NCBI GenBank assembly: GCA_020628915.1
Contig: JAHDEI010000002.1
Coordinates: 7,153-71,152, forward strand
Length of the DNA: 64,000 nucleotides
Source: Minisyncoccota bacterium
Lineage (GTDB): Bacteria; Patescibacteriota; Minisyncoccia; Phycocordibacterales; GCA-2747955
Direction: 5' to 3'
Part shown: piece by piece, positions 1 through 64,000 of the stretch
Layout: each line of letters begins with the position of its first letter
How positions within the stretch are numbered: the first letter of the stretch is position 1
Notes under the pieces: generated by a model
What the model was told of the DNA's origin: nothing
The model's database searches: none
The model's input: only the letters and a program-made list of their open reading frames with translations
Translations under genes and position numbers: made by a program

Positions 1-1447
1 AATCCATGTCACCATAATGATCTTCTTTTCCTAAGATATCAGACAAGATTTTATAGTTGTTGTCAGACTCATAAACCAGACCAATCGCAACACCTGCGAC
101 ATGTCCAGGCAATGGAACACCCACATCATGTAACGCTAATGACGTCCCACAGGTAGATCCCATTGATGTAGATCCATTCGAAGAAAGTACCTCTGAGACC
201 ACTCTCATGGTATACGGAAAATCTTCTGGAGACGGGATGACTCTCCTAAATGCTTTTTCTGCAAGTGCTCCATGACCAATCTCCCGCCTACCTGGTGATC
301 CCATACGTCCGACTTCTCCTACTGAATATGGTGGGAAGTTATAATGGTGAATAAAATTTGTATCTGCATTAATCTCCATGCCATCAATATGCAGAGAGTC
401 ATCAAGTTGCCCTAGGGTTGCAACAGAAAGAACATGTGTCTCACCACGATAAAATAGTCCAGATCCATGCACTACATCCGAGACTCCACCTGCCTGCGCG
501 TAAATAGACCGTACTGTATCTAAATCTCGTCCGTCAATTCGATTTTCTGAATTTAAAATTGACGATCGAACTACGTCCTTGAGCCCACTATCAAAAGTAG
601 ACTGCATCTCAGAATACGTTGCGTCTTCGAACGACTCTCCGACAGATTCTTTAAAGATAGAAAACCACTGATCTCTCGTCTTCTTGTTATCCACTCCAGA
701 AATATCTTTCAACACAAGGGGTGTAACCATATCTTTGAATACATTTTCTAGACGGTTATTCTTATCTGTGAGCTCAATTTTTTCTTTTTTGTGCTCAGAA
801 ATAATATCCATCAGAAAAGTATCAAGTTTTGCAACCTCATCGATTGCAAGCGAAATCCCAGAAAGAATGGTTGGCTCTGAGGTTTGCGATGCTTCGGTTT
901 CTAGCATGCAAAGTCTACCGTCTCGTGCCGCAACTGTTGCTTCATACCATGATTCTGCACGTTGTTTGTATGTAGGAGAGAGAACCTCACCGTCCTCGTT
1001 TGCTGATACACGCACAGCCCCAACAAATCCTCGCCACGGAATAGAAGAAATCTCGAGCGCAAGTGATGTCGCGTTCAATGCCACTACATCTGGATCATGA
1101 TCTCCCAGTGACAAAACAGTTACCACAATCAAAATATCTCGATTAAAGTCTTTGGGGAAAAATGGGCGTACAGCACGGTCAATTAATCTCGCAGTTAGGG
1201 TTGCCTCCGTTGAAGGCCGACCTTCTCGTTTGTTGTATTTGCCGCCAAGGATTTCTCCCCTGGCATAATATCGTTCTTGATACTCAACCTTGAGTGGCAT
1301 GTAGTCTTTGTCAGTTGGACCTCCCAGTGCGACAGCAACCATTACCTTGGTGTCCCCCATCGAAGCAATAACGGATGACTCGGCATGTGACATCCAATCG
1401 TTTAATTCAAAGATAATATCTTCTTGACCCAATTTGTGTGTGTACAT
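1..1447 (-). CDS. pnp: polynucleotide phosphorylase (PNPase), N-terminal ~480 aa; C-terminus lies beyond window start
   Basis: Manual reverse translation from the ATG at 1447 gives MYTHKLGQEDIIFELNDW... Matching motifs: 'ERYYARGEILGGKYNKREGRPSTEATLTARLIDRAVRPFF', second RNase-PH core 'RIDGRDLDTVRSI..GSGLFYRGETHVLSVATLG', 'HHYNFPPYSVGEVGRMGSPGRREIGHGALAEKA' and 'LGKEDHYGDMD'. Absent from the ORF track because it runs off the window. Alternative start 4 codons upstream (ATG at 1459); no clear SD for either. Confidence 0.9.
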   Translation of the reverse strand, partial: MYTHKLGQEDIIFELNDWMSHAESSVIASMGDTKVMVAVALGGPTDKDYMPLKVEYQERYYARGEILGGKYNKREGRPSTEATLTARLIDRAVRPFFPKDFNRDILIVVTVLSLGDHDPDVVALNATSLALEISSIPWRGFVGAVRVSANEDGEVLSPTYKQRAESWYEATVAARDGRLCMLETEASQTSEPTILSGISLAIDEVAKLDTFLMDIISEHKKEKIELTDKNNRLENVFKDMVTPLVLKDISGVDNKKTRDQWFSIFKESVGESFEDATYSEMQSTFDSGLKDVVRSSILNSENRIDGRDLDTVRSIYAQAGGVSDVVHGSGLFYRGETHVLSVATLGQLDDSLHIDGMEINADTNFIHHYNFPPYSVGEVGRMGSPGRREIGHGALAEKAFRRVIPSPEDFPYTMRVVSEVLSSNGSTSMGSTCGTSLALHDVGVPLPGHVAGVAIGLVYESDNNYKILSDILGKEDHYGDMD

Positions 1448-1524
1448 TTTTTTATTCATAAAAAGAATTGTAACAAAAAGGCACCGCGAAACGGCACCTT
1501 ATAAAACGATAACTTACAACGTAG

Positions 1525-2007
1525 CTATTCATCGAGAAGGATATTATCTTCGGTATCAAACAACATTCGGCGAACAGGCGTTTCATCTCTATAAAATGAA
1601 ATAAGATATCGACCCGGAGATTCATCTGAGTCAGTTCTCGTTTTGCGTTGGAGTCTGCAGTGAAACTGGTCTGCTTTCGATGGCCCCCTGTTCGCACTAC
1701 CAACCGCTTCGTCGAGAAATAGGATGCCGTCTTTTATAAGGCTCACCTTCGCGTGAGACTTTGACTCCACCAAGATTACCAAGACAGATTTTTTACCGAC
1801 TTGGATCTCATAAGCATATTTTTTAGCACAATCAATAGAAATCGTTGTGTATTTTGTGTCTTCGAACTCTGAGAAATTCCAACTACCAGATACCTCCATG
1901 ATACCAGAAGATGTTATTTTGACTGATTCTAATTTATTTAGATGCGAAATGAGCATGCTTTTACTCATAATTCTTCTCCTTTCTTTCTGGAGAATACTAT
2001 ACCACAA
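1525..2007 (-). CDS. hypothetical protein
   Basis: 160-aa ORF, no recognisable motif; possible internal start at MSKSM (1968). Confidence 0.5.
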   Translation of the reverse strand: MWYSILQKERRRIMSKSMLISHLNKLESVKITSSGIMEVSGSWNFSEFEDTKYTTISIDCAKKYAYEIQVGKKSVLVILVESKSHAKVSLIKDGILFLDEAVGSANRGPSKADQFHCRLQRKTRTDSDESPGRYLISFYRDETPVRRMLFDTEDNILLDE

Positions 2008-2053
2008 ATTATGGGATTTAAAAGAGCGACGGCATAGCCGTCGCTCTTTGCTA

Positions 2054-2629
2054 CTATTTTTTCAGTGCAATTTTTTTAACTTTCTTGAGCATCTTTTCTC
2101 GTGCCTGATCGTTTCTGTTGTGGAACATGTTTGAAAACGTCGTGATCGATGAAATCTTTGTTCCAGTGTAGCTATGCAAGAAACCGCCAAGGGTCAGGAA
2201 ATGAAGAATCGGATTATAAATCCAATATAACCACCGTGGTCCATCTGCAGTGAGGAAAAATCGAACTCTCTTTCCTTCTAACATTTTTACCAGTCCATCT
2301 TTTGTATACTTAAACGCAAACCCAGCAGTGAAATTCACATCAAAAAAGTTTTTCAAAATTGCTGGAACACCCATCTGCCACACCGGTGAGATAAAAATCA
2401 TTTCGTCAGACCATGTAATATCATTCTGAATCATTGTTTTTGTTTCAGTTGGACCACAATCTTTTTTAATATCTTCAAAACAAAGAAACGGCTGCGCGTA
2501 CTTTTCGTCAAACAAATCAATTACTCGGACTTCACTACCTTGCTCTTCCCTGGTCTTTTTGTATGTATCAGCAATTTTATGCGTAAATCCCCATGTCGAA
2601 GGATGCGCCTTAACAATTAATGTGTTCAT
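2054..2629 (-). CDS. flavodoxin-like fold NAD(P)H dehydrogenase (quinone)/FMN reductase family protein
   Basis: 191 aa; N-terminal 'MNTLIVKAHPSTWGFTHKIADTYKK' and overall pattern typical of the NQO1/YwrO-type Flavodoxin_2 family. Confidence 0.7.
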   Translation of the reverse strand: MNTLIVKAHPSTWGFTHKIADTYKKTREEQGSEVRVIDLFDEKYAQPFLCFEDIKKDCGPTETKTMIQNDITWSDEMIFISPVWQMGVPAILKNFFDVNFTAGFAFKYTKDGLVKMLEGKRVRFFLTADGPRWLYWIYNPILHFLTLGGFLHSYTGTKISSITTFSNMFHNRNDQAREKMLKKVKKIALKK

Positions 2630-2632
2630 ATT

Positions 2633-3616
2633 TTAAAAATTAAATAATTCTGAAAAGTTCTCTCTAATATCTTGCCTCAACGAACGCAACAAAGGATCTT
2701 TATAAAAATGTAGAATTTTTTGTTCATATTCGTCATCTCCAGTTGGCGGATCAGTAAAGACAAAGAATTCAAATGTTTCTGCTGAATCTTCCACTGGTGT
2801 GGTTGTTGAGTATGGAGTAACAAAACGATCTTCGTTCTCTTCAAAATATTCGACCGACAACTCTTCTCTCTCGTCTTGATCTGCTCTTTCTACTTCTTCT
2901 GCGTGGTCAAAATCGTTTTCTGTCCAAAATTCTTGAACAAATTTATTTAGATAAGAATCTTCATTAAAACACACACCTGCTTCAAAAAACGTATCACACC
3001 TGCTCTCCCTGATTGATCCGTTATATTCTTCTTCATTTAGGGTTAAGATATGAAAAAACTCGTGAGTGAGCGTGCTCACTAGTTGTTTATGCTTGAGCTC
3101 ACTTTGATTGTGTACTTTTGCTAGATTGACCCCAAGAATCCATTTAGTTGGATCATTCCTGTCCGTTTCAACATACGCTGCAAACACATCGTCTTCATCA
3201 TAATACACACGATAAAAGCCGACATAGTCCTTAATATATTCACGTGGAGATATATCTCTAAAGTCATCCCATATTTCAACCACAATTTCTGGCAGTAACC
3301 CGGTTCCTTCCAGCGCCAGTGTTGCGTCTGATCTAACAGCATATGTACTGTCTTCAAACTGTGATAAATCTTTCGTTATTGTCTGTGCTTGAGCTTGTTC
3401 GGCTAGTAGTTTTTGTACTTCTGCAAGTAGTTCTGCAATGAGCTGTTCTAGAACCTTGATTAGTTCTTGGCGAACTTGTTCACACAACTGATCACCATTA
3501 CAGTTTTGATACGCAGAAAAATCTGAGGTTGGTGAAACAGCAACACTGACGGTCTGTTGACCATACGTAAAAAACGGAATGAGTAAGATGGTAAAAATGA
3601 GGGCAAACCTTTTCAT
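2633..3616 (-). CDS. secreted protein with HExxH zinc-metallopeptidase motif and coiled-coil segment
   Basis: Signal peptide MKRFALIFTILLIPFFTYGQQ; coiled-coil 'ELIKVLEQLIAELLAEVQKLLAEQAQAQ'; 'LTHEFFHILT' HExxH motif. Confidence 0.6.
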   Translation of the reverse strand: MKRFALIFTILLIPFFTYGQQTVSVAVSPTSDFSAYQNCNGDQLCEQVRQELIKVLEQLIAELLAEVQKLLAEQAQAQTITKDLSQFEDSTYAVRSDATLALEGTGLLPEIVVEIWDDFRDISPREYIKDYVGFYRVYYDEDDVFAAYVETDRNDPTKWILGVNLAKVHNQSELKHKQLVSTLTHEFFHILTLNEEEYNGSIRESRCDTFFEAGVCFNEDSYLNKFVQEFWTENDFDHAEEVERADQDEREELSVEYFEENEDRFVTPYSTTTPVEDSAETFEFFVFTDPPTGDDEYEQKILHFYKDPLLRSLRQDIRENFSELFNF

Positions 3617-3623
3617 AATGCAA

Positions 3624-4520
3624 TTATAACAAAACTTTCTCAGTCTTGATTGCTATTCCTCGTTTACTACTGCGAATGCTGTCTCTGCTCATTGTTAACG
3701 TTCCTATTGCAACTAGCCTCCCCCAAGAATCGAACACCGTAACGTAATCGCCAACAACGGCTGAGCTATCGACTGACTTGACACCTGGGACAAAGACGTC
3801 GTTACCTGAGGTAATGTACTTTTCTACTCCTGGTTTTAAAACTACTTTCCGGAATTGTGGCTCTGGAACAGCACTGGTTAAAGGGCATATTTGAGTCCTT
3901 AATTTCTTTCGGGCACGCATTCTCTTAAAAAGATTCCATCTAGTCGAATCATGCGCAAGTATTTCAAGATCGCCTGCGCTAACCCAGCGATCTTTTTCTG
4001 AAAAGGGTCCTACTTTTACCCGATGGAGGTCCCCCATATGTGCACGTACCCCCAAATATTCACCCATATCGTGAAAAAGTTTTCTGATGTATGTGCCGCG
4101 TTCGACGGCACAAAAAAGCGTAGCTTTTTTGTGCTCGTAGTCAAAGTCTTTTATTTCCAATCCGTAGACTTCGCGCTCTCGCTCCACCCTCTTTACTGAT
4201 GATTTACGTGGTGGCAACTGCCTGATCTTGCCTAAAAATTCTTCAATGACTTCTTCTAGTTGCGCTTTCGTCACATGGTCGTGAAATATGATTTCGCCAA
4301 CGTACTGCTTTTCCGACATCAGCATGTATTCAAGAACCTTTGTGCCCTTTCCATAACCAACAACCAACAAACCTGTCACTTTTGGATCTAACGTTCCCGA
4401 ATGCCCGACTTTGACATTCATACCCAATTTTCTCAAGGCGCGCTTAACTGCCACCACCTCGTCATGTGATGTTCTGCCGGCCTGCTTGTTGAGCAAAATA
4501 ATACCACTCTTCGGAATCAT
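3624..4520 (-). CDS. truB: tRNA pseudouridine(55) synthase TruB with PUA domain
   Basis: 'GHSGTLDPKVTGLLVVGYGKGTK' TruB catalytic-Asp motif; 298 aa. Confidence 0.9.
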   Translation of the reverse strand: MIPKSGIILLNKQAGRTSHDEVVAVKRALRKLGMNVKVGHSGTLDPKVTGLLVVGYGKGTKVLEYMLMSEKQYVGEIIFHDHVTKAQLEEVIEEFLGKIRQLPPRKSSVKRVEREREVYGLEIKDFDYEHKKATLFCAVERGTYIRKLFHDMGEYLGVRAHMGDLHRVKVGPFSEKDRWVSAGDLEILAHDSTRWNLFKRMRARKKLRTQICPLTSAVPEPQFRKVVLKPGVEKYITSGNDVFVPGVKSVDSSAVVGDYVTVFDSWGRLVAIGTLTMSRDSIRSSKRGIAIKTEKVLL

Positions 4521-5257
4521 GATTTCATCATTATTACTCCCATATTATTAATTCTCTCGCCACCTTGATACGAATACAATGCCTCGTCTGTCTTGGTGTC
4601 TATGTGTGATATTTCAATATTATTCTCGTCTATTCCCGTCTCTAATAACTGCTCGGTCACCACCTTGCCGAGATCAACATGAAAATCTGTGTCTGTTCTT
4701 TTGATTCCACCTTTCTGTTCAAAATATAGATTAGCTGGCTCTCCCTCAAAATCACTGAGGGGAAATTTGTAGCTCTCTCTTGAAATGTGAGGCCCAACCC
4801 AAACCAAAAGATCTTTGGGGGTTGATGCAAAATCAACTACCATTCTCTTAATTGTTTTTGGAACAATTTCTGAATAAACTCCTCTCCAGCCAGAATGGAT
4901 TGCCGCAATGATACCGTTCTCTGGATCGTATATAAACGTTGGAACGCAATCAGATGCAAAAACAGCCAGTCCAACGTTTTTTTGATCAGTTATCAAAGCA
5001 TCAGCCTCATCAATGAACCCTTGACCTGCATGTTCTTTTTTAACAACAACCACTCTGTCCGAATGACATTGCTTTAGCTCCACAACATCATCCTGAGATA
5101 GTCCCAGGTCGGTAAAGTATCCCAATCTGTTTGTGGTCGTTTCGTCTGACCATGCTCCACCCATCTTTTCACCAAACGGTGCCAAAGGTCCATACGCCTT
5201 GGTCGAAAAACCGCACGTAATGTTTTGTGGGAACAACGACGGAGTTATATATTTCAT
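4517..5257 (-). CDS. pgeF: purine nucleoside phosphorylase/laccase-domain protein PgeF (YfiH, DUF152)
   Basis: 'CHSDRVVVV', 'ASDCVPTFIYD', 'HSGWRGV' motifs; start taken at MKYITPSL (ATG 5257) rather than the longer 304-aa ORF. Confidence 0.8.
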   Translation of the reverse strand: MKYITPSLFPQNITCGFSTKAYGPLAPFGEKMGGAWSDETTTNRLGYFTDLGLSQDDVVELKQCHSDRVVVVKKEHAGQGFIDEADALITDQKNVGLAVFASDCVPTFIYDPENGIIAAIHSGWRGVYSEIVPKTIKRMVVDFASTPKDLLVWVGPHISRESYKFPLSDFEGEPANLYFEQKGGIKRTDTDFHVDLGKVVTEQLLETGIDENNIEISHIDTKTDEALYSYQGGERINNMGVIMMKS

Positions 5258-5306
5258 GCGTGCATTATAACAACAACGCAACCTTACGGTCGCGTTGTTG
5301 CTTGTA

Positions 5307-5594
5307 TTATTCTGGGATGCAAACCATTGGTTCATCCGGATCACTCGTCTCTGAGTCAGAAGCGTAACGATCTTTGAAATACTGAATAATATCTGCGGAC
5401 TCATACATCTGCACCCCCGCTTCGGTATCAACCAAAAATGGGATCTGTCTCTTTCCGCCTGTCTCTAACAGTTCGTCCATCCACTCTTCACGCTCGTAAA
5501 CGTCACGTTCATCATAAGAAATATTTGTGGTCTGAAGATAGTCTTTTACTCGATTACAAAATGGACAAGAGCTTTTGGTATATAAAATTAGCAT
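5307..5594 (-). CDS. glutaredoxin (CPFC active site)
   Basis: 'MLILYTKSSCPFCNRVKDYL' thioredoxin-fold CxxC motif; 95 aa. Confidence 0.8.
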   Translation of the reverse strand: MLILYTKSSCPFCNRVKDYLQTTNISYDERDVYEREEWMDELLETGGKRQIPFLVDTEAGVQMYESADIIQYFKDRYASDSETSDPDEPMVCIPE

Positions 5595-5711
5595 GTAGAT
5601 TTAATTTATTTCTAATACTTTAATTATACACTCCCTGTCAAATATTTGTTCAAAAAAAATTGATTTAGCTATGGATTTATTTATAATCTAGAAAGAATGA
5701 AAGGAGAAAAT

Positions 5712-6320
5712 ATGACTTCAGTAATTGCAGTTGATTTTGACGACGTCGTGTGTGACTTTAATTGGAAATACATCGATCACCACAACGAAACATACGGTGA
5801 TCCACGTATGACCCGTGAAAAAGCACATACCTTTGATATGGCAGCGCTCTATGGAATTACTCCGGATGAGGTTGTGAAACGTGTCAGAAATTTTTGCACA
5901 AACCACCACGGTGAAATCAAATTACACAGAGGAGCCGATCGAGGCCTCCATGAGTTATCACGAAAACATGAGTTACACATTGTGACCAGTCGTTGCGAGT
6001 CTTTTCGAGAAACCACAATGGACTGGATGGAGGAAAAAGGAGTCCTAGGGTACTTTAGTGGATTGCACTTTACCAATGGATTCGGAACTCTCTTCCCCGA
6101 ACGCAAGCGGACAAAATTACAAGTTTGCGAGAAAATTCAGGCAATAGCATTAATTGAGGACTCTCCTGGCAATGCACATATTGTTGCTGATGGAGGCATT
6201 CCGGTAGTAGTCCCTGAATACGCCTGGAATACTGGCAAGCTCGACCATGACCGTATTCATGTCGTAAATGATTGGACCACTATTCCTGCGGTTATTGCAG
6301 AAATTGGTGCATTTGGATAA
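5712..6320 (+). CDS. HAD-superfamily 5'(3')-deoxyribonucleotidase-like hydrolase
   Basis: 'VIAVDFDDVVCDF' HAD motif I (DxDxV) typical of the NT5C family; start chosen at ATG 5712 because an AAAGGAG SD lies 5 nt upstream (ORF track starts at 5697). sigma70-like promoter TTGATT-16-TATAAT at ~5660-5690; terminator follows at 6325-6352. Confidence 0.7.
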   Translation: MTSVIAVDFDDVVCDFNWKYIDHHNETYGDPRMTREKAHTFDMAALYGITPDEVVKRVRNFCTNHHGEIKLHRGADRGLHELSRKHELHIVTSRCESFRETTMDWMEEKGVLGYFSGLHFTNGFGTLFPERKRTKLQVCEKIQAIALIEDSPGNAHIVADGGIPVVVPEYAWNTGKLDHDRIHVVNDWTTIPAVIAEIGAFG

Positions 6321-6324
6321 TGCA

Positions 6325-6352
6325 AAAGACCCGCACACAGCGGGTCTTTTTA
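6325..6352 (+). terminator. intrinsic terminator (agacccgc-acac-agcgggtct + T-run)
   Basis: Perfect 8-bp GC-rich stem followed by TTTTTAT. Confidence 0.7.
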
Positions 6353-6409
6353 TCTTATTGACATACTCATATCTCAGAATATACTTATGAGCAGGAGAAA
6401 GAGTGAGCA

Positions 6410-6724
6410 ATGAAGCAAAAATTTTTTATTTTCGCACAAGAGCCTGAGGACATGAGCATCTTTATCGATGGATTAGAAGCATCTGATTACGAAGTGACCT
6501 TATTTGATTCAAATAATGAGGAAATACTACTTGGTCAAATTGAGAAAATCATGAAATCTTTTAATATCATCTATGTGAGCATCGAGACACAAACTGAATA
6601 CACAAACGATCTTCTTGATTATCTGATTGTTGGCAAAGAAAACGGACTGGTCGTGCTCATTGGTAGTAGTGATGCACACATTATTGATTTATGTGCACAA
6701 AAGGGCCTCATTAAAAAAATTTAA
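6410..6724 (+). CDS. hypothetical protein
   Basis: 104 aa; promoter TTGACA-16-TATACT at ~6357-6384; followed by bidirectional terminator 6737-6760. Confidence 0.5.
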   Translation: MKQKFFIFAQEPEDMSIFIDGLEASDYEVTLFDSNNEEILLGQIEKIMKSFNIIYVSIETQTEYTNDLLDYLIVGKENGLVVLIGSSDAHIIDLCAQKGLIKKI

Positions 6725-6736
6725 TCCGAGTAAAAC

Positions 6737-6760
6737 AAAACGACGCCTCAGCGTCGTTTT
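6737..6760. terminator. bidirectional intrinsic terminator (aaaacgacgc-ctca-gcgtcgtttt)
   Basis: Perfect stem flanked by A-run and T-run; sits between convergent genes 6410..6724 (+) and rplB (-). Confidence 0.75.
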
Positions 6761-6764
6761 ATTA

Positions 6765-7631
6765 TTAGTTTTTGTTGTTTGCGGTTGATTTCACTTTCCT
6801 TCGTTTCACAATCATACCGTTTGAGTATTTCTTTGGATTCCTGGTCTTCTGGCCCTTTCCAGATGGCTTACCCCATTTAGTTCGAGCACGCCGATGACCT
6901 CGACCTGCTTTACCTTCACCACCACCATGAGGGTGATCTACTGGGTTCATCGCAGCACCACGTACTCGTGGTCGTCGACCCATTTTCCGAGCTCGACCTG
7001 CTTTACCAATAGTTACCAATTTATGATGTTCGTTTGATGCTTGTCCGATTGTTGCGAAACAATCTTCTGAAACCTTCCTGATTTCAGAAGAAGGCATCTT
7101 CAGGTTTACTTTTCCTTCGTCATGCGCAACCACCTCGATTGCATTTCCAGCAGAACGAGCAAATCGTGCTCCTGCTCCTGGTTTTGCTTCTACAGCAAAT
7201 ACGAATGTACCGACTGGAACATTTTTCAATGCTACTCGGTTACCTGATTTGATTTCAGCTTTTTCAGCGACAATCATTTCGTCTCCTACTACTACTCCTT
7301 TTGGAGTCAGCACGTATCGTCTCTCGCCATCTCGGTAACAGACCAGAGAAATGAATGATGATCTGTATGGATCGTATTCGATTGTTTCGATCTTTGCTGG
7401 GATATCTTTTTTATCGTAAACAAAGTCTACTTGCCTATATTTTCGCTTTACACCACCTCCTCGGAATCTAGAAGTAAGTCGTCCAAATCCGTTTCGACCT
7501 GATGTATTTTTCTTACCTTTGGTAAGAGATTTCTTTGGGTTATTTCCAGTAGATAAAAGTTCCTTGTACGGCACAACCGTCATCCCTCGTCGTCCTGGTG
7601 TTATCCCTTTGTATCGTTTTAGTGCAGCCAT
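6765..7631 (-). CDS. rplB: 50S ribosomal protein L2
   Basis: MAALKRYKGITPGRRGMTV...; 288 aa. Confidence 0.95.
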   Translation of the reverse strand: MAALKRYKGITPGRRGMTVVPYKELLSTGNNPKKSLTKGKKNTSGRNGFGRLTSRFRGGGVKRKYRQVDFVYDKKDIPAKIETIEYDPYRSSFISLVCYRDGERRYVLTPKGVVVGDEMIVAEKAEIKSGNRVALKNVPVGTFVFAVEAKPGAGARFARSAGNAIEVVAHDEGKVNLKMPSSEIRKVSEDCFATIGQASNEHHKLVTIGKAGRARKMGRRPRVRGAAMNPVDHPHGGGEGKAGRGHRRARTKWGKPSGKGQKTRNPKKYSNGMIVKRRKVKSTANNKN

Positions 7632-7636
7632 GGTAC

Positions 7637-7936
7637 TTAGATTATGTTAATTTTATCTCCGTCCTTGAGGTAAACATATGCTTTTCGAGAGTCAGACTTT
7701 CGTCCCCACTTTCCTCGCACGAATACTTTTTTACCTTTTGTATTCAGTACGTTTACCTTGACTGGATCTACCTTATAAATTCGTTTAATTTCTTTTTTGA
7801 TTTCGTTCTTGTTTGCATCTGTTGCCACGTTGAACACGTAAACGTTTTGGTCTGCTGCGTTAGCAGCTTTTTCTGTTACGCGCGCTCCCACAAGAATTTG
7901 TTTTGGATTTTTGATATTTGTTGTCATAAGCGTCAA
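7637..7936 (-). CDS. rplW: 50S ribosomal protein L23
   Basis: 99 aa; '...KAYVYLKDGDKINII' L23 signature. Confidence 0.9.
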   Translation of the reverse strand: MTLMTTNIKNPKQILVGARVTEKAANAADQNVYVFNVATDANKNEIKKEIKRIYKVDPVKVNVLNTKGKKVFVRGKWGRKSDSRKAYVYLKDGDKINII

Positions 7937-7938
7937 TA

Positions 7939-8616
7939 TTATGCTGCTACTGGTTCTGCAACCTTAGCTTCCAAAACAGCAATACTGTCTTGTGGGTTAG
8001 TAATAACAAGATACTTGTACTTCAGAAGATCAACTGGGTTAATCTTTCTAAACTCATCAACTGAAACATTTGAGAAGTTCCCAAATGATTTGATTACATT
8101 TTGATCAACATCAACAGTTGTAATCATTGCTCGGTTATTTTTCTTGTTTGCAAGACCTTCGAATCCTTCTACACCTGCAAGTGATGAAAGCATTGCTGCC
8201 GCATCTTTTGTCTTAGGTGCGTCAAAAGAAAGTGAGTCAACAAAGATAATTTCCCCATCTCGCATCTTTTGCGAAAGAATCGTGAACAATGCTTTCGTTT
8301 TCATTTTCTTATTAATCTTCTTTTTGAAGTTCTTTTCATTTCGAGGACCAAATGTGATTCCTCCACCAATCCAAATTGGTGAACGTCTCGATCCATGTCG
8401 TGCTCGACCTGTTCCTTTTTGTTTCCAAGGCTTTTTACCACCTCCTCGTACTTCTGATCGGTCTTTGGTGTGTGCAATGTTTGCACGCTTGTTAGACATC
8501 ATAGAGACATATACTTGGTGTACAAGTGATTCGTTCATTGGCAATCCAAAAATTGCTTCTGGCAAATTAATGTCTCCACTCTTCTTTCCTGCTTGGCTAT
8601 ATACTGGTGTTTTCAT
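7939..8616 (-). CDS. rplD: 50S ribosomal protein L4
   Basis: 'GGGKKPWKQKGTGRARHGSRRSPIWIGGGITFGP'. Confidence 0.95.
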   Translation of the reverse strand: MKTPVYSQAGKKSGDINLPEAIFGLPMNESLVHQVYVSMMSNKRANIAHTKDRSEVRGGGKKPWKQKGTGRARHGSRRSPIWIGGGITFGPRNEKNFKKKINKKMKTKALFTILSQKMRDGEIIFVDSLSFDAPKTKDAAAMLSSLAGVEGFEGLANKKNNRAMITTVDVDQNVIKSFGNFSNVSVDEFRKINPVDLLKYKYLVITNPQDSIAVLEAKVAEPVAA

Positions 8617-8622
8617 ATGCGT

Positions 8623-9240
8623 CTATTTAGTTACGATTTCTACCACGTCACCTCGTTTTCCAGCCAACGCTCCCTTAATAAAAATTCGATTGTTTTCAGC
8701 ATCAATTTTAGCTACTTTCAAATTTTTGATAGTAATTCGATCTGAACCCATTCGACCAGGCATTTTCACACCTTTGAACACACGTTGTGGTCCTCCAGCA
8801 CCAATTGATCCTCCTTCACGTTCTGAGTGCTTGTTACCGTGCGATCGTCGTCCCCCCGAGAAGTTGTGTCGTTTCACACCTCCTTGGAATCCTTTACCTT
8901 TTGAAACTGAAGAAACAATAATTTTTTGTCCTTCTTCAAGTGATGAAATATCAATTGTGTCTCCAACAGAAAAACCTTCTGTTGAATCAACACGAAATTC
9001 ACATACGTTCTTGAAGTTTGAACGTCCTGATTTTGCAAAATGCCCTTGTTGTGGCTTTTTGATTTGTTTTTCGTTTCGCTCTCCTGCCGCCACTTGGATA
9101 GCATTGTATCCATCAGTATCAACAGTTTTTACTTGTGTGACAGTGTTTGGCTCAACAGAAATTGCTGTAACAGGGATTGCGTGTCCTTGCTCATCAAATA
9201 GTTGAGTCATTCCGTCTTTTGTTCCTAGAATAAATGTCAT
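8623..9240 (-). CDS. rplC: 50S ribosomal protein L3
   Basis: 'MTFILGTKDGMTQLFDEQGHAIPVTAI', 'FQGGVKRHNFSGG'. Confidence 0.95.
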   Translation of the reverse strand: MTFILGTKDGMTQLFDEQGHAIPVTAISVEPNTVTQVKTVDTDGYNAIQVAAGERNEKQIKKPQQGHFAKSGRSNFKNVCEFRVDSTEGFSVGDTIDISSLEEGQKIIVSSVSKGKGFQGGVKRHNFSGGRRSHGNKHSEREGGSIGAGGPQRVFKGVKMPGRMGSDRITIKNLKVAKIDAENNRIFIKGALAGKRGDVVEIVTK

Positions 9241-9389
9241 GTTTTGTCTTTAAGAGCTTCTCTGCTTTCTATAAAGCGCGAGATTCTAACATACTTAATA
9301 ATTGAGCGAGTATTCACTCTGTGTCTTTACCCAAATGAATCAGATAGAGACAGAGAGTGAAAACTCTCTGCACCAACATATGGAAATGG

Positions 9390-9743
9390 CTATGCCATTT
9401 TTACGTCAATATTGACTCCGGATGGTAGTGACAAATTAGTCAAAGCTTCGATAACTTTTGCAGATGGATTAAGAATATCAACCAATCGGGTATGAATTCT
9501 CATCTCAAACTGCTCACGCGAAGTATTGTAGATAAACGTAGAACGATTAACTGTGTACTTCTTTTTCTTGGTAGGTAATGGAATTGGTCCACGCACCTCT
9601 GCATCAAATCGAGCTGCAGCTTCGATAATTTTAGACACAGATTCATCAAGAAGTTTGTGTTCGTATGCTGATACTTTGATTCTCAATCGAGAAGCAGCGT
9701 CAGCTTTTTTCTTTGTAGTTTTTTTTGCTTTTTCTTCAGCCAT
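9390..9743 (-). CDS. rpsJ: 30S ribosomal protein S10
   Basis: 'RLRIKVSAYEHKLLDESVSKI...IRGPIPLPTKKKKYTVNRS'. Confidence 0.95.
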   Translation of the reverse strand: MAEEKAKKTTKKKADAASRLRIKVSAYEHKLLDESVSKIIEAAARFDAEVRGPIPLPTKKKKYTVNRSTFIYNTSREQFEMRIHTRLVDILNPSAKVIEALTNLSLPSGVNIDVKMA

Positions 9744-9821
9744 AACTAATTTATTTATTTGTTGATAGGGTATCCTCTTGATTTAAGAGAACATTGCTAT
9801 TTGTTTCTAATGTGGATTAGA

Positions 9822-11015
9822 CTACGCTACAATTTTTGTAACAACTCCAGCTCCAACAGTTCGTCCTCCTTCTCGAACCGCAAATCGGGTTTGATCTTCA
9901 AGAGCAACTGGTGCAACTAATTTTACTTTAAATGTAACTGTATCTCCTGGCATAACCATTTCTGTTCCTTCAGCTAGTGTTACTTCACCAGTAACGTCAG
10001 TTGTTCGGATGTAGAATTGTGGTTTGTACCCTGTGAAGAATGGAGTGTGTCGTCCACCTTCTTCTTTTTTAAGGATGTATACTTCTGCTTCGAATTCTGT
10101 GTGTGGTGTTACAGTTCCTGGTGCAGCAAGTACTTGCCCTCGAGTAATGTCATCTTTTTTAAGCCCTCGAACTAGAACTCCAGCGTTATCTCCAGCTTGA
10201 GCTTGGTCAAGTGACTTGTTGAACATTTCAACTCCGGTAACAGTAGTTTTTCCTGTTTCTTTAATTCCTACGATTTCTACTTCTTCACCTACTTTAACTG
10301 CTCCCCGTTCTACTTTACCTGTAACCACTGTTCCCCGTCCTTCAATTGAGAAGATATCTTCTACTGGCATAAGGAATGGCTTGTCTAGTTCACGTTCTGG
10401 AACTTCAAAGTATGTATCCATAGTCTCAGCAAGTTGTAGAATCTTTTGGCACCAGTCGTCATTAACGTCTGTTGCTTCTGCTCCTTTCAATGCTGAACCT
10501 TTAACGAATGGAGTATTGTCTCCATCAAATCCGTACTGTGTAAGAGTTTCTTTAATCTCTTCTTCAACGAGTTCGATCATTTCCTCATCATCTACCATGT
10601 CACATTTGTTTAGGAACACGATGATGTTTGGAACACCAACTTGCTTCGCAAGAAGAATGTGTTCTCGTGTTTGAGGCATCAAACCGTCAGTAACTGCAAC
10701 CACCAAGATAGCACCGTCCATTTGGGCAGCACCGGTAATCATGTTTTTGATGTAGTCGGCGTGACCTGGCGCATCGATGTGTGCGTAGTGTCGGTTAGCT
10801 GTTGAGTATTCATTGTGAGAAAGTGCGATTGTAATTCCTCGCTCTTTTTCTTCTGGGGCGTTATCGATATCATCGATATTAGCCATTTTTACGTCGTTAC
10901 CTGCTAGATTCAAACAGTTAAGAATCGCAGCTGTAAGCGTTGTTTTACCATGGTCAACGTGTCCAATTGTACCTACGTTAACGTGTGGTTTTGATCTGTC
11001 GAATGTTTCTGACAT
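9822..11015 (-). CDS. tuf: elongation factor Tu
   Basis: '[21 protein letters not shown]', '[26 protein letters not shown]', 'NKCD'. Confidence 0.97.
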
Positions 11016-11190
11016 ATTCTATAAATTAATAAATTCTATTAAACAATTACTAACAATTTTCTGCATATTTGAAAAAGCAAAAAATATGTAGCGCGCATTG
11101 TACCAGAATGAAATTCGAAAGCAACCATTCTTGACAACAGATAAATAAACCTTATTCTTATCTACAGTAGAAGAAAAAAGGAGACCCTCA

Positions 11191-11637
11191 ATGGGCGATA
11201 TAGTCCTAAAGACAATTAACACAGAAATCTCAACAGAAATTACGGCAGACGAAAATCTCGCGCGCTTAATCAAGTCTTACAAGGCGCGTGGATTAGATGA
11301 CTCGTTGGTCCTAGTTAATGTGAGAAATATCTTTCATTACGTCAAAGAAGACCGAGAGCACGCGTTTAAAATGCTCTTAAAGGTACTGGGAAGTGACTAT
11401 TACCTTCGCTTAGATGCTTATGCGAACTATATTCAGGTAAAACCAGGACTTCCCTTGCCGCACGAGGTTATCCTCATACGTGCAAACGCCTTTATGGAGC
11501 GAGTAGAAAAAGGCGAAATTGATTACCCTTTTCTTGATCAAGTTACATCAACTCAACTTGATTACCCAAAGGCCAGCCTAAAGAAGTACAAAAAGTACTG
11601 GCAAGACTTCGATAAACAAAAAAGAAAGCGACCATGA
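11191..11637 (+). CDS. hypothetical protein
   Basis: 148 aa, SD AAAGGAG upstream; terminator at 11626-11648. Confidence 0.5.
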   Translation: MGDIVLKTINTEISTEITADENLARLIKSYKARGLDDSLVLVNVRNIFHYVKEDREHAFKMLLKVLGSDYYLRLDAYANYIQVKPGLPLPHEVILIRANAFMERVEKGEIDYPFLDQVTSTQLDYPKASLKKYKKYWQDFDKQKRKRP

Positions 11638-11648
11638 TTGGTCGCTTT
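11626..11648 (+). terminator. intrinsic terminator hairpin (aagcgacca-tgat-tggtcgctt)
   Basis: Identical 23-nt hairpin recurs at 12427-12449. Confidence 0.7.
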
Positions 11649-11828
11649 ATTCTTGTGCTGTTCGTTCTTTTGTGTTGTCATTACTGTGTAATATCGATCC
11701 ATTTTCTCTATCATCCATTTCATCAAGAAGATCGATAATCTCATCAATCTCCTGCTCGACAGAGGAGCCAAATGGTGATTTTGCATCGTATTTAATCATA
11801 ACCATTCCTTTCTGCTCCTGAGTATACA

Positions 11829-12404
11829 CTACAGCTGAGAATTATGGATACACTCATTAATATATTGTATATATGTGTGTTTATTCTCTTTTATATGGCT
11901 TAAATCTCTCTCATCTGGCATGATCTGGTCAAACATAGTCTCTGGAATTGTCTCAAGAAATTGTTCATCAAAATAGCCTAAGTGCTTTAAAAGCCTGACC
12001 ACGATATAAATTTCATCCAACTCATCAGTCAACATCTCTGGAACGAGTAGCTGACTCAAAAGATGAAATAAATTTTCGTCTTTTTCTTGGCCATGAACTA
12101 AGAGCTCAATCAAGGATATAACGCTACTTACGCTCTTTTTTGAGATATTTTGCTTTCCCAACACTAAATGCCTCTCGTGTTCAATACCTGTCATGCGGAA
12201 ACCCTGTTTTCCTTTTACCAACGAAACCGAAACGAAAGAATAGGGTTGAATCGAAAAACGATGTTTTGATATTTCTTTTCTTGACCCAGAGACGCGGGCA
12301 CCAACAAGACCCAACTCTTTGGTATAAAAACGCACATAGTGATCTGACTCACCTTGTGTTCTTGCAGAGAGCACTAACGCCTGAGTAGTATAAATTTCGT
12401 ACAT
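11829..12404 (-). CDS. recO: DNA repair protein RecO
   Basis: N-terminal OB-fold pattern 'MYEIYTTQALVLSARTQGESDHYVRFYTKELGLVGARVSGSRK' typical of RecO; 191 aa (short form). Confidence 0.7.
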   Translation of the reverse strand: MYEIYTTQALVLSARTQGESDHYVRFYTKELGLVGARVSGSRKEISKHRFSIQPYSFVSVSLVKGKQGFRMTGIEHERHLVLGKQNISKKSVSSVISLIELLVHGQEKDENLFHLLSQLLVPEMLTDELDEIYIVVRLLKHLGYFDEQFLETIPETMFDQIMPDERDLSHIKENKHTYIQYINECIHNSQL

Positions 12405-12426
12405 ACGTTAAAAATCATTGTAACAA

Positions 12427-12449
12427 AAAAGCGACCATGATTGGTCGCT
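12427..12449 (-). terminator. intrinsic terminator hairpin, identical copy of 11626-11648
   Basis: 'aaaaaagcgaccatgattggtcgcttta' downstream of minus-strand gene 12459..13037. Confidence 0.7.
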
Positions 12450-12458
12450 TTAATAATT

Positions 12459-13037
12459 TCATTTAATCAACAAGTGTGGATTCTCGGGATATAACCATCT
12501 GCCAAAAATCTTTTCACAATATTCGTAATTAAATTTTACTACCTCTAACAAAGAGAACAACAAAATCTCCTGGTCGCTCATGTTTGCTTCTTTGACAACT
12601 ACGCATGGGATCGGCGAATGGCCTGGATTCTTCCTGGTGTATTCATTTTGAGCTTGGTAAAACGAGTCACGTCCTTGACCTGAACTTTTACACTGCAGGA
12701 ATAGAAACTCGCGTGAGACCCATTCCGTCTTAATGACTAGGTCTATTTTCATTCGATCAAGTGTTCCCATAGATGGCGCACGTCGCACCCCATTGATCCA
12801 GGGTAATATATCGGACTCTCTGCAGGCATCAAAAATCTCAACGAGTAATTCTTCTCGTCTATAGCCGATAACCTGAGTGTCATTTTCTTTTTGAATTGAT
12901 TCTCGCAGAGCCAACAAATTGTCTTTGCGCTCTTGCGAGAATCGCTGTTCCATTGCTGCACCAATTGCCGTCAGAGCGGCAGTTTTTTCTTTTCTGTTCA
13001 TGAGAACTAATTTTTCTTGGTTCAACATTTCCACCAC
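12459..13037 (-). CDS. hypothetical protein
   Basis: 192-aa ORF, no motif recognised. Confidence 0.5.
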   Translation of the reverse strand: MVEMLNQEKLVLMNRKEKTAALTAIGAAMEQRFSQERKDNLLALRESIQKENDTQVIGYRREELLVEIFDACRESDILPWINGVRRAPSMGTLDRMKIDLVIKTEWVSREFLFLQCKSSGQGRDSFYQAQNEYTRKNPGHSPIPCVVVKEANMSDQEILLFSLLEVVKFNYEYCEKIFGRWLYPENPHLLIK

Positions 13038-13139
13038 TCCTTTCTGATCGCTATCTTAGCACTTTTTTAAAAATATTGACATAGCATTAATTGCATGTCA
13101 CGATACGAATTAGTTTAATTTTAAATTGAGGTGTTCATT

Positions 13140-13517
13140 ATGAATGAAAACATATTAACTCTACTGGCAGTCTCTCTTCTCTGTATTCCCTTCTTTTGTT
13201 GCATATGGGTCAGCGAAAGCAGATTTAAAAAACGCAAAAAAATATGGCGAGAACTCGACGAGATTTGCCGCCAGGAGTCGATAATTAACACGATTATCAC
13301 AAACGAGCTTGGTCACGAAGAACTCAAGCCTTATTTTTATCTCGTTGACGACTTTGCAAACGCCCAAGTCTACCCACTAGCACAAAACATGTGGGGCCCC
13401 ATGGATGAGGATCGCTTCACAGACCGAGTCCGTTCTGCATTTACCGAATGGAAAAGACAATTTGTAGATTCTGGATTACACGAAAAGCGCCTCGAGCTTC
13501 GAGCTGCTCTTCCCTAG
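13140..13517 (+). CDS. hypothetical membrane-anchored protein
   Basis: N-terminal TM 'ILTLLAVSLLCIPFFCCIWV'; start taken at MNENIL. Confidence 0.45.
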   Translation: MNENILTLLAVSLLCIPFFCCIWVSESRFKKRKKIWRELDEICRQESIINTIITNELGHEELKPYFYLVDDFANAQVYPLAQNMWGPMDEDRFTDRVRSAFTEWKRQFVDSGLHEKRLELRAALP

Positions 13518-13545
13518 ACAAAAGCGACCGTATGCGGTCGCTTTT

Positions 13546-16500
13546 TTATATCTTCTCAATTACTGCTTTGAAGACATGCTCTCTCACCTTTTGTTCGTCG
13601 CTTTCCACCTGGTCGAATGAAAGCTCTTCAATTCCTGCAACCGATTCCAGTTCATCTCTGAAGGCCTCGATTGCATCCTGAACCTCATCTGGAGCATCCA
13701 CAACCAACGATGCACGATCTGATGGTTCCATGCCTGATTTCTTTCTCATTGATTGAATAGCACGAAGTATTTCCCTAAAAAGACCTTCTTGCTCAAGTTC
13801 TGGAGTTAGCTCGGTATCAAGAACTGCAACCTCGTCTTGATTTGAATTAAATAGTACTGATTTGATATTCAACTCGTCTGCAATGATGTTTGTATACACT
13901 GGATCAAGCTCTGCTGACTGTAGCGATACAGACGCAAGCGGCTGCTTCACCTTTATTCCGGCGCTCGCACGTGCCTCCAAACCAGCAGAAACAAGATCCC
14001 GAACTGACTGCATTGTTTCGATCACTGCGTTGTTTTCGGATAACTTAATCTCAGGCCAATCCACCAAATGGACAGATTCTCTGTCTCCTTTTCCTCGCAT
14101 TTGTTGCCAAACATGTTCTGCCAAAAACGGCATGAATGGTGCAATGACTTTTGAAAAATTAATAAGGATGTATCGTGTTGTTGCCAGTGCATACTTTTTA
14201 TCTTCATCGTCAGTTCCTTTAAACCTATCTCTGGAGCGTCTGATATACCACGTTGATACATCATCAACAAAATCCATGAAACATCCACATGCCATATCTA
14301 GTTCGTAGGTATCAAGTTTTTCTGTTGTTTGTTTTTGAACCTCCCTAAATCTCTCGAGAATCCACAAATCAAGAGGATTGGATGCCTCTAGTGCCATATC
14401 ACGTGTGTGTGCGATAGTTTCGTTGTAAAGTTTGTAAAACGAGACGACATTTTTTAATCTGATAACAACCTTTTTATTGATGTCGTCAATTTGTTTTTCT
14501 ACCAAATTAACACTTTCACCTTTAATCAACGGTGACGAAAGCAGGAAGTAGCGCAATGCATCAGCCCCGTGTGTATCCATTACCTGTGATATTGGCGGGT
14601 AATTCTTGAGCTTCTTGGACATCTTTTTTCCATCTTCTGCCATAACCATTCCATGAACAATTACATTCTTGAACGGAGATTTATCAAAGAGACTTGTTCC
14701 AAGAACTAGTAATGAATTAAACCAGCCACGTGTTTGATCTGCCCCTTCACAAATAAAGTCGGCTGGATATTGGAACCCATCTTGATCAAATGGGTAGTGT
14801 TTTGATGCATATGGCATTGATCCTGATTCGTACCAACAGTCAAATACTTCGCCAATAATTTTGTATTCTTCTCCTTTGTCATTAAACCAGGTGATCCCGT
14901 CAATATGTGGCTTGTGAAAATCTAATTCGTACTCTTTGTTGTGTGGGAATCTCGTAAAATCTAAAAACCGCGGCTTTGCGTTATGAACTGTCCCCCAGTG
15001 AGTCCGCAGATCAATTGTCTGATCATGAGTGAGACCATTTGCTCCAGCAAACGATGTCCAGTACGGCGTAAAGTGACTAACTACTACGATGTTTTTTCCT
15101 TCATATTTTGAATCAATGTCATAAAAGAAATCCATCATCCGATGCTTCACCTGCATGATTGACTCTCCTCCTCCAGGCAGCTCTTTGGTCAGATCTTCGT
15201 ATGGTGTGTCCACACCCACATAGTTTAAATATTCATCTCTCGTTTTACCCTCAAGATCGCCAAAAACGATTTCACGAATTCGTTCATCAAAAATAATATC
15301 TTCTTTGTTCACGCCCACTCCCTTTGCAATTATCTCTGCAGTTTGTGTTGTGCGTGTAAATGGCGACGCAATGATGAGGTCTACATCCTCTCCATTGTCT
15401 GCATGAGCAGAACTAATAAGTTCTTTGATCTCGGGAACAGCACCTTCGACTTGTTTCATACCTTCTTTTGAAAGCTTGTCTAAATCACCTCCGGCAACAC
15501 CTGAAATCATTTTTTTAATATTTGATTCTGACTCACCATGTCTAATCAGAATAATGTTATTTGTGGATCGAGTTTTGTTTTTTAATTCAGCAAGTGATCC
15601 AATCACCTCGTGTTCTCCAGTGGTTTGATTTTCCCAAACAGGGATTGGTGCACCCCAAAAACGAGAACGTGAAATTGCCCAATCAACTTTTCCTGAGATC
15701 CAATTATGAAAACGCTTATGCCCCAAATGGTCAGGGACCCAATGCACTTTTGAATTAAGCTCAACCATACGATCAACCAGTGCGTCCGTCTTTTGAACAA
15801 ACCATGAGTCAGTAGCGTAGTTCAGCAAGGGTGTATCACATCTCCAGCAGTGTGGATAGCTGTGCTCGATCTTTTCTTTTGAGAAGAGTTTTCCGTTGTG
15901 TGCCAAATACTTAACGATTTCGATGTCAGTTGCCATGTGGTCCCCTTTTGTTTTCACCTCCATGCCAGCGAAATCAGTTACAGCGTCCACGAATTCTCCT
16001 GCTTTATTTACGTGATGAATTAACGGCAAGTTCATTTGTTTTGCTAATGCAAAGTCTTCGGCACCAAATGCTGGTGCTTCATGGGCAATACCCGTCCCTG
16101 ACTCGTCATCAATAAAGTCTGCTTCATACACTTTCCATCCGTTCTCATGATTTTCAATATTTGTATTGCTAACAAAATAATCAAATGGAGGTACATATTC
16201 CAAACCAACAAGGCCTTTTACATCATCAAACTCTTGTACGATCTCATAGTCCTTGACGTCAGCATGATTCATCACGTCTTCCAGTCGTGCCTTCGCAAGA
16301 ATGTAATTCTCGGTGACACCTTCTTTCGTTGCTCGTACTTTGACGTACTTTACCTCGGGCCCAACGGCGATTGCCACGTTACCGGGCAAGGTCCATGGTG
16401 TCGTCGTCCACGCTAAAATAAACGTTCCTGGTTCGTTTTTGAGTTCAAATTTCGCTGTAACTGAAATATCTTTTATGTCTGCATATCCATCAGCCACCTC

Positions 16501-17100
16501 GTTGTTTGAAAGCGTTGTTTCACATCGTGGACACAAATGCATAGCTTTGAATCCTTTGTAAACAAGACCCTTGTCATACAGTTCTTTAAAAGACCACCAG
16601 ATAGATTCTGTATATGTCGCATCCATCGTCTTGTAGTGGTTTTTCATGTCCACCCATCGCCCCGTTCGGGGGATTATCTGTTCCCAATCTTCTTTGTATT
16701 CCAAAACCTTTCCTCGTGCCTCAGTATTAAACTGTTCAACACCATGTTCCATGATGTCCTTTCGTGAGTTGAGACCGAACTCTTTCTCAACTATGTTTTC
16801 AATAGGAAGACCGTGACAATCCCACCCCCAGTTACGCACCACTTTTTTACCACGCATTGTTTGATAACGTGGAATTACGTCCTTAATTGTCCCTGGCAAT
16901 AAGTGACCATAGTGAGGTTGTCCTGTAGCAAATGGTGGCCCATCATAAAAAACAAAAGGGTCTTCATCTTCGCGCTCGTCAATCGACTTTTTAAAAATTC
17001 CGTTCTTATTCCAAAAATCTAAAACCGCCTCTTCATCTTTGGCGGTCTGAGATACATTGTTTTTATTATTTTGTGTATGTATATCAGACATAGAAACCAT
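13546..17100 (-). CDS. ileS: isoleucyl-tRNA synthetase (type 2) with in-frame inserted histidine-phosphatase (PGAM/SixA-like) domain
   Basis: 'FYDGPPFATGQPHYGH' (HIGH-class), 'WVPDHLGHKRFHNWISGKVDWAISRSRFWGAPIPVW', 'KMSKKLKNYP' (KMSKS-class); 1184 aa. aa ~512-718 carry 'LIRHGESESN', 'ASPFTRTTQTAEII' and 'VVVSHFTP'. Confidence 0.93.
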   Translation of the reverse strand: MVSMSDIHTQNNKNNVSQTAKDEEAVLDFWNKNGIFKKSIDEREDEDPFVFYDGPPFATGQPHYGHLLPGTIKDVIPRYQTMRGKKVVRNWGWDCHGLPIENIVEKEFGLNSRKDIMEHGVEQFNTEARGKVLEYKEDWEQIIPRTGRWVDMKNHYKTMDATYTESIWWSFKELYDKGLVYKGFKAMHLCPRCETTLSNNEVADGYADIKDISVTAKFELKNEPGTFILAWTTTPWTLPGNVAIAVGPEVKYVKVRATKEGVTENYILAKARLEDVMNHADVKDYEIVQEFDDVKGLVGLEYVPPFDYFVSNTNIENHENGWKVYEADFIDDESGTGIAHEAPAFGAEDFALAKQMNLPLIHHVNKAGEFVDAVTDFAGMEVKTKGDHMATDIEIVKYLAHNGKLFSKEKIEHSYPHCWRCDTPLLNYATDSWFVQKTDALVDRMVELNSKVHWVPDHLGHKRFHNWISGKVDWAISRSRFWGAPIPVWENQTTGEHEVIGSLAELKNKTRSTNNIILIRHGESESNIKKMISGVAGGDLDKLSKEGMKQVEGAVPEIKELISSAHADNGEDVDLIIASPFTRTTQTAEIIAKGVGVNKEDIIFDERIREIVFGDLEGKTRDEYLNYVGVDTPYEDLTKELPGGGESIMQVKHRMMDFFYDIDSKYEGKNIVVVSHFTPYWTSFAGANGLTHDQTIDLRTHWGTVHNAKPRFLDFTRFPHNKEYELDFHKPHIDGITWFNDKGEEYKIIGEVFDCWYESGSMPYASKHYPFDQDGFQYPADFICEGADQTRGWFNSLLVLGTSLFDKSPFKNVIVHGMVMAEDGKKMSKKLKNYPPISQVMDTHGADALRYFLLSSPLIKGESVNLVEKQIDDINKKVVIRLKNVVSFYKLYNETIAHTRDMALEASNPLDLWILERFREVQKQTTEKLDTYELDMACGCFMDFVDDVSTWYIRRSRDRFKGTDDEDKKYALATTRYILINFSKVIAPFMPFLAEHVWQQMRGKGDRESVHLVDWPEIKLSENNAVIETMQSVRDLVSAGLEARASAGIKVKQPLASVSLQSAELDPVYTNIIADELNIKSVLFNSNQDEVAVLDTELTPELEQEGLFREILRAIQSMRKKSGMEPSDRASLVVDAPDEVQDAIEAFRDELESVAGIEELSFDQVESDEQKVREHVFKAVIEKI

Positions 17101-17155
17101 TATATCGTCTCGAGCTTAATCTACCAAGAAAAAAGACCAGGCAAGTTGCTTGGTC

Positions 17156-17527
17156 TTACCATGGCATAACTTCGTAAACATACCGTTTGCCATCAATAAT
17201 CATTGTCGCCTTTTCATAAAACTGAGCCTCTCGAGTTGTCATCTTCTCAGCCACCAAAGCAGGTTCACCGAACATGGTATTGATGTAATGATATGGATCA
17301 AAATCAATAACCTTGGCCGAGTGATCCTTTGGTAGCCAGAGTGGTCTCTTTTTTCTGAGATACAAGAAGTTATTAAACTGCAATACGCTTGACCCCTGCC
17401 TGTTTAAAACTGGCCCACCTTTTTTAGCAAACGCTATCAAATCTTCTTTCTGAGAGTGCTCCATAAACCAAGGAAGTCCAGAAAGAATTTTTGTGACCTG
17501 TGGTATGGACATAACTATTCTTTGCAT
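17156..17527 (-). CDS. hypothetical protein
   Basis: 123 aa; SD-like AAAAGGGGA upstream; preceded by a long structured leader (see findings). Confidence 0.5.
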   Translation of the reverse strand: MQRIVMSIPQVTKILSGLPWFMEHSQKEDLIAFAKKGGPVLNRQGSSVLQFNNFLYLRKKRPLWLPKDHSAKVIDFDPYHYINTMFGEPALVAEKMTTREAQFYEKATMIIDGKRYVYEVMPW

Positions 17528-17810
17528 ATAATCCCCTTTTCTTGGTTGGTAAAGCCCGACATATGTCGGGCTTGTATGGTTGCCTCCTCATATTGTTAAA
17601 GAGTGGGGTCTAGGGGGATTAGCCCTAGGCAGATGCGACTAGATCACCCCCTTCCTTAGGAATGGAATAATTATGCATCTTATTTGTACCATGGTTAGTC
17701 ATGATACCCTCCTTTCTTAACAAAAGTATTAAAATTTCCAGTGGATATGCGTACACATCTATACTCTATTATAGGTATTATTTGACAAAAGTCCAAAAAA
17801 ATGTGGATAG

Positions 17811-19478
17811 CTACATTCGCTCAACTACATCAATTCCTAAAAGATCAAGACCCTTTTGTAGAGTGGTCGCAACTGCCTGAGTCAAAGCAACATTATACGC
17901 AAAATCAGAATTTGCCTCATCAGCAATTTTGGTCTCTGCATAAAACGAATTAAACGATTGTGCTAATTCATAAACATACTGAGCAACATGGTGCGGTGAA
18001 TAGTCTTTGAGAGACTTTTGGATTGATTCTGGGAAACGCTCGAGTAGGCGTGCTACGTCAGGAACGACTGACGGAATGGGCACTTCGTTTGGTTTTTTTA
18101 TTTTGTCTAAAATAGATTTTGTTCTGACGTACGTATATTGAATATATGGGCCTGAATTTCCTTCAAATGACAATGACTTTTCAAAATCAAATACCATATC
18201 CTTCCCCATCGAACTTTTAAGTAACGCATACCTGAGTGCACCAATTGCAACAGCACGTGCAACATCTTTTTTGTCAGACTCATCGATATCTCGATCTTTC
18301 ATTTTTTCAAATACGTTTGCCTCAACACCTGCAATGAGGTCTTCGGCAAGCGGGACATTTCCATGACGTGAAGATATCTTTCCACTCGTCAAAGACAATC
18401 GACCGTGCTGTAGAAACAAAGACTTCTCTTCCCATTCAGGATTAATGAGACCTGATGATTTTGCCACTAACTGAAAATGTTGTTTCTGTTCCATATCCGT
18501 AACATACACCGACCTATCAAACGGTGCATACCGATCAAATTTATGCCACACCAGACCAAGATCCTTTGCTAAATACGTACCAAAACCATCTGAGTTAATA
18601 AAAACATTATCAAATAATCCATAGTCAGAACCCCTAAAAATAATTGCGCCGTCTGATTTCTCGAATACATTATTGATATGTCCATTCACCAACTCTTTTC
18701 CTTTTACCTCTGATTCGGTCTCAAAGATAATGCCATCAAATGTTGTCCCGAGATCTGCAACCATATCTTGAAAATATTTAAGGGAAAATTCAGTTCCTTT
18801 TTGGTACAAATCGTACTCAGTACTGTCTGTTTTGTTATAAATTTTTCTATTGATCTCGTGGATTGTTTCTTTAACCTTTTCATTCTCTTTGTATTGGGTT
18901 GACCCGTGTGCATATGCCTCACCTACTTGCTCGATGGTAAATCCGTCTGTCCAACCCTTGTCCATCAAACCCCATACAGCCTTTGCAATTCCTGGGCCAA
19001 TATCAGATGGGAAAGAAAGCTCTAAGACTTCTGCCCCAGATGCTTTAAAAATATGAGTAAGTGAATTCCCCATCGCATTATTCACGAGATGCCCAATATG
19101 AAATGGTTTGAATAAATTGGGCGAGCTATGTTCTACCAGCCACCTTTGCCCCTTCAGCTTATCAATTGTTCCCCACGAAGCATCAATAGATTCAAGTTGT
19201 TTTTTCCAGTAGGCATTAGTCAGCGTAAGATTAATAAAACCAGGACCAGCAACCTGGGCTTTCTCGACAGAATCATTTGAGATATTCTCAAGGACTTTTG
19301 CAGCAACTTCTTGTGGGTTAAGTCCATTCTTTTTCGCATACGCCAGTGCACTAGTACACGCCCAATCCCCGTGAGACATGTCCTGTGGATGTTCAATATG
19401 CACATCGGCACCCAACTCAAATCCTGCATCAGAAAACGCTTTATTGAGTAGATAGATAATTGCCTGTTTGCTGTTCAT
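17811..19478 (-). CDS. argS: arginyl-tRNA synthetase
   Basis: 'FKPFHIGHLVNNAMGNSL' HIGH motif in ArgRS context, DALR-type C-terminus; 555 aa. Confidence 0.93.
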   Translation of the reverse strand: MNSKQAIIYLLNKAFSDAGFELGADVHIEHPQDMSHGDWACTSALAYAKKNGLNPQEVAAKVLENISNDSVEKAQVAGPGFINLTLTNAYWKKQLESIDASWGTIDKLKGQRWLVEHSSPNLFKPFHIGHLVNNAMGNSLTHIFKASGAEVLELSFPSDIGPGIAKAVWGLMDKGWTDGFTIEQVGEAYAHGSTQYKENEKVKETIHEINRKIYNKTDSTEYDLYQKGTEFSLKYFQDMVADLGTTFDGIIFETESEVKGKELVNGHINNVFEKSDGAIIFRGSDYGLFDNVFINSDGFGTYLAKDLGLVWHKFDRYAPFDRSVYVTDMEQKQHFQLVAKSSGLINPEWEEKSLFLQHGRLSLTSGKISSRHGNVPLAEDLIAGVEANVFEKMKDRDIDESDKKDVARAVAIGALRYALLKSSMGKDMVFDFEKSLSFEGNSGPYIQYTYVRTKSILDKIKKPNEVPIPSVVPDVARLLERFPESIQKSLKDYSPHHVAQYVYELAQSFNSFYAETKIADEANSDFAYNVALTQAVATTLQKGLDLLGIDVVERM

Positions 19479-19508
19479 TTATGGAATTATAACAAAAGAA
19501 AAAGTTCC

Positions 19509-20318
19509 CTACGCGGGAACTTTTGATGTTTTTTCTCGAAAAGATGAAAACTTTTCCTCAAGTGATCCTTGAGGCTTCAATCTCTTGTTCGTCTCAACGA
19601 AAGACAGCAAGTTATAACCCATGCGTATCGCATGCGGATCACGGATGCGATCGTGGATCATGTCCATCATTGTGTGCATGTCATGTCTGATTAAATTCAG
19701 GCGACCAGCCTTGTAATGGACAGGAAAAGACCGTTTCATTCTTTCTTTCAATCCAGCGAATAACGTACACTTTTTAATCTTCAGTCGCCCATCCAGCATT
19801 GAAACAACATAGGCGCGACCGTCTGAATTAAAATAATACATATAACAATCCTCATTCGGCAATGCGACCAATGCTTGATTATCAGGCCTCTTTAGTTCGC
19901 GAGCACCACCATGAGATACCACATGTGTTGAAAATAATTCTTCTGATTCTTCTTCAAAAGAGAGTACAACATAGCAGCCATCTCCGCGATACTTGTGCGC
20001 TCGAATCAGTCCGTCTTCCGGATCTTGTTCAAGGCGACAAGCTGTTACAAAATATGTGCGTGGCTCCGGCGTGTCCCACTCTGGCAGGTCTCGATATCCA
20101 TCTTTGGTGCAAATAATCACAGCCTTACGTGAAGGTAAACTTGGCTCTTGTTGACCAAAGCCTACCATGCTTTTGAATTTACTAACTCGATTAAAATAAA
20201 TACCTGGAGACAATGTTTCATCAACTGAATTATATCGGTATACATTTGTCTCATACTCTTCGTCTTGCAGGTGTCTAATAGTAGAGCCCATACAACACTT
20301 CTCCTTTTCAAAGTTCAA
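19509..20318 (-). CDS. hypothetical protein (GC-richer than surroundings)
   Basis: 269-aa ORF; probable start at MGSTIRHL (20291); terminator hairpin aagttccc-tacg-cgggaactt at ~19485-19507. Confidence 0.5.
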   Translation of the reverse strand: MNFEKEKCCMGSTIRHLQDEEYETNVYRYNSVDETLSPGIYFNRVSKFKSMVGFGQQEPSLPSRKAVIICTKDGYRDLPEWDTPEPRTYFVTACRLEQDPEDGLIRAHKYRGDGCYVVLSFEEESEELFSTHVVSHGGARELKRPDNQALVALPNEDCYMYYFNSDGRAYVVSMLDGRLKIKKCTLFAGLKERMKRSFPVHYKAGRLNLIRHDMHTMMDMIHDRIRDPHAIRMGYNLLSFVETNKRLKPQGSLEEKFSSFREKTSKVPA

Positions 20319-20411
20319 AACTTAAAGTATTTAACCACATTCATTTTGAAATAAAAAGGGTCTCAAGATTGAGGCCCTTTTGTAAAAACAAATAATGTTC
20401 TATCTAATATT

Positions 20412-21677
20412 TTATACATGCGAATCTGGAATCGGGAATTGGTTACACAACCCTAGAATCTCTTCCCTCACTCTATCTTTTGTTTCTTGATTATCTTTAT
20501 CGCGCAGAACCTCAATCATTAGCTCAGCAACTTTTGCACACTCCTCTTCACCAAACCCCCTGGTTGTAATCGCTGGTGTCCCAAATCGGATTCCTGATGG
20601 ATCCATCGGCCCTCTCGGATCGTCCGCAATTGAGTTTTTGTTTAAGGTAATTCCAACTTCGTCTAAAACATTCTGTGCATCTTTTCCTGAAATATCGAGG
20701 GCTGTTAGATCTGCAAGCAACAGATGGTTGTCTGTCCCTCCACCCATTAATCGGACGCCTTCCCGTAGGAACACAGCCTCCATTGCCTTTGCATTGAGCA
20801 AGACTTGTTTTGCGTACACTTCAAATTTTGGAGACAGTGCCTCTCCAAATGCCACTGCCTTTCCAGCAATCTGGTGCATATGTGGACCTCCCTGCAGTCC
20901 TGGGAATACTGCTGAGTTAATCTTTTTATACATGTCGGCATCGTCTCGGACCAAAATCATCCCACCTCGTGGACCACGTAGTGTCTTGTGTGTAGTAGTA
21001 GTAATAATGTCGAAACCAGCATCAAATGGATTAGCTAATGCCTTCCCAGCGATGAGCCCTGCAATATGTGCCATATCAGCAACAGTGATTGCCCCAACCT
21101 CTTTTGCGATTTCCACGAATTTCTCATACGGTAGCTCTCGGGAATACGCAGAGAATCCCGCAAGAATAATTTTTGGTTTTTCTTTCAATGCTACTTCTCG
21201 CAATTCATCAAAATCGATTTCACCTGTATCAGGGTCCTTCATTTTGTAGGTAACAAAATTGTAGATCTTGGCAGGATGGGTCGCAGGATGTCCGTGTGTT
21301 AAATGCCCCCCATGTGATAGGTCCATCCCCAGAACAGTGTCTCCTGGTTTCAGTAGTGCAGAGTACACGGCTAGATTTGCAGGTGCTCCTGAAAGTGATT
21401 GGACGTTCGCGAATTTACATCCAAATAGTTCGCACGCTCGATCCTGCGCAATACGCTCTACCGCATCTGTAAAATCTTGACCTCCATAGTATCGCTTGCC
21501 TGGATATCCTTCTGAGTATTTATTTTGAAAGACTGACCCGTTTGCCTCAAACACTGCACGCGAAACATAATTCTCTGATGGAATTAGTTCAAGCCCTGTT
21601 GCCTCACGATTCTCTTCTCCTATTAGTGCGTCGTAGACGTCCTGATCCTGATCTTTGATGTATTTATATTCCTGCAT
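20412..21677 (-). CDS. glyA: serine hydroxymethyltransferase
   Basis: 'LELIPSENYVSRAV', 'YSEGYPGKRYYGG', PLP-Lys region 'TTTTHKTLRGPRGG'. Confidence 0.95.
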   Translation of the reverse strand: MQEYKYIKDQDQDVYDALIGEENREATGLELIPSENYVSRAVFEANGSVFQNKYSEGYPGKRYYGGQDFTDAVERIAQDRACELFGCKFANVQSLSGAPANLAVYSALLKPGDTVLGMDLSHGGHLTHGHPATHPAKIYNFVTYKMKDPDTGEIDFDELREVALKEKPKIILAGFSAYSRELPYEKFVEIAKEVGAITVADMAHIAGLIAGKALANPFDAGFDIITTTTHKTLRGPRGGMILVRDDADMYKKINSAVFPGLQGGPHMHQIAGKAVAFGEALSPKFEVYAKQVLLNAKAMEAVFLREGVRLMGGGTDNHLLLADLTALDISGKDAQNVLDEVGITLNKNSIADDPRGPMDPSGIRFGTPAITTRGFGEEECAKVAELMIEVLRDKDNQETKDRVREEILGLCNQFPIPDSHV

Positions 21678-21824
21678 ACTAAGTTACTACTACTTATTAA
21701 ACGTATTATCGATTCTAGCACACGGAAGACCTAAGAAACTAGATTAAATAAATACCCGTAGATCATTTATAAAACTTGACATATTTATATTTATAATATG
21801 TATTAGGTAACGTGGAGAAACAAG

Positions 21825-22016
21825 ATGTTCAATATATTCAAAGCGGTCGTAGGTTGTTCACTCCTCTGTGTGGGCATTATTTTTTTAATGGTAATCGTTA
21901 CAGAGTTAATTGCCGGCAGAATCGCTGATTTAGACCGACTCGGCTTTATCATGACACAGAACACTTTGATAATAACCGGAATCGGTGTAGTCCTGGTAGA
22001 CCGCATTAAATCTTAA
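21825..22016 (+). CDS. small membrane protein
   Basis: 63 aa, two hydrophobic helices; SD GGAGAAA upstream. Confidence 0.45.
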   Translation: MFNIFKAVVGCSLLCVGIIFLMVIVTELIAGRIADLDRLGFIMTQNTLIITGIGVVLVDRIKS

Positions 22017-22123
22017 ACCCCTAACGGAAAACCCGGAGGGGTTTTCTAATCCTTGTAAAGAAAATTTGACTAAAATAGAACTCTAATTTATAGTAGAAAA
22101 AGATCAAAAAGTGAGGAGTATCT

Positions 22124-22414
22124 ATGTTCACAAAAAAGCATATTTTGTACGGAATCATAATTGCGACGTGTGTCGTACTTCTATCTTCCTGTGCTGACCC
22201 AAATTCTCTCGAAGGAGTCCCAAATTCCGACGGCGATGTTGCTGGGTTTTGGCATGGACTATTCAATGGATTAACGCTCCCTTTCGCATTCATTGGATCA
22301 TTATTTTCGGATAATATTTCGATTTACGAAGTGCACAATAATGGTAAATTTTACCACCTGGGATTTGTGCTTGGTATTATTGCCTATGCCGCAGCTGTAT
22401 TTGCCGATGACTAA
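22124..22414 (+). CDS. small lipoprotein
   Basis: Lipobox 'VVLLSSC'; SD GAGGAG; terminator 22424-22446 (agacctc-tctc-gaggtct + T6). Confidence 0.6.
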   Translation: MFTKKHILYGIIIATCVVLLSSCADPNSLEGVPNSDGDVAGFWHGLFNGLTLPFAFIGSLFSDNISIYEVHNNGKFYHLGFVLGIIAYAAAVFADD

Positions 22415-22444
22415 ATCAGTAAAAGACCTCTCTCGAGGTCTTTT

Positions 22445-23761
22445 TTAGTTCTTATTTTTTTCTACCAATATCAAAAAGTTTTTGAAGAGTGACACAACGG
22501 TTAGAGGACCAATTCCTCCTGGCGAACGACTAAACAAACGTGCCTTCTCGCTGCAACCCCAATCTATGTCCCCTCTCAATGATCCAGACGAGCCAGATGT
22601 TCCTCCATCAAAGAGAATCGATCCTTCTTTAATCATCTCTGGTGTCACCAGATCTGAGACACCCGCACCTGAGACAATAATGTCTGCCGCCAAAGCCTGA
22701 TCAGTAAATTCTGTGTCTTCTTTGTCCACCGAATCAACGTTCGCACCCTTATGTTCAAAATATGTAATCGATGGACCGCCAACCAATTTCCCTCTACCGA
22801 TAACAAGAATATTTTTACCTGCGGGATTAAGATTGTAATGATCGATAATCTCATCAATGGCAGATACCACCGGAGGCAATACGGTCATATCCCCTCCAAT
22901 AAATGTGGCCATCGTTTGCTGGTTAAGGAGATCGGGATCTTTTATTGGTGGAATTAAGTTGCAAATTTTGTCTCGATCAATATGGTTGGGCAGCGGTAAT
23001 TGAATCACAACGCCATCTAAACTATCCAAGTTGTCTTTTATATGCTGCTCTAGCTCATTCTCGGTCACTGACATTTCGAATAAAAACTCTTTAAAATCCA
23101 CACCAATGCGTCCGGCCAGCTCTCTTTTTTTCTTAACATACATTCGTGTTGCAGCATCCTGTCCCACCACATAAATTCCCAATGTTGGTTTTTCATCCAA
23201 ATTTTCTACCTGCTCAATCAGTCGGTCTTCTAGTGCGACTGCCAACTCTTTTCCACTGACAACTACCCTTTTTTCATAAATCGAAAAATTAATATTGTAT
23301 TCGTTCTTTTCATCAGCTGGCCTGTAAGTTCGTGATGTTCGAACCCAGTCAGATATCAGATTGCCTGGAAATAAAATGTCACCCTCCACCTCAGCATCAA
23401 TATGTGTCACATACGCACGATCAACCAAGTCGTTCTCGAGTGCGTATTTATAAATGCCCGATCCTCCAAAAATAAATACTTCTCCAGTTTCTTCTTTTTG
23501 TGCAACCTCGATCCCCTCTTCTACAGAACCTACGACGACGCTCCCGAAGGGAGCGTTGTATCCAGAATCTCTTGTCACAATGATATTCAATCGCCCTGGC
23601 AGTGGCTTTCCAATTGATTCAAACGTTTTGCGCCCCATAACCAATGGATGTCCCATTGTAGTTTTCTTGAGATATGCAAAATCCGCTGGCAGATGCCATG
23701 GAATTTCTGAGCCATTTCCAATGACCCAATTTTTATCACATCCTACAATTAACGAAATCAT
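22445..23761 (-). CDS. bifunctional fusion: dihydrofolate reductase (N-terminal) + methylene-THF dehydrogenase/methenyl-THF cyclohydrolase FolD (C-terminal)
   Basis: N-terminal ~165 aa 'MISLIVGCDKNWVIGNGSEIPWHLPADFAYLKKTTMGHPLVMGRKTFESIGKPLPGR' = DHFR. C-terminal part has 'VIQLPLP', 'GRGKLVGGP' and 'GGIGPLTV' = FolD. Confidence 0.85.
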   Translation of the reverse strand: MISLIVGCDKNWVIGNGSEIPWHLPADFAYLKKTTMGHPLVMGRKTFESIGKPLPGRLNIIVTRDSGYNAPFGSVVVGSVEEGIEVAQKEETGEVFIFGGSGIYKYALENDLVDRAYVTHIDAEVEGDILFPGNLISDWVRTSRTYRPADEKNEYNINFSIYEKRVVVSGKELAVALEDRLIEQVENLDEKPTLGIYVVGQDAATRMYVKKKRELAGRIGVDFKEFLFEMSVTENELEQHIKDNLDSLDGVVIQLPLPNHIDRDKICNLIPPIKDPDLLNQQTMATFIGGDMTVLPPVVSAIDEIIDHYNLNPAGKNILVIGRGKLVGGPSITYFEHKGANVDSVDKEDTEFTDQALAADIIVSGAGVSDLVTPEMIKEGSILFDGGTSGSSGSLRGDIDWGCSEKARLFSRSPGGIGPLTVVSLFKNFLILVEKNKN

Positions 23762-23763
23762 TC

Positions 23764-24783
23764 TTATTTCTTTTTAAAATCTTTTGCATCGAACCCGCCT
23801 ACATTAGCAATAGGTGCCCTAATTGTTCCATGTGGATCGTACCCTTTTAATTCAAAATCTTCGAATACAAAATCATCGATTTCTTTTTTATCCGGATTAA
23901 TCTTCATTTGTGGGAAGTCTTTTGCCTCTCGGGATAATTGCTCGTCTACTTGATCAAAATGATCTGAATAGACATGTGCGTCGCCAAAGAAATGTACGAA
24001 TTCACCTGGCTCTAAACCTGCACATTGCGCAACCATCTGTAGCAACAAAGCGTAACTAGCAATATTAAACGGAACACCCAGGAACACATCTGCACTTCTC
24101 TGGAATAATGCGAGATTCAGTCTGTCATTCACTACAGTAAATTGGTATGTCGTGTGACAAAATGGCGGAACCTCATTTTTATTTTTCTCAGATGCCATAT
24201 GGTAAATAAAATCAGGATTCCATGCTGAGACAACATACGACTTTCGGTATGGTTTTGCGCGCAGCCCATCAATCACATATTGCAACTGATCAATCTCACG
24301 ACCGTCTGACGCCGGCCACTTTCGCCACATTCGACCATAAATTGTCACGAGGTCTCCCCACTGTTTTACAAAATCAGAATCTGCGTCTTCTTCTTTTAGT
24401 TGTGCAATGAACTCTTTCTGAGTTGGAACCTCAATATCATTTTCAATACAATGCTTTCTATAACGTTTATGTGCCCATTCATCCCAAATATGAACATCAT
24501 TATCAACTAGGTACTTAATATTAGAATCACCTTTCAGAAACCACAGTAACTCAATAATAATCCCTCGAGTAAAGACCTTTTTGGTTGTCAGTAATGGGAA
24601 TCCATCTTTCAAATCAAATCTCATCATATGGCCAAACACAGATTTAATGTATGGAGCCTCTTTCCCCTCTGCCTCATATTGTGCCAGCACCTCAGGAGTA
24701 AAAAAGACTGGCTTTTTCCATCCCTCATCTTTAATCTTTGTGAGTAAATCTAAGTATTGTTGTTCTCCTTTATTCATATGCAT
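23764..24783 (-). CDS. thyA: thymidylate synthase
   Basis: 'RMWRKW', 'VPPFCHTTYQF' (active-site Cys), 'SADVFLGVPFNIASYALLLQMVA'; 339 aa with an insert after 'HIWDEW'. Confidence 0.92.
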   Translation of the reverse strand: MHMNKGEQQYLDLLTKIKDEGWKKPVFFTPEVLAQYEAEGKEAPYIKSVFGHMMRFDLKDGFPLLTTKKVFTRGIIIELLWFLKGDSNIKYLVDNDVHIWDEWAHKRYRKHCIENDIEVPTQKEFIAQLKEEDADSDFVKQWGDLVTIYGRMWRKWPASDGREIDQLQYVIDGLRAKPYRKSYVVSAWNPDFIYHMASEKNKNEVPPFCHTTYQFTVVNDRLNLALFQRSADVFLGVPFNIASYALLLQMVAQCAGLEPGEFVHFFGDAHVYSDHFDQVDEQLSREAKDFPQMKINPDKKEIDDFVFEDFELKGYDPHGTIRAPIANVGGFDAKDFKKK

Positions 24784-25209
24784 TTATTGTTTACCTGTTG
24801 AGCCAAAGCCCCCAGTGCCCCGCTCAGTTTCTGATAATTCTGTGACTTCTTCTAGTTCTGGATGGTGAATACGCTGTATCAGCATTTGTGCAACCTTGTC
24901 ACCCACCTCAAAAATGTATTCTTGATCCGAAGTATTAATCAGTCCCACCATCACCTCACCTCTATACCCTGAGTCTACTACACCACCAACTGTTTTAATA
25001 CCACCTTTGAATGCAAGTCCTGATTTCTCCCAAATCAACCCAACGTGTCCATCTGGAATTGCCATAGAAAGACCAGTTGGCGCGCCTTTTCTTTCGCCCG
25101 GTGCGATCACGATTCGTTCAGTAGTAAACAAATCCATCCCTGCATCAGCAGAGTGCGCAAATGATGGCATCTTTGCTCGATCATTAAGTTTTTTAATCTG
25201 CATCTTCAT
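24784..25209 (-). CDS. dut: dUTP diphosphatase
   Basis: 'AGMDLF', 'GLIWEKSGLAFKG', 'VDSGYRGEV', 'ERGTGGFGSTG'. Confidence 0.92.
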   Translation of the reverse strand: MKMQIKKLNDRAKMPSFAHSADAGMDLFTTERIVIAPGERKGAPTGLSMAIPDGHVGLIWEKSGLAFKGGIKTVGGVVDSGYRGEVMVGLINTSDQEYIFEVGDKVAQMLIQRIHHPELEEVTELSETERGTGGFGSTGKQ

Positions 25210-25211
25210 AT

Positions 25212-25826
25212 TTATGTACGTAAAAATTCTCCTAATGCTTGTAATGATTTTTCCTTTACCTCTTCGATGGTGCCGCTTGCATCAATAATTGCGTGAGGTA
25301 ATTTCTGGATATGCTCTTTATATCCATCACGAGCTCTTTCAAAAAAGCTTGCATCAAAGTGGTCAAATGAATTGATGTTGTCACTACGTTGCTCGAGTCG
25401 CTCTTTTCTAATTTCAACGGGAATATCGTAAAAGAGACAAAAATCTGGCTGCATCTCACCCAATACGGTATTGCTCAAATAATCTGCAAGGTGCTCCAGA
25501 TCGTGACGTTCACGTGCATGAATTTGATACGCATATGTTGTCAGCTCGTTTCTGTTTGAAACTACCGTCTTTCCCTCTGCTAACGCTGGAATAATAACTC
25601 TATTCATTAATTCTTTTCGCGCTGCGTAAAAAAGCAGAATCTCTGTGATTGGATCAAGCTCGTTTCCGGTAATAACATCGCGCAACACAACCCCAATTTG
25701 GGTCCCTCTTGGCTCTCGAGTATACACAGTATCTGCGGGCAAAATTTCCTTAAGAAACTCTTCTTGCGTGTCTTTTCCTGCGCCATCAACACCTTCGATA
25801 ACAATATATGTACCTTTTCTACTACT
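25212..25826 (-). CDS. tmk: thymidylate kinase
   Basis: P-loop 'IVIEGVDGAGKDTQ', 'REPRGT'; start set at MSSRKGTY (25826) because the terminator hairpin 25845-25866 occupies the longer ORF's 5' extension. Confidence 0.88.
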   Translation of the reverse strand, partial: SSRKGTYIVIEGVDGAGKDTQEEFLKEILPADTVYTREPRGTQIGVVLRDVITGNELDPITEILLFYAARKELMNRVIIPALAEGKTVVSNRNELTTYAYQIHARERHDLEHLADYLSNTVLGEMQPDFCLFYDIPVEIRKERLEQRSDNINSFDHFDASFFERARDGYKEHIQKLPHAIIDASGTIEEVKEKSLQALGEFLRT

Positions 25827-25844
25827 CATAGTTGTACAAGTATA

Positions 25845-25866
25845 GCAAAATAAAAACGCGACCTTT
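25845..25866 (-). terminator. intrinsic terminator (aacgcgacc-tttc-ggtcgcgtt)
   Basis: Downstream of minus-strand gene 25883..26296. Confidence 0.65.
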
Positions 25867-25882
25867 CGGTCGCGTTGCACAT

Positions 25883-26296
25883 TTATACACCCTCTTTTTC
25901 AAAGCCTAATTCGTCAGGAACACTTTTCCAGAGTATCGAAGACACCCAAAGTAAAAATAATCCTGATATGGACCCAAGAACATTACTATTCAAAATGGGA
26001 ATAGACATCTCGGGGATCAATCCGACCAGCGCGGACAAAAACACCCCTAGGCCGAAAATCATAGAGCCCGTTACCCACCCCATGACCATCAGGTACGAAC
26101 TGATATCTTTGTTTTGCTCGACCTCATTTGAATTAACCATAAAGACCGAGAAATATCCTGCTGCTACTCCAAACAAGCCTGCCCAAAGAAATGTATACAC
26201 AGGCATGGCACTAAACCAAATATGCACGGTCCATCCGACAATCATTTGTCCCGTCGCAATCAGGCTGGCTACTTTTATTTTACGTGACGTTTTCAT
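25883..26296 (-). CDS. hypothetical integral membrane protein
   Basis: 137 aa, ~4 TM helices. Confidence 0.5.
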   Translation of the reverse strand: MKTSRKIKVASLIATGQMIVGWTVHIWFSAMPVYTFLWAGLFGVAAGYFSVFMVNSNEVEQNKDISSYLMVMGWVTGSMIFGLGVFLSALVGLIPEMSIPILNSNVLGSISGLFLLWVSSILWKSVPDELGFEKEGV

Positions 26297-26380
26297 TTAA
26301 CTCTCCTTGCGTCCAAATAAAACTGTAACATAAATATAGAAATCGTCAATGTAAAAACACGACCCTAGGGTCGTGTTGTT

Positions 26381-26878
26381 TTATGTCCTTTTCTTGGGCT
26401 TGTACCTGTCTGGATTTCGATCAAATATCCAAATTAATAATCCCATCAATAAACCCACCAAAGGAATTGCAACAACGCCTGCCTTCATAGGGTGACAAGT
26501 GAGATGTCCCTTGCCTTCTTTGGTCCCACCCCTGCTTAGAAAGGCAATCCCAGCAGGCATGACAACAACAGCGAGCCCGAGCATCTCGCAATAGCGGACA
26601 TCTTCTAAATAAAAAATGTAAGCAAAACCAAGCGCCAAATATCCCATCATCATTATTCCTGAGATAAATGGAGTCCAAGATTTATCAAGACTCCAAACAG
26701 TAACAACTAAGTACCATCCAAACACTGCCATTAATCCACCCCGAATCACGGACGTGATCCAAAGTGAAACGCCGTCCGTATTTGATTCAAATTCAATGCC
26801 TACTCGCGACACCAAAATAAAAGTAGATATCCAAACAACAATTATTACGTGCTCTTTCCAAATTTTAAAAAACATCAA
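26381..26878 (-). CDS. hypothetical integral membrane protein
   Basis: 165 aa, multiple TM helices. Confidence 0.5.
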   Translation of the reverse strand: MMFFKIWKEHVIIVVWISTFILVSRVGIEFESNTDGVSLWITSVIRGGLMAVFGWYLVVTVWSLDKSWTPFISGIMMMGYLALGFAYIFYLEDVRYCEMLGLAVVVMPAGIAFLSRGGTKEGKGHLTCHPMKAGVVAIPLVGLLMGLLIWIFDRNPDRYKPKKRT

Positions 26879-26912
26879 GACCTCCTAAATCTGAATAAGA
26901 TCTTATCACACA

Positions 26913-27269
26913 TTAACGCTTCCAGAATTGCCACCAACTTTTTTTCTCTTCTTTTTTTTCAATAAAGCCAGCACCCCCTTCTTTATTTTCAATGAGAATA
27001 ACCACCTCTTCGCCCGGGCGCTTGATTGGAAATGTTTCAATCAATTCATCCTGCTTCCCCTCTTTTGTTCCAAGATGTGTAATCTGACTTTCTAGACCCG
27101 CGATCCGCTCGTCTAGATGTGCGAATTCAGATGCTTGTTCAGACTGCCTCTCTTTTGCGTCTTTCAAGGCAGACTGTCCACCCCATACTCCGCGAATTAA
27201 AATAACAAGCAATACCAAGAGTACAACTATCCCAATCTTTTTTACCAATACTCGCTGCTTTTTTTTCAT
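26913..27269 (-). CDS. membrane-anchored coiled-coil protein (FtsB/DivIC-like septum protein?)
   Basis: N-terminal TM 'IGIVVLLVLLVILI' then coiled-coil 'DAKERQSEQASEFAHLDERIAGLESQITHL'; assignment weak. Confidence 0.4.
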   Translation of the reverse strand: MKKKQRVLVKKIGIVVLLVLLVILIRGVWGGQSALKDAKERQSEQASEFAHLDERIAGLESQITHLGTKEGKQDELIETFPIKRPGEEVVILIENKEGGAGFIEKKEEKKSWWQFWKR

Positions 27270-27314
27270 TGCTTACTATTATATGATAGTAACTATACTA
27301 ATTAAAGAATAACT

Positions 27315-27422
27315 ATGTACGGCGAGAGCAACAAAAAATGGATCAAATGGTTTTGGTGGATCATGGGTACGTTTACTATCATCTCGATGGTAGCCACCCT
27401 ATTTGTAGGATTTGGTTTATAG
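27315..27422 (+). CDS. possible 35-aa small membrane protein (MYGESNKKWIKWFWWIMGTFTIISMVATLFVGFGL)
   Basis: Manually found below the ORF-track size cutoff; single TM; followed by terminator 27432-27453. Weak SD. Confidence 0.3.
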   Translation: MYGESNKKWIKWFWWIMGTFTIISMVATLFVGFGL

Positions 27423-27457
27423 ACAAGAAAAAGCGACCCAACGTGGGTCGCTTTTGA

Positions 27458-27967
27458 CTAAGAAAAATAGCCAGTTATGTGTTTTTTAACGAGAGTACTG
27501 ATGTCTGTGTCCTCCAGAAGACTCCTTTCGGATTCTGTTAATTCTTCTGCTAAATGATCAGCATGCCTTAACAAAACCTCGCAAACAACCTCAGCCTCAG
27601 ATCGATGATAAATCCAATCATTATCAACAACTGGAAACATCATTAGAACCTGACGGAGCATCTCGCGAGACTCAACCTTGATTCCAATAAACCCGATGCC
27701 GTCATCACACGAAACTCTAATATGCGAATGCGGCAAACCTTCATCTTCACATTCCCAATCCGCAAGTCTATTTATATTATGCTTTCTTCCGCCCTCACAA
27801 GTAGTTGTGATACCAATCGAAGATGGATAATAATCATCACCTCCAAACGATACCTCTGAGAGCTCGTCAATATCTGAGACGCTTGCACCTTTTGGGAAAT
27901 GATACATCATTGCTCCCATCAAAGTAGTTGGGAAACTAGCTGTATAAAGTTTTTTTGCTGCGCTCAT
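27458..27967 (-). CDS. hypothetical protein
   Basis: 169-aa ORF. Confidence 0.5.
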   Translation of the reverse strand: MSAAKKLYTASFPTTLMGAMMYHFPKGASVSDIDELSEVSFGGDDYYPSSIGITTTCEGGRKHNINRLADWECEDEGLPHSHIRVSCDDGIGFIGIKVESREMLRQVLMMFPVVDNDWIYHRSEAEVVCEVLLRHADHLAEELTESERSLLEDTDISTLVKKHITGYFS

Positions 27968-28069
27968 TTTAAATCTCCTTTTTAATGTACGCTTTATGCT
28001 CTGTGTTCCAGTATACTCCCCCTTCGTTTTATTGCAATAAAAAAGCCCGCAATCGCGGGCTTCAAAATA

Positions 28070-28630
28070 TTACGCTTCAGCTGGTTTTGCCCTTACCTTT
28101 TTCTCAAACTTTTTGCCAGGAGGCAATCCAGTACACGCCGAAAAGAAAAAATAACAAACAGCCGCAATATTTAATACAATCTGAATTATTGTGTATATCA
28201 ACTCAAATCCATCTATTGCAAATTTTGCATAATCTGAATCAAAACAAATCATTCTAAAATTGTCAAAGAACGTAATCAAAACAAATAAGCGCACAAACGT
28301 AGAAAAATTATCTAAACGCTGTGCGTTCATGAATCCAGGCTTCACCCCCTTCTCAAATCCTAGAGAATGAAAAAGTCCACCCAAGACCAAGATAAGGATA
28401 AACGTGAAAAGTAGACTAGATTCACCTCGCTTAGTATAAACGTGAGTTGCCGCGAACGAAACAACGAGCAAAAGAAGGCTAACGCGAGCAAGCCATGCAT
28501 AATTCCTATTCCACTTACTCTCCACCCAATCAGAAATATTTTGAAAGCCGGGCCAGATGAAAAAACCATCAAACATAGCGTCATCAATTTTTCTTAACAT
28601 AATTTTCTCCTCAAAGAACTTTGTAAACAA
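28070..28630 (-). CDS. hypothetical integral membrane protein
   Basis: 186 aa. Confidence 0.5.
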   Translation of the reverse strand: MFTKFFEEKIMLRKIDDAMFDGFFIWPGFQNISDWVESKWNRNYAWLARVSLLLLVVSFAATHVYTKRGESSLLFTFILILVLGGLFHSLGFEKGVKPGFMNAQRLDNFSTFVRLFVLITFFDNFRMICFDSDYAKFAIDGFELIYTIIQIVLNIAAVCYFFFSACTGLPPGKKFEKKVRAKPAEA

Positions 28631-28690
28631 CGATACATTGAAATAAAAATTATGTCAATAAAAAACCCACCAAAACGGTGGGTTCGAATG

Positions 28691-29182
28691 TTATCCGATT
28701 AAATCTTCTTCTTTCCAAAGATGTGGTGCTTTCTCAGGACGAATCAGCAAATACAAGCTTTGTGCTGCAAAAACTACCCCTGCGCCAAACAGTAGCAGAA
28801 AAATCCAATGATCTGCTCCCTTCTCGAATACTGCGTAGTATGCCATATAACTGAGTGTTATTGACCCGGCAATGCAGGCGACAGCAAAAAATCTCACTCG
28901 ATATGATGAATCCATATGTCTCCACGAGAAACCTGTGGCAAGAAACCCAAGCAAAAAGATTAATGCACCAGCGGCGCAAACCGAAACAAACATTCTGGGT
29001 CCGACTTCAACGTCAGAGGCTCCGACGATTCCCATCACAGCGGCAATCATTGCTGAACCCATTATTAAAGTCCCATAGCAAAATAATGCTATTCCCAGGA
29101 GAATCGTAAATGACAAGTATTGATTCTTGAGTGGTCGAAAAAAATTCTGAACCACAGTTGGTACCGGTATTACAATTTCCAT
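28691..29182 (-). CDS. hypothetical integral membrane protein
   Basis: 163 aa, 4-5 TM. Confidence 0.5.
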   Translation of the reverse strand: MEIVIPVPTVVQNFFRPLKNQYLSFTILLGIALFCYGTLIMGSAMIAAVMGIVGASDVEVGPRMFVSVCAAGALIFLLGFLATGFSWRHMDSSYRVRFFAVACIAGSITLSYMAYYAVFEKGADHWIFLLLFGAGVVFAAQSLYLLIRPEKAPHLWKEEDLIG

Positions 29183-29196
29183 TATTACCTCCTAAT

Positions 29197-29550
29197 TTAT
29201 TCCTTAATTTCTGTCCAAAACTTTAAGGTAAAGCTGAGCATCCACAATCCTAGCGCCAAGAAAATGGCAATCCAAAAGCTGGCAAAAGTAAGATCTTCTG
29301 CGCTAAATAAATTTTCATGTACCGTCAGTGTAAAAACAAATGACATGATAGCAGCCAGATAAACGCCAACGAACTTTATACCAGGTAGTTCTGACTTGCT
29401 CTCAGTTGCATATACTGACAATGCAATCCCCGAGACAACAAGACCTACGGGAATCCAAAAAGCAGCTTCATTCCCCCTTAAAAAGAAAATGATAACCATA
29501 CTCGGAATAACCAAAATATTGGCAACTCTCAAAGAACTAGATCTATTCAT
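29197..29550 (-). CDS. hypothetical integral membrane protein
   Basis: 117 aa, 3-4 TM. Confidence 0.5.
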   Translation of the reverse strand: MNRSSSLRVANILVIPSMVIIFFLRGNEAAFWIPVGLVVSGIALSVYATESKSELPGIKFVGVYLAAIMSFVFTLTVHENLFSAEDLTFASFWIAIFLALGLWMLSFTLKFWTEIKE

Positions 29551-29620
29551 ATTAAACCTCCTTAGGTTGTCAAAACAGATAAAAATATCATTACATTAAA
29601 ATATGTTTTCGTCAACAAAA

Positions 29621-31414
29621 CTATTTTTCCTTCATCATCCCGAGGAACACATCTTGTGGAATATTTACCTTCCCCATTCCCTTCATCTTTTTCTTTCCTT
29701 TTTTTTGTTTTTCTAAAAGTTTTTTCTTACGTGTAACATCTCCACCATACAGCTTCGCGGTTACATCCTTCCGGTATGCCTTTACTGTTTTTGAAGAAAT
29801 AATTCTTCCCAAAGCCTTTCCTTGGATCTTCATAACAAAGTTTTGGCGTGGCATGATTGCATGCAGTCTCTCTACAGCCTTTTCAGCCTCTTCATCTACA
29901 CGTTTTTTAGAAACAACTCGTGCGAACGCGACAACTGGTTCGTCTGCCACCAAAATATCCAGTCTGGTTACATCTGCATCACGATACTCTAGAGGCTCGT
30001 ATGACAAAGAGGCATATCCAGAAGTGACCGATTTTAATTCATCAAAAAATCCTCTCATCAGCTCTCTCTGTGGCATCTCACCCGAGATTTCAATTCGACC
30101 ATCACCAAAAACTACATTGTTATTAACAAATCCTTCGTGGTGGAAAAACATTTGTGAAATATCCCCTGCGTATTCTGACGGTGAATAAATTTTTACATTG
30201 ACCCATGGTTCGGTGATTGATGCAATCTGTCCGTGATCTGGGAAAAATGATGGGTTGTAAATCATTTCCTCTTCTCCACTCTTTTTAACAATTTTGTAAA
30301 TAATAGTTGGATGTGTGATTACCAGATCCAAATCAAATTCACGGCGTAATCGTTCTGTCACAATCTCAAGGTGCAACATCCCTAGAAACCCACACCTAAA
30401 ACCACGCCCCAAAGAACCCGATGTCTCTTCTTCGTAAGACAGCGACGAGTCCGTTAATTTTAATTTTTGTAGTGCTGGCTTGAGTAGATCAAAATCATCC
30501 TGTGATTCCGGATAAATAGAAGCCCATACAACCGGCCTAGGATTCTCGTATCCACCAAATGCCTCTAGGGTACTCTTTTGGTTAACAATGGTATCTCCCA
30601 CGGATGCGACACCTGGTTTTTTAATCCCTGTCACAATGTAGCCAATCTCACCAGCCACTAACTTTTCTTTAGGAACTTCTTCTGGAGAAAACGTTCCAAC
30701 CTCAAGTCCATTAAACTTCTCTCCAACAGCCTTAAACAACAACGAGGTATTTTTAGTAATTTCTCCATCAAGCACACGTACAAAAACTACAATACCTTTA
30801 TTGGGATGATACTTAAAATCAAATACAAGCGCACGAAAATCTTTTACTCCTTCATAGGTCACCTTGGGTGCTGGGACTTGCTCAATAACTTTTTCTAATA
30901 GCTCTGGCACTCCCGCACCGGTCTTACCTGATGTTTCAATAATGTCATCGAGATCAACATCCAAAAGGATTGCAACCTCCTCTTTTATTTCGTCTACCCT
31001 CGCCAACGGTGAATCAACTTTTGATAATGCAGGGATAATATGTAATCCAGCGTCTTGTGCCATCCGCAATGTTGTCAAAGTTTGAGCCTGAATACCTTGT
31101 GTTGCATCCACCAGTAAGACTGCTCCTTCTACTGCTTTCATGGCACGAGATACTTCATACGCAAAATCGATGTGTCCGGGTGTATCGATCAGGTTAAGTG
31201 CGTATTGCGTCCCATCATGTTCGTAATCCATTCGAACAGGCTGCATCTTGATGGTAATCCCTCTCTCACGTTCAAGTTCCATGGTATCAAGTACCTGGTC
31301 TTGCATCTTGCGAGCCTCAACCGTTGCGGTTGCCTCAAGCATTCGATCAGAAAGAGTTGATTTCCCGTGATCAATGTGCGCAATGATAGAAAAGTTTCGG
31401 ATATGTTCCAAATT
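29621..31414 (-). CDS. lepA: elongation factor 4 (LepA)
   Basis: 'IRNFSIIAHIDHGKSTLSDRML', 'DTPGHIDF', 'SKVD', LepA C-terminal domain; start at MNLEHIRNF. Confidence 0.93.
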   Translation of the reverse strand, partial: NLEHIRNFSIIAHIDHGKSTLSDRMLEATATVEARKMQDQVLDTMELERERGITIKMQPVRMDYEHDGTQYALNLIDTPGHIDFAYEVSRAMKAVEGAVLLVDATQGIQAQTLTTLRMAQDAGLHIIPALSKVDSPLARVDEIKEEVAILLDVDLDDIIETSGKTGAGVPELLEKVIEQVPAPKVTYEGVKDFRALVFDFKYHPNKGIVVFVRVLDGEITKNTSLLFKAVGEKFNGLEVGTFSPEEVPKEKLVAGEIGYIVTGIKKPGVASVGDTIVNQKSTLEAFGGYENPRPVVWASIYPESQDDFDLLKPALQKLKLTDSSLSYEEETSGSLGRGFRCGFLGMLHLEIVTERLRREFDLDLVITHPTIIYKIVKKSGEEEMIYNPSFFPDHGQIASITEPWVNVKIYSPSEYAGDISQMFFHHEGFVNNNVVFGDGRIEISGEMPQRELMRGFFDELKSVTSGYASLSYEPLEYRDADVTRLDILVADEPVVAFARVVSKKRVDEEAEKAVERLHAIMPRQNFVMKIQGKALGRIISSKTVKAYRKDVTAKLYGGDVTRKKKLLEKQKKGKKKMKGMGKVNIPQDVFLGMMKEK

Positions 31415-31454
31415 CATGGCAGTAGTATAGCAAATCATACAAATAAAAAAGCTC

Positions 31455-31802
31455 TCATGAAGAGAGCTTTTCAAATTCATCTCGCACCTTGTGACTCAAG
31501 CTGAAAGCTGTGATAAAACTGGCTGCCGACAAAAGCATCATGACCTGCGCACGACCTATATTGGGGCCGACCTCGTTTAGCCCAGAAAATGCATCGATAA
31601 ATGCAACACCCGCAATGCATATGAATATAGATATGAGATTTTTGTCTTCTGACGGACCTTCAATAAATCGAGTCGCAACAAACATTCCCAAGAGCATGAG
31701 CATGGTTAGTCCTGTGCTGAACGAGAACGGCATCATATAAACCACAATGGTCAATAATGCAAAATAGAAAAATCTATTTGAAATGAATAAACGCTGAGTC
31801 AA
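31455..31802 (-). CDS. hypothetical membrane protein
   Basis: 115 aa, 3 TM. Confidence 0.45.
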   Translation of the reverse strand: MTQRLFISNRFFYFALLTIVVYMMPFSFSTGLTMLMLLGMFVATRFIEGPSEDKNLISIFICIAGVAFIDAFSGLNEVGPNIGRAQVMMLLSAASFITAFSLSHKVRDEFEKLSS

Positions 31803-31916
31803 CTGAATTCTCCTTTATATTTTCTCAAAACCTAACAAAGACTATACCTGATGTCATAAAATTTGCAAAAACTGTGTCAATTGACAAATATTTTAATTCG
31901 TCTAAAATGCTTGTTT

Positions 31917-32618
31917 ATGTTTGACAAAATAGTCAAAAATAATCATAGCAATAGATTTTGGGCACTTACCATGACCGGTGCACTTCTTTTTGCATATACT
32001 CCAACTGCTATTGCAGAACCCCTACCCGTTACTGACCTCCCAGCAGGTTTTGCCGCTCTTGAAGAACCCCTATCTGAAGAAGATGACGAAGCTCCCTCGA
32101 TCTACGAACCTGCATTTGTTCCAAACACCATAACTGAACGGATTATTCTTGAAATCTCAAAAGACTATGACGTTGACCCATTTCTACTTAAAGAACAACT
32201 TTATATTTTCTCAGACTTTGTAAAACACCTAGAGAGTGATAACAAAAAGTCTGCAACAAACCAATACTCGGGCGCAATGTCTTATTACCAATTTTTGCCT
32301 GATTCAGTCGTAACAGCAGTTAATCGACTGGAAATTATCATGAAGCGCAATGGTATGGGTAGAGTCCCTGCATGGGCATCACGTGTTCACAAACACCCTG
32401 AGGAAATTTACGCACTTTCAATGCCACAACAACGACTCCTGATGCTTGCAAACATCATGAATCAAAAAGGAGCAATGGATTTGTTCGTTCAGTTGGGGAC
32501 CGGTGACAACGAAGCAGCAATTACGCTTTATTACAAATACCACCACACCGCCCCAGACCGAGCTACAAAAAACAGAACAAACCAGCTTTTCCCAAAATAC
32601 TTTCCAAAAACATTCTAA
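31917..32618 (+). CDS. secreted protein with lytic-transglycosylase-like motif
   Basis: Signal peptide ...ALLFAYTPTAIA|EP; 'HLESDN...YSGAMSYYQFLPDSV' resembles SLT-domain ES...G-x-M-Q-x-x-P-x-T pattern; start uncertain (31917 vs 31970). Confidence 0.5.
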   Translation: MFDKIVKNNHSNRFWALTMTGALLFAYTPTAIAEPLPVTDLPAGFAALEEPLSEEDDEAPSIYEPAFVPNTITERIILEISKDYDVDPFLLKEQLYIFSDFVKHLESDNKKSATNQYSGAMSYYQFLPDSVVTAVNRLEIIMKRNGMGRVPAWASRVHKHPEEIYALSMPQQRLLMLANIMNQKGAMDLFVQLGTGDNEAAITLYYKYHHTAPDRATKNRTNQLFPKYFPKTF

Positions 32619-32700
32619 AACACCACTTATGTGGCTGTTTTTTTATTGACTTAAAAAAGTTTTATATTATAATTTAATTAGAAAATGAAAGGAACCAACT

Positions 32701-32868
32701 ATGGGTAAACCACCGGTCTTATTTAGCGAAAATAAAGACATGGAACCTCGAGTACGAAAACGTAGTCAACGCATCACACTACTTGTATTCCTGATCTTTT
32801 TTGGAGCAATGATTATTTGTCGTATCATGGGTGAATCTTTGATACAAAAAATTGTAACCATGCTCTAG
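32701..32868 (+). CDS. possible 55-aa small membrane protein
   Basis: Manually found (MGKPPVLFSENKDMEPRVRKRSQRITLLVFLIFFGAMIICRIMGESLIQKIVTML); SD AAAGGAA; terminator 32870-32894 follows. Confidence 0.35.
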   Translation: MGKPPVLFSENKDMEPRVRKRSQRITLLVFLIFFGAMIICRIMGESLIQKIVTML

Positions 32869-32895
32869 ACAAAGCGGCGATGAGCCGCTTTTTTA

Positions 32896-32923
32896 TTGAC
32901 AAAAGTTTTATTTTAAGTATAAT
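32896..32923 (+). promoter_or_regulatory. sigma70-type promoter TTGACA-16-TATAAT
   Basis: Consensus hexamers; drives a ~170-nt leader then CDS at 33095. Confidence 0.6.
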
Positions 32924-33094
32924 ACCATATAGTCTATAGTCTCTCAGCTCCCCTCTTTCATAGAAAGGTTTACCGAAGGAATGCAGATTCCGGGGGAAGG
33001 TCTGAGTTAACGTATGTGAATTGCTGGTCGTTTTTACGTGGCTATCATATACGGACAATATTCTTAAAACAATATTGTCAAAGGAGACATAACA

Positions 33095-33412
33095 ATGGCT
33101 GACAAAGCTGAAACTCCCATTCGGGAGCTAAAAAGCAGCCATGACAAAGCGCATGCCCCTATGGGTAAAAGTTTTTTCATGGACTGCATCACTGGTGTAG
33201 TTTTTTCTTTAGGAATAATCTTCGCTGGTGGAATGATGTTCGTTAATTACTTAGATCGGACAAGTCATGTGACCTACACTGAGGCCGAATGGCTCGAGTG
33301 TGAGAATAAATTGCTAACAGGTGAACTGACTGGCACTTGTTTCTACGACGGCCCAGGCCACGTAGGACCAATTACTGCTCAGCACCAACTGATGGAGGCT
33401 CATCATGACTAA
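33095..33412 (+). CDS. small membrane protein
   Basis: 105 aa; SD AAAGGAG; translationally coupled (ATGA overlap) to the next ORF. Confidence 0.55.
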   Translation: MADKAETPIRELKSSHDKAHAPMGKSFFMDCITGVVFSLGIIFAGGMMFVNYLDRTSHVTYTEAEWLECENKLLTGELTGTCFYDGPGHVGPITAQHQLMEAHHD

Positions 33413-33521
33413 TCAACCAATCAGGAACCGTATCGTCTTTGGCATAACCAAAGTTATGATCGGATTTACGTTGATATTTACCGTCTGGGCATTCATTGCC
33501 ACAGGAGGCCGTCATGTCTGA
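33405..33521 (+). CDS. possible 38-aa membrane peptide (MTNQPIRNRIVFGITKVMIGFTLIFTVWAFIATGGRHV)
   Basis: Manually found; ATGA start/stop overlap with upstream gene and ATGTCTGA overlap with downstream gene. Confidence 0.35.
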   Translation: MTNQPIRNRIVFGITKVMIGFTLIFTVWAFIATGGRHV

Positions 33522-34512
33522 TCTCACATATGATGAAACTGATCCAGTGGTCCAGTGGCTAAACAGAAGATCCAAGCCAGTTGCTTTCGCAGCTGTGGGA
33601 GGTATCTATCTGCTGGACTTGATACATGCAATCTGGTGGCACAGCTGGAACATTATCCTAGGACGCACGTTCTTGGGTAAATGTTTACGGATCTTGATTA
33701 TCTCTTTTGTGATGTTGTCTCTTTATGGGACATACGAGCATCACAAAGAGAAACATCAGGATGCTCAATCTGTGATTACGCAACAGGCTTCGGATGTTGA
33801 ATACGCACAGCACGTGCGGAGTCGCATCGCCAATGGTGCTGTCATTACTGATGGCGCAGAACTTGCTCAAGTTACCGACGAGAACGGAGAAATCCTTCTT
33901 GATGCAAAACTAGCTGGTTACCACCAAGAGAATGCTGAGTTACTGTTTGCAGAGACCGTTGAAGGAATCCGTAAAAAGCTGAATGTTCCAATTGATAGCA
34001 AGACAGCGTACAAAAACGCATACCAGTTCTTTTGCTTTAAACAAGCGGCTGAATCTGGTAATTGCTATAAAGACGAGCGCGGCAACTGGCACGTAATCTC
34101 TGAGACTGGTGCCCACAGCACCATGCAGTGGATCGAATCCACCGCTGAAGAGGTTGTGGGCTTCCGTCTCGACGGATACATTGCCAAACTCAATCTGACT
34201 GCCGATATTTCTCAGCTCAAGCGAGTTGAAGAAAATGGAGCTGCCGTATATGGTCTTAATTATTACTACCAGTACAGCATGGCCCTCATGTATCTCTACT
34301 CATGGAGTGAGATCTATCCAAAAATGGGCCCGGGAAACATTCAGTCACGCAAGCGTGTTCAGGGATTAATCTACAACATCTTATCTGGCGATACTTCGTT
34401 GGATGTCTATGAAGCAGCGTATATGCAGCACTGTCGGTGTGAATACACAGCTGACGTTAAAGCAAACATACGTCGCGGATATAGATTAATTATTGGAGAT
34501 AAACAATCATGA
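33514..34512 (+). CDS. hypothetical membrane-anchored protein
   Basis: 332 aa from MSDLTYDE; two N-terminal TM helices then ~250-aa soluble domain; terminator 34521-34553. Confidence 0.55.
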   Translation: MSDLTYDETDPVVQWLNRRSKPVAFAAVGGIYLLDLIHAIWWHSWNIILGRTFLGKCLRILIISFVMLSLYGTYEHHKEKHQDAQSVITQQASDVEYAQHVRSRIANGAVITDGAELAQVTDENGEILLDAKLAGYHQENAELLFAETVEGIRKKLNVPIDSKTAYKNAYQFFCFKQAAESGNCYKDERGNWHVISETGAHSTMQWIESTAEEVVGFRLDGYIAKLNLTADISQLKRVEENGAAVYGLNYYYQYSMALMYLYSWSEIYPKMGPGNIQSRKRVQGLIYNILSGDTSLDVYEAAYMQHCRCEYTADVKANIRRGYRLIIGDKQS

Positions 34513-34555
34513 AAAATTAAAGGCCAATCGTTTCACGATTGGCCTCTTTTTTTAT

Positions 34556-35011
34556 TTAACTTTTTAGTATTTGGAGCGCATCCAGTGCACGAACCCGAAC
34601 ATTTTCTAAAATATTTTCAGATGTCTCTAATTCTTCCTTAGACAACCAAACAAAATCTGTACTTTCTCCCTCCTCTGGGTTCAGTTCAGTGGTTAACGCA
34701 CGTGCATAGTACTCAAAAGACATGTGCTCATGAAATTCATTGATCCTATGCAAGTTACAATTAGAGCCCGTATTGATATCGCGTGATCCATCAGGGTAAA
34801 CCCTCTCTTCACCTTTTGGGTTGTACAACTCTACAGAAAGCCCTGTCTCTTCTGCGATCTCACGTAAGGCTGCTTCTGCTGGCGTTTCGTCCCTATCAAT
34901 GTGCCCACCAACAGCTAAGAGTATTTTAAGTTTTTTATGTGCATGCAATAAGATTCTATTTTCATGCACGATGTACACTGCGGTAGTAAAATGTCTTGTC
35001 ACCTCAGTCAT
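34556..35011 (-). CDS. Nudix hydrolase
   Basis: Nudix box 'GGHIDRDETPAEAALREIAEETGL'. Confidence 0.85.
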   Translation of the reverse strand: MTEVTRHFTTAVYIVHENRILLHAHKKLKILLAVGGHIDRDETPAEAALREIAEETGLSVELYNPKGEERVYPDGSRDINTGSNCNLHRINEFHEHMSFEYYARALTTELNPEEGESTDFVWLSKEELETSENILENVRVRALDALQILKS

Positions 35012-35020
35012 AAATAGTTA

Positions 35021-37486
35021 TTAGAAGCGAACAAACGATGCAACAGAATCTCCTTCTCTTAGTTTCATAATTCTCACCCCTTGAGTGTCTCGTCCTAGCG
35101 TCGAAATTTCGTCTAATGCGATTCGAATGACTTGAGAATTTTGCGACATCGCAATCAGCTCTGCATGGTCTACGGTCACAACACGCGCACCCACCACGTC
35201 TCCGGTCTTGTCAGAAACCTTTAATGTCTTGATTCCTGATCCACCACGACCCTGCACCTTATACTCTGAGAGTTTCGTCTTCTTTCCGTATCCATTTTCA
35301 GAAACGACCAATACTTCGTTTTCGTGCATTTCTGGAGTAATAATCGCCATAGATACCACATGATCTCCCTCTTTGCCAAGTTTCACTCCACGAACACCAG
35401 CAGCAGTCCGACCCATTTCTCGAATATCGTCTTCTTTGAATCTAATTGATTGCCCTTTTCTTGTGGTTAACATCACCTCATCTTTCTTGCAAACAAATCG
35501 AGCATCCATCAGTTCGTCATCTCCTTTTAGTTTAATTGCAATTAGTCCATTGGCCCTAATGCCCCCAAATGCAGCAGCTTCTGTTTTCTTGATAGTTCCG
35601 TCTCTTGTTACCATCATAAGTGAATCAACACACTCTTTTTTGTCTTTCGTGAGAGCAAGAACAGACGTAATACGCTCTTCTCCTTCTAGTGGCAAGAAAT
35701 TAGCAATAAATTTACCTTTTGTTGCGCGTCTTCCTTCTGGAATATCGTACATTTTCGTAACGTAAACTTTTCCTTTTGACGAGAAGAACAGCACATCTGC
35801 ATGTGTTGATGTGGTGATAAATTCAGAAACAACATCTTCGTCTTTAGTGTTCATGTCTACAACACCTACTCCACCACGTTTTTGCGCCTTGAACTCTTTT
35901 GGATTAGTTCGCTTGATGTATCCACCTGTTGTTAAGATCATTGTCGTGTCTTCTTCAGGAATAAGGTCTTCAACTGAAATTTCTCCCACCGCACCAGCAA
36001 CAACCTTGGTTCTTCGTTCATCTCCGTATTTCTCAGACACTTCTTGTAGCTGCTCTTTGATAATCGCAAGCACTTTTTTAGGATCAGCAAGAATTGCTTT
36101 GAGGTCTTTGATAAGTTTTTTAAGTTCTTTTAGTTCATCCTCAATTTTTTGTCGTTCAAGTGCCGCCAATTTTTGCAATCGCATTTGCAAAATTGCCTCT
36201 GCCTGAACTTCAGAGAATTTAAACTTTTTCATCAAATTAGTATGCGCATCGTTTCTATCTTTTGATTTCTTAATTAATGCAATAATCTCATCGATGTGAT
36301 CAAGTGCTTTTTTAAGCCCTTCTAAAATATGCGCTCTTGCTTCTGCTTTCTTGAGATCAAATTCTGTTGCTCGCGTTACAACCTCCTGCCTATGCTTAAT
36401 AAACTCCTGCAGGGTTGATTTAAGATTCATCAATTGAGGCACGCCATCAACAAGCATCACCATATTGAAATTAAAGTTATCTTCTAGCTGCGTATTTTTA
36501 TACAGTGTATTCAAGACCTTTTGTGCTTGCACTCCACGTTTTAGCTCGACAACAATTCGAATGTCGTCTGTTGATTCATCACGTAAATCTTTGAGTCCTA
36601 CGATTTTTTTATCACGCACCAGTGCCGCGATCTTTTCAACCAGATTTGACTTGTTAACTCGGAATGGAATAGAAGTAATCACAATCTGAGAAGAACCTTT
36701 TTCGCCTTCAACAATTTCTGTGTCTCCCCTAGCTACCACTCGACCACGGCCAGTTTCGTATGCCTCAAGGATATCTTTTTTATTAAAAATAGTTGCTCCC
36801 AATGGGAAATCAGGACCTTTTATGTGTTTCATCAAGTCTTTTGTAGAGAGATCTGGATTATCAACGAGATCAGCTGTAGCATCACATACCTCAGCAAGGT
36901 TATGGGGTGGAATATTTGTAGCCATCCCAACTGCGATCCCAAGACCACCATTTAACAGAACATTTGGTACGCGAGTTGGCAAAACTGTTGGTTCTTTTTT
37001 TGATCCGTCAAAGTTAGGAGCAAAATCTACAGTCTCTTTTCCAATATCAGCTAGCAATTCTGATGAAATTTTTTGCATCTTTGCTTCGGTATAACGATAT
37101 GCTGCAGCAGAGTCCCCATCAATAGAACCAAAGTTACCTTGCCCCCACACTAATGGATACCGTGTCGTAAAATCCTGCGCTAAACCAACCATCGAGTCAT
37201 ACACAGACGAGTCACCATGCGGGTGGTACTTACCTAGCACGTCTCCTACCACTGTTGCTGATTTTTTGAATTTTGCAGATGAGTTAAGTCCTGCCTCATG
37301 CATCGCGTAAATAATGCGTCTATGCACTGGCTTGAGACCATCTCGCACATCAGGCAGCGCTCTAGATGTGATAACAGACATCGCATAGTCAAGATACGAT
37401 TTCTTCATTTGTTGTGTGATATCTTCGGTAACAATTTGTTCCCCAACAATTACTTCATTATTTTTGTCTTCTTTCTTTTTTGCCAT
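35021..37486 (-). CDS. gyrA: DNA gyrase subunit A
   Basis: '[33 protein letters not shown]' with active-site Tyr region; 821 aa with beta-pinwheel C-terminal repeats. Confidence 0.95.
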
Positions 37487-37496
37487 ATTTACTTAC

Positions 37497-38117
37497 TTAC
37501 GCTTGCTTCAGTGCTACTACCTTGGTTGCTTCGGTCATGAAGTCTTTCTTCTTAAGAGTCAATTTGTCTTCATATGTTGGTTCTTGTCCAAATGATTTAA
37601 AAAACGCCTCTGCTGCCTTTTTCTCTCCGGTGAGGGGCACAATATATTGAGGTGAGAATTTTTTAACAAACGTCGCTGCCTCAACTGCCTCCATCACGTT
37701 GTCACCATTTACCGGAACAAAAATGATATTTGCTTGGTACAGCTCTTCCGAAGCCTCCTCAGAGACTTGCTTGTCAAAAATTGGCCCGCAGAATAACAGG
37801 TTTGCGTTTTCAAGAACAAGAGAATACATCGTTCCATGCGAAACTGATTTGTCATATTTCGTTGGTACCCGATACCCCTTAATAAAAACATCTCTAACCT
37901 CGTACTCACCCGGCCCTTTCGCAACCACAGTTTCTTTACCCTTTGATTTCATGAGTTCTTCGCCGTTAAAATCAGGGTGTCGCAACTGAATTAGTGCAAT
38001 ATCTGCACCAAATCTTGTCTCTTTTTTCTTTGATTGTTTTGAAATTGGGTTGATTCCAATTGTCAGATCACCCGAGCTTATCTTAAAAAAATAGTCGTCT
38101 AATTTCTGTATTACCAT
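37497..38117 (-). CDS. hypothetical protein, possibly MBL-fold hydrolase-like
   Basis: 206 aa; weak resemblance to metal-dependent hydrolases, no clear HxHxDH motif. Confidence 0.4.
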   Translation of the reverse strand: MVIQKLDDYFFKISSGDLTIGINPISKQSKKKETRFGADIALIQLRHPDFNGEELMKSKGKETVVAKGPGEYEVRDVFIKGYRVPTKYDKSVSHGTMYSLVLENANLLFCGPIFDKQVSEEASEELYQANIIFVPVNGDNVMEAVEAATFVKKFSPQYIVPLTGEKKAAEAFFKSFGQEPTYEDKLTLKKKDFMTEATKVVALKQA

Positions 38118-38159
38118 ATAGCCTCCATTATAGCATTTTCAAGCCTATTTTCAGCCTAT

Positions 38160-38184
38160 TTTTGGGGAAATAGGGCAATAAAAA
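38160..38184. repeat. 25-nt exact direct repeat copy 1 (ttttggggaaatagggcaataaaaa)
   Basis: Identical to 38724-38748; contains hairpin ctattt-ttgggg-aaatag. Confidence 0.8.
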
Positions 38185-38258
38185 CCACTGCTAACTAAAG
38201 ACCATTACTCCTCCTAAAACAAAGTACTGAATGCACCCCAACGCAAACAAAAAAGTTC

Positions 38259-38666
38259 CTAAAAATAAATTAATAATGAACGGTTTATCAATTTTTTTTT
38301 AAAAAACAAAACACCTACATAAACTAGATAGAACAAAAATAGTCCAACAATATACCAAATGTCATAAATCATGATCAGCGGGAAGCTCGCAACGAGAAAA
38401 GTTCCTACGATCAAGACCATGGTTGCAACCCTATACTTAATAAACGAAATGTTGCTTATTCTTATCATGATAAGTGCAAATATGTATATCAAAAATACAG
38501 AAAAAGACAGGAGAATTAGCAACGCCTTCAAAGTACCACCCCATGGCGACCAGTCCATATTTGGACCTTGAACGAAGATGGATGCTGGCTCAAGAAACGC
38601 AATCAAGAAAGGAAGGACGAAGGACACGATACCAATCCCGATAAAAATTAGTCTGAAATTATTCAT
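38259..38666 (-). CDS. hypothetical integral membrane protein
   Basis: 135 aa, 4 TM; flanked by the two repeat copies. Confidence 0.5.
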   Translation of the reverse strand: MNNFRLIFIGIGIVSFVLPFLIAFLEPASIFVQGPNMDWSPWGGTLKALLILLSFSVFLIYIFALIMIRISNISFIKYRVATMVLIVGTFLVASFPLIMIYDIWYIVGLFLFYLVYVGVLFFKKKLINRSLLIYF

Positions 38667-38723
38667 CCAAAAATTATATCACTTTCCAAATAATGACACG
38701 TTTATGTCAACGCATGGGTTATT

Positions 38724-38748
38724 TTTTGGGGAAATAGGGCAATAAAAA
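38724..38748. repeat. 25-nt exact direct repeat copy 2
   Basis: See copy 1; immediately adjacent to terminator hairpin 38749-38767. Confidence 0.8.
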
Positions 38749-38867
38749 AGCCGCACATTTGCGGCTTTAACGACCTAATATTCCTGCAATCCCAATTGCT
38801 GAAACTACAAGAAATAAATAAAGAACAATCTCTAATGTCGAACCCACGATATATCCCGCCTACTCAA

Positions 38868-39029
38868 TCACAATTGTGATAATGCTGGGATAATACCGAA
38901 ATGAACTGCCCATACAACAAAACTGACCGCGATGAAAGGCAAAATCTCGTGTGAGATATCGATGCACAACTGTTTCCAATCTCTACTTGTCATATCACGA
39001 ATCCTGTCTGGATAATCATAATCTGTCAT
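38868..39029 (-). CDS. small membrane peptide 3 of tri-cistronic operon (53 aa)
   Basis: Manually found. Translates to MTDYDYPDRIRDMTSRDWKQLCIDISHEILPFIAVSFVVWAVHFGIIPALSQL, with SD GAGGGG 6 nt upstream and an ATGA overlap with the upstream ORF stop. Confidence 0.45.
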   Translation of the reverse strand: MTDYDYPDRIRDMTSRDWKQLCIDISHEILPFIAVSFVVWAVHFGIIPALSQL

Positions 39030-39172
39030 TTATTACCCCTCACTATTGAACCCATTTTGTTCCAGGCCCACTTGACCAAAGGCAGTAAGATATCTATGAA
39101 GCAAAGGATGATCAATCCCAACACAACTATACATATTTCTCCGGCGAGCTTCCAGATCTTTTCTTTATTCAT
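39026..39172 (-). CDS. small membrane peptide 2 (48 aa, MNKEKIWKLAGEICIVVLGLIILCFIDILLPLVKWAWNKMGSIVRGNK)
   Basis: Perfect SD AAGGAGG upstream of ATGATG; part of ORF-track ORF 39026..39256. Confidence 0.5.
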   Translation of the reverse strand: MNKEKIWKLAGEICIVVLGLIILCFIDILLPLVKWAWNKMGSIVRGNK

Positions 39173-39374
39173 CATGTACCTCCTTTCCTTTCTTGAGTCC
39201 TGTTTTTCTAAGAATTTTTTCTCTGTTAATCTGGCCACGCTTTTTAAGGCGCGCATCCATCATTTCTAGTTGTCTCAATTCTCGACGCCAACCCCGAAAG
39301 GTAAACAGCCAGAAAAATACAGAGAGTACAACGCGGGCGAATTCAATGAATAATACACCAAAAAATTTGTACAT
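39165..39374 (-). CDS. small membrane peptide 1 (69 aa; TM helix + basic tail)
   Basis: ORF-track ORF with strong SD AGGAGG 4 nt upstream. Confidence 0.5.
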   Translation of the reverse strand: MYKFFGVLFIEFARVVLSVFFWLFTFRGWRRELRQLEMMDARLKKRGQINREKILRKTGLKKGKEVHDE

Positions 39375-39464
39375 AAGACCTCCTAATTTTATTATACAAT
39401 CTTTTTTAGATAAGTAAAAAGCTGCACAACAATGGTTGTACAGCTTGGACTAATGGTCTTTTTA

Positions 39465-39806
39465 TTACAAATGAAACTGGAAGCGAACGATTCCAAGCTC
39501 CCTGTCTTCGACGATTCTCGTTTTCCCCACAAATTCTTTCTCCACTCGCCCCTTAGAATCACTTGCTCTTGGTCGTACTGCAGTCAATTGAATATTGGAT
39601 CTGAGATCAACACGAGCTGAGCGCATTGAGGGCAAGAAGCCGGCCGGAGCACGTGTCACTTTTACTTCAATACCTCGCTCTCTCCAATATTGCTCGATTT
39701 GATCACTGAGTCGTTTTGCTCCTAATGGAGTACAGTAGTCTGCTTTCGGATCCGGTTTTTCTTTTTGTGACTTACCTACTGTTAGGTTATTTGTGTTAAC
39801 GGGCAT
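39465..39806 (-). CDS. hypothetical protein (GC-richer)
   Basis: 113-aa ORF; hairpin agctgtacaaccattgttgtgcagct downstream. Confidence 0.45.
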   Translation of the reverse strand: MPVNTNNLTVGKSQKEKPDPKADYCTPLGAKRLSDQIEQYWRERGIEVKVTRAPAGFLPSMRSARVDLRSNIQLTAVRPRASDSKGRVEKEFVGKTRIVEDRELGIVRFQFHL

Positions 39807-40039
39807 GGATTTCCTTTCTATACCTAGTTTCCGCTAGAAACAAATCTACACTAGAGTGCACGTATTTTCAAGAGAGGTGGAGTTTTTTTTCTGGTTTGCT
39901 ATACTCTCATACGAAATTATGCATCTGCATAATGTTCATTAATTAGCAGGGTGAATATATTTCTAACACTGTATCGTGATTATTGCTTAGCGTTACGAGA
40001 TGCAGCAGTTATATATTCCAACTATCTATCATTTATATT

Positions 40040-41128
40040 ATGACAACAAATATGGATACAATCTTCCAGGGTGTGGAAGTCCCTTTTATTGTTGGTGACA
40101 ACGCAGAAGGTGTCGTTTTGGATATTGACCGAAACGCTATGTACATTGACCTCTCCCCTTTTGGAACAGGTCTGATTTTTGGTCGAGAATTTTTAACGAT
40201 CAAAGACATTATTAAAAATATCAATATCGGTGACACTGTTACTGCCCAAGTAGTAGATCTCGAAGGTGAAGATGGCTACATTGAGCTCTCACTCAAAGAA
40301 GCACGGAAAGCTACTATCTGGAAAGAAGCAGCAGACTACATGAAAGACGGTACTGTCTTGTCGCTTCCAGTAAAAGAAGCGAACAAAGGAGGTTTGATGA
40401 TCTCATGGCAAGGAATCAAAGGGTTCTTGCCTGCGTCTCAATTAGGGCCAGAAAACTATCCTTCTGTCTCTGGTGGTGATAAAAACCGAATCCTTCTAGA
40501 GCTTGAAAAGCTTGTTGGAAAGAAAATTGATGTGCAAATCATCACAGTAGACCCTCAAGAAGAGAAACTTATCTTCTCTGAAAAACATGATGGTGCTAAA
40601 CGACCACAAGCACGTCGTTCTTCAGGATCAAGACAAAAACAAGACCTGACAACTCTTTATTCAGTTGGAGATACAGCAACAGGGACTGTTACTGGTGTTG
40701 TAGACTTTGGAGTATTCGTACGGATTGCAGATAACCTAGAAGGTCTCGTGCACATCTCGGAGATTTCGTGGTCACTTGTTGAGCATCCAGAGAAAATGTA
40801 CTCTGTTGGAGACGAAGTTGAAGTAAAGATTATTGAAGTAGAACCAGAAAAAGTTTCACTTTCTATCAAGGCACTGAAAGACAACCCTTGGTCACTTGCT
40901 AAAGACAAGTACACAAAAGACCAAGAAGTAGATGCTGTTGTAATCCGATACAACGAGCACGGAGCACTAGTTTCAGTCGAAGAAGGTGTGGCAGGACTTG
41001 TCCACGTATCTGACTTTGAAGATCTTGATGCACTCAAGACAGAATTATCTCTTGGAACCCCATACAAATTCAAAATTAATGTATTTGATGCAGACAAACA
41101 AAAGATGACACTGTCACTGACAAAATAA
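40040..41128 (+). CDS. rpsA: 30S ribosomal protein S1 (short, 4 S1 domains)
   Basis: Repeated S1 motifs 'GDTVTAQVVDLE', 'GKKIDVQIITVDPQEEKLIFS', 'GDTATGTVTGVVDFGVFVRIADNLEGLVHISEIS', 'YKFKINVFD'; start uncertain (39983/40040/40052). Confidence 0.85.
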   Translation: MTTNMDTIFQGVEVPFIVGDNAEGVVLDIDRNAMYIDLSPFGTGLIFGREFLTIKDIIKNINIGDTVTAQVVDLEGEDGYIELSLKEARKATIWKEAADYMKDGTVLSLPVKEANKGGLMISWQGIKGFLPASQLGPENYPSVSGGDKNRILLELEKLVGKKIDVQIITVDPQEEKLIFSEKHDGAKRPQARRSSGSRQKQDLTTLYSVGDTATGTVTGVVDFGVFVRIADNLEGLVHISEISWSLVEHPEKMYSVGDEVEVKIIEVEPEKVSLSIKALKDNPWSLAKDKYTKDQEVDAVVIRYNEHGALVSVEEGVAGLVHVSDFEDLDALKTELSLGTPYKFKINVFDADKQKMTLSLTK

Positions 41129-41170
41129 GACACAAATAAACAGCGCAGCCTTCCGGCCGCTAGAAAAAAA

Positions 41171-41193
41171 TACAGCGCATCGCTGTATTTTTC
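41171..41193 (+). terminator. intrinsic terminator (atacagcg-catc-gctgtat + T5)
   Basis: Follows rpsA stop. Confidence 0.65.
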
Positions 41194-41266
41194 CTAGGTT
41201 TTTTATTACTTATTCATAATTTTTCCAACAATATTCTTTATTGGTAGTTATATTTCAGCACCCACA

Positions 41267-41719
41267 TCACTGTTTAAACTCTGCTCTAATCATATCTCTA
41301 ATAGTTCGATACAACAAAAAGAAGATGTATCCACCTAATGTTCCAACTGCAACATCAATAATAGTGTCAGGCCAATACGCGGGTGAGATAACTGTGCGTC
41401 CAACGATAAATTCAATAATCTCCCATGCAATTGCTGTTGCCAACACCAATAACACCGTTGTGGTAAAGACATTCCTTGGTTTTCTCTCAATCCGAATCCA
41501 GCGCCTGGTACGAGGGTTTGAATACACAACGTAAAAATACAAGCCAGCCAAAAAGAATCCACCCAAGAAGTGGACCGGAATATCAATCCATCGATAATAG
41601 AAATACAAAGAATATTTAACAGCCAGCAGATCAAAGCCCAGCAATGCCCCAAACAATAAAACAAAGATATAAATCCTCCTGTCAAAATACTGAGAAATAA
41701 AAGAGATGATCTTTTTCAT
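41267..41719 (-). CDS. hypothetical integral membrane protein
   Basis: ~150 aa from MKKIISF; 4 TM. Confidence 0.5.
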   Translation of the reverse strand: MKKIISFISQYFDRRIYIFVLLFGALLGFDLLAVKYSLYFYYRWIDIPVHFLGGFFLAGLYFYVVYSNPRTRRWIRIERKPRNVFTTTVLLVLATAIAWEIIEFIVGRTVISPAYWPDTIIDVAVGTLGGYIFFLLYRTIRDMIRAEFKQ

Positions 41720-41973
41720 TCCATTAAGACTAACACACCAAAAAAGACATTGCATCGCAATGTCTTTTTTGGTGTGAGCCTACTTAAAAGAAGTAGCCTA
41801 GAAAAATATAAGTGGGTGCCTGAGGGACAGACCACGGCCTGCCCGAACTTCCAGCTCCCCTAGGCGTATGGTAGCTAGTTACTTCTTTAAACGAAGGCTC
41901 ACTCACACATTATATCACTCGATAGTATTGTCAGCATGTGAATAAAACAAAACGACCTTTCGGTCGTTTTGTT

Positions 41974-42564
41974 TTATTCCATAATTCCGTCAAGATTCAC
42001 ATCGTACAAGATCTTTTCTTGAACGATGGTGTAATCAACGATTTCGTCATCGCTAAACCAGATAGCGATCTCTCGTTCGGCTTCATCGACATCCTCTGAA
42101 CAGTGGATGAGATTCCGTACTGCCCTATCGTCTTTTGCAGAATATGCGTATGAATCAATAGTAAAGTCACCTCGAATTGTGCCGATGTCAGCTGTTGCTG
42201 GTTCAGTTGTTCCTACCAGTGAAGTAACAACTGCTGTAGCCATGTGGCCTTCGATAACCATCATCACTACTGGACCTGCAGTAATATACTTTGCAATCCC
42301 TCCGATGATATCTCGACCGTACTCGATTGCCTCTTTTTCAATCGGCAGCCCTGCTGACTGTCGATCACGAACAACCCCCTCTCCTTTTCTTTGGAACCAT
42401 TCGTCATCTTTGTTGTAATGTGCAAACACTTGGTCTTCCTTTGCAACAGCAAGTTTCATTCCTGTTACCTTCAGACCCTTTCGCTCAAACCGAGTGATAA
42501 TTTGACCAACCAGTGATCGTTGTACCGCGTCAGGTTTTAAAATAATTAAACTTCTTTCTATCAT
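41974..42564 (-). CDS. ndk: nucleoside diphosphate kinase
   Basis: 'IILKPDAVQRSLVGQIITRFE', 'NLIHCSED' (NxxHxSD active-site His); 196 aa with C-terminal extension; terminator 41949-41970. Confidence 0.9.
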   Translation of the reverse strand: MIERSLIILKPDAVQRSLVGQIITRFERKGLKVTGMKLAVAKEDQVFAHYNKDDEWFQRKGEGVVRDRQSAGLPIEKEAIEYGRDIIGGIAKYITAGPVVMMVIEGHMATAVVTSLVGTTEPATADIGTIRGDFTIDSYAYSAKDDRAVRNLIHCSEDVDEAEREIAIWFSDDEIVDYTIVQEKILYDVNLDGIME

Positions 42565-42821
42565 ATATACATTTGATTATGGAATAGTAATCTGCCGTAT
42601 CATACCAAAATACAAACAAAACACACGTCTTTAAGCCAAAAATGTTGTATAACTAATTCACAATTGACCCAGAAAAAAATGAGAGTAAAATACTCTCTTG
42701 CTGTTCTTTACATAATTTCTAAGCACAAGGATCAAATTGCCGTTTGTGCATGAAAATTATGACAAAACTAGATAATACGTATTAACTAAAAAGAGGGTTT
42801 CTAGTCCCTCTTTTTGGTTAA

Positions 42822-42850
42822 TTGACAATCAGATTAAACCGAACTATGAT
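42822..42850 (+). promoter_or_regulatory. sigma70-type promoter TTGACA-17-TATGAT
   Basis: Upstream of GTG-start gene at 42880 with SD AAAGGAG. Confidence 0.55.
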
Positions 42851-42879
42851 CTTTATCAGAATTTACGAAAGGAGCCGGT

Positions 42880-43263
42880 GTGCCCACGATTAAACAAATA
42901 AACAAGAAAATTAGAAAATTTGGAATCCAAATAAGAAAAGATATTCTTTCTCAACTAATAGATCCTAATGCCTGGAAAGACAGTGATTGGTTCTTTGCCC
43001 TTCTTAAATGCATCAAAGAGCTCAACTTGGTTCACTATTCTAGACTAGCCCAAACAATGGGATACCGTGACTCAACAACAGTATTTCGCTGGTTCAAGGG
43101 AGAATCACTACCTGACTCGTTCCGTAGACAAGCCACTCTTAAAGTACTAACACAACTTATTAGATATGACTTGGAACGTCTTGAGAAGTCTGATTCTTAC
43201 AAGCCTGTCGGTGGGCTCAGTATGCGCATAGATCCAAAGTTATATGTCAAAATAAAATTCTGA
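42880..43263 (+). CDS. hypothetical protein, possible HTH DNA-binding
   Basis: 127 aa, GTG start; 'LVHYSRLAQTMGYRDSTTVFRWFKGE' helix-turn-helix-like. Confidence 0.5.
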   Translation: MPTIKQINKKIRKFGIQIRKDILSQLIDPNAWKDSDWFFALLKCIKELNLVHYSRLAQTMGYRDSTTVFRWFKGESLPDSFRRQATLKVLTQLIRYDLERLEKSDSYKPVGGLSMRIDPKLYVKIKF

Positions 43264-43293
43264 AAAACAAAAGCCTCTATAATACAGAGGCTT

Positions 43294-45282
43294 TTATCGT
43301 ATCTCGTACCCTTTCTTCTCTAGTGCTTTATAGACTACATCCATTACTTTGTTTGCCCATTCATCTGACAAGGTCTCGGTATCTGATTGGAATACCATTC
43401 TAAACGCAAATGATTTCCGCTTGCGTCCCGAACCTGCTGAGGGGTCTTCTTTTTCAAAAATATCAAACAGTTCAAATGACCTGGTCTCTTCTGGTAGCAA
43501 TCCTTTAATCAACTCTTCAGCTTCACTAACTGTTGTTTCAACTGGAACAAATACAGCCACATCCCGATCAATACGTGGATACTTTGATGGCTTTTTATAC
43601 GAAATCTCTTTTCCAATATGTGGCAACATCAGTGACATATTAATCTCCCACCAATTAACGCCAACGAGACCGATATGTTCGTCTCCGACAGAAACTACCG
43701 CATGAGCGCCAATTGCTGGATCTTCATGAGATTCCCATACTAGTTTGATACCCAGTGCATCTACAGCCGAATCAACAACTCCTTTCGTTTGTAAAAATAG
43801 TTCTTGTTTTTGTTTTTCTTTGATCTTTCTACGTCCAATGACACCAGCCCAATGCCAGGTCTCCAGAACACCGGTTGAATCCATTCCAGAAAAGATTTTT
43901 CCAATTTCAAATAGTCGAGGCTCATCTGTGTATGCGAGGTTTCGGTCTGCCTTCGCAACTAGGTCACTCCCTAGGTGACTCCTCAAAAAACCAGCGTTTT
44001 TATTCAGTGGATTAGCAAGCTCAACAACACCTGATTCAGCTAATGTCCTGTTTTTAACTTCGTAAAATCCAAGTGCCAGCAAACGATCAGATATTGTTCG
44101 TGTTGCCTTCGTGAGATTTGAAATTTCAGGTAGCGGGAATCCATCTGTCGGCATTTCCGCCTCAAGATTTTCGTACCCATATAGTCGACCTACTTCTTCT
44201 ATCAGATCGCCTGCGAAAGAAATGTCAGGTCTGTCAATTGGAACGACCATGGCAAATTCGTCATCACCATCTTGTGATACCTCACACCCAACTCGTTTTA
44301 AAATAGATACAATATCTTCCTTACTGAGATCAAGTCCCAGAATTCTGTTCGTGGTAGAAACAGAAAGCTTTACCTCTCTGTTTCCCTCCTTATCAGGGTT
44401 GGTATCTACAATCTCGTCAGAAACTGTAGCTTGAGCTAACTCTCTCATTAAATATGCGAATTGCAACATGGCATCATCAATTTTTGAAACAGGAACCTCA
44501 TTCTCGAATCGTTTTGATGCATCAGTATGCAACTTTAATGTTCGTGCAGTGTTCCGAATATTCTGGAAATCAAAATTACACGCTGATAACAGTACGGTTT
44601 TTGTATTTTTATCTACACCAGAATTCTCTCCTCCCTTAACTCCTGCGATATCTAATGCCTTCTCAGAATCAGCAATCACTAACATTGACGAGTCGAGCTT
44701 ATGTTCAGCTCCAGTCAGGTCGGTCACTTTTTCTCCGTCTTGCGCATATCTGATATCGACTTGCTTTGCTCCCTCTCCTGCAATTTTGTCATAATCAAAC
44801 GCGTGAACAGGCTGTCCGGTCTCCCACATAACATAGTTAGTGATATCAACCACATTATTAATTGATTTCTGACCGATTGATTCAAGCATCTCTACAAGCC
44901 ACTGGGGCGAAGGACCCACCTGCACACCTGTTGCGATTCGTTTTGTTGCTCTCTGTACCCCCTCTTCTACAACCAACCTAACAAAGTCAGAAGTTTTTAA
45001 ATTTGCATCAAACGATTCATCGACAATCTCTGGTTTCATCCATTTTTTGTATGAAATATCCAAAACAGCACCAATTTCACGTGCCATCCCTTGGTAACAC
45101 AAAGAGTCTGATGATCTGTTTGGTAACACATCCCAATCAATTAGTGTGTCTCCATGTGGAGCTTCTTCGATCCCCTCCAGTTCAAATGAGTGTAGCCCAA
45201 CAACACTCCCCAAATCTTCAGGTTTTGGTAGCTTGTCATCAAAGTGTAGTTGTAGCCAATTGTAAGAAAAATTCATAATCAA
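43294..45282 (-). CDS. pheT: phenylalanyl-tRNA synthetase beta subunit (short form)
   Basis: B3/B4 and B5 regions, 'DISFAGDLIEEVGRLYGYENL', C-terminal FDX-ACB-like; 662 aa. Confidence 0.88.
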   Translation of the reverse strand: MIMNFSYNWLQLHFDDKLPKPEDLGSVVGLHSFELEGIEEAPHGDTLIDWDVLPNRSSDSLCYQGMAREIGAVLDISYKKWMKPEIVDESFDANLKTSDFVRLVVEEGVQRATKRIATGVQVGPSPQWLVEMLESIGQKSINNVVDITNYVMWETGQPVHAFDYDKIAGEGAKQVDIRYAQDGEKVTDLTGAEHKLDSSMLVIADSEKALDIAGVKGGENSGVDKNTKTVLLSACNFDFQNIRNTARTLKLHTDASKRFENEVPVSKIDDAMLQFAYLMRELAQATVSDEIVDTNPDKEGNREVKLSVSTTNRILGLDLSKEDIVSILKRVGCEVSQDGDDEFAMVVPIDRPDISFAGDLIEEVGRLYGYENLEAEMPTDGFPLPEISNLTKATRTISDRLLALGFYEVKNRTLAESGVVELANPLNKNAGFLRSHLGSDLVAKADRNLAYTDEPRLFEIGKIFSGMDSTGVLETWHWAGVIGRRKIKEKQKQELFLQTKGVVDSAVDALGIKLVWESHEDPAIGAHAVVSVGDEHIGLVGVNWWEINMSLMLPHIGKEISYKKPSKYPRIDRDVAVFVPVETTVSEAEELIKGLLPEETRSFELFDIFEKEDPSAGSGRKRKSFAFRMVFQSDTETLSDEWANKVMDVVYKALEKKGYEIR

Positions 45283-45285
45283 ATA

Positions 45286-46065
45286 TTAAAATTGCTCGAT
45301 AAATGGGATGTCTCCATCGTAAAAATCACGAATATCATCTACACCATATTTAAGCATGACAAGTCGTTCGATCCCCATTCCAAACGCAAAACCTTGGAAC
45401 TGTTTTGAATTAATTTCAGCTGAATCAAGAACATGTGGATGCACCATTCCTGCCCCCAAGATTTCAATCCACCCCGATCCTTTACAAACGTTGCATTCTT
45501 TATTTTCTCCATGGCATTTTGTACAAGTCACGTCCACCTCGATCCCAGGCTCAACAAACGGAAAATACCCCGGGCGAAATCGAAGAGAAACTGAATCATC
45601 TCCAAAAAACTCTTGTAGAAATTGGAGTAGCACACCCTTTAGATTTGCGAGTGAGATTTCTTTACCAACCATCAGTCCCTCACATTGATGAAATTGTGCC
45701 TCGTGGGTTGCGTCTAATGCCTCATTACGAAAGACTCGCCCTGGTGCAATGATTCTAAATGGAGGATTTTTCTTTTCCATCATTGCACGGTTTTGCACTC
45801 CAGACGTATGGGTCCGCAAGACAGTCTTGTCTACACCTTTGATCCAAAAGGTATCTTGCATATCTCGGGCAGGATGGTTTTCTGGCACGTTCAAAGCGTC
45901 AAAATTGTGCCATTCGTCTTCTACCTCTGGACCTTCGGCAATTTCAAATCCCAGACGAGTAAAAATGTCTTCAATTTCTCGAATTGTCGAAGAGATAATA
46001 TGGAGATTCCCCTGTTTTTGTCTTGAGCCAGGAGCTGTTACATCAATAAATGTCATGTCTGACAT
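45286..46065 (-). CDS. pheS: phenylalanyl-tRNA synthetase alpha subunit (catalytic core only)
   Basis: 'HPARDMQDTFW', 'LRTHTSGVQ', 'FRIIAPGRVFRNE', 'GFAFGMGIERL'. Confidence 0.93.
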   Translation of the reverse strand: MSDMTFIDVTAPGSRQKQGNLHIISSTIREIEDIFTRLGFEIAEGPEVEDEWHNFDALNVPENHPARDMQDTFWIKGVDKTVLRTHTSGVQNRAMMEKKNPPFRIIAPGRVFRNEALDATHEAQFHQCEGLMVGKEISLANLKGVLLQFLQEFFGDDSVSLRFRPGYFPFVEPGIEVDVTCTKCHGENKECNVCKGSGWIEILGAGMVHPHVLDSAEINSKQFQGFAFGMGIERLVMLKYGVDDIRDFYDGDIPFIEQF

Positions 46066-46098
46066 TGTAACATTTTAAGAAAAAGTAATTAAGATAAT

Positions 46099-46127
46099 TT
46101 GACTAAAACATAATAAGTTGCTATAAT
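46099..46127 (+). promoter_or_regulatory. sigma70-type promoter TTGACT-17-TATAAT
   Basis: Perfect spacing; drives 46154..46360. Confidence 0.6.
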
Positions 46128-46153
46128 TTAAATTAGAAATCTAGGAGTACAAA

Positions 46154-46360
46154 ATGAAAAAATATTTCTTCATCGTGCCTTTTATGGCGCTAGCTTCGCT
46201 CGTACTAATGTTCATGATGCAAGCAGAGTGGAGTTTATACGCACCAAAAATCTTTGGAGCAACGAGTGAGATCTCACTGGTGCAGGCATATACCTACACA
46301 TTTTTATCCTCACTTGTTACCTTCATTGTGTGTGACGTAGTAAGATGGAAATTGTCCTAA
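46154..46360 (+). CDS. small membrane protein
   Basis: 68 aa, 2 TM; SD TAGGAG; terminator 46363-46382. Confidence 0.5.
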   Translation: MKKYFFIVPFMALASLVLMFMMQAEWSLYAPKIFGATSEISLVQAYTYTFLSSLVTFIVCDVVRWKLS

Positions 46361-46433
46361 AAAGAGCCTCGCGAGAGGCTCTTAAAATTTGTAAATTTGT
46401 CCCCTCAGCACAACAGCGGTATACTACATACAA

Positions 46434-48011
46434 ATGAAAGAAGTAGAAGATCTCGCATACAAAGAAGCGCAAAGACAAAAGAAAAAGGCGAACAAACAAA
46501 TTCCTGAAAAACTTCAGGAGATTTTTGATTTAACGACAGGGTTTGACCAAAAACAACGCAACTTGATTCGTGATGCGTATTTTTTTGCAGAGCGCGCTCA
46601 TGAAGGACAATTGCGAAAATCTGGTGAGCCGTACTTTTACCATCTTGTCGAAACTGCAAAAAATCTTGCCAAACTAGGAATGGGAGCACGTGTCATTGTT
46701 GCTGGAATCCTACATGACTCAATCGAAGACGGTGTTGCGACCGAAGAAGAACTACTCTACGAATTTGGAGAAGAAATTTTATTCTTGGTTGATGGTGTTA
46801 CTAAACTAGGGCATGTGCGGTACCAAGGAATGAGACGCCACAACGAATCCCTACGTAAACTATTTGTTGCTACATCAAGAGACGTTCGAGTTTTAATTAT
46901 TAAATTTGCTGACCGACTGCATAACATGCAAACACTCGAACACGTCCGTGAAGACAAACGTGAGCGTATTGCCACCGAAACTCTCGAAATTTATGCTCCT
47001 CTTGCCTACCGTCTTGGTATTACTACTCTTTCTAAACAACTAGAGGACCTCTCTTTCCCATATGTGTACCCTGATGAACATAAAAAGGTCCGAGACATTC
47101 TTAAAGAACGATCCAAACAAACATTAGCGAAACTAGAGCGCATGGATCGATCAATATCAAAAAAGCTTGCAGCTGCTGGAATTAGAAAATTTAGAACAAC
47201 AAACAGGATCAAAGGGATTTATTCTTTTTATAAAAAACTAGAGCGAAAAAAGGGGGATGCAGATAAAATTTACGATGTAGCTGCCCTACGTATAATTGTT
47301 CCTGATATTGCAGACTGTTATCGTGTTCTAGGAATTGTACATCAACATTACAGGCCGATGGTGGGTCGCATCAAAGACTACATTGCTGTTCCGAAGCCTA
47401 ACGGTTACCAGTCAATTCACACCACAGTATTCACTGGAGATGGCGGACTAATTGAAATCCAAATTAGAACCGAAGAGATGCATGTTGACGCTGAACTTGG
47501 TGCTGCTTCTCACCTAGGCTACAAGAAAAAAGCAGAAGGTGCCACCGTTGATTCATGGGCCGTTCGCCTGATGGGTCGATTCAGTCAGTCTGCCCAGTCA
47601 AATCCAGACAATCCAACAGAAATGACCCCTGAATGGATTGAATCTCTTGCAGAACACTCTGACAACCCTGAGTCAGACTCTTTCCAAACTGAACTAAAAG
47701 AAGATTTCTTCAAACATCAGATTTTTGTATTCACTCCACTCGGTGAGGTAATTGTTCTGCCAGAAGAGTCAACACCTGTTGATTTTGCATACCAGGTCCA
47801 TACAGAGATTGGACACACCACGTCAGGTGCAAAAGTGCATGGAAAGATGGTCTCACTTGATACCAGACTCAACAACGGTGATATTGTAGAAATCTTAACG
47901 AGCAAAAAAGGTCGACCAAATACCAAATGGTTAGATTTTGTTATCACGAACGAAGCACGAAGAAAGATAAAGTCATTCTTTGAAAAAGAAGAAGCTGAAA
48001 AGAGCTCCTAA
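46434..48011 (+). CDS. rel: (p)ppGpp synthetase/hydrolase Rel/SpoT homolog, short form (HD + synthetase + TGS, no ACT)
   Basis: HD motif 'HLVETA...ILHDSIED', synthetase 'DVAALRIIV...GYQSIHTTV', TGS 'IFVFTPLGEVIVLP...VHTEIGH'; 525 aa. Confidence 0.88.
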   Translation: MKEVEDLAYKEAQRQKKKANKQIPEKLQEIFDLTTGFDQKQRNLIRDAYFFAERAHEGQLRKSGEPYFYHLVETAKNLAKLGMGARVIVAGILHDSIEDGVATEEELLYEFGEEILFLVDGVTKLGHVRYQGMRRHNESLRKLFVATSRDVRVLIIKFADRLHNMQTLEHVREDKRERIATETLEIYAPLAYRLGITTLSKQLEDLSFPYVYPDEHKKVRDILKERSKQTLAKLERMDRSISKKLAAAGIRKFRTTNRIKGIYSFYKKLERKKGDADKIYDVAALRIIVPDIADCYRVLGIVHQHYRPMVGRIKDYIAVPKPNGYQSIHTTVFTGDGGLIEIQIRTEEMHVDAELGAASHLGYKKKAEGATVDSWAVRLMGRFSQSAQSNPDNPTEMTPEWIESLAEHSDNPESDSFQTELKEDFFKHQIFVFTPLGEVIVLPEESTPVDFAYQVHTEIGHTTSGAKVHGKMVSLDTRLNNGDIVEILTSKKGRPNTKWLDFVITNEARRKIKSFFEKEEAEKSS

Positions 48012-48083
48012 TCTTGACACATTGTATATTTGTGTTAAAATAAAACTCATTTTAAATTTAAGTTTTTTCCAAAGGAGTTATTC

Positions 48084-49133
48084 GTGAAAAACTTTCTTAT
48101 TATTATTTGTTCTTTATTTTTTATGTGTGGATTAACAGCCTGTGGAGGTTCGTCAGAAACGGCACCTCCACCGCCACCTGAAGTGATCAACCCTCCCCCA
48201 CCCACACCAATGGCTTCACTGAATGCCGGTGACCAGGAAGAGTTGGGTGTGCCTCTTGAGGTACATTCGGTGATTGGGACATTTGAGTTCGACTCGAATG
48301 TTGATCTTGATGTTGACCAAGCCGTTCTTGTGATCAATATCATTGATTCAAAAACGACACCGTTTGACGAAATCTATATTGATGACGTCTACATCGCAAC
48401 AGAATCTGGTGAACGAGTCACAGACTGGGAAGATGCTGAACGAATTGACGGCCATCAACTGAGAGTTATCTGGAATGATGCTGAGTTCAAAAAAGAGAAC
48501 ACAAACCTCTTTGTTTATGCTCTCATCTACGAAGAGATCGTTGATGAGTCTTTATTCCAGATTCATTCACTGTCACTAAATGAAGCCGAAGATGCAGCAA
48601 GTGGAGAAACAGTGAACGTTGCACCACTTGAAACTTGGCCGACATTCGAAGTCAAAGGTCCCGAGATACGCCTATCGTTAGTTGAGTTGGAAAACACAAC
48701 ACTTCCGACCGAAGGTGATTCCCTGATGCTCGCGTCAATTCAATTTGATACGACGGATTCCGGGGAAGATGTTCTTCTCGAGACTTTCAGGCTCCAATTG
48801 GTTGCTCCTAACTACGAAGGAGATCTCGACGATTGCGAACTTCGTCTCGAAGATGGAACTCCTGTTGAAACCAGTGGCAACATCGACCGTACATCAGATG
48901 GCGATGAAACCTATTACGTTGACTTCGAGGAATTTGAAGGCCGCGGTAGAATTTTTGCCAAAAACGAGGTCACATTAATGAACATGTTTTGTCAGGTCCA
49001 GTCAGACCCCAACAGAACATTTCAGTGGAACCTAGGTTCCGCAGACTATGTTGATGGTGAAGGCTTTGATAGCTTTGTCCAAGTCACAGTCTCTGTTGAC
49101 GAAACACCAGGTACAGTCCTGACTGTCGAATAA
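48084..49133 (+). CDS. Pro-rich lipoprotein, hypothetical
   Basis: GTG start; lipobox 'GLTAC'; 'APPPPPEVINPPPPTP' linker; acidic beta-rich body. Confidence 0.6.
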   Translation: MKNFLIIICSLFFMCGLTACGGSSETAPPPPPEVINPPPPTPMASLNAGDQEELGVPLEVHSVIGTFEFDSNVDLDVDQAVLVINIIDSKTTPFDEIYIDDVYIATESGERVTDWEDAERIDGHQLRVIWNDAEFKKENTNLFVYALIYEEIVDESLFQIHSLSLNEAEDAASGETVNVAPLETWPTFEVKGPEIRLSLVELENTTLPTEGDSLMLASIQFDTTDSGEDVLLETFRLQLVAPNYEGDLDDCELRLEDGTPVETSGNIDRTSDGDETYYVDFEEFEGRGRIFAKNEVTLMNMFCQVQSDPNRTFQWNLGSADYVDGEGFDSFVQVTVSVDETPGTVLTVE

Positions 49134-49153
49134 ACACATAATACCTAGTAATA

Positions 49154-49175
49154 AACGCGCCCTTCCGGGCGCGTT
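49154..49175. terminator. bidirectional terminator hairpin aacgcgccc-ttcc-gggcgcgtt (copy 1)
   Basis: Identical 26-nt sequence at 50167-50192. Confidence 0.7.
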
Positions 49176-49989
49176 ATTCTTTTGCAGTCAAAAATGCCTC
49201 GACCCCAACCGGCAGATCGTCACGCGGAAATAACACGTAAGAGTCTTCACGAGCCCTAACCACAGAATCACCGTCGGTACATATAATCTCTCCCTTAACT
49301 AAAGGGTCAAATGTCTTTAGCTCTCTTGTAAACCGCAAGTCTGGGTTTTGTTTCTTATAAATACCACTCACTTGCAAAATCTTTTGCTCAGATCCGTCTT
49401 CGTCTGCAATTAATTCATTGATTAATCTAAAGTGATTTAAGAACTGATATGCTGTTTTTATACCCAATGGTACAAACTTTTCTGGATCTTCAATTGCACC
49501 AAGTTCAACACAAATTCCGATCTTACCTTGATTAAACATGTACCCGTCACTCCCACCTTTTTCATATTGATCTATCCCTGTTAAAACAATCGGTACGTCA
49601 AAGTTACTAACTATCTCAATGCAATCTTTCTCACATATAGCAAAAGGAGTGCTCTCGCCATATGGCTCGTTGTACGAGTGTAAATCTAACAATGCATCAC
49701 ATGTATCTAACAATTCCATTAACTCAACCGCCCTCTTCTCCTCATACGTCTCACCCTGGCTTGAGGTAGACAAAAAGCATCTATTTAAATTTTTTTCGGT
49801 ATACCGCACCCCCTGCTTGATTGCACGAGGATTTGCGTAAACCAAATACACTATTCCGCGCGTAACGACCAGATTATTAATCAAATAATCCAGAGTCATA
49901 ATTCCAGCTCGCTCATTGCCGTGCACTCCCGCAAAGATTGCAACCGTTGGGCCAGATTTCTTGCCCTGTAACATAATTACCTTATCCAT
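49174..49989 (-). CDS. succinylglutamate desuccinylase/aspartoacylase (AstE/AspA) family zinc hydrolase
   Basis: 'AIFAGVHGNERAG' and later 'LDLHS' Zn-ligand context typical of the family. Confidence 0.7.
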   Translation of the reverse strand: MDKVIMLQGKKSGPTVAIFAGVHGNERAGIMTLDYLINNLVVTRGIVYLVYANPRAIKQGVRYTEKNLNRCFLSTSSQGETYEEKRAVELMELLDTCDALLDLHSYNEPYGESTPFAICEKDCIEIVSNFDVPIVLTGIDQYEKGGSDGYMFNQGKIGICVELGAIEDPEKFVPLGIKTAYQFLNHFRLINELIADEDGSEQKILQVSGIYKKQNPDLRFTRELKTFDPLVKGEIICTDGDSVVRAREDSYVLFPRDDLPVGVEAFLTAKE

Positions 49990-50168
49990 ACTGTTTTCTT
50001 AATTAATAAAACAGCTCCCAAGAGAGCTGTTTTTGAAATTCATAAATAGTTTAAGTAAACACCAAAAACAACCCTCTACGCAGAGCTTCTTTCTCGCCAC
50101 ACATGATTTGTTTTGGTGAAAATCATATCTTGATAATACCGCATGTATGAGCAAAAACAAACGCGCCC

Positions 50169-50190
50169 TTCCGGGCGCGTTATTTTTTAT
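50169..50190 (-). terminator. terminator hairpin copy 2 (downstream of ftsH)
   Basis: Same hairpin as 49154-49175 followed by T-run on minus strand. Confidence 0.7.
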
Positions 50191-52157
50191 TTCTTTACTA
50201 CTTTTTTCTTTGTTGTAGTTTTTGCTGTCGTCTTCTTCGAGAGCTCTGAGTATCCTTTTGGTTTCAACATCGCACGATTCTTAAGAGGAACTTTGTATTC
50301 CCTCAGAATATCTTCGTACTCATCTCGTTCTAATGTCTCTACTTCTAAAAGATGGTTTGAAATTCCATGCAAAGCTTTTTCATATTTCTTAAGCGTTTTC
50401 CTAGTTAAATCAAACGCCTCTTTCATGATCCGGGCAACTTCTTCGTCTACTAGTTTTTGTGTGGCACCTGATAGTTTCGTTCCATCCATTCCTCCACCTG
50501 AGACAACTGCTCGACCTTCTAGTGCAAGCACTCCTACTTTTTCTGACATACCGTATTTCACCACCATGTCACGTGCAATCCCTGTAGCAACCTGCAGGTC
50601 ATTCGATGGACCAGTTGATACATCGCCAAAAATTGTCTCTTCTGTAACATATCCACCCAGTGCAACTGCAATTTCTGCCAAGAAATCCTTTTTGGTTCTC
50701 ATTTTTCTGTCTTCGTCAGGAATAGACAGTGTGTACCCTGCAGCACGACCACGAGAAACGACAGTGACTTTGTGAATCGGATTTGCATGCTCGAGTACTG
50801 ACCCCATCAATGCATGTCCCACTTCGTGGTATGCAGTTACCCTTTTTTCTTCCTCTGAAAGAATATGAGATTTTCTTTCTGGCCCTAGCATTACTTTTTC
50901 GATAGATCGAATCAAATCGTATTGAGAAACCTTTTTGCGTTCTTCCCTAGCTGCCAAAATAGCACCCTCATTCATTAGTGAATACAGATCAGCACCTGAG
51001 AAACCTGGTGTTCTCTTTGCAATTACCTCTAGGTCTACATCTTCGGTTAGAGGCTTTTTGCGTGCGTGAATTTCCAAAATAGCTTTCCTATCGTGTACGT
51101 CTGGTAAATCAATAACTGTACGGCGATCAAATCGTCCTGGTCGCAACAGTGCTGGATCCAAGATTTCTGGCCTGTTTGTCGCAGCCATTACGATCACCTT
51201 TTCTGTCTTATCAAAACCGTCCATTTCAACAAGAATTTGGTTCAATGTTTGTTCCCGCTCATCGTTTCCTCCGCCTGTACCCCCACCTCTGGTTCGTCCA
51301 ATCGCGTCAATCTCATCAATAAAAATAATTGCTGGCGATTCTTTCTTCGCGTTTTTAAATAGGTCACGTACACGTGATGCACCAACCCCAACAAACATCT
51401 CAACAAATTCTGAACCAGATACTGAGAAAAATGGGACTTTCGCTTCCCCTGCTACTGCCCGAGCAAGCAATGTCTTACCCGTTCCTGGTGCTCCCATCAT
51501 CAAAACACCCTTTGGAATTTCTGCTCCAATATCGTGAAATTTCTTTGGATTCTTGAGGAAGTCTACAATTTCTGTCAGCTCTTCTTTTGCCTCTTTTGCT
51601 CCTGCTACATCCTTGAATGTAATACGATTTTTAGAATCTTTTGGATCAATGAATTTAGCTCGTGATTGACCAAACGTAAATGCCTGCATCGCTCCTCCGC
51701 CACCAGCACCTTTTGAAGTCCGCATAAAGAACCAGAAAATCATTCCTAAAAGTAAGAGTGGAAATAGAAATGGCATGAATCGCTCAAGGAACAGCACAAA
51801 ACCAGATGGATCGACCACCTTGATGTTTACTCCAGCGAGTGCCTCTTCGTTAACTCCCAAATTTTTGAGAGATTCAGACAAAGATGATTCTGACTCTTTC
51901 TTTGCTTCTCGCGTTTCTCCGCTTGTATAAGTAATATTTAATTTTTCTCGCTCAACATCAATCCCTGATACTGCGCCTACATTAATAGATTTTGCTACTT
52001 CAGAAAGCGCAACTTTCTCATCTTGCTGGTTTTCTGAAACAATAGAAAATAGCATGATAATTACTGCAAAAAATAGCAGTACTGTCATCACTTGTGAAAA
52101 TAACTGTTTTTTAATGTCTTCTGGTTTCTTAACTGGTTTCTTTTTTTGTTGTGCCAT
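50187..52157 (-). CDS. ftsH: ATP-dependent zinc metalloprotease FtsH
   Basis: Walker A '[18 protein letters not shown]', SRH region, 'HEVGHAL' zinc motif; 656 aa. Confidence 0.96.
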
Positions 52158-52226
52158 AGTTTTTTATTTGAATCGCTATTATAGCAAATATAAAAAAGCG
52201 AACCGAATCGGTTCGCTTTTGTCGCA

Positions 52227-52763
52227 TCATGCAACAGCTAATTGGTCCAGAACATGTGGTTTGCAAATCTCCCAAATGTCTCTGAATATCTTGATGAGCT
52301 TCATCACACCAAGATTCAAAGCATACATGCAGCTTTGCATCCCCATGTTGCCCCGTTTTTTATACAAAGCAGCACGTTCGCTAAAAATGGTGTAAAAATG
52401 CTCGAAGAGTGCGACGTGTGAATCATAGCGCAGCTTTGCAGTCATCTCTCCAGCTGCGCGCATGTCAGTGTATGTATCCAATGCTGTATTGGCCGGAAAG
52501 ACAATTTCTCGATTGAGTCCGTCTTGTCTGGTTTGAGCATATTCAAAGCTGTGGACCAGAACCCCTACCTCTTCTGCCGCCTGATCAAGAAGGTCAGAAA
52601 GTTGCTCGTACCCTCGATCATTGTCTGCGTCAGCATCAGCTGCTAGTTGCGCAGCGAGGCCTTCACAATATTGTTGCAACGATTCGTATGAGAGGCTGAC
52701 TATGTCTTCAGCCATTTCGGTCACCGAACCATAATATGCAAGAGTCGTCTTATATATTTTCAC
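52227..52763 (-). CDS. hypothetical protein, paralog A
   Basis: 178 aa; shares 'LRYD..(A/V)L..F..(F/Y)Y' segment and N-terminal pattern with 52766..53263. Confidence 0.5.
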   Translation of the reverse strand: MKIYKTTLAYYGSVTEMAEDIVSLSYESLQQYCEGLAAQLAADADADNDRGYEQLSDLLDQAAEEVGVLVHSFEYAQTRQDGLNREIVFPANTALDTYTDMRAAGEMTAKLRYDSHVALFEHFYTIFSERAALYKKRGNMGMQSCMYALNLGVMKLIKIFRDIWEICKPHVLDQLAVA

Positions 52764-52765
52764 GA

Positions 52766-53263
52766 CTATGCAGCCATTTTTATATAATAAGGTTCACAGA
52801 TTGTGTTTATCTTATGAACATCATTAGTGATATGCTGCAGGGCAATATCGACGTCTGCCGCTGGCTGCTTGTACTGCACGTTGGTTTTCAACCTAGTAGC
52901 CAAAGCTAGCTGGTAATAACCAAAGAATGCCAGAAGTGCATCGTAGCGCAAATTGCCAACATCTCGTGATAGCGGCCCCATGCCTGGATGGTATTCTCTC
53001 AAGCGCTTGAGCCCATCATTATTTTTTTGAGCCAGTGCAACTAGTGGTTTTGCCAACGCAGGAACCTTTGTTCCTCCAAGTCTCTGCAAGAAATTTGCGA
53101 GGCGAACCCTGCCTTGGTCTCTGTCGGTTAGAGAGTCATTATGGAACTTATTTGCCAGTAGCTCAATAAATCGAACCTGACGTTTGAAAGTCATATTCGC
53201 CATATCGTCCGCAAATTGCTTTACGTCAGAATATGTTCCGACTGTTAGTGGATGTGTGGCCAT
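52766..53263 (-). CDS. hypothetical protein, paralog B
   Basis: 165 aa; tandem paralog of preceding gene. Confidence 0.5.
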   Translation of the reverse strand: MATHPLTVGTYSDVKQFADDMANMTFKRQVRFIELLANKFHNDSLTDRDQGRVRLANFLQRLGGTKVPALAKPLVALAQKNNDGLKRLREYHPGMGPLSRDVGNLRYDALLAFFGYYQLALATRLKTNVQYKQPAADVDIALQHITNDVHKINTICEPYYIKMAA

Positions 53264-53350
53264 GTGTGCCTCCTTTGTAAATATCCTAACAAAAGAATAC
53301 CATTTTTTTACATTATGTAAAGAGCACCAACATATTGTTGGTGCTTTGTA

Positions 53351-53746
53351 TTATTTTTTCTTTGTTTGTTTTTCTCCACCGAGAACATTTCCAATCAGGC
53401 TAGCAAGTGCAGAAACACCCGACTGACCAAGGCTCAGTAGCCCGCCGATATTTTGTAGCGCATAGCCCAACATCCAACGCTTAGTTCCTTTCTTGCTTGT
53501 GGCGGTCAGGATAGTACCAAAATTGGTGAAATGAGAAACGAGCTTATCAACCGACAAAGTACTCAGTGTCTTGAAAAAGTCAGCAACTGACCCTGAACCT
53601 TCCTCGCCTGATTTTATTCCAGGGAAATTTTCCTGAATTAAATCGGAACACACATTACAAAAGTTTGCATTTTCGAAAACAGTGATATGTGTACGCCCCT
53701 CCGTCCCTGCTGATTGACTACATAGTGAACAACAGACTTGTGTCAT
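53351..53746 (-). CDS. hypothetical Cys4 zinc-ribbon-like / glycine-zipper protein
   Basis: N-terminal 'CCSLCSQ...CNVC'; C-terminal 'WMLGYALQNIGGLLSLGQSGVSALASLIGNVLGG' amphipathic Gly-zipper. Confidence 0.45.
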   Translation of the reverse strand: MTQVCCSLCSQSAGTEGRTHITVFENANFCNVCSDLIQENFPGIKSGEEGSGSVADFFKTLSTLSVDKLVSHFTNFGTILTATSKKGTKRWMLGYALQNIGGLLSLGQSGVSALASLIGNVLGGEKQTKKK

Positions 53747-53790
53747 TGCTAATCTCCTTCTTTGCTATAATGACTGCAACGGATTATATC

Positions 53791-54258
53791 ATGTCTATAC
53801 TGATTTCAAACAAAAAAGTCAAGAAAGACTTTGGAATATTCGAGACATTCACTGGCGGCTTAGCTCTGACGGGCCAAGAAGTCAAATCTCTCAAGAACAA
53901 CCAAGGGACGCTCAATGGTGCTTTTTTAATACTGCGTGATAATCACAAACAGAATCCTGAATTATGGATCAAGCACTTCTCCATCCCGCCCTACCAGGTC
54001 AAAAACACAGGTGGTGGTTACGACCCTGAACGATTGCGAAAAGTTCTTGTTTCTAAGAAAGAAATAAATCAGATCCAGAAAGAGCTCAACAATAAAGGGA
54101 CCACTATCATTCCCCTGGCGGTTCACAATGCACGAAATCTCATCAAACTAGAATTTGGTCTTGCCCGAGGTAAGAAAAAATTTGATAAACGAGAAGATCT
54201 TAAAAAACGAGCGCAAAAAAGAGATTCTGAACGCGAAACAAAAGCATCTTTTAAATAA
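53791..54258 (+). CDS. smpB: SsrA-binding protein SmpB
   Basis: 'FETFTGGLALTGQEVKSL', 'TTIIPLAVHNARNLIKLEFGLARGKKKFDKRE'; start at MSILISNKK. Confidence 0.9.
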   Translation: MSILISNKKVKKDFGIFETFTGGLALTGQEVKSLKNNQGTLNGAFLILRDNHKQNPELWIKHFSIPPYQVKNTGGGYDPERLRKVLVSKKEINQIQKELNNKGTTIIPLAVHNARNLIKLEFGLARGKKKFDKREDLKKRAQKRDSERETKASFK

Positions 54259-54288
54259 CATGAAAAGAAACATCTGTAAGTACAATGT

Positions 54289-54317
54289 TTGACAAATATG
54301 TAAAAATAAACTATAAT
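54289..54317 (+). promoter_or_regulatory. sigma70-type promoter TTGACA-17-TATAAT
   Basis: Perfect consensus; SD GAGAGGGAA upstream of the CDS at 54356. Confidence 0.6.
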
Positions 54318-54355
54318 ATATAGAGACTATATTCACTTTTAGAGAGGGAATTGTA

Positions 54356-54910
54356 ATGAATATTTTTGAACCTTATAACTCGTCAATTGAATCTCCCCTC
54401 CCGGAAATTCGCCGAATCGCGTTTCGAACATTTAGTACCGCAATGTATGATCAGAAAATTTCAAGATCAGAGAAAAAGCAGGCGGAACAAACGACGGCAA
54501 CCCTACTGTATGAATACATTGCCAATCATCAAATCATCACGGGCAAAAAGTCTGAATACGCCGGATACATCTATTGTTATCTGGTCGCACGCCCTCAATC
54601 TCTTTTTGACGTCTTAATTGGTCGACTGAAAGGTCGCGTTGCGTTTCCAACACCAACAAAGGCGCTTTTGCTTGGTATTGCCAACGCTGAAGACATGGGA
54701 TGGAACCATCAGGAAATTGATGAAGAAATCAATGACCACTTTACATTTTTAGTAAACGATGTTCTGACCAATGCCATGAAGCAAATCGAGCCCGACCGGC
54801 TCGAGACGATAAAAAAGCAATACGAAGAAAAACAGCGACAATACGAAGAGGAGGCTCTGCGAGAAGCAGAGTGGCAATACGAAGACATGCGGTACGAATT
54901 CGAATCTTGA
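54356..54910 (+). CDS. hypothetical protein
   Basis: 184 aa; acidic helical C-terminus; terminator 54920-54948. Confidence 0.5.
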   Translation: MNIFEPYNSSIESPLPEIRRIAFRTFSTAMYDQKISRSEKKQAEQTTATLLYEYIANHQIITGKKSEYAGYIYCYLVARPQSLFDVLIGRLKGRVAFPTPTKALLLGIANAEDMGWNHQEIDEEINDHFTFLVNDVLTNAMKQIEPDRLETIKKQYEEKQRQYEEEALREAEWQYEDMRYEFES

Positions 54911-55003
54911 TGAGATCTATCACCCGACCACTGTCGGGTGATTTTTTATGTTCAAAACTCAGAAAAGTACCTGGGTGATATAATAAAATACTCCCTAGAC
55001 TGT

Positions 55004-55468
55004 ATGAAAAGTAAAATAGACAGTGAAAAAATTTTATCAAACAGCAAGACCAGTTGGTTGCTGGTTTTGGCGATTTTCATAACAACACTTGCCTACTTTG
55101 GCTTGACTTCAATCAAGCAAATCCCTGAGCAGACCAAGCAGCTGACCTATGAAACACGGGCCGTTAATATTGATGGTCGAACTCTGAACCTTATAGTCTC
55201 TGACACGCACGAAAAAAGGGTGCTAGGTTTGTCTGGCAGATCTAGCCTTGATGGTGCCGATGGTATGCTCTTTGTGTTTGACTCCCCTGACCTGCATGGC
55301 ATCTGGATGAAAGACATGATAATGACCATAGATATATTTTGGTATGACGACCGGTGGAATAAGGTTCACGAAATCCTCTCTGCGAGCCCAGAGAGTTACC
55401 CAGAAGTCTTCAAGCCCGAAACTCCAGCTTTCTACGTCGTAGAAATCCCAACCAAAAAACTCCCGTAG
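55004..55468 (+). CDS. DUF192 family protein (secreted/membrane-anchored)
   Basis: 'LNLIVSDTHEKRVLGLSGRSSLDGADGMLFVFDSPDLHGIWMKDMIMTIDIFWYD' matches the DUF192/COG1430 pattern; start at MKSKIDSEK. Confidence 0.65.
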   Translation: MKSKIDSEKILSNSKTSWLLVLAIFITTLAYFGLTSIKQIPEQTKQLTYETRAVNIDGRTLNLIVSDTHEKRVLGLSGRSSLDGADGMLFVFDSPDLHGIWMKDMIMTIDIFWYDDRWNKVHEILSASPESYPEVFKPETPAFYVVEIPTKKLP

Positions 55469-55478
55469 GGAGTTTTTG

Positions 55479-56600
55479 CTAACGAATCGAGGTATAACCA
55501 TTTGTGAGCCCTTCCTTACTCAGAACCAACTGCCATAAAGAAATTCTACGAGCTCGGAACAAAGCAGAACAAACCAAGAGATAATATGTCCACATTCTGT
55601 AAAACCGGTCACTGTAATCTTTTTTTAATTTAGGCCATGCTTTTTCGAAATTGTTGTACCACGCAGTGAGAGTTTTGTCATAATCTGGGCCAAAATTATG
55701 CCAATCTTCCATAACAAATAGTCCGCTCATTGCTGTTCCAACTTGTTCTACAGATGGAATTAATCCGTTTGGGAAAATATATTTATCAATCCATGGATCC
55801 CCTGCTTTGGCACTCTCGTCACGTCCAATGGTGTGCAACAAGAAAAGACCATCATCTTTGAGCAACTCTTTTACTTTTTCAAAATACACTCGATAATTTT
55901 TGTATCCCACATGCTCGAACATCCCAATGGAAACAATATGGTCAAACCCTTCTTTATCTTGATAATTTCGATAGTCTTCAACTACAAATTCAACTGGTAA
56001 ACCTTCACATCGCTTGGCACCAAGCTTTGCTTGTTCCACAGAAACAGTGAGTCCTACACATATTGCACCATATTTTTCGGCTGCAAATTTCATAAAACTA
56101 CCCCATCCACACCCAATATCCAAAACACGATCTCCTTCTTTCAGACCAATCTTTTTACAAACTAAATCTAACTTCGCCTCCTGTGCCGCATCTAGATCTT
56201 GTGCGTCTTTCCAGTATGCACAGGTATACACCATACGGCTGTCTAACATTTTCTCGTACAGTGCGTTGCCAATATCATAGTGCTCTTGCCCTACCTGAAA
56301 TGATCTTTTTTTACTCTGCAGGTTAACCAGCTTTGCTTTAGTAACGTGCCCTACTAGAGAGAGTGGGTTAATTTGCTCGTCTATATTTGCTCGTACCACC
56401 TTGGTTACCACAGCTGCTAGGTCATCTGCATCCCACCATCCATCCATGTAACTTTCGCCCAAAGCCAAAGAACCACCAGCCAAAATTCGTGAGAAAAAAT
56501 CATTATTATGAACAATAATGTCTGCAGGCTCAGATTTACTCGTAGAAATAGTAATTCCTGCGATCTTTGCTAATTCCAATACCTTTTCTTGTGCGTTCAT
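55479..56600 (-). CDS. cfa: cyclopropane-fatty-acyl-phospholipid synthase family SAM-dependent methyltransferase
   Basis: 'VLDIGCGWGSFMKFAAEKYGAICVGLTVSVEQ', 'IVSIGMFEHVG'; start at MNAQEK. Confidence 0.85.
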   Translation of the reverse strand: MNAQEKVLELAKIAGITISTSKSEPADIIVHNNDFFSRILAGGSLALGESYMDGWWDADDLAAVVTKVVRANIDEQINPLSLVGHVTKAKLVNLQSKKRSFQVGQEHYDIGNALYEKMLDSRMVYTCAYWKDAQDLDAAQEAKLDLVCKKIGLKEGDRVLDIGCGWGSFMKFAAEKYGAICVGLTVSVEQAKLGAKRCEGLPVEFVVEDYRNYQDKEGFDHIVSIGMFEHVGYKNYRVYFEKVKELLKDDGLFLLHTIGRDESAKAGDPWIDKYIFPNGLIPSVEQVGTAMSGLFVMEDWHNFGPDYDKTLTAWYNNFEKAWPKLKKDYSDRFYRMWTYYLLVCSALFRARRISLWQLVLSKEGLTNGYTSIR

Positions 56601-56641
56601 AGTAATGCATTTTACGCAAACAAGAACACTTTCGCAATGCA

Positions 56642-56670
56642 TTGACCTGATTTCCAAAGCACCCTATAAT
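56642..56670 (+). promoter_or_regulatory. sigma70-type promoter TTGACC-17-TATAAT for ssrA
   Basis: -10 ends 9 nt before the tmRNA 5' GGGG. Confidence 0.6.
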
Positions 56671-56679
56671 GCGGCCATT

Positions 56680-57087
56680 GGGGATGACGGGCTTTGACAA
56701 TTTAGTTTCGAACTTTGTGCAATGCGACTTTTCCAGGTTTCGTAAAAAACTGGGATACCTTTACGTGCAAACGCTAAAGACAACGCGGTGGCTAGCCCAT
56801 ACGCACCTGCATTTGCTTTTGCTTAAGAGTTGAGCCTTTTGGCTCCTCGATGTAGGCGGTTTTCGTGATAGGTGCTAAGACTACACGTTAGCTGTTATCT
56901 TGCTTAGCTAGTGAATATGTGGCTGCTTCATATTCATGAAATCACACGCAGCTGGTTTTTCTAGAGTTTTGATTAATTTATATCTAGGAAAATAAGATGA
57001 TTCCCTAGGGAATCAAAAATTACTCTATCATTGTAGAGTCAATTTCTCGGACTATCTTGGACGGGGGTTCAACTCCCCCCTTCTCCA
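56680..57087 (+). ncRNA. ssrA: tmRNA (SsrA)
   Basis: 5' 'GGGGAUGACGGGCUUUGAC...UUCGAAC', pseudoknot PK1 'CCAGGUUUCGUAAAAAACUGGG'. Tag reading frame GCA AAC GCU ... UAA at 56767-56826 (ANAKDNAVASPYAPAFAFA). 3' 'GGACGGGGGUUCAACUCCCCC-CUUCUCC-A' forms the T-arm and a 7-bp acceptor stem with G3.U wobble and discriminator A; CCA not fully encoded. Confidence 0.85.
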
Positions 57088-58636
57088 CATCAAGGGTGTC
57101 ACTGTCACCTAATCGCTCAAAAAGCCTTAAAATTACAGTCTTTTCAGGGGTTCGATAACCGTTTTCTTTGTCATATCTCAGATTCGCTTCAAAAAAGAAC
57201 GGAAACACCTCATGTTTTTGTTCGAGATTTCCTGTAACCCATAGCTGATAAGGGTTTCTCATCATTTCTAATACTTCATCTAGAGCGTTCCGATAAGGTT
57301 TTTCAAGATCTGGTTTTTTACTCTTCTTTTCCTCAATAAGAGCTAATTTTTGTGCATCCTCCTCCATCCGTAAAGACAATCTATCTTTTACTGCATCAGA
57401 AGTCTTTGGATCAATCAACATATCTTCAATACGCCTTAGACTCTCTTGAATGCTTTCTCCTTGCTTCTCAAGGCTTAAAATGCGTTTGTCTAGGTTCTTA
57501 AACTCATCTTTCCAGTATGTATCAAACATATACTTTATAAGCTCTTCGAACTCTTGTTTTGACTTCAGTGAGCACGTGAACTCTTCAAATCCCTTATGAA
57601 GGTCATCCCTCCTAATACTCTTGTTCTTAAATGGACAATCAGGAGTGTATTTGCACTCGTAGTAGTAATAATAATCCCCATGTCGACCTTTCGATTTATA
57701 CCCCGTTAACTTGCGTCCACAATGAGAACAATTCACCAAACCTCGTAAGGGAAAATCTGGATTAAGATCCATTCGTGAATAACGGGTATTTGACTCCTTG
57801 TTTAGTCGCTTTTGAATAGCCTCAAAAGTTTCCAAGCCAATAAGTGGTTCATGTTTTCCTTTTACCATCTTCACTTCCCATTTTGGATAATCAATATATC
57901 CTGCGTAAAACACATTAGTAAGCATCGCCTTGATGGTTTTCAAATATTTCTCAGACTTATGTCGAGGTAATTTCCCTTTTTGTGGGAAAAAATCTTTTGA
58001 CAACAGAAAATCTACCACATCCACCTGCTTTGCAAACCTTCGTGAAGCAAAACCTTCCAAAGCTTCCTTAATACTCTTTGCATCTTTGTTTGGGTGACAT
58101 AGCTTCCCATACTCTTCGGTTTTTATCATCTCGTATCCCTTTGGAGCATGAAATGACCACAAACCTCTCTCTAAACGTGCTTTTTGTTTCTGAACCACCT
58201 GTCTTTTATTTTGCTTTCGCTCTAACTCACCTTGAGCAGCAATTATAATCTCAACGAATTCTCCTTCTGGAGTATCTTCAAAGTTAAAGTTGAGACACTG
58301 GACTTCTGTGCTCGTCGATCTAAATTGTTGCCGCAACTTTAAATGAGCAACAGTGTCTCTGGCAAGTCGCTTCAAGTCATCGAAAACGACAACGTAATCT
58401 TCATGAATATTTGTCTCAAGATACTCAATCAACTCTCTCATGGCGGGACGACCCATAAAATCACCGCCTCCAGTAAAACTATCTCTGAATACATCCACCA
58501 CTTGGTAATCCTTCCTTGTGCAGTAATCTCTACATCGTTTTTCTTGTGATTCTAATCCTGATCCTTCCGTTCTTTGCTTGTCAGTTGATACTCGGCAATA
58601 AATCAGTGCTCTTTTTTTTGTTTTAATATTACTCAT
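57020..58636 (-). CDS. large serine recombinase (resolvase domain + recombinase domain + zinc ribbon + coiled coil)
   Basis: 'ALIYCRVSTDKQ' catalytic-Ser motif, 'GYIDYPKWEV', Cys-rich 'CSHCGRKL...YYYYECKYTPDC'; C-terminal ~20 codons overlap the tmRNA 3' end on the opposite strand ('GGVEPP' is the T-arm read backwards). Confidence 0.85.
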   Translation of the reverse strand: MSNIKTKKRALIYCRVSTDKQRTEGSGLESQEKRCRDYCTRKDYQVVDVFRDSFTGGGDFMGRPAMRELIEYLETNIHEDYVVVFDDLKRLARDTVAHLKLRQQFRSTSTEVQCLNFNFEDTPEGEFVEIIIAAQGELERKQNKRQVVQKQKARLERGLWSFHAPKGYEMIKTEEYGKLCHPNKDAKSIKEALEGFASRRFAKQVDVVDFLLSKDFFPQKGKLPRHKSEKYLKTIKAMLTNVFYAGYIDYPKWEVKMVKGKHEPLIGLETFEAIQKRLNKESNTRYSRMDLNPDFPLRGLVNCSHCGRKLTGYKSKGRHGDYYYYYECKYTPDCPFKNKSIRRDDLHKGFEEFTCSLKSKQEFEELIKYMFDTYWKDEFKNLDKRILSLEKQGESIQESLRRIEDMLIDPKTSDAVKDRLSLRMEEDAQKLALIEEKKSKKPDLEKPYRNALDEVLEMMRNPYQLWVTGNLEQKHEVFPFFFEANLRYDKENGYRTPEKTVILRLFERLGDSDTLDVEKGGVEPPSKIVREIDSTMIE

Positions 58637-58959
58637 AGTTAATTTTATCCATCAAATATTTGATTCTTTGCAGGAACTCCTGAAACTCTATGCTTTCCAT
58701 ATCTCTTTTTATTTGTTTAATTTTGATAAACATCAAATTCTGCAGTGCTCTCATGAAATCTATTATGAACACGAGTATAGACGAAATTAGCAAGGAAAAG
58801 CAGCTCTTCTTCTCGAATATCTACACCCATTCTCTCTGCCCTCATCTGAAAGTCTTTTAATGTCTTCTCGTTCATCTCGCTTAATTTGATAAACAAACTA
58901 TTTAGTTTGCTCTCTAATTAAACTAAGATACGAGTATTAAATAAGGTTCAAATTAAACA

Positions 58960-59718
58960 CTATTTGATTTGTACCTTTTTGTTTATTTGCCTTTGGAGTT
59001 TCCTTGTCCTCTTAATTATTTGCCGCACATTCTCTGTTCCCATATCTACCCTGTACCTCTCCTTAAACACTCGTGCAGTAGCCTGTTCAATATAGATGTC
59101 AATATCTTCCTTGAACCCTTCTTTATCTTGTAACACCTCATCGTGAGTCTTTAAGAGATACCTATCACGCTGTAAATTCTTCTTTGGAGCTTTTTTTCTA
59201 TTGGTAAGTTTGATTATATTTTTTCCGTAATCAGTATACTCCTGGAGCGTAACCCCTTGTTTGAGGTAGACATGAATGTCTCCACCATCTTTTACCTGAT
59301 GAGATATAAACGAATCGAGCCGCTCTGGGACTTCTAAGATAAGTCCCTCCGTCAGAAAAAAGTAGATGCCTGCTCCAAATTTCAAGAAGAACGTTTGTAT
59401 GTACTCTCGAAAACTAGATATCTGTTCTCCTGAATACTCATGAACAAAATATTCACTTTGAAAAACTTCATCTGCCAATGTTTGAAGGACACCAATCGAT
59501 GCTGTCTCGAGCTCTATTTTGTCACCACTCTTCTTAATTAAACGAGCACATTCAAAGAAAAAGTCCTCCAGCGCTTCTTCTAAGCCATCTTTATATAGTA
59601 AGAGGCTTACAATTTCTGCCTTCTCGTGATCTCCTTCCTCAGCATAGGCATTCAAACTCTTCCTTAAGTAACCACGAAAATGTCTTTTATTTACTTGAAC
59701 GGGCTTAGTATTACTCAT
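58960..59718 (-). CDS. hypothetical protein (element cargo)
   Basis: 252-aa ORF. Confidence 0.5.
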   Translation of the reverse strand: MSNTKPVQVNKRHFRGYLRKSLNAYAEEGDHEKAEIVSLLLYKDGLEEALEDFFFECARLIKKSGDKIELETASIGVLQTLADEVFQSEYFVHEYSGEQISSFREYIQTFFLKFGAGIYFFLTEGLILEVPERLDSFISHQVKDGGDIHVYLKQGVTLQEYTDYGKNIIKLTNRKKAPKKNLQRDRYLLKTHDEVLQDKEGFKEDIDIYIEQATARVFKERYRVDMGTENVRQIIKRTRKLQRQINKKVQIK

Positions 59719-59739
59719 GTGTAAAGAATAGCACGTGAA

Positions 59740-60102
59740 CTATATACCCCCCATTAATGCATTTAGTGTTTTATGTTGTTGAGTGTTCACTTGAGAATTT
59801 TCCGAGATTATAACTTCTTGAATCTCAATTTTCCTATTCATCTGCTCAAGTAATCCTGTAATTATTGCTATCTGCTCTGCATGCTTTTTTACTTCATCAT
59901 TCAATCCAGCTATCCCTCCTTCCAATGCTGCTCCTTCACTGTCGTATCCCACATTCAATACAATGTCTAAAACATCCTTCTCTAAAGTATTATTCCTAGA
60001 AAGTAATTCTGTAATAACTTGTGATTGGTACCACGAAAAGAAACTTAATATTCCCAATATTATTATGATAGCAATCCAGCTAATCCTATATACATATTTC
60101 AT
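59740..60102 (-). CDS. hypothetical membrane-anchored coiled-coil protein (element cargo)
   Basis: N-terminal TM 'ISWIAIIIILGILSFF' then coiled coil. Confidence 0.5.
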   Translation of the reverse strand: MKYVYRISWIAIIIILGILSFFSWYQSQVITELLSRNNTLEKDVLDIVLNVGYDSEGAALEGGIAGLNDEVKKHAEQIAIITGLLEQMNRKIEIQEVIISENSQVNTQQHKTLNALMGGI

Positions 60103-60377
60103 ATATCTACTCTTATTCTTGTAATTTTAGGCAGACAAAAAGCCCACCACCAAGGAGATCCGAAGATCTTATGCGCAGTTTCCCTTGCATAACCATAACA
60201 GCAGGCCCATTGATGATGGGTTTTTTATGCTGTTATGGTTTTAATGCTTCACCATACCTCAGAGAGGGTTAGGTATTGCAAGTATTATTGTATCAAAAAA
60301 TACCGTATATTCGTTTGTAAGTGCTATTTCCCCTATATATACCCCCTCAACTTGATTTATTTATCAAGATATCAAGA

Positions 60378-61046
60378 TTAAAAATAATAATTCTCTACAA
60401 ATGTCTTTATTTTTGAGTCATCTTCTTGATTAAAAAATGAGTCTACACTAATGTCTTTGTACAGATCACCTTCGTCTAAGAACATAACTCTATCTGCCCC
60501 CCTTTCAGCAAAACCGAGTTCATGCGTTGCAAAAATAACTTGATAATCCTCTTCCTTTAATTTCTGAACCATCTCAAGAATATTCTTGGTAGCTTCAGGG
60601 TCAAGCGCAGATGTCACCTCATCCAACAAGAAAACTCGTGCGTTAATCATTAGGGCCCTGATTAGAGCAGTACGCTGTCTTTGACCTCCGGATAACTCGT
60701 TTGGGTACTTATTTCTGTGCTCATAAAGTTCAAACTCTTTAAGATATGTAACCGCTGTCTCCTTGTAGCTTTTCTCCCCTCTTAGCTTTGGAAGCAAAGT
60801 AATATTTTCTATTAGTGTTAGATGAGGAAATAAAGTGTAGTCTTGCGAAACATATGCGATCTTTCCATCAAAATTGATTTCTCCGGCATCTTTCTGTTCC
60901 AAGCCAGCTAAGAGTCTCAATAGCGTACTCTTACCTGAGCCACTTTTACCAACAAGTGCTATCGCCTCTCCGGGTGATACAGAAAAGCTTATATCTTTAA
61001 CAGAAAATCCTTCATATGATTTTGTAAGATTTGTAATTTTAGACAT
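60378..61046 (-). CDS. amino-acid ABC transporter ATP-binding protein
   Basis: Walker A 'GKSGSGKST', signature 'LSGGQRQRTALIRAL', Walker B 'FLLDEVTSALD'. Confidence 0.9.
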   Translation of the reverse strand: MSKITNLTKSYEGFSVKDISFSVSPGEAIALVGKSGSGKSTLLRLLAGLEQKDAGEINFDGKIAYVSQDYTLFPHLTLIENITLLPKLRGEKSYKETAVTYLKEFELYEHRNKYPNELSGGQRQRTALIRALMINARVFLLDEVTSALDPEATKNILEMVQKLKEEDYQVIFATHELGFAERGADRVMFLDEGDLYKDISVDSFFNQEDDSKIKTFVENYYF

Positions 61047-61689
61047 ACTCGACTTTATTATATTTCTTAAAATATGTCACAAAAAGATGAAGTGGTGCAA
61101 GAATTACTACAAAAAACAATATTAACAAGGTGTAGATAGGTACTGGATCATATATCAACGAGTTCACATTCTGGGCAACTCTAAATATCTCGGGTACTGC
61201 GATCAAAGACGCAAATAATGTGTATTCAAGCATTGTGGCTTGCAACAACATTACCTCAGGAAATGATCTCTTGAAGACAAGTGGTATCTCAATATTTCTC
61301 ACTATTTCTCCTTGTGTCATTCCAAGTGAGCTAGCTGACTCAATATATTTTTTAGGTAGTAGTTTGATCTCAGAAAATATCAAGTACGCAACGGAAATTA
61401 AATTAACGAGTCCAAATACCGCAACTGCTGTCCAGAATGGATCAACAACTACTCCCAACAATACTTGTAGTGGGTAGTGAAACCAAAATAGTATCACCAA
61501 AACTGGTATCACTTTTGAAAGAAACTTGAGTGAAGTTACAATATCACCAAATAACTCAATCTTTGAAGACAAAGCGCCTAAAAGAGTCCCTCCAGCCAAT
61601 CCAATTATCACAATCAATACAAAAAGCTTTACTGTTGTAATAAATCCACTTAAGAACAATGCTTGATGATTGATGAGAATGTCGATCAT
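61039..61689 (-). CDS. amino-acid ABC transporter permease (PAAT family)
   Basis: 216 aa, ~5 TM, EAA-like loop region; overlaps the ATPase start by 8 nt. Confidence 0.8.
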   Translation of the reverse strand: MIDILINHQALFLSGFITTVKLFVLIVIIGLAGGTLLGALSSKIELFGDIVTSLKFLSKVIPVLVILFWFHYPLQVLLGVVVDPFWTAVAVFGLVNLISVAYLIFSEIKLLPKKYIESASSLGMTQGEIVRNIEIPLVFKRSFPEVMLLQATMLEYTLFASLIAVPEIFRVAQNVNSLIYDPVPIYTLLILFFVVILAPLHLFVTYFKKYNKVEYV

Positions 61690-61695
61690 GTTTGA

Positions 61696-62550
61696 TTATT
61701 CGTATGTCTTCTTCTCCAGCAAGAAACTATCTCTAATGTCGTACTTATTAAGCAGTTCTTCAACTTTACCTTCATTGGCAAGTTCTTGTAGTGCAACGTT
61801 CCACATTCTCAACATGGCATCTTCCCCTCTAGGAAATACGTAGGAGTTCCCAAAAGTACGTACGAGTTCGTCTGATGCTTGCTTAATTGAACCTGGATTA
61901 CTCTCTAAGAAGTTATTAGCAACTGTTGGATCTACGAAAGTAATGTCAGCTTTTCCAGTTGTAATATTTAAAAGTATTTCTGATACAGAAGAGAGTGCAG
62001 GAAGCTCCACAACAGGAGCATTAGGATACGACTCTTTAGCAATAAATGAAGACATTTCTCCATCTAGAGTGCTGAGTTTGTATTCTCCAGAGGTTAGTAC
62101 ATCTAAGCCGTTATCAAACCGGTCATCGTCAGCTCGTGAGTACGCATAAACAGTACTGTACATAACAGGCTCAGAGAAGTATGCATTCCGTGCTCGTGAT
62201 GAGTTTGGCCACATCAAAACTCCCATCATGTCATATCTACCTACTTTTAAGTCTTCAGTTGCTGTTCCCCAAGCTGACTCTCCAGCCCAATTAATCTTAA
62301 TATTTAATCTTTCAGCGATTAATTCTGCCAGCTCATAAGAAAACCCAGACAAATCTCCTGTTTCAGGATCTTGGATAATATATGGATCATACACAATATA
62401 ACCCGCATTAATCTCTCCTTTTGATAAAACCTTCTCAACTAAATCTTGTTCATAAGATACTGACTTATCTTCATTGTTAAATGATAGTAATGCGAAGATT
62501 AAAGCCAATATTGCGATGATCCCGACCCCGTATTTTTGTACTTTTTCCAT
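61696..62550 (-). CDS. amino-acid ABC transporter substrate-binding protein (SBP family 3)
   Basis: Signal/anchor then 'GYIVYDPYIIQDPETGDLSGFSYELAELIAERL'. Confidence 0.8.
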   Translation of the reverse strand: MEKVQKYGVGIIAILALIFALLSFNNEDKSVSYEQDLVEKVLSKGEINAGYIVYDPYIIQDPETGDLSGFSYELAELIAERLNIKINWAGESAWGTATEDLKVGRYDMMGVLMWPNSSRARNAYFSEPVMYSTVYAYSRADDDRFDNGLDVLTSGEYKLSTLDGEMSSFIAKESYPNAPVVELPALSSVSEILLNITTGKADITFVDPTVANNFLESNPGSIKQASDELVRTFGNSYVFPRGEDAMLRMWNVALQELANEGKVEELLNKYDIRDSFLLEKKTYE

Positions 62551-62576
62551 AAAATAATTTTATCACAGTCGATAAC

Positions 62577-63251
62577 TTATTTATAAGCAACCAAAACAGC
62601 ATCTCTCTCAACTCGATCAGCGATCTCTACCCTAGAAAATCCAATCTCTTTTAGCTGTTTTGTTATTTCGTCTTCATCAATTCTATACAGATCTGTCGTA
62701 TCTTGTATTTCATGAGCAATCATCTCTTCTCGTGCTTTATCTGAAGTCATATAACGATAACGTTTATTTTGGTGATCGAGCATCTTTTCTAAGTCTGCAT
62801 TCTCAGGATAAATCTTCTCGGCTATTACCAACATTCCATCATCTGTGAGATTTTGATAAGCAAGTTTTAATAACTCGAGTCGCTCGCTATTTGGGAAATT
62901 GTGTATTGTCCAACAAGAAAAGATAGTATCGTATGGATCTGCAATCTTTAAGTACTCATATGCGTCTTCACATACAAAACTTGTCCGATCTTGGTAGGTT
63001 GTCAGCTTTTCTTTTGCTGTCTCGATCATGGTTGGAGAAACATCTAACAAATCAAGATTAGCTCCTGTGCGCTCAAGTACTGGAACAGTTGAATCTCCTT
63101 GGCCACACCCTATCTCTAAAACTCGGTCTCCATCTTTATATTTCTTCGCTATCTCAAATGCTGTTACATAAAAAAGGATAGGATTATACGGATTTAAATC
63201 AATAATCTCTTCGTTGTACTTCTCTAGTAAGTTATCATATCTGTTCTTCAT
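62577..63251 (-). CDS. class I SAM-dependent methyltransferase
   Basis: Motif I 'RVLEIGCGQGDST', 'LLDVSPTMIE'. Confidence 0.8.
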   Translation of the reverse strand: MKNRYDNLLEKYNEEIIDLNPYNPILFYVTAFEIAKKYKDGDRVLEIGCGQGDSTVPVLERTGANLDLLDVSPTMIETAKEKLTTYQDRTSFVCEDAYEYLKIADPYDTIFSCWTIHNFPNSERLELLKLAYQNLTDDGMLVIAEKIYPENADLEKMLDHQNKRYRYMTSDKAREEMIAHEIQDTTDLYRIDEDEITKQLKEIGFSRVEIADRVERDAVLVAYK

Positions 63252-63427
63252 AATCTTATTATATATTAGATTATCTTCTTGTGCCCCCTATTGGATACTG
63301 TATTTGTTTAAGAATATAGTCTATACAGGTTTTAAGTTCCTATTTTTTGGCAAGTTAATCCACGTATACCACTGCCACACAAAGGTTTTTACTTGTTCCG
63401 ATGTATCAGGCGTAATTTCCACATAAA

Positions 63428-63455
63428 AACAACGCGGCCTTTCGGCCGCGTTGTT
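63428..63455 (-). terminator. intrinsic terminator aacaacgcggcc-tttc-ggccgcgttgtt
   Basis: 12-bp stem followed by T-run on minus strand; downstream of 63466.. gene. Confidence 0.7.
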
Positions 63456-63465
63456 TTTTGAAACC

Positions 63466-64000
63466 CTACAGAAAAAAATATACTCCTATACCCACCAAAC
63501 AAATAATGACAACCATCCACGCAAATGATCTCAGTACATCTTTACGAGCAAGTAATGCAATATAACCAACTTTCACAAAGGTATTAATAACAATAGACAA
63601 CGTCACAGCCAACGTAGTAATTCCTTGAGAAATCTCCCCCACCTTATGAGCCTGTAACGCAGAAAGAATTGACGCGTCTACATCCACAAACGATGACAGC
63701 AAAGCAATAGCGAGCACTCCATAGTCTCCAAAATAATCTTTTGCGAATGAGACTGCCAGCAAAACAACCACAAACAATGCCCCGAACTTTAATGCAGGCA
63801 TGATTTCAAAAGGGCTACTGATTTCTGGATCAAGTTCAACAATATTAGACATGTCCCGACCCTTCCACATCGACCACCCAACAAGTAATACCGTCACGGT
63901 AAGCATAGAAACAGGAACAAAAATAACTGATTTTACTTCGGCTCCGGCAACAACCCCAATTTCAAAAATGACTCTTAGTAGCATTGTTCCAATTGCAATA
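63466..64000 (-). CDS. integral membrane protein (MgtC/DUF4010-like?), N-terminus beyond window end
   Basis: Reading frame stays open to the window edge upstream of the listed Met; multiple TM helices. Confidence 0.5.
   Translation of the reverse strand, partial: IAIGTMLLRVIFEIGVVAGAEVKSVIFVPVSMLTVTVLLVGWSMWKGRDMSNIVELDPEISSPFEIMPALKFGALFVVVLLAVSFAKDYFGDYGVLAIALLSSFVDVDASILSALQAHKVGEISQGITTLAVTLSIVINTFVKVGYIALLARKDVLRSFAWMVVIICLVGIGVYFFL

Follow-up and report, generated by a model that had tools for sequence, protein, structure and literature searches.

The ileS locus and its product

The window (the whole 64,000-nucleotide stretch of DNA that was analysed), from a Patescibacteria bacterium with a tiny genome, carries on its minus strand a single open frame of 1184 amino acids, starting with ATG in the ORF list, that encodes an isoleucyl-tRNA synthetase (IleRS) with a second enzyme fold, that of a histidine phosphatase, nested inside it. 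The gene lies between argS and recO. Rfam and tRNA scans found neither a T-box nor a tRNA gene beside ileS, and the tmRNA is 40 kb off. The window also carries the serine and one-carbon genes SHMT, ThyA and DHFR-FolD. The features are listed below with residue numbers of the ileS product; conservation counts refer to an alignment of 119 homologues, and L081, L085, L087 and L088 are loci in relatives.

17811..19478, minus strand: argS, upstream neighbour of ileS (Pfam; synteny in L081, L085, L087 and L088)
13546..17100, minus strand: ileS including the nested phosphatase, complete gene, stop codon at 13546..13548
15583..17100, minus strand: IleRS residues 1-506, comprising the first Rossmann half, CP core, CP1 editing domain, CP2 and the start of CP3 (HMMER alignment, 8c8u residues 5-474)
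16903..16917, minus strand: HIGH signature PHYGH, residues 62-66 (translation; conserved in the 119-homologue alignment)
15652..15690, minus strand: CP2-CP3 linker KVDWAISRSRFWG, residues 471-483 (translation)
14944..15582, minus strand: histidine phosphatase (branch 1) insert in CP3, residues 507-719 (PF00300; linkers of at most 5 residues)
15535..15543, minus strand: RHG motif, with R520 (kept in 118/119), H521 (predicted phospho-acceptor nucleophile, 119/119) and G522 (117/119)
15352..15354, minus strand: R583, second phosphate-binding arginine, in SPFTRTTQTAEI (SPFxRTxQTAEI motif), kept in 118/119
15271..15273, minus strand: E610, predicted general acid/base, kept in 118/119
15073..15075, minus strand: H676, second active-site histidine (VVVSH), kept in 119/119
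14401..14943, minus strand: IleRS residues 720-900, comprising the remaining CP3 (ELDFHKPHID...), second Rossmann half and SC-fold (alignment restarts at 8c8u residue 480)
14611..14625, minus strand: KMSKS-type loop KMSKK, residues 826-830 (translation; K826 and K829 invariant)
13933..14370, minus strand: anticodon-binding helical domain, residues 911-1056 (PF08264, 8.3e-32)
13558..13824, minus strand: type-2 IleRS C-terminal tRNA-binding region (DUF5915), residues 1093-1181 (PF19302, 2.7e-18)
11829..12404, minus strand: recO, downstream neighbour of ileS (RecO_N; order repeated in L081, L085, L087 and L088)

A preliminary description of this DNA had recognised the frame at 13546..17100 as one uninterrupted IleRS by its hallmark motifs, and the ORF list, the translated motifs and the NCBIfam model TIGR00392 (847 bits, equivalog cutoff 621.4) all bear this out; the product scores below the cutoffs of the NCBIfam models for valS, leuS and metG. 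Pfam places tRNA-synt_1 on the protein in two pieces (2e-127), together with His_Phos_1, Anticodon_1 and DUF5915. An AF2 model of the whole IleRS (pLDDT 92.1, pTM 0.85) matches solved type-2/eukaryote-like IleRS structures in Foldseek at TM 0.82-0.90. The best match in both sequence and fold is P. megaterium IleRS2 (8C8U/8C8V; 701 bits, TM 0.82), an enzyme of the type-2, mupirocin-resistant type, which shares the signature motifs and the domain order of Rossmann fold, CP core, CP1, CP2, CP3, SC-fold, anticodon-binding domain and DUF5915-type C-terminus; the C-terminal region matches the fold of 8c8v, in which that domain is resolved. The CP1 editing domain spans approximately residues 205-415, and 1wk8, the T. 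thermophilus editing domain in isolated form, matches residues 205-417. The CP1 peptide W231-T-T-T-P-W-T-L-P239 (including T232-T234) is invariant among the 119 homologues, as are H340 and D349. The same is true of W474, S477, R478, R480, W482 and G483 in the CP2-CP3 linker. This linker is homologous to ScIleRS 453-ARDWNVSRNRYWG-465, and in yeast IleRS it lines the pocket for the tRNA CCA-end and reveromycin (PMC7955072). With its synthetic-site motifs, CP1 editing site and anticodon-binding domain intact, the product is, as judged from its sequence, almost certainly the cell's ordinary type-2 isoleucine-tRNA ligase. Its scores against the MupA (NF000257, 641 bits) and MupB (NF000258, 690 bits) models lie far below their cutoff of 1900, and the resemblance to these proteins is only a matter of shared type-2 IleRS ancestry.

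A complete histidine phosphatase fold within CP3

When the protein is aligned to P. megaterium IleRS2 (8c8u), the match stops at query residue 506 (chain residue 474) and restarts at query residue 720 (chain residue 480), so approximately 213 amino acids stand in place of a linker of about 5 residues. The preliminary description had put the insert at 14947..15567 (residues 512-718), where it expected only a short linker in other IleRS, and had proposed that alignment to type-2 enzymes would fix its borders; its span falls inside the refined one of 14944..15582 (residues 507-719), and the short linker is indeed what 8c8u has at this site within CP3. CP3 is the most variable IleRS subdomain, with the Ca, Tt and Sa enzymes differing in topology (PMC7191050). 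Because IleRS sequence continues on either side of the insert, the arrangement is a nested domain and not an end-to-end join. Helix 503-510 of the model is followed by strand 515-520, and strand 711-713 comes right before the exit; linkers this short would fix the orientation of the phosphatase. In the sequence the insertion lies near the CCA-pocket linker, approximately 24 residues past it.

The three phosphatase motifs reported earlier are real (the RHG triad, R583 and H676), and residues 516-699 match PF00300 (His_Phos_1) over profile positions 1-170 of 194 with 95.4 bits and E=4.5e-27 against a gathering threshold of 21.7, while the flanks carry the split tRNA-synt_1 match, as the profile search proposed at the outset was meant to establish. 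The further proposal that the insert would model as a discrete fold also held: predicted in isolation with AF2 (pLDDT 90.5, pTM 0.89), it adopts an alpha/beta phosphoglycerate-mutase-like fold for which Foldseek returns PspA, GpgP and PhoE (E=4e-14 to 1e-11; probability 1.00, TM 0.67-0.74, dPGM included). A complete PhoE/PspA-like histidine phosphatase fold is thus, with very little room for doubt, spliced into CP3 of this IleRS via very short linkers. It includes the cap region typical of small-molecule phosphatases. The median net charge of the domain is approximately -1, and that of the window copy is -8.

Of the original label, PGAM/SixA-like, the assignment to branch 1 of the superfamily stands, but the likeness to SixA does not (TIGR00249, 23.1 bits against 74.5), the insert being nearer to PhoE, PspA and CobC. 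None of the specific identities considered fits. The insert scores 81.4 bits against a cutoff of 225 for dPGM (NF038349), 76.6 against 162.9 for alpha-ribazole phosphatase CobC (TIGR03162) and 57.7 against 350 for PspA (NF045917), and it misses every curated equivalog cutoff, that for GpmB included. PhoE (1H2E), PspA (4IJ5), GpgP Rv2419c (4PZ9) and CobC have the same fold of approximately 200 amino acids plus cap and the same catalytic R-H-G, N, R, E and H set, but they are only 19-30% identical to the insert, are free-standing and are unrelated to translation. In addition, the second histidine of the insert is followed by E/D/F-x-P, whereas H-G is usual in enzymes of this type. The best NCBIfam match is the bifunctional RNase H/acid phosphatase of the Rv2228c type (NF005567, 85.9 bits against a cutoff of 326), which likewise couples a branch-1 histidine phosphatase to a nucleic-acid enzyme, although there the two are fused end to end and here the phosphatase is nested.

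Nested additions to class Ia synthetases are familiar in a more modest form. The zinc-binding CP3 of T. thermophilus IleRS and the leucine-specific domain of LeuRS likewise occupy surface loops in the second Rossmann half, but these modules are small and non-enzymatic, whereas the present one is a whole enzyme fold with a conserved active site. A curated precedent for an unrelated enzyme nested in IleRS is NF040702 (IleRS, N-acetyltransferase domain-containing), which differs in both the inserted enzyme and the site; the window IleRS is not a member of that family (328.8 bits against 1999) and has no GNAT match in Pfam. Full-text literature searches on synthetases, histidine phosphatases and Patescibacteria/CPR turned up no published description or explanation of an IleRS-nested phosphatase.

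Conservation and distribution of the nested domain

Residues R520, H521, N527, R583, E610 and H676 are all present, and each is kept in 116-119 of the 119 homologues (at least 97%), while the rest of the phosphatase domain drifts to approximately 41% identity. Across all copies in the IleRS sets, several hundred in number, the R, H, R, E and H positions are 96-100% conserved. Retention of the catalytic residues while the remainder drifts is the signature of selection on catalysis, and with the full set kept, phosphoryl transfer to H521 is expected from the chemistry of the family. Our confidence is high for both the architecture and the predicted catalytic competence of the domain. In the homologue alignment no strongly conserved columns of the insert were seen beyond the generic family core, nor any extra conserved surface, and some ValRS copies of the domain are without the residue equivalent to E610 or H676.

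The fused architecture is present in all 120 of the closest protein clusters and, in a GTDB genome scan that used an alignment spanning the insert junction, in all 80 of the best loci, which belong to Paceibacteria lineages and include a closed Nomurabacteria chromosome. The preliminary description had suggested such a search of relatives and had raised the possibility of a misjoin; instead the His_Phos_1 match is strong, and a frameshift or misjoin is excluded by the recurrence of the fused frame in over 100 independent assemblies; the pairing extends over hundreds of related species. The chance that assembly or gene calling merged two genes is negligible: the frame is continuous, G+C across the insert stays at 0.39-0.44 with no discontinuity, IleRS aligns on both flanks, and the same architecture returns in clusters and GTDB loci, the closed chromosome among them. 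On the genomes compared, the nested phosphatase is a class-wide trait of Paceibacteria IleRS and is not peculiar to the source genome.

The phosphatase subfamily is wider than this one site. Its top 150 representatives comprise 105 in IleRS, 3 in ValRS and 42 that are free-standing, and among these representatives the domain was not found in any unrelated protein except Sua5. There are at least five distinct insertion sites in IleRS (at least four besides that of the window, in other lineages), with one to four copies per protein. The domain is also found in ValRS of Gracilibacteria/Peregrinibacteria, and 70 of the 117 closest ValRS clusters have it. Rare associations, both with tRNA-related partners, are a fusion to Sua5/TsaC and adjacency to tyrS in an HP-HP-tyrS cluster (HP, histidine phosphatase), near which a GNAT gene is found; one relative, P0040, has a single IleRS with a GNAT domain in CP1 and the phosphatase in CP3. 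Sua5 in Patescibacteria is also fused to RNA or nucleotide processing or repair activities (2H cyclic phosphodiesterase, TruB, NUDIX and GNAT) and to unrelated enzymes (Sua5-MGMT and Sua5-MPG), and this promiscuity weakens an argument on simple Rosetta-stone lines.

Each of the four free-standing homologues examined is followed, after 1-17 nt, by an unfused ileS. The gene order in L081, L085, L087 and L088 is argS-HP-ileS-x-recO, with the free-standing phosphatase between argS and ileS; the window has the same argS-ileS-recO order but no separate phosphatase gene. The IleRS encoded beside the phosphatase in L081 shares no more than 30-33% identity with that of the window, so the association with the phosphatase spans divergent IleRS types. 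From this distribution the module can be described, with near certainty, as a Patescibacteria-specific phosphatase subfamily that is nested in IleRS or ValRS or encoded abutting ileS. Our own reading is that the subfamily would be a dedicated partner of class-I synthetases.

Candidate roles of the phosphatase

If the domain is active, the phosphoryl group would move from the substrate to H521 while R520, R583 and H676 hold it and E610 protonates, and the phospho-histidine at H521 would then be hydrolysed. We favour a role in which the phosphatase would be a functional accessory of the synthetase and no passenger, with a phosphorylated ligand of the synthetase as its target. Coupling of this kind strikes us as an even proposition. 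The fuller statement, that the domain may be a working accessory phosphatase whose function is coupled to that of the synthetase and whose likeliest class of substrate is a tRNA end or a nucleotide, is a tentative one. The preferred substrate would be a tRNA with a blocking phosphate on its 3'-terminal ribose, either a 3'-phosphate that remains when a 2',3'-cyclic end is opened or a (pyro)phosphorylated CCA end. Of the roles suggested in the preliminary description, action on 2',3'-cyclic phosphate at tRNA ends and nucleotide turnover would both be compatible with these findings. In such a scheme the body of the synthetase would supply tRNA recognition, and the flexible CCA end, which already moves between two sites, synthetic and editing, would also visit a third pocket, set approximately 24 residues past the CCA-pocket linker, with the outcome that charging would be restricted to tRNA with a free 2'/3'-OH.

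The specific substrate is less secure than the coupling. That the phosphatase acts on the tRNA 3'-end is doubtful, and it is rather unlikely that it forms a third active site on tRNA, which would receive, before charging, a CCA end carrying a phosphate, the remnant of a cyclic phosphate or a pyrophosphate added by a toxin. A single precise geometry is hard to reconcile with so many insertion sites and a copy number that varies. We know of no histidine-phosphatase-superfamily enzyme that dephosphorylates RNA ends. Nor would a general need for tRNA repair obviously be confined to IleRS and ValRS; such confinement is unexpected and counts against the tRNA end. Also unfavourable to it are the cap, the metabolite phosphatases as nearest structures, the restriction of strong conservation to the generic core and a net charge near neutral. 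T4 Pnkp phosphatase domain and the 2H cyclic phosphodiesterases offer a functional analogy only, for the hypothesised removal of a blocking 3'-terminal phosphate so that the tRNA can be reused. These RNA end-healing enzymes (HAD and 2H) are unrelated in fold and chemistry to the histidine phosphatase insert; a 2H phosphoesterase is, like the nested-type phosphatase on occasion, fused to Sua5 in Patescibacteria.

The most serious alternative, although we consider it somewhat unlikely, is that the domain is a phosphatase or mutase serving the cell's own metabolic needs (for instance of the phosphoserine phosphatase, phosphoglycerate mutase or broad PhoE-like kind), carried as a passenger with no mechanistic link to charging. 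An adjacent gene would have become nested in ileS during genome compaction and gained co-expression and stability, and the ancestral gene directly upstream of ileS would be a simple source. The nearest solved structures are in fact metabolite phosphatases (PspA 4ij5/4ij6, GpgP 4pz9, PhoE 1h2e and the riboflavin-pathway enzyme 9mmh), the conserved columns are limited to the generic catalytic core, and the window has serine and one-carbon genes. Patescibacteria fuse unrelated small enzymes freely, unrelated housekeeping fusions such as Sua5-MGMT and Sua5-MPG are very frequent among them, and adjacency in the ileS operon need not signify shared function. However, none of the curated cutoffs for dPGM, PspA, CobC and GpmB is reached, and 108 of the 150 representatives lie within IleRS or ValRS, the free genes examined (4/4) adjoining ileS. 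Chance relocation is hard to credit when independent insertions have reached at least five internal loops and two synthetases and when proteins with two to four copies occur, and the simple N-terminal fusion that would be the easiest product of upstream read-through was not seen.

Alternatively, the phosphatase could clear products of the synthetase by hydrolysing PPi, AMP or another nucleotide, and so draw the activation step forward or recycle nucleotides during the ATP-costly editing of IleRS and ValRS. IleRS, ValRS, TyrRS (as the neighbour) and Sua5/TsaC all make an acyl-adenylate, releasing PPi and then AMP, and a diffusible substrate suits many insertion sites and a variable copy number. 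Phosphoanhydride cleavage is known in the superfamily from the branch-2 enzyme AppA and the phosphatase domains of PPIP5K, but we know of no branch-1 enzyme that acts as a pyrophosphatase. A small product that diffuses fast gains little kinetically from tethering, destruction of AMP would be costly where purines cannot be made, and the restriction to some synthetases is left without explanation. We regard this role as improbable.

A protective module, which would undo phosphorylation that inhibits the synthetase or a partner, or detoxify a phosphorylated inhibitor alongside GNAT domains, is more improbable still. HipA-type kinases inhibit GltX and TrpS by phosphorylation, RimL/MccE-type GNATs detoxify aminoacyl-nucleotide antibiotics, and the superfamily includes the protein phosphatases SixA, PGAM5 and Sts-1. 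The GNAT and phosphatase domains in the one IleRS of P0040 and the GNAT gene near the HP-HP-tyrS cluster would fit such a role, and extra copies would strengthen a guard function. Yet to our knowledge no kinase toxin or phosphorylated inhibitor acts on IleRS or ValRS, no toxin gene is evident beside ileS in the window, and defence traits are usually patchy and fast-evolving, whereas the nested phosphatase is class-wide and stable. A non-catalytic part, as a structural or allosteric appendage of CP3 comparable to other lineage-specific modules of class Ia, or as a pad that binds phosphate or tRNA, is in keeping with the variability of this subdomain (PMC7191050) and the loss of E610 or H676 equivalents in some ValRS copies, but it is very improbable given that several hundred IleRS copies retain the catalytic residues at 96-100% despite drift elsewhere.

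Synthetases are among the most conserved enzymes; their core seldom gains additions, and those it does gain are usually informative. In this case an entire second enzyme, under selection at its active site, has been kept in IleRS across a large bacterial class. The repeated insertion, the occurrence in ValRS and the retention as a neighbouring gene suggest that charging in the Candidate Phyla Radiation is tied to a phosphate-removing step not recognised before, or that the two enzymes are at least obligately paired there. If a third site on tRNA does exist, the IleRS, and the ValRS of sister lineages, would have tRNA end repair or 'readiness proofreading' built in, and the phosphatase would be the first in its superfamily to act on RNA. 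Organisms of this radiation have so far been beyond genetic study, but the proteins can be expressed without difficulty and the hypothesis lends itself to direct tests in vitro; either outcome would add to what is known, as a new function in the synthetase toolkit or as a new substrate class for histidine phosphatases. Either way, the annotations now in use, 'class I tRNA ligase family protein' and 'hypothetical protein', would be corrected.

An intact isoleucyl-tRNA synthetase enclosing a phosphatase fold

The window encodes an intact isoleucyl-tRNA synthetase (IleRS) with a histidine phosphatase fold, complete with its catalytic set, nested inside it. A preliminary description had proposed such an ORF from its motifs, and the motifs claimed for both enzymes are found in the translation at these positions:

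13546..17100, minus strand: ileS with nested phosphatase, a single unbroken ORF of 1184 aa
16903..16917, minus strand: PHYGH motif
15652..15690, minus strand: W-x-ISR-x-R-x-WG linker, KVDWAISRSRFWG, aa 471-483
15535..15543, minus strand: RHG motif of the phosphatase
14611..14625, minus strand: KMSKK motif

R583, E610 and H676 of the insert are likewise present where expected, and G+C is uniform over the insert region. Profile searches bear out both the fused ORF and the proposed membership of the insert in PF00300: the Pfam tRNA-synt_1 match (2e-127) is split in two by His_Phos_1 (aa 516-699, E=4.5e-27, 95.4 bits against a gathering cutoff of 21.7), Anticodon_1 and then DUF5915 follow C-terminally, and the protein reaches 847 bits on the NCBIfam ileS equivalog TIGR00392, whose cutoff is 621. 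The NCBIfam models for valS, leuS and metG all stay below their own cutoffs. Every sequence and fold feature of IleRS and of the histidine phosphatase family that was examined was found.

The borders of the insertion, which had been left to comparison with type-2 IleRS, are set by the type-2 IleRS of Priestia megaterium (8c8u), the best match among solved relatives. In the HMMER alignment, query residues 15-506 match chain residues 5-474 and the match restarts at query 720 and chain 480; aa 507-719 (nt 14944..15582), about 213 residues, stand where the solved enzyme has about 5. Alignments to yeast and Candida IleRS break at residue ~493-497, a position that lies within the subdomain CP3, which spans residues 459-526 in ScIleRS (PMC7955072) and 473-534 in CaIleRS (PMC7191050) and varies in topology between IleRS enzymes (PMC7955072, PMC7191050). 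Directly N-terminal of CP3, the yeast linker ARDWNVSRNRYWG lines the pocket for the tRNA CCA end and reveromycin A (PMC7955072). It corresponds to aa 471-483 of the window IleRS, and the insertion site is ~24 residues downstream of it.

Structure prediction, which had been put forward as a check, returns an ordered phosphatase fold joined to CP3. The full-length AlphaFold2 model, built with 119 homologues, is confident (pLDDT 92.1, pTM 0.85) and superimposes on type-2 and eukaryote-like IleRS structures with TM 0.82-0.90. The insert is well ordered (pLDDT 88-97) save for a cap segment near 620-640; helix 503-510 leads into strand 515-520, the final strand is 711-713, and the linkers to CP3, of at most 5 residues, are rigid in the model. 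Modeled in isolation (pLDDT 90.5), the insert matches branch-1 histidine phosphatases, with PspA phosphoserine phosphatase, mycobacterial GpgP, PhoE, a riboflavin-pathway phosphatase and dPGMs at the top (E down to 4e-14, TM 0.67-0.74, identity 19-30%). It reaches no curated NCBIfam equivalog cutoff for dPGM, CobC, PspA, GpmB, SixA or RNase H/acid phosphatase, and is a member of the histidine phosphatase superfamily without an assignable substrate.

Recurrence, conservation and novelty of the fusion

The fusion is no artefact and is not confined to the genome of the window. Each of the 120 top-ranking protein clusters, the most distant at 47% identity, combines PF00300 with IleRS domains. Their named sources are Patescibacteria, Paceibacteria, Campbellbacteria and Minisyncoccota MAGs, and they carry no annotation beyond 'class I tRNA ligase family protein', 'isoleucyl-tRNA synthetase' or 'hypothetical protein'. 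With a query spanning the insert junctions, a scan of GTDB genomes, one for each species, matched at least 600 stretches (599 of the 600 listed were confirmed to encode a relative of the query), and the best 80 of these all match over both junctions and the insert. A search of relatives for the same insertion had been proposed, and the sources of these 80 are Taylor-, Kaiser-, Nomura-, Yonath-, Vogel- and Lloydbacteria and Minisyncoccia, including a closed 0.99-Mb chromosome; the closest among the matches listed, 83% identical, belongs to a 'Candidatus Pacebacteria' MAG. In the 119-sequence alignment mean identity to the window copy is 41% for the insert against 58-67% for the catalytic parts of IleRS. 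R520, H521, N527, R583, E610 and H676 are each retained in 116-119 of 119 sequences, the few remaining conserved insert columns are the generic family core, and the synthetic and editing residues of IleRS are invariant. The simplest reading of these columns is that synthetase and predicted phosphatase would both be active, and by family chemistry H521 should be the phospho-acceptor.

Both component families are already known; full-text literature searches found no description of their combination, an IleRS with a nested histidine phosphatase. One of the two closest precedents is the NCBIfam curated 'IleRS with N-acetyltransferase domain'; the other, RNase H/acid phosphatase, is an end-to-end fusion. 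One relative has that GNAT plus the phosphatase: in P0040 (1325 aa, NCBI MFC1801975.1, Patescibacteria), annotated only as 'GNAT family N-acetyltransferase', the GNAT (Acetyltransf_3, aa 285-415) is nested in the CP1 editing domain, while CP3 houses the phosphatase (aa 664-827). The nested architecture is widespread, conserved and amenable to direct in vitro assay.

Free-standing genes, other sites and other partners

Searched against 1.84 billion representative proteins, the insert profile gave 422 matches at E<=1e-30, and among the best 150 of these 105 lie inside IleRS, 3 lie inside ValRS and 42 lack flanking synthetase sequence. The free-standing copies are proteins of ~190 aa with their own start Met. 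In the genomic contexts taken for four of them (P0147, P0182, P0183, P0219) an unfused ileS (931-984 aa) follows the phosphatase gene at a distance of 1-17 nt every time, in the order argS - phosphatase - ileS - small ORF - recO; the two unfused ileS scored on TIGR00392 reach 689 and 903 bits. The window shares the argS-ileS-recO synteny but has no separate phosphatase gene, since the domain sits within ileS:

17811..19478: argS
11829..12404: recO

One unfused partner IleRS shares no more than 30-33% identity with the window protein, so the pairing extends across divergent lineages of IleRS. The 689-bit unfused IleRS (L081:2709-5663) clears the TIGR00392 cutoff but is unusual in its signature regions: it reads '...SMGVHHAWGRT' at the expected HIGH position, 'GDEMHKSAGN' at the KMSKS position and 'FPGQFKNWFYS' in place of G-x-DQTRGWF in pairwise alignment.

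Other IleRS carry 2-4 phosphatase copies per protein at other sites (window numbering): ~440-450 in CP2, ~730-760 as a second copy within CP3, ~770-790 after the SGSMPYA loop, and ~890-930 at the boundary of the SC-fold and the anticodon-binding domain. The last two sites are occupied in the other-lineage IleRS P0131, P0143, P0146 and P0181; P0131 has three copies, judged by eye, and the first copy of P0143 has RHA in place of RHG. In ValRS of Peregrinibacteria and Gracilibacteria the domain is present in 70 of the 117 closest clusters, in 1-3 copies; P0254, at 849 bits, is a bona fide valS. P0254, P0121, P0270 and further ValRS matches carry 1-4 copies, with one after WWGHxIPVW at the site equivalent to CP3 and others in CP2; a ~280-aa stretch of P0254 between its two copies (roughly aa 630-910) has no Pfam match at E<=1e-4.

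Four clusters fuse the phosphatase to Sua5/TsaC, the t6A adenylate-forming enzyme. In Patescibacteria this threonylcarbamoyl-AMP synthase domain (PF01300) has MGMT (PF01035) as by far its commonest fusion partner, with TruB, 2H cyclic phosphodiesterase (PF07823/PF13563), methylpurine glycosylase (MPG), NUDIX and GNAT as further ones. A tandem phosphatase pair also lies directly upstream of an archaeal-type tyrS (NF006330, 392 bits), with a GNAT gene close by; at these loci (L089:794-4890 and L090) the order is GNAT - small ORF - double phosphatase P0190 (410 aa) - 109-aa phosphatase fragment - tyrS, and phosphatase and GNAT both adjoin another class-I synthetase.

Possible function and genomic surroundings

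We read the phosphatase subfamily as a partner dedicated to class-I synthetases, chiefly IleRS. Its repeated recruitment and its retention as an abutting gene or nested domain are more than chance, and argue for a functional link between phosphatase and synthetase. Two cautions apply: fusions of small housekeeping enzymes arise very readily in Patescibacteria, as the Sua5 partners illustrate, and operon adjacency to ileS is by itself no proof of shared function. We regard functional coupling of any kind as evenly balanced. If coupled, the nested module may act on a phosphorylated molecule bound by the synthetase, with a phosphate-blocked 3' end of tRNA as the favored candidate: the synthetase would recognize the tRNA, whose mobile CCA end would reach a third pocket, the phosphatase site. 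This substrate is favored because the partners are all tRNA enzymes, because enzymes that process RNA ends or nucleotides are among the companion fusions of the phylum, and because the insert is near the CCA pocket. Against it, the cap and the nearest structures are of the metabolite phosphatase type, we know of no RNA-directed member of the superfamily, and neither extra conserved surface nor positive charge was found on the insert in its alignment columns and net charge. The many insertion sites also argue against a single precise geometry, and the model gives no reason for confinement to IleRS and ValRS. A passenger metabolic phosphatase is a possible though minority reading; the tRNA end as substrate is, on this balance, rather unlikely. 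Clearing of PPi or a nucleotide product is distinctly improbable, a protective role as protein phosphatase or detoxifier more doubtful still, and a non-catalytic module scarcely credible.

The window is otherwise ordinary Patescibacteria housekeeping DNA, with genes for EF-Tu, ribosomal proteins, ArgRS, PheRS, gyrase A, LepA, FtsH and Rel; a tmRNA gene and a folate/thymidylate cluster are also present. Immediately before the ileS start, GACCAAGCAACTTGCCTGGTC followed by TTTTTT (17101..17160, minus strand) looks by eye like an imperfect terminator hairpin and separates ileS from a 123-aa ORF (17156..17527, minus strand) that occupies, in the argS-ileS gap, the slot of the free phosphatase gene in unfused-ileS lineages. 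An Rfam scan finds no T-box or other family upstream of the ileS start, and this ORF and the others flanking ileS and argS (12459..13037, minus; 13131..13517, plus; 19509..20318, minus) have no Pfam match. Further features are:

20412..21677: SHMT
22445..23761, minus strand: DHFR-FolD fusion, 438 aa (DHFR_1 aa 1-164, FolD aa 169-435)
23764..24783: thyA
25212..25880: thymidylate kinase
56680..57090, plus strand: tmRNA gene (Rfam 111 bits, tag AKDNAVASPYAPAFAFA)
57020..58636, minus strand: large serine recombinase ORF, 538 aa

The DHFR-FolD ORF, in which FolD is the THF dehydrogenase/cyclohydrolase, lies between thyA and SHMT and forms with thymidylate kinase a compact cluster. The 3' end of the tmRNA gene overlaps the end of the opposite-strand recombinase ORF, which suggests that an element has integrated there.

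Follow-up and report, generated by a model that had tools for sequence, protein, structure and literature searches.

A fused dihydrofolate reductase–FolD protein at the end of a dTMP-synthesis operon in Patescibacteria

Domain analysis of a four-gene dTMP-synthesis operon from Patescibacteria identified a 438-residue protein that is, by its sequence, a genuine fusion of a dihydrofolate reductase (DHFR, residues 1–165) to a complete FolD (residues 166–438). The fusion is a real and undescribed domain architecture of known folate enzymes, although it is not unique. The best explanation of the data, and one that we consider very probable, is that a conserved enzyme with three activities, DHFR plus dehydrogenase/cyclohydrolase, ends the dTMP operon.

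The locus was read within a 64-kb window of the genome (the window being the whole stretch of DNA analysed), and the folA and folD content is that of this window. The operon has the order tmk-dut-thyA-folA::folD and belongs to a member of the Patescibacteria (CPR, Paceibacteria-like), the finest placement given by named IleRS and FolD homologues. Its features and those of its surroundings are as follows.

25855..25876, minus strand: terminator-like hairpin with a 9-bp stem, 6 GC pairs and a T-run
25212..25829, minus strand: tmk, dTMP kinase, 205 aa from the likely ATG start at 25829
24784..25209, minus strand: dut, dUTP diphosphatase, 141 aa, 2 nt past the tmk stop
23764..24783, minus strand: thyA, folate-dependent thymidylate synthase, long form, 339 aa, 0 nt past the dut stop
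22445..23761, minus strand: folA::folD, 438 aa, DHFR plus methylene-THF dehydrogenase / methenyl-THF cyclohydrolase, 2 nt past the thyA stop
23267..23761, minus strand: DHFR half, aa 1–165, Pfam DHFR_1 (PF00186)
23258..23275, minus strand: domain junction, aa 163–168, E-K-R-V-V-V, zero linker
22931..23257, minus strand: FolD catalytic domain, aa 169–277, Pfam THF_DHG_CYH (PF00763), 79.3 bits against a cut-off of 32.8
22457..22909, minus strand: FolD NAD(P)-binding domain, aa 285–435, Pfam THF_DHG_CYH_C (PF02882), 101.6 bits against a cut-off of 27
22421..22444, no strand assigned: GC-rich hairpin with a 10-bp stem, directly after the fusion stop codon
20412..21677, minus strand: glyA, serine hydroxymethyltransferase (SHMT), 421 aa, NF000586, 554.7 bits against a cut-off of 335

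The initial annotation described four minus-strand genes separated by 0–3 nt, and the open reading frames are indeed found at these positions, with spacers of 2, 0 and 2 nt. The first three are readily identified: Tmk matches Pfam Thymidylate_kin (134.7 bits) and TIGR00041 (134.5 bits, above the cut-off of 83.25), Dut matches TIGR00576 (147.6 bits, above 102.55) as well as Pfam dUTPase, and ThyA matches TIGR03284 (356 bits, above 108.35) and NF002496 (341.8 bits, cut-off 325). The operon had been taken to extend to 25880. All of its genes stand, but the start of tmk probably lies further downstream. The mechanically called frame (25212–25880) reaches a GTG at 25880, which places it at the terminator-like hairpin (25876–25855) of the upstream gene. 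Because of the position of this hairpin, and because the Tmk proteins of relatives are 204–205 residues long, the ATG at 25829 is the likely start. The hairpin terminates the upstream membrane-protein gene and forms the 5′ boundary of the operon. The hairpin at 22421–22444, which is shared between the fusion gene and a convergent plus-strand ORF (22124–22414), is probably the 3′ end. The initial annotation also placed glyA about 700 bp away: the gene is nearby, with an exact gap of 767 nt. Because the hairpin and two small plus-strand ORFs intervene, glyA is probably not co-transcribed with the fusion in this genome but forms a transcription unit of its own.

The assignment of the 438-residue protein as an N-terminal DHFR followed by a C-terminal FolD was originally made from short peptide motifs, all of which are found in the ORF, and it is confirmed by the domain profiles, with DHFR_1, THF_DHG_CYH and THF_DHG_CYH_C all scoring above their Pfam cut-offs. 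DHFR_1 matches residues 1–164 over the whole profile (positions 1–159 of 159) with 173.1 bits against a cut-off of 25, and this half is approximately 50% identical to the Bacillus anthracis DHFR 3fl8. In E. coli numbering, the window protein and the whole fused clade keep residues W22, D27, R44, T46, R57, G95, G96, Y100 and T113. With NF008037, the NCBIfam equivalog for type 3 DHFR, the score is 137.2 bits, below the cut-off of 168; judged by its profile matches, the DHFR half is a member of the FolA family but not an NF008037 equivalog. The C-terminal half likewise passes the FolD profiles and keeps the catalytic residues: Y208 and K212 (of the YxxxK motif), Q254 and D277, corresponding to human Y52, K56, Q100 and D125, are invariant in the fused clade, as is the GGxGP motif. 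The NAD(P)-binding domain carries motifs of the Patescibacteria type (GRGKLVGGP, VDKED, GGTSGSSG and PGGIGPLT).

The FolD half is distant from the FolD proteins that define the NCBIfam equivalogs. Its score was below the cut-off for all 25 models listed, the best being approximately 158 bits against a cut-off of 392 (cut-offs range from 333 to 507). Compared with canonical FolD, the pterin loop reads PPVV in place of PCTP, GxG takes the place of the GRS motif, and the DVGINR loop has changed. These differences raise the question of whether one half is non-canonical, the FolD being monofunctional, NAD-dependent or specific for another pterin, or one of the two halves serving as a scaffold or regulator. 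We regard this as improbable. The same three changes are common to stand-alone Patescibacteria FolDs of about 270 residues, which are ordinary chromosomal genes in the two neighbourhoods checked, and the motifs place the FolD half in a divergent Patescibacteria-type subfamily. The catalytic Y, K, Q and D (including the equivalent of Lys56) and GGxGP do not vary, and every catalytic residue of the DHFR is intact. The two halves also appear to be under similar constraint, with similar dN (0.27–0.38) within the fused clade, where dS is saturated and dN/dS is uninformative.

The two domains are joined in a very tight manner: the first FolD residue abuts the last DHFR residue, with no junction peptide. 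We also considered whether translation could restart at the junction and ruled this out, as no ATG, GTG or TTG occurs from codon 150 to codon 172. In principle the fusion could be an artefact of sequencing or assembly, in which a frameshift or a lost stop codon has joined separate folA and folD genes in this MAG only, and such errors have a general frequency in metagenome assemblies, which is the one point in favour of this reading. However, the fusion frame is unbroken, ORFs in the alternative frames are all of 79 residues or fewer, and GC and GC3 are equal in the DHFR and FolD halves, so that there is no break in composition. Moreover, we found at least 13 full-length fused clusters, 428–439 residues long and 57–71% identical, plus a truncated fourteenth, drawn from independent NCBI, ENA, JGI and Logan assemblies and so from different projects and assemblers. 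Each is a single ORF, the zero-linker junction is identical residue by residue in all of them, and the DNA of four relatives translates cleanly. An artefact thus has an almost negligible probability, and we consider it effectively refuted.

The relatives also provide genomic context. The gene order tmk-dut-thyA-fusion-glyA-argS-ileS is conserved, the synteny being kept at loci L081, L091, L092 and L093, and in four of five relatives glyA is the next gene after the fusion; this conserved synteny with glyA agrees with the original description of the locus as a self-contained thymidylate module. Unfused, adjacent folA and folD genes were not seen at the nearest unfused Patescibacteria folD loci (two neighbourhoods). 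A scan of genome contigs with the fusion alignment, using DHFR-only peptide patterns, returned the ordinary folA of many phyla and no fused locus.

One sister lineage is particularly informative. The FolD half of the fused protein P0008 has a stand-alone counterpart, P0015, which shares 89% identity with it and is placed inside the fused clade. At the P0015 locus there is no thyA and no DHFR remnant, the downstream synteny is kept, and a Thy1/ThyX gene lies immediately upstream of folD. P0008 and P0015 form the only usable pair for dN/dS, and the value of approximately 0.12 indicates that the P0015 FolD is under purifying selection. As read from these comparisons, the sister lineage has switched to ThyX, has lost exactly the DHFR half, and has kept a functional stand-alone FolD, the replacement having apparently severed the fused gene exactly where the two domains meet. 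This fits the complementarity between thyA plus folA and thyX, which was established by Myllykallio et al., as cited in PMC11974145 and PMC1971073. As in other thyA-folA units, the DHFR half of the fused clade occurs together with ThyA and both are gone where ThyX is present; the difference is that in the P0015 lineage the cut falls inside a fused gene and leaves FolD behind. The thyX replacement amounts to a clean natural experiment, showing that ThyA is the sole reason for needing DHFR, while FolD is required in either case.

The initial annotation called the DHFR–FolD fusion unusual. It is rare, but there are others. In Mollicutes MAGs (Mycoplasma sp., Mycoplasmoidaceae and Malacoplasma) we found at least 27 clusters of DHFR–FolD fusions, named only “dihydrofolate reductase” at NCBI; they are widespread there and make up a larger lineage than the Patescibacteria one. 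These resemble the window protein in having DHFR followed by FolD, in length (432–443 residues), in having essentially no linker, and in lying directly downstream of thyA. They differ in being only about 31% identical to it overall. Their FolD half is canonical (GRSNIVGKP, CHSKT, PCTP) and has ordinary FolDs as its closest relatives, at 47–57% identity; in their DHFR half, position 27 is Glu and the C-terminus is shorter; and the organisms use genetic code 4. On these sequence differences, the Mollicutes fusion is an independent event. A further protein, P0244 (609 residues), is a DHFR–MTHFS–FolD triple fusion in a folate gene island, glyA-folC-fusion. It also has DHFR and FolD on one chain, but with a 5-formyl-THF cyclo-ligase domain between them and no adjacent thyA, and both halves have nearest relatives other than those of the window fusion. 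No description of any of these DHFR–FolD fusions was found in a search of the literature outside subscription journals.

Two eukaryotic fusions of folate enzymes invite comparison. In the DHFR–thymidylate synthase (DHFR-TS) of protozoa and plants, two consecutive reactions are joined and dihydrofolate (DHF) is channelled. The window protein resembles DHFR-TS in that DHFR is the N-terminal module fused to another enzyme of the thymidylate cycle, and in tying DHF production to DHF reduction. It is not a bifunctional DHFR-TS, which has both enzymes on one polypeptide: the partner is FolD, ThyA is a separate ORF ending 2 nt before the start of the fusion, and the activities joined are non-consecutive, without a junction peptide. 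The analogy with channelling in DHFR-TS does not transfer directly, because SHMT acts between DHFR and FolD. The second comparison is with the eukaryotic trifunctional C1-THF synthase MTHFD1, in which a dehydrogenase/cyclohydrolase (D/C) module is joined to a C-terminal formyl-THF synthetase. Here too a D/C module has another folate enzyme attached to it, and the C-terminal 273 residues form the full two-domain dehydrogenase/cyclohydrolase fold with YxxxK, Q and D; however, the partner is an N-terminal DHFR, and the module is of the divergent Patescibacteria type (PPVV, GxGxLVG, DAGTS).

The structure of the fusion was predicted using AlphaFold2, with a pLDDT of 95.7 and a pTM of 0.90, for which the inter-domain signal comes from only 14 fused sequences. 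The pLDDT is approximately 96 over residues 160–170, and there is no disordered segment at the junction. The FolD half of the model superposes on solved FolD/MTHFD2 structures with target TM-scores of 0.86–0.93 and rmsd of 1.5–2.9 Å. The fusion is predicted to be a compact, rigid two-enzyme body.

We propose that the DHFR half would reduce the dihydrofolate released by ThyA to tetrahydrofolate (THF) at the expense of NADPH, that the neighbouring SHMT would convert THF to 5,10-methylene-THF, and that the FolD half would oxidise this to 5,10-methenyl-THF and hydrolyse it to 10-formyl-THF. Because the two fused activities are non-consecutive, with SHMT between them, probably no folate intermediate is channelled. 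The fusion may have arisen when an operon of the order thyA-folA-folD-glyA lost the stop codon and spacer that separated its neighbouring folA and folD genes. It may have been retained because it ensures that, in spite of a very reduced genome, both NADP(H)-linked folate enzymes are supplied in equimolar, co-regulated amounts. The recurrence of DHFR followed by FolD beside thyA in Mollicutes argues for a selective advantage.

A more ambitious possibility, which we hold to be unlikely though less so than a non-canonical half, is that the protein is a redox-coupled, self-sufficient reductase, in which the FolD half, by oxidising one methylene-THF, makes NADPH on the same rigid protein on which the DHFR half spends it in reducing the DHF that ThyA releases. 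To the same low degree we would expect an effective reaction of DHF + CH2-THF → THF + CH+=THF, with NADP(H) recycled locally. Such a module would be redox-neutral, with the net reaction dUMP + 2 Ser → dTMP + 2 Gly + one formyl unit, and dTMP synthesis would no longer depend on the NADPH pool, which is scarce in a reduced cell. DHFR and FolD use one cofactor pair in opposite directions, and it is two non-consecutive activities of this kind that have been joined, at least twice independently in bacteria with reduced genomes and once in a triple fusion. The zero linker and the predicted rigid body (pTM 0.90) are in keeping with this. The FolD of the fused clade has K or R at position 173, which is variable in unfused Patescibacteria FolDs, and K at 197; these two positions touch the NADP 2′-phosphate in human MTHFD1, and in the fused clade they are always basic. 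The Mollicutes fusions for their part retain GRS and CHS motifs of the canonical NADP type. Against this, position 196 is D or E, and an acidic residue at the end of β2 is typical of Rossmann folds that prefer NAD; human MTHFD2, which among solved structures matches best in sequence, is NAD-dependent; free diffusion of NADPH is fast; and the FolD half appears to function alone in the thyX sister lineage. We prefer the reading as a conserved three-activity enzyme given above.

The occurrence of independent fusions in two phyla constitutes a Rosetta-stone signal, pointing to a functional link between DHFR and FolD beyond their shared cofactor scaffold. Reconstructions of Patescibacteria treat folA and folD as two genes, each counted separately (PMC11974145). 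In Mollicutes the product name “dihydrofolate reductase” misses the FolD half entirely; as a result, metabolic reconstructions of these reduced genomes will wrongly score folD as absent. The fusion is a compact protein in which to test NADP(H) recycling between two active sites, and it may serve as a self-recycling DHFR for biocatalysis, or in Mollicutes as a lineage-specific antifolate target. Redox coupling, if true, would provide the selective reason for the parallel fusion in Patescibacteria and Mollicutes, both of which have minimal metabolism and few sources of NADPH.

Four adjoining open reading frames (ORFs) can be read off the minus strand between 22445 and 25880, with spacers of 2, 0 and 2 nt, confirming the genes and translations proposed in the initial annotation. 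Profile searches assigned each of them, together with the nearby glyA; the domain scan of the 438-aa protein placed DHFR_1, THF_DHG_CYH and THF_DHG_CYH_C all above their Pfam cut-offs.

The dTMP-synthesis operon and its flank (score against profile cut-off)
25212-25880, minus strand: tmk, dTMP kinase (TIGR00041), 134.5 against 83.25 bits
24784-25209, minus strand: dut, dUTPase (TIGR00576), 147.6 against 102.55 bits
23764-24783, minus strand: thyA, ThyA (TIGR03284), 356 against 108.35 bits
22445-23761, minus strand: fusion, residues 1-164, DHFR_1, 173.1 against 25 bits
22445-23761, minus strand: fusion, residues 169-277, THF_DHG_CYH, 79.3 against 32.8 bits
22445-23761, minus strand: fusion, residues 285-435, THF_DHG_CYH_C, 101.6 against 27 bits
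22124-22414, plus strand: ORF of 96 aa with signal peptide and LSSC lipobox-like motif
21825-22016, plus strand: ORF of 63 aa, hydrophobic
20412-21677, minus strand: glyA, SHMT (NF000586), 554.7 against 335 bits

A terminator-like hairpin at 25876-25855 falls within the GTG-extended N-terminus of tmk, so translation probably begins at the ATG at 25829; the resulting length of 205 aa agrees with the orthologues. A second hairpin, at 22421-22444, lies 3' of the fusion stop codon and is common to the convergent 96-aa ORF. The operon in this genome is therefore tmk-dut-thyA-folA::folD. The SHMT gene that had been noted close to the fusion is indeed there, 767 nt beyond it, but is probably transcribed separately. 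The interval between them (21678-22444) holds the two small plus-strand ORFs, which have no Pfam match and are not present in relatives whose glyA directly follows the fusion.

The same fusion was found in relatives. A word-indexed search gave 13 full-length clusters of 428-439 aa, counting the window's own sequence, that carry all three Pfam domains at 57-71% identity, and one further cluster truncated at 323 aa; their sources are NCBI, ENA, JGI and Logan assemblies. In the alignment the last DHFR strand (...F[AS][VI]YEK) runs straight into the FolD N-terminus (xV[VI]VxGK), and the DHFR half stops at the last residue of E. coli FolA when aligned with it, leaving a linker of length zero. Near its junction the window gene lacks any start codon, neither alternative frame stays open for more than 79 codons, and the two halves have the same composition (GC 0.42 and 0.43, GC3 0.36 and 0.38). 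The fusion genes of four relatives are translated without interruption, and the gene order (lepA)-nudix-x-tmk-(CYTH)-dut-thyA-fusion-glyA-argS-ileS is kept at three related loci (L081, L092, L093), with a variant at a fourth (L091). The conserved clusters, zero linker, clean frame and conserved synteny together exclude a sequencing frameshift joining two adjacent genes.

Some of these loci contain additional genes. A CYTH-domain gene lies inside the operon in some relatives (L091, 847-2135; L093, 3121-3789), and L091 also has a stand-alone His_Phos_1 gene, while no dut gene was called there. At L093 a 217-aa short-chain dehydrogenase (adh_short, 5351-6004) sits between thyA and the fusion, overlapping the fusion start by 4 nt; since SDR-type pteridine and dihydrofolate reductases exist (FolM, PTR1), it may be folate-related.

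Both halves appear intact. The DHFR half is approximately 50% identical to Bacillus anthracis DHFR and retains W22, D27, R44, T46, R57, G95, G96, Y100 and T113. The identification of the C-terminal half as FolD is supported by its two Pfam domains and by its catalytic residues: Y52, K56, Q100 and D125 of human MTHFD1 have their counterparts in its YxxxK motif, in QLPLP (the Gln) and in KDxD (the Asp), with the numbering checked against the literature positions, and the GGxGP motif is also retained. We note that this half is divergent: it scores only about 158 bits, below the NCBIfam FolD equivalog cut-offs of 333-507, and PPVV replaces PCTP, GxGxLVG replaces GRSxxVG and DAGTSxxxG replaces DVGINR. 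Dozens of ordinary stand-alone Patescibacteria FolDs of about 270 aa have the same features, which are signs of a lineage-specific type of FolD rather than of decay. The dN values of the two halves are alike (0.27-0.34 and 0.27-0.38), with synonymous sites saturated.

The structure of the fusion was predicted using AlphaFold2 from a 62-sequence alignment, with a mean pLDDT of 95.7 and a pTM of 0.90. No segment falls below a pLDDT of 50, and the value is about 96 over the junction (residues 160-170); the sole softer region, residues 11-30, is about where the flexible Met20 loop of DHFR falls. Overlaying the modelled FolD part on solved structures of FolD and MTHFD2 gives target TM-scores of about 0.9, and no chain in the PDB spans both halves (best query TM-score 0.61, at most 295 aligned columns).

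An exhaustive HMMER search over 1.84 billion 50%-identity representatives was used to assess rarity, counting among the best 150 matches, so that the census is a lower bound. The entire Patescibacteria fused clade is one representative (P0009), and only two others among these matches combine DHFR and FolD: P0353, of 439 aa, and P0244, of 609 aa, in which the order is DHFR, 5-formyl-THF cyclo-ligase, FolD, encoded in a glyA-folC-fusion island. Loci of the triple fusion (L088, 5001-6830; L089, 2629-4458) also have a convergent formyltransferase gene in the island. The second-highest-scoring multi-domain match, P0243 (GFP-DHFR-DHFR), is evidently a synthetic construct that has found its way into public sequence data.

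P0353 and a related protein, P0017, belong to a second, Mollicutes lineage with a GC content of 29%. Its thyA contains four in-frame TGA codons, each at a canonical Trp position, so the lineage uses genetic code 4. In contrast to the Patescibacteria clade, its FolD motifs are canonical, its DHFR half has Glu27, and its FolD half is nearest to ordinary FolDs (47-57% identity). With P0017 as query, at least 27 clusters of such fusions, 432-443 aa long, were recovered (for example L083, 1686-3002, and L090, 578-1897; proteins P0388-P0413), the named ones from Mycoplasma sp., Mycoplasmoidaceae or Malacoplasma MAGs. NCBI names their product 'dihydrofolate reductase' only, and the FolD half has therefore been overlooked. 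The thyA-adjacent DHFR-then-FolD fusion therefore evolved on at least two independent occasions, and on a third with MTHFS in between.

Metagenomic DHFRs are also fused to TS, dUTPase, NUDIX, dCMP deaminase and Tmk+SHMT, and DHFR seems to enter Rosetta-stone fusions with dTMP-metabolism enzymes unusually readily. Proteins with such partners are P0113 (Tmk+SHMT), P0102, P0112, P0065, P0071, P0100, P0068 and P0103. The view that a DHFR-FolD fusion beside ThyA is unusual holds in that it is rare and a full-text literature search found no paper describing one, but it needs qualifying in that it recurs in the Mollicutes clusters. A study of folate genes in CPR bacteria counts folA, glyA and folD as separate genes (PMC11974145). 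The protein is a new domain-architecture variant of well-known enzymes; public databases contain it, but without a name or under-annotated.

The function of the two halves is illuminated by a sister genome. P0015 is a FolD-only protein of 276 aa, 89% identical to the FolD half of the fused P0008. Because P0008 is closer to it than to most other fused members, P0015 nests inside the fused clade. The two loci compare as follows:

Gene order at the fused and FolD-only loci
L091 (fused P0008): thyA - fusion - x130 - x57 - PGAP1-like
L084/L085 (FolD-only P0015): thyX (opposite strand) - FolD-only - x121 - x56 - PGAP1-like - x207 - glyA - argS

The downstream neighbours are kept; neither thyA nor the DHFR half is present upstream of P0015, and no remnant of them could be detected. 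The divergent gene there, scoring 60.1 bits where the cut-off is 24.8, encodes a flavin-dependent thymidylate synthase of the Thy1/ThyX family. With at least 404 aa this ThyX (L084, 1-1830; L085, 2-2071) is long; its Thy1 domain takes up residues 53-234 only, and an RHR motif follows farther downstream, at about residue 320. ThyX produces THF rather than DHF, and genomes with thyX can therefore do without folA (Myllykallio et al., discussed in PMC1971073 and PMC11974145). The replacement removed DHFR exactly at the domain boundary, and the remaining FolD is under purifying selection (dN 0.078, dS 0.67, ratio about 0.12 against P0008). This precise loss of DHFR with thyA, FolD being retained, shows that the DHFR half serves ThyA while the FolD half has an independent, indispensable role, presumably the supply of 10-formyl-THF.

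The rest of the window is cellular and bacterial, encoding EF-Tu, ribosomal proteins L2, L3 and L4, IleRS, ArgRS, PheST, LepA, GyrA, RelA/SpoT, FtsH and tmRNA, along with many small membrane proteins lacking a family assignment. Its IleRS is 47-54% identical to named homologues, every one of them labelled 'Patescibacteria group', Pacebacteria/Paceibacterota, Campbellbacteria or Minisyncoccota, while those relatives of the FolD half that have a name belong to Parcubacteria or Minisyncoccota. These matches place the organism in the CPR/Patescibacteria, where it is probably Paceibacteria-like.

Other features of the window
5697-6320, plus strand: NT5C-like 5'-deoxynucleotidase
13546-17100, minus strand: IleRS, 1184 aa, with His_Phos_1 (histidine-phosphatase, PGM-like) at residues 516-699
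41974-42564, minus strand: nucleoside diphosphate kinase, 196 aa, long for its family; best-matching stretch residues 88-175
56680-57090, plus strand: tmRNA gene, tag AKDNAVASPYAPAFAFA
57020-58636, minus strand: large serine recombinase, 538 aa (phrog_95 integrase, 230 bits)

The His_Phos_1 insertion sits within the class I catalytic domain of IleRS and occurs in all 120 of the 120 best homologues (47-80% identity; named ones Patescibacteria, Pacebacteria, Campbellbacteria or Minisyncoccota). The insertion appears to be characteristic of the whole phylum. The 3' ends of the tmRNA and recombinase genes overlap, and beyond the recombinase, towards 64000, GC falls from about 0.41 to 0.36-0.38, which points to integration of an element at the tmRNA gene. 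Methyltransferases and an amino-acid ABC transporter are encoded downstream, and as far as 64000 no gene is clearly of phage type.

The initial annotation's finding is correct and its reading as a thymidylate-cycle module is supported: the predicted products of the compact operon cover the following reactions. Dut would convert dUTP to dUMP, ThyA dUMP to dTMP and Tmk dTMP to dTDP; the DHFR half would reduce DHF to THF, the FolD half would take methylene-THF through methenyl-THF to 10-formyl-THF, and the neighbouring SHMT would reload THF. The 64-kb window contains no second DHFR, FolD or ThyX and no fmt, purN, purH, fhs, metF or other further folate-dependent enzyme. The fusion may have originated when read-through joined neighbouring folA and folD genes, and may persist for the equimolar, co-regulated expression that it allows in a streamlined genome; an unfused adjacent folA-folD arrangement was not found at the two nearest unfused loci examined.

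Unlike in DHFR-TS, the activities joined here are not consecutive, and channelling of a folate intermediate is therefore unlikely. DHFR and FolD do share NADP(H), used in opposite directions, and the two halves could thus recycle the cofactor locally. We regard such redox coupling as doubtful, the cofactor-site evidence being divided. The two residues of human MTHFD1 in contact with the NADP 2'-phosphate always have basic counterparts in the fused clade (K or R at 173, K at 197), and unfused relatives vary at position 173. On the other side, position 196, at the end of beta-2, is acidic in the fused clade, a trait of NAD-preferring Rossmann folds, and the solved structure that matches best is that of the NAD-dependent MTHFD2.

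The interest of the DHFR-FolD fusion lies mainly in its convergent recurrence in two reduced-genome phyla, in the ThyX replacement, which has dissected the fusion in nature, and in the testable hypothesis that its two halves may be redox coupled.

Follow-up and report, generated by a model that had tools for sequence, protein, structure and literature searches.

Introduction

The closest precedent for the locus described here is provided by the Dehalococcoides ssrA islands. Their serine integrase DsiB, of about 540 aa, is encoded on the reverse strand by attL, and its ORF always extends about 70 bp into ssrA (McMurdie et al. 2011, PMC3146451). The same authors speculated that dsiB is perhaps complete only on the circle or beside another island (PMC3146451). 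Tyrosine-integrase islands (Islander/TIGER; Hudson et al. 2015, PMC4383910) are also comparable, in that the integrase lies by the regenerated tDNA and the island extends downstream of the tDNA 3' end, and a displaced tDNA fragment forms the far boundary, as it does in some relatives of the present element; the recombinase here, however, is a serine and not a tyrosine recombinase.

Here, we analysed a 64,000-nt stretch of DNA (the window) from a bacterium of the candidate phyla radiation, in which a large serine recombinase (LSR) gene runs convergently into an intact tmRNA gene. We consider it likely that a small island, of a type widespread in Patescibacteria, lies past ssrA, either integrated or formerly integrating, and that it is mobilised by the LSR, which targets the 3' ends of tmRNA and tRNA genes. 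The features are listed in Table 1.

Table 1. Features of the ssrA locus and the adjoining region, with window positions.
Feature	Position	Strand	Evidence or remark
tmRNA promoter, sigma-70-type, TTGACC-17-TATAAT	56642-56670	+	11/12 matches
Intact tmRNA gene (ssrA)	56680-57088	+	ARAGORN; Rfam RF00023
Perfect palindromic hairpin TGATTCCCTAGGGAATCA in tmRNA	56998-57015	.	Insertion relative to Rfam consensus
LSR, 538 aa, integrated form	57020-58636	-	PF00239, PF07508, PF13408
attL region, LSR 3' end (-) over tmRNA T-arm/acceptor (+)	57020-57088	.	69-nt overlap
Two overlapping small ORFs, 54 aa + 59 aa, putative	58629-58896	-	ORF calls
252-aa protein	58960-59718	-	ORF; recurs upstream of LSR genes
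120-aa protein, N-terminal TM segment + coiled coil	59740-60102	-	ORF; led by LOOT RNA
LOOT RNA (RF03000), four hairpins	60156-60275	-	Covariance models
ACAATAATA, copy of conserved ACAAyTrAATA motif	60285-60293	-	Read from sequences
Foreign-composition continuation	60378-64000	-	Annotation + composition
Amino-acid-type ABC transporter operon	60378-62550	-	Annotation
SAM methyltransferase	62577-63251	-	Annotation
DUF4010 membrane protein	63466 to at least 63984	-	Annotation

The tmRNA gene

ARAGORN and Rfam agree on the tmRNA gene. The RF00023 covariance match spans 56680-57090 and covers the full-length model (positions 1-374) with 111.2 bits against a gathering score of 47, and the promoter ends 9 nt upstream of the tmRNA 5' end. 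An intact gene with its own promoter, as given in a preliminary description of this DNA, is thereby confirmed. The T-arm read off the sequence consists of GGGGG (57063-67), TTCAACT (57068-74) and CCCCC (57075-79), and is followed by the acceptor 3' strand (57080-86) and the discriminator A at 57087. The G3.U pair expected from that description is present in the acceptor, which is tRNA-Ala-like; besides this and the T-arm, the gene has a tag frame with resume codon and stop.

The resume codon differs between the two programs: the Rfam alignment places the consensus codon GCA, as first proposed, at 56767 (tag ANAKDNAVASPYAPAFAFA), whereas ARAGORN reads GCT at 56773 (tag AKDNAVASPYAPAFAFA*). Both readings have the terminus ..PYAPAFAFA, so that the tag ends in AFAFA as described, and the frame closes at 56826 with the stop TAA (56824-56826). 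This ending had been regarded as unusual; the tags of related Patescibacteria end in ..AFAFA, ..SFAFA, ..PAFA or ..FALA, and it is normal for the lineage. The neighbourhood also required correction, as smpB (53689-54258) is separated from ssrA by three ORFs and not by two genes, encoding a 184-aa product, a DUF192 protein and a cyclopropane-fatty-acid-synthase-like methyltransferase.

The recombinase and its run into the tmRNA gene

The 538-aa protein contains Resolvase, Recombinase and Zn_ribbon_recom domains in that order. The catalytic domain PF00239 is N-terminal (1.6e-24) and is followed by PF07508 (3e-7) and PF13408 (4.7e-8), both over their curated cut-offs. The R15-V16-S17 motif with the serine nucleophile is invariant across 36 aligned family members, and the window LSR keeps all family-invariant residues, R15 and S17 among them. 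The XisF and CcrB NCBIfam models also match, below their cut-offs, and the best match of solved structure is the catalytic domain of TP901-1 integrase. By its domains the protein is classed as a large serine recombinase, with putative attP x attB recombination at a 2-bp crossover. The domain order is the same as in the LSRs of TP901-1, A118, Bxb1, phiC31, CcrB and XisF; in contrast to these phage and element enzymes, a further conserved region of ~150 aa is present at the C-terminus in this clade, ending RLFE-x-F-x5-DV(E/D), and attP would lie over the 3' end of the gene.

With its stop codon TAA (57020-57022) inside the tmRNA gene, the LSR ORF overlaps that gene by 69 nt, or 23 codons with the stop included, close to the ~20 codons of the preliminary description. 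The tail reads ..DVEKGG|VEPPSKIVREIDSTMIE, and its end ...DVEKGGVEPPSKIVREIDSTMIE is antisense to the tmRNA acceptor and T-arm. Within the overlap, CTCCAC (57083-57088) is the counterpart of the GTGGA(G/C) block with which every attR-type site of the relatives opens. On the minus strand, the palindromic hairpin of Table 1 lies 5 nt past the LSR stop and a T-rich run comes next, which makes it terminator-like; it may act as a terminator.

The enzyme belongs to a clade of >2,000 homologs, mostly Patescibacterial, most of which have C-termini of the type ..DVEMGGIEPP.., ..VEMAGIEPAS.. or ..VDPTGLEPATPSLQMRCST.. A genome scan found at least 593 loci; 80 of them were retrieved and, together with eight viral loci and L091, gave 89 loci for examination, every comparison locus being from a metagenome assembly. 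The frame G-[IVFL]-E-P enters a convergent tmRNA or tRNA gene by ~63-65 nt in at least 61 of the 89; the median overlap is 63-65 nt in the relatives compared with 69 nt in the window. The convergent tDNA was assigned in 56 loci (27 tmRNA, 21 Ala, 4 Thr, 2 Leu, 1 Met and 1 Ser), and Rfam detected five more tmRNAs at LSR 3' ends that ARAGORN had missed. An ordinary chromosomal resolvase or invertase could in principle lack a stop before a neighbouring tmRNA gene by accident, at no cost, since all three antisense frames of the T-arm are open. We regard this as extremely improbable: at least 61 independent loci, on six kinds of tDNA, share the frame and have an overlap of similar length, and the island ends are marked by repeats and tail exons (see below). 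The overlap is beyond chance, with arrangement and frame repeated in dozens of loci although the LSRs there share only 38-47% identity. These family-wide footprints also support the earlier proposal of an ssrA-targeted integrative element whose LSR C-terminus is the T-arm complement.

Comparison with the Dehalococcoides islands

The window LSR resembles DsiB in size (538 versus ~540 aa) and in its reach into ssrA (69 nt versus ~70 bp). In both groups the islands target the tmRNA 3' end, form tandem arrays downstream of ssrA, and are without conjugation or capsid genes. As a stand-in for authentic DhcVS DsiB we used a DsiB-type LSR locus, L162, found via the published ssrA-repeat primer, in which the LSR is preceded by a DsiA-like 203-aa recombinase. 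The T-arm frame is shared (GRVELP in L162, GGVEPP in the window). The two proteins are only 23% identical over the N-terminal 364 aa and have no identity in the C-terminal ~190 aa, which argues against orthology of the window LSR with DsiB, as judged against L162. In addition, the ORFs of 57020-60377 contain no dsiA-like, RecF, ParB or Mom Pfam domains, and ARAGORN detected no embedded tRNA-like gene in the window island. The Patescibacterial clade differs from the DsiB islands in targeting tRNA genes as well, in carrying LOOT RNA and in having, in many members, a conserved tail exon.

Island ends and the tail exon

At their far ends, the relatives' islands are bounded by repeats of the tDNA 3' end, 15-20 nt in length, or alternatively by a conserved GTGGA(C)...ATYGAAC site. 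Exact repeats were found 3.5-8.4 kb off in five loci (L010, L037, L055, L057 and L058). In many relatives, identity between the two island ends is down to ~GTGGA, as expected for an enzyme needing only a short crossover core. The crossover point could lie in the T-loop or at the terminal TCCAC; the dyad-symmetry test on this point was weak. In the viral contig L081, the LSR is accompanied by a mere 3' fragment of a tDNA, as expected for attP.

A second mark of the far end is a conserved ~30-aa "tail exon" (consensus KTLNRLKTYLSRFWEYYQSSPNLQKALEN), of which 28 copies were found in 27 loci, all on the LSR strand; their positions imply islands of about 3.3-11 kb. In the reconstructed attP of L014, ..DVEMGG is joined in frame to KMLNRLKDYLSRFW.., and LSR copies without adjoining tDNA (L038#1, L042#1, P0013 and P0015) bear the conserved tail. 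Tandem arrays occur among the related islands, with LSR+LOOT units repeated in L038 and L042. The tail exon would become part of the LSR ORF only upon excision or within a tandem array.

In the window, the 6.9 kb downstream of the tmRNA gene (57090-64000) contain no tmRNA 3'-end repeat, attR-type site or tail exon, as searched with up to 5 mismatches in 17 nt, a tail-exon HMM and the DNA motif. The absence of all three is what would be seen in a locked-in remnant, in which a past integration at ssrA was followed by loss of attR and the tail exon, leaving the LSR stranded and excision impossible. The family's conserved small partner protein is likewise not detectable in the window, and in five of the six tDNA-repeat islands, reconstruction of the circular form gives a short, non-conserved tail. 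Against this, no family-invariant residue has been lost from the LSR, whose ORF is of full length, the family model still gives the LOOT RNA a score of 72 bits, and the window ends 6.9 kb from attL whereas the relatives' islands reach ~11 kb. Foreign composition up to the last base also fits an attR further on. We therefore consider a remnant possible but rather doubtful.

Composition and right-hand extent

GC content after the tmRNA is 0.369, compared with 0.407 +/- 0.009 in the host, and the composition shifts exactly at the tmRNA 3' end. The blocks 57089-60377 and 60378-63677 are equally atypical (tetranucleotide z ~6, GC z ~-4), and none of 107 host windows is as extreme as either 3.3-kb block. 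An integrase gene adjoins the 3' end of an intact tmRNA gene, and the sequence is unlike the host from the tDNA on. Position 60377, previously taken as the right end, is not a boundary, since 60378-63677 is as atypical as the LSR module.

This bears on whether the element could be a minimal one of 3.3 kb ending at about 60377, with the ABC transporter and later genes belonging to the host. Complete islands of only 3.3-3.5 kb do exist among the relatives (L058, L078 and L057), and 60103-60377 is the sole long intergenic region nearby. That region is filled by LOOT and its upstream motif and contains no att site, LOOT lies internally in relatives (5.9 kb from the far repeat in L055), and the composition continues as described; such a short element is thus unlikely. 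The continuation at 60378-64000 is probably cargo of the window element or an older tandem element, as judged from composition and the absence of attR. The island or island array would then continue right through the ABC transporter operon and past the window end, and its far end would therefore be out of view. No close relative that could show an empty site is present in the collections; for the methyltransferase flanking the tmRNA gene, the nearest homolog has 63% identity.

Genes of the module

On the minus strand, the module reads LOOT leader, 120-aa membrane protein, 252-aa partner, small ORF(s), LSR and attL/tmRNA. The two small ORFs occupy the slot of a conserved small protein, fam0, present in 49 of 88 related loci, and show no detectable homology to it. 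The 252-aa and 120-aa ORFs are present as first described. The 252-aa family is rare, with about 10 representatives among 1.84 billion; relatives lie upstream of LSR genes in L093 and in L091, whose gene order (25x-aa gene, small ORF, LSR, tmRNA) is that of the window. Its AF2 model has a pLDDT of 78 and gave no fold match in the PDB. The gene for this protein is a recurring partner in LSR elements. Neither protein has a significant PADLOC, Pfam or NCBIfam match, and the defence or addiction cargo considered earlier was not detected. The complete 8.4-kb island L055 encodes hypothetical proteins, an HTH/Gp49 pair and a TIG-domain protein.

A temperate phage or phage satellite integrated at ssrA would account for the match of the LSR to the integrase family phrog_95 (1e-67), for the eight relatives on contigs classed as viral, and for the weak Rz-like spanin matches of the 120-aa protein, which are confined to its TM segment. 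Capsid, terminase, tail and lysis genes are absent both from the 6.9 kb of the window and from the complete island L055, and family islands of 3.3-11 kb are too small for tailed phages. This origin is accordingly very unlikely.

LOOT RNA in the module

The hairpin with a 13-bp nested stem noted earlier is real (60192-60240, -30.7 kcal/mol, z = -4.7), but it does not stand alone: it is the long second helix of a four-hairpin LOOT RNA. The window copy matches RF03000 over its full length with 45.4 bits (E 1e-7), 1 bit short of the gathering score of 46.4, and scores 72 bits (E 3e-13) against a model built from LSR-island copies; seven copies from related islands score 80-94 bits with RF03000. 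The minimum-free-energy fold has four hairpins, and the architecture includes GNRA-type loops. Across 39 aligned copies, 93.6% of cells are paired, and compensatory changes are seen at 37 of 38 pairs. The window copy thus has the four-hairpin fold, covarying helices and a shared genomic context.

Of 68 loci, 32 have LOOT upstream of the LSR, at a distance of 0.4-4.6 kb, and the synteny of the window is shared with L091 and 32 other loci. Inside the LSR islands, it lies 35-70 nt upstream of a same-strand ORF, and the genes it leads encode membrane or secreted proteins. LOOT is internal to the island in relatives. In contrast to the Rfam type 'Gene; sRNA', its position in the present dataset is ORF-leading, with no free-standing sRNA gene. 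In most family members the ACAAyTrAATA motif precedes the Rfam LOOT start by 5-12 nt, which suggests that the RNA is extended at its 5' end or that its transcription starts in this region. No report of an association between LOOT and LSR islands was found in the searchable literature, and LOOT is absent from 0.52 Mb of Dehalococcoidia-type ssrA loci.

Proposed mechanism and implications

In SSV1-type archaeal integrases and in mycobacteriophage integration-dependent immunity, attP lies inside an element gene and integration alters the 3' end of that gene; both systems use tyrosine recombinases. In comparison, the change here would be confined to the final ~15-30 codons of a serine recombinase. 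We propose recombination by the LSR between attP, which would span the 3' end of the LSR gene, and an attB within the final 5-20 nt of the tDNA; the tDNA would remain functional after integration. Since attP would lie over the LSR 3' end, the C-terminal tail would be encoded by whatever crosses the junction: antisense tDNA in the chromosomal form, and in many family members the conserved ~30-aa tail in a circle or tandem array.

More tentatively, the LSR gene may be deliberately split by integration and, separately, LOOT may act as a controlling 5' leader. An excised circle or an element-adjacent copy would regain an amphipathic tail of ~30 aa (..NRLKDYLSRFWxYYxSSPxLQKAL) stored at the far end. 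The tail swap, combined with head-on transcription from the strong tmRNA promoter, could then serve as an intrinsic switch for the activity or directionality of the integrase, with no need for a separate excisionase. The analysis identified no known recombination directionality factor. LOOT, so far an orphan motif, would for its part be a 5' leader controlling an element-encoded envelope protein, which may serve, for example, in exclusion or host attachment in episymbiotic Patescibacteria.

The tmRNA Gene and the Overlapping Recombinase

The tmRNA gene is the sole tRNA-like gene that ARAGORN detects in the 64-kb window, and the Rfam model RF00023 matches it over its full length at 111 bits (gathering score 47). 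The ends placed by the two programs bear out the preliminary description of an intact gene, and its own promoter (TTGACC-17-TATAAT, 11/12), which ends 9 nt 5′ of the gene, is likewise present. The Rfam alignment sets the consensus resume codon at the same GCA that had been proposed before, while ARAGORN starts the tag at a GCT. The tag ends in ..SPYAPAFAFA*, which had been called unusual; judged from the tags of related tmRNAs (..NFAFAFA, ..PRAFAFA, ..PSFAFA, ..FAPAFA and ..FALA), an AFAFA ending is the norm for the lineage. Between smpB and ssrA we count three ORFs instead of two genes. In most related loci, unlike in the window, smpB directly adjoins the tmRNA gene.

The large serine recombinase (LSR) of 538 aa contains Resolvase, Recombinase and Zn_ribbon_recom domains. 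As stated earlier, it overruns the tmRNA 3′ end: its TAA stop codon lies within the tmRNA gene, and the 69-nt overlap encodes the C-terminal tail ..DVEKGGVEPPSKIVREIDSTMIE, the chromosomal tail being ..GGVEPPSKIVREIDSTMIE. Compared with the Rfam consensus, the tmRNA gene contains an inserted perfect palindrome, TGATTCCCTAGGGAATCA. Its minus-strand hairpin, accompanied by a T-rich run and located 5 nt past the LSR stop codon, resembles a terminator and could end LSR transcription within ssrA.

Coordinates of features in the window
Feature	Position	Strand	Remark
184-aa ORF, DUF192 protein and cyclopropane-fatty-acid-synthase-like (CMAS-like) methyltransferase	within 53689-56680		between smpB and ssrA
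tmRNA gene, ARAGORN	56680-57088	+	
tmRNA gene, Rfam	56680-57090	+	
Resume codon GCA	56767	+	Rfam alignment
Tag start GCT	56773	+	ARAGORN
Palindrome	56998-57015		
LSR ORF	57020-58636	-	
T-arm	57063-57079	+	GGGGG/TTCAACT/CCCCC, from sequence
Acceptor 3′ strand	57080-57086	+	from sequence
Discriminator A	57087	+	from sequence
LOOT RNA	60156-60275	-	
ACAAyTrAATA motif	60285-60293	-	
15-bp inverted repeat	63425-63458		

A Clade of Serine Recombinases at tRNA and tmRNA Genes

More than 2,000 homologs of the LSR, which share 40-52% identity with it and come mostly from Patescibacteria (CPR) assemblies, were retrieved by a protein search. At the C-terminus they end in ..DVEMGGIEPPC.., ..VEMAGIEPAS.. 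or ..VDPTGLEPATPSLQMRCST.., which is the translated reverse complement of the acceptor and T-arms of tmRNA or tRNA. Among 89 loci, all from metagenome assemblies (80 of at least 593 genome loci, 8 viral loci and the locus L091), ARAGORN placed a convergent tRNA or tmRNA gene (tDNA) at the LSR 3′ end in 56, namely 27 tmRNA, 21 tRNA-Ala, 4 tRNA-Thr, 2 tRNA-Leu, 1 tRNA-Met and 1 tRNA-Ser genes; Rfam added five tmRNAs that ARAGORN had overlooked. The overlap has a median of 63-65 nt, and its reading frame G-[IVFL]-E-P is almost invariant. The overlap is a trait of the protein family and not a peculiarity of the window locus.

Members of the clade also occur in Rhodobacterales, Gammaproteobacteria and other MAGs, with tRNA-Thr, Ala, Met and Leu genes as targets. 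The proteobacterial loci L046, L052, L056, L059, L060, L073-L075 and L079 (Roseovarius, Henriciella, Lutimaribacter, Rhizobiaceae and Gammaproteobacteria) target tRNA-Thr(GGT), tRNA-Ala(GGC) and tRNA-Met genes and have a distinct upstream gene set of their own in common; the LOOT RNA discussed below was not detected in them.

The closest precedent to the window element is the ssrA islands of Dehalococcoides, in which the ~540-aa serine integrase DsiB always overlaps ssrA/attL by ~70 bp; these islands show a 20-bp repeat, are inserted in the T-loop and occur in tandem arrays (PMC3146451). For comparison, 120 metagenome loci were fetched with the repeat primer of that study. One of these, L162, carries a DsiA-like gene followed by an LSR that ends in ..WWRRGRVELPVQKTP over the ssrA end. 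The window LSR shares only 23% identity with that of L162 across the N-terminal 364 aa, and the remainders of the two proteins are unrelated; the window also lacks the dsiA, recF, parB and mom genes of the Dehalococcoides islands. Therefore, the window element is not a member of the DsiB module, although its sequence suggests that it functions in the same manner. The Islander paper states that serine recombinases are not known to target tRNA genes (PMC4383910), and no description of the window's LSR clade was found in the later literature searched.

Island Ends and Attachment Sites in Related Loci

In L010, L037, L055, L057 and L058, the tDNA 3′ end is repeated exactly over 15-20 nt at a distance of 3.5-8.4 kb upstream of the tDNA; L037 has two such repeats, and L014 has a copy with two mismatches. 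Where an LSR does not adjoin a full tDNA, it ends instead in the conserved tail ..NRLKDYLxRFWxYYxxSPxLQKAL, as in the upstream units of the tandem arrays L038 and L042 and in the database proteins P0013 and P0015. An HMM of this ~30-aa tail (consensus KTLNRLKTYLSRFWEYYQSSPNLQKALEN) detected 28 copies at the far island ends of 27 loci, in every case on the LSR strand, and the positions of these tail exons imply island sizes of ~3.3-11 kb. When the LSR/tDNA end (attL) and the far end (attR) of L014 are joined in silico, the reading frame continues as ..DVEMGG|KMLNRLKDYLSRFWGYYNSS... In addition, the viral contig L081 carries the LSR with a tDNA 3′ fragment only, a junction that resembles attP, the site expected in the circular form. 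Taken together, the repeats, the conserved tails, the L014 join and L081 indicate that the LSR ORF would span attP and that integration would swap its final codons for antisense tDNA. The predicted attP junction joins the LSR 3′ end ..GATGTGGA to the island far end, and the predicted empty target attB joins the tmRNA 3′ end to the distal host flank. We could not find a tail exon kept at the far island end described elsewhere, and consider it a family-level feature.

Each tail copy starts with the conserved block GTGGAca.a..g.gtAAaa.ATtgAACc.c.TaAAA; conservation ends upstream of GTGGA, where a hairpin with a T-run is often located. In the tmRNA loci with tail exons, the two ends have little in common beyond GTGGA. 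Compared with the tDNA, the element side has ATYGAAC ~5 nt farther away from GTGGA, which we take to reflect the spacing rule that distinguishes attP from attB half-sites of large serine integrases. Dyad symmetry of the reconstructed attP sites lent weak support (0.36 at GTGGA versus a background of 0.25); a stronger peak lies inside the coding region, and crossover placement by dyad symmetry was dropped. The long repeats are compatible with a crossover in the T-loop, where McMurdie et al. placed it (PMC3146451); the other candidate position is the terminal TCCAC.

In L014, three serial tail-exon copies (1371-1412, 2975-3058 and 3930-4019), each behind a GTGGA block, precede a single LSR; by sequence they look like attR-type remnants of successive integrations. 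In L057, an exact 20-nt repeat of the tRNA-Ala end (7277-7296) and a tail-exon junction (8145) are 870 bp apart, which suggests a short older remnant between these two att-type sites.

Extent and Cargo of the Window Element

The far-end repeat expected from the window tmRNA 3′ end is CTCCCCCCTTCTCCAC. Searches with seeds and with up to 3 mismatches in 21 nt or 5 in 17 nt yielded no such repeat downstream of the tmRNA in the window, and neither a tDNA repeat nor an attR-type block nor a tail exon is present in positions 57090-64000. The sequence CTTCACCATAC at ~60248 resembles CTTCTCCACAT (9/12) and was rejected as a chance match. Composition shifts at the tmRNA 3′ end and remains foreign beyond: both 57089-60377 and 60378-63677 have a GC content of 0.369, compared to 0.407 ± 0.009 for the host, and a tetranucleotide z of ~6, with 0 of 107 host windows as extreme. 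Because the composition stays foreign past 60377, the right end formerly placed there is no boundary. The window attR lies beyond the window end or has been lost, and the ABC transporter operon, the methyltransferase and the DUF4010 gene are probably cargo of the window element or of an older tandem element. Between the latter two genes lies a perfect 15-bp inverted repeat (AAAAACAACGCGGCC / GGCCGCGTTGTTTTT), probably a bidirectional terminator. A relative with an empty site was sought via the flanking CMAS-like gene and not found; its nearest homolog is 63% identical, and there is therefore no close genome.

The two hypothetical ORFs of 252 and 120 aa are both present as described. The 252-aa protein has no match in Pfam, PADLOC, PHROG or NCBIfam, its confident AF2 model (pLDDT 78) matches no PDB fold, and only ~10 relatives exist among 1.84 billion representatives. 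Since its relatives head operons that close with an LSR gene adjoining a tDNA, as in L091 and, with an LSR from a different clade, in L093, its sequence context points to an element gene, and the suggested defence cargo finds no evidence here. In L093 (6400-11363) and L094, a homolog is the first gene of another mobile module. After it come genes for a DUF5659 protein, a 57-aa ORF, a P-loop protein of 417 aa and a 202-aa protein, then a serine recombinase from a different clade. The tail of this recombinase, ..RDLNPN, is the T-arm read in another frame.

The gene for a small conserved protein, fam0 (core ..S[IV]EEYRKxLxDxxSSDEQIxKRLxYLEAFCRNII..; for example L008 9838-9969 and L091 3346-3591), immediately precedes the LSR in 49 of 88 loci and is co-oriented with it. 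This protein may act as a directionality factor or as a regulator. The 54-aa and 59-aa ORFs at this position in the window showed no homology to fam0 by HMM or hhalign. The single complete tmRNA island that was inspected, L055 (8.4 kb), carries hypothetical proteins, an HTH/Gp49 pair and a TIG-domain protein.

A LOOT RNA Upstream of the Recombinase

With a permissive threshold, the structured RNA motif LOOT (RF03000) matched the window over the full model with 45.4 bits (gathering score 46.4, E 1e-7), and all four hairpins are present in the MFE fold. The strong nested hairpin noted previously is real (z = -4.7), yet it does not stand alone and forms the long second helix of LOOT. L091 was located via its relative of the 252-aa protein; its LOOT copy scores 57.6 bits, and its gene order agrees with that of the window: LOOT, membrane protein, 25x-aa protein, small protein, LSR, tmRNA and SmpB. 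A two-sequence MAFFT alignment misaligned the long helix and was abandoned for a single-sequence covariance model seeded on L091, which was then built from 24 matches. In the 1.54 Mb searched, this island-built model found 39 copies; the window copy scores 72 bits (E 3e-13). LOOT lies 0.4-4.6 kb (median 1.4 kb) upstream of the LSR gene in 37 of the 39, and of the 68 loci in which the upstream sequence is long enough, 32 contain LOOT. Seven copies re-scored with Rfam's own model reached 80-94 bits, and covariation is strong (93.6% of cells pair; compensatory changes in 37 of 38 pairs). In the control set of Dehalococcoidia-type ssrA loci (0.52 Mb), there was a single weak match.

An ORF in LOOT orientation starts 35-70 nt downstream; in the window it is the 120-aa gene, at 53 nt. 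A hydrophobic N-terminal segment is encoded by 30 of the 39 post-LOOT ORFs versus 19% of control ORFs (p ~7e-15). This arrangement suggests that LOOT acts as a 5′ leader and not as an independent sRNA. No description of an association between LOOT and LSR islands was found in the searchable literature, and the leader, too, is a family-level feature that we could not find described.

Across the LOOT copies (39 loci), a conserved ACAAyTrAATA motif is situated 5-12 nt upstream of the Rfam start, and the RNA 5′ end is probably longer than the Rfam model. In the family comparison, TGATACAAT at 60287-60295 proves to match this motif, so its interpretation as an extended -10 LOOT promoter is not secure. 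In many loci, a TATAAT-like hexamer occurs farther upstream of the motif. The Patescibacterial LSR island L035 carries a SAM riboswitch (RF00162, 55.6 bits; 7140-7236, minus strand) between LOOT and LSR.

Significance

The observation itself is confirmed, and the core of the preliminary description, a serine-recombinase island at ssrA, is supported by the family-wide overlap, the repeats and the tail exons; its boundary at 60377 and its defence cargo are not. The finding contradicts the working rule in island-finding software that only tyrosine integrases target tDNAs: here, a very large clade of serine recombinases in Patescibacteria and some Proteobacteria does so. In Patescibacteria, whose mobile elements are scarcely charted, the GTGGA...ATYGAAC site and the tail exon provide a sequence handle to map islands where ordinary repeat searches fail. 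The orphan LOOT RNA gains a genomic home and a testable role as leader of island genes for membrane or secreted proteins. Furthermore, LSRs with a natural, universally conserved target, the 3′ end of tmRNA or tRNA-Ala genes, could be used to integrate DNA in bacteria that otherwise resist genetic manipulation.
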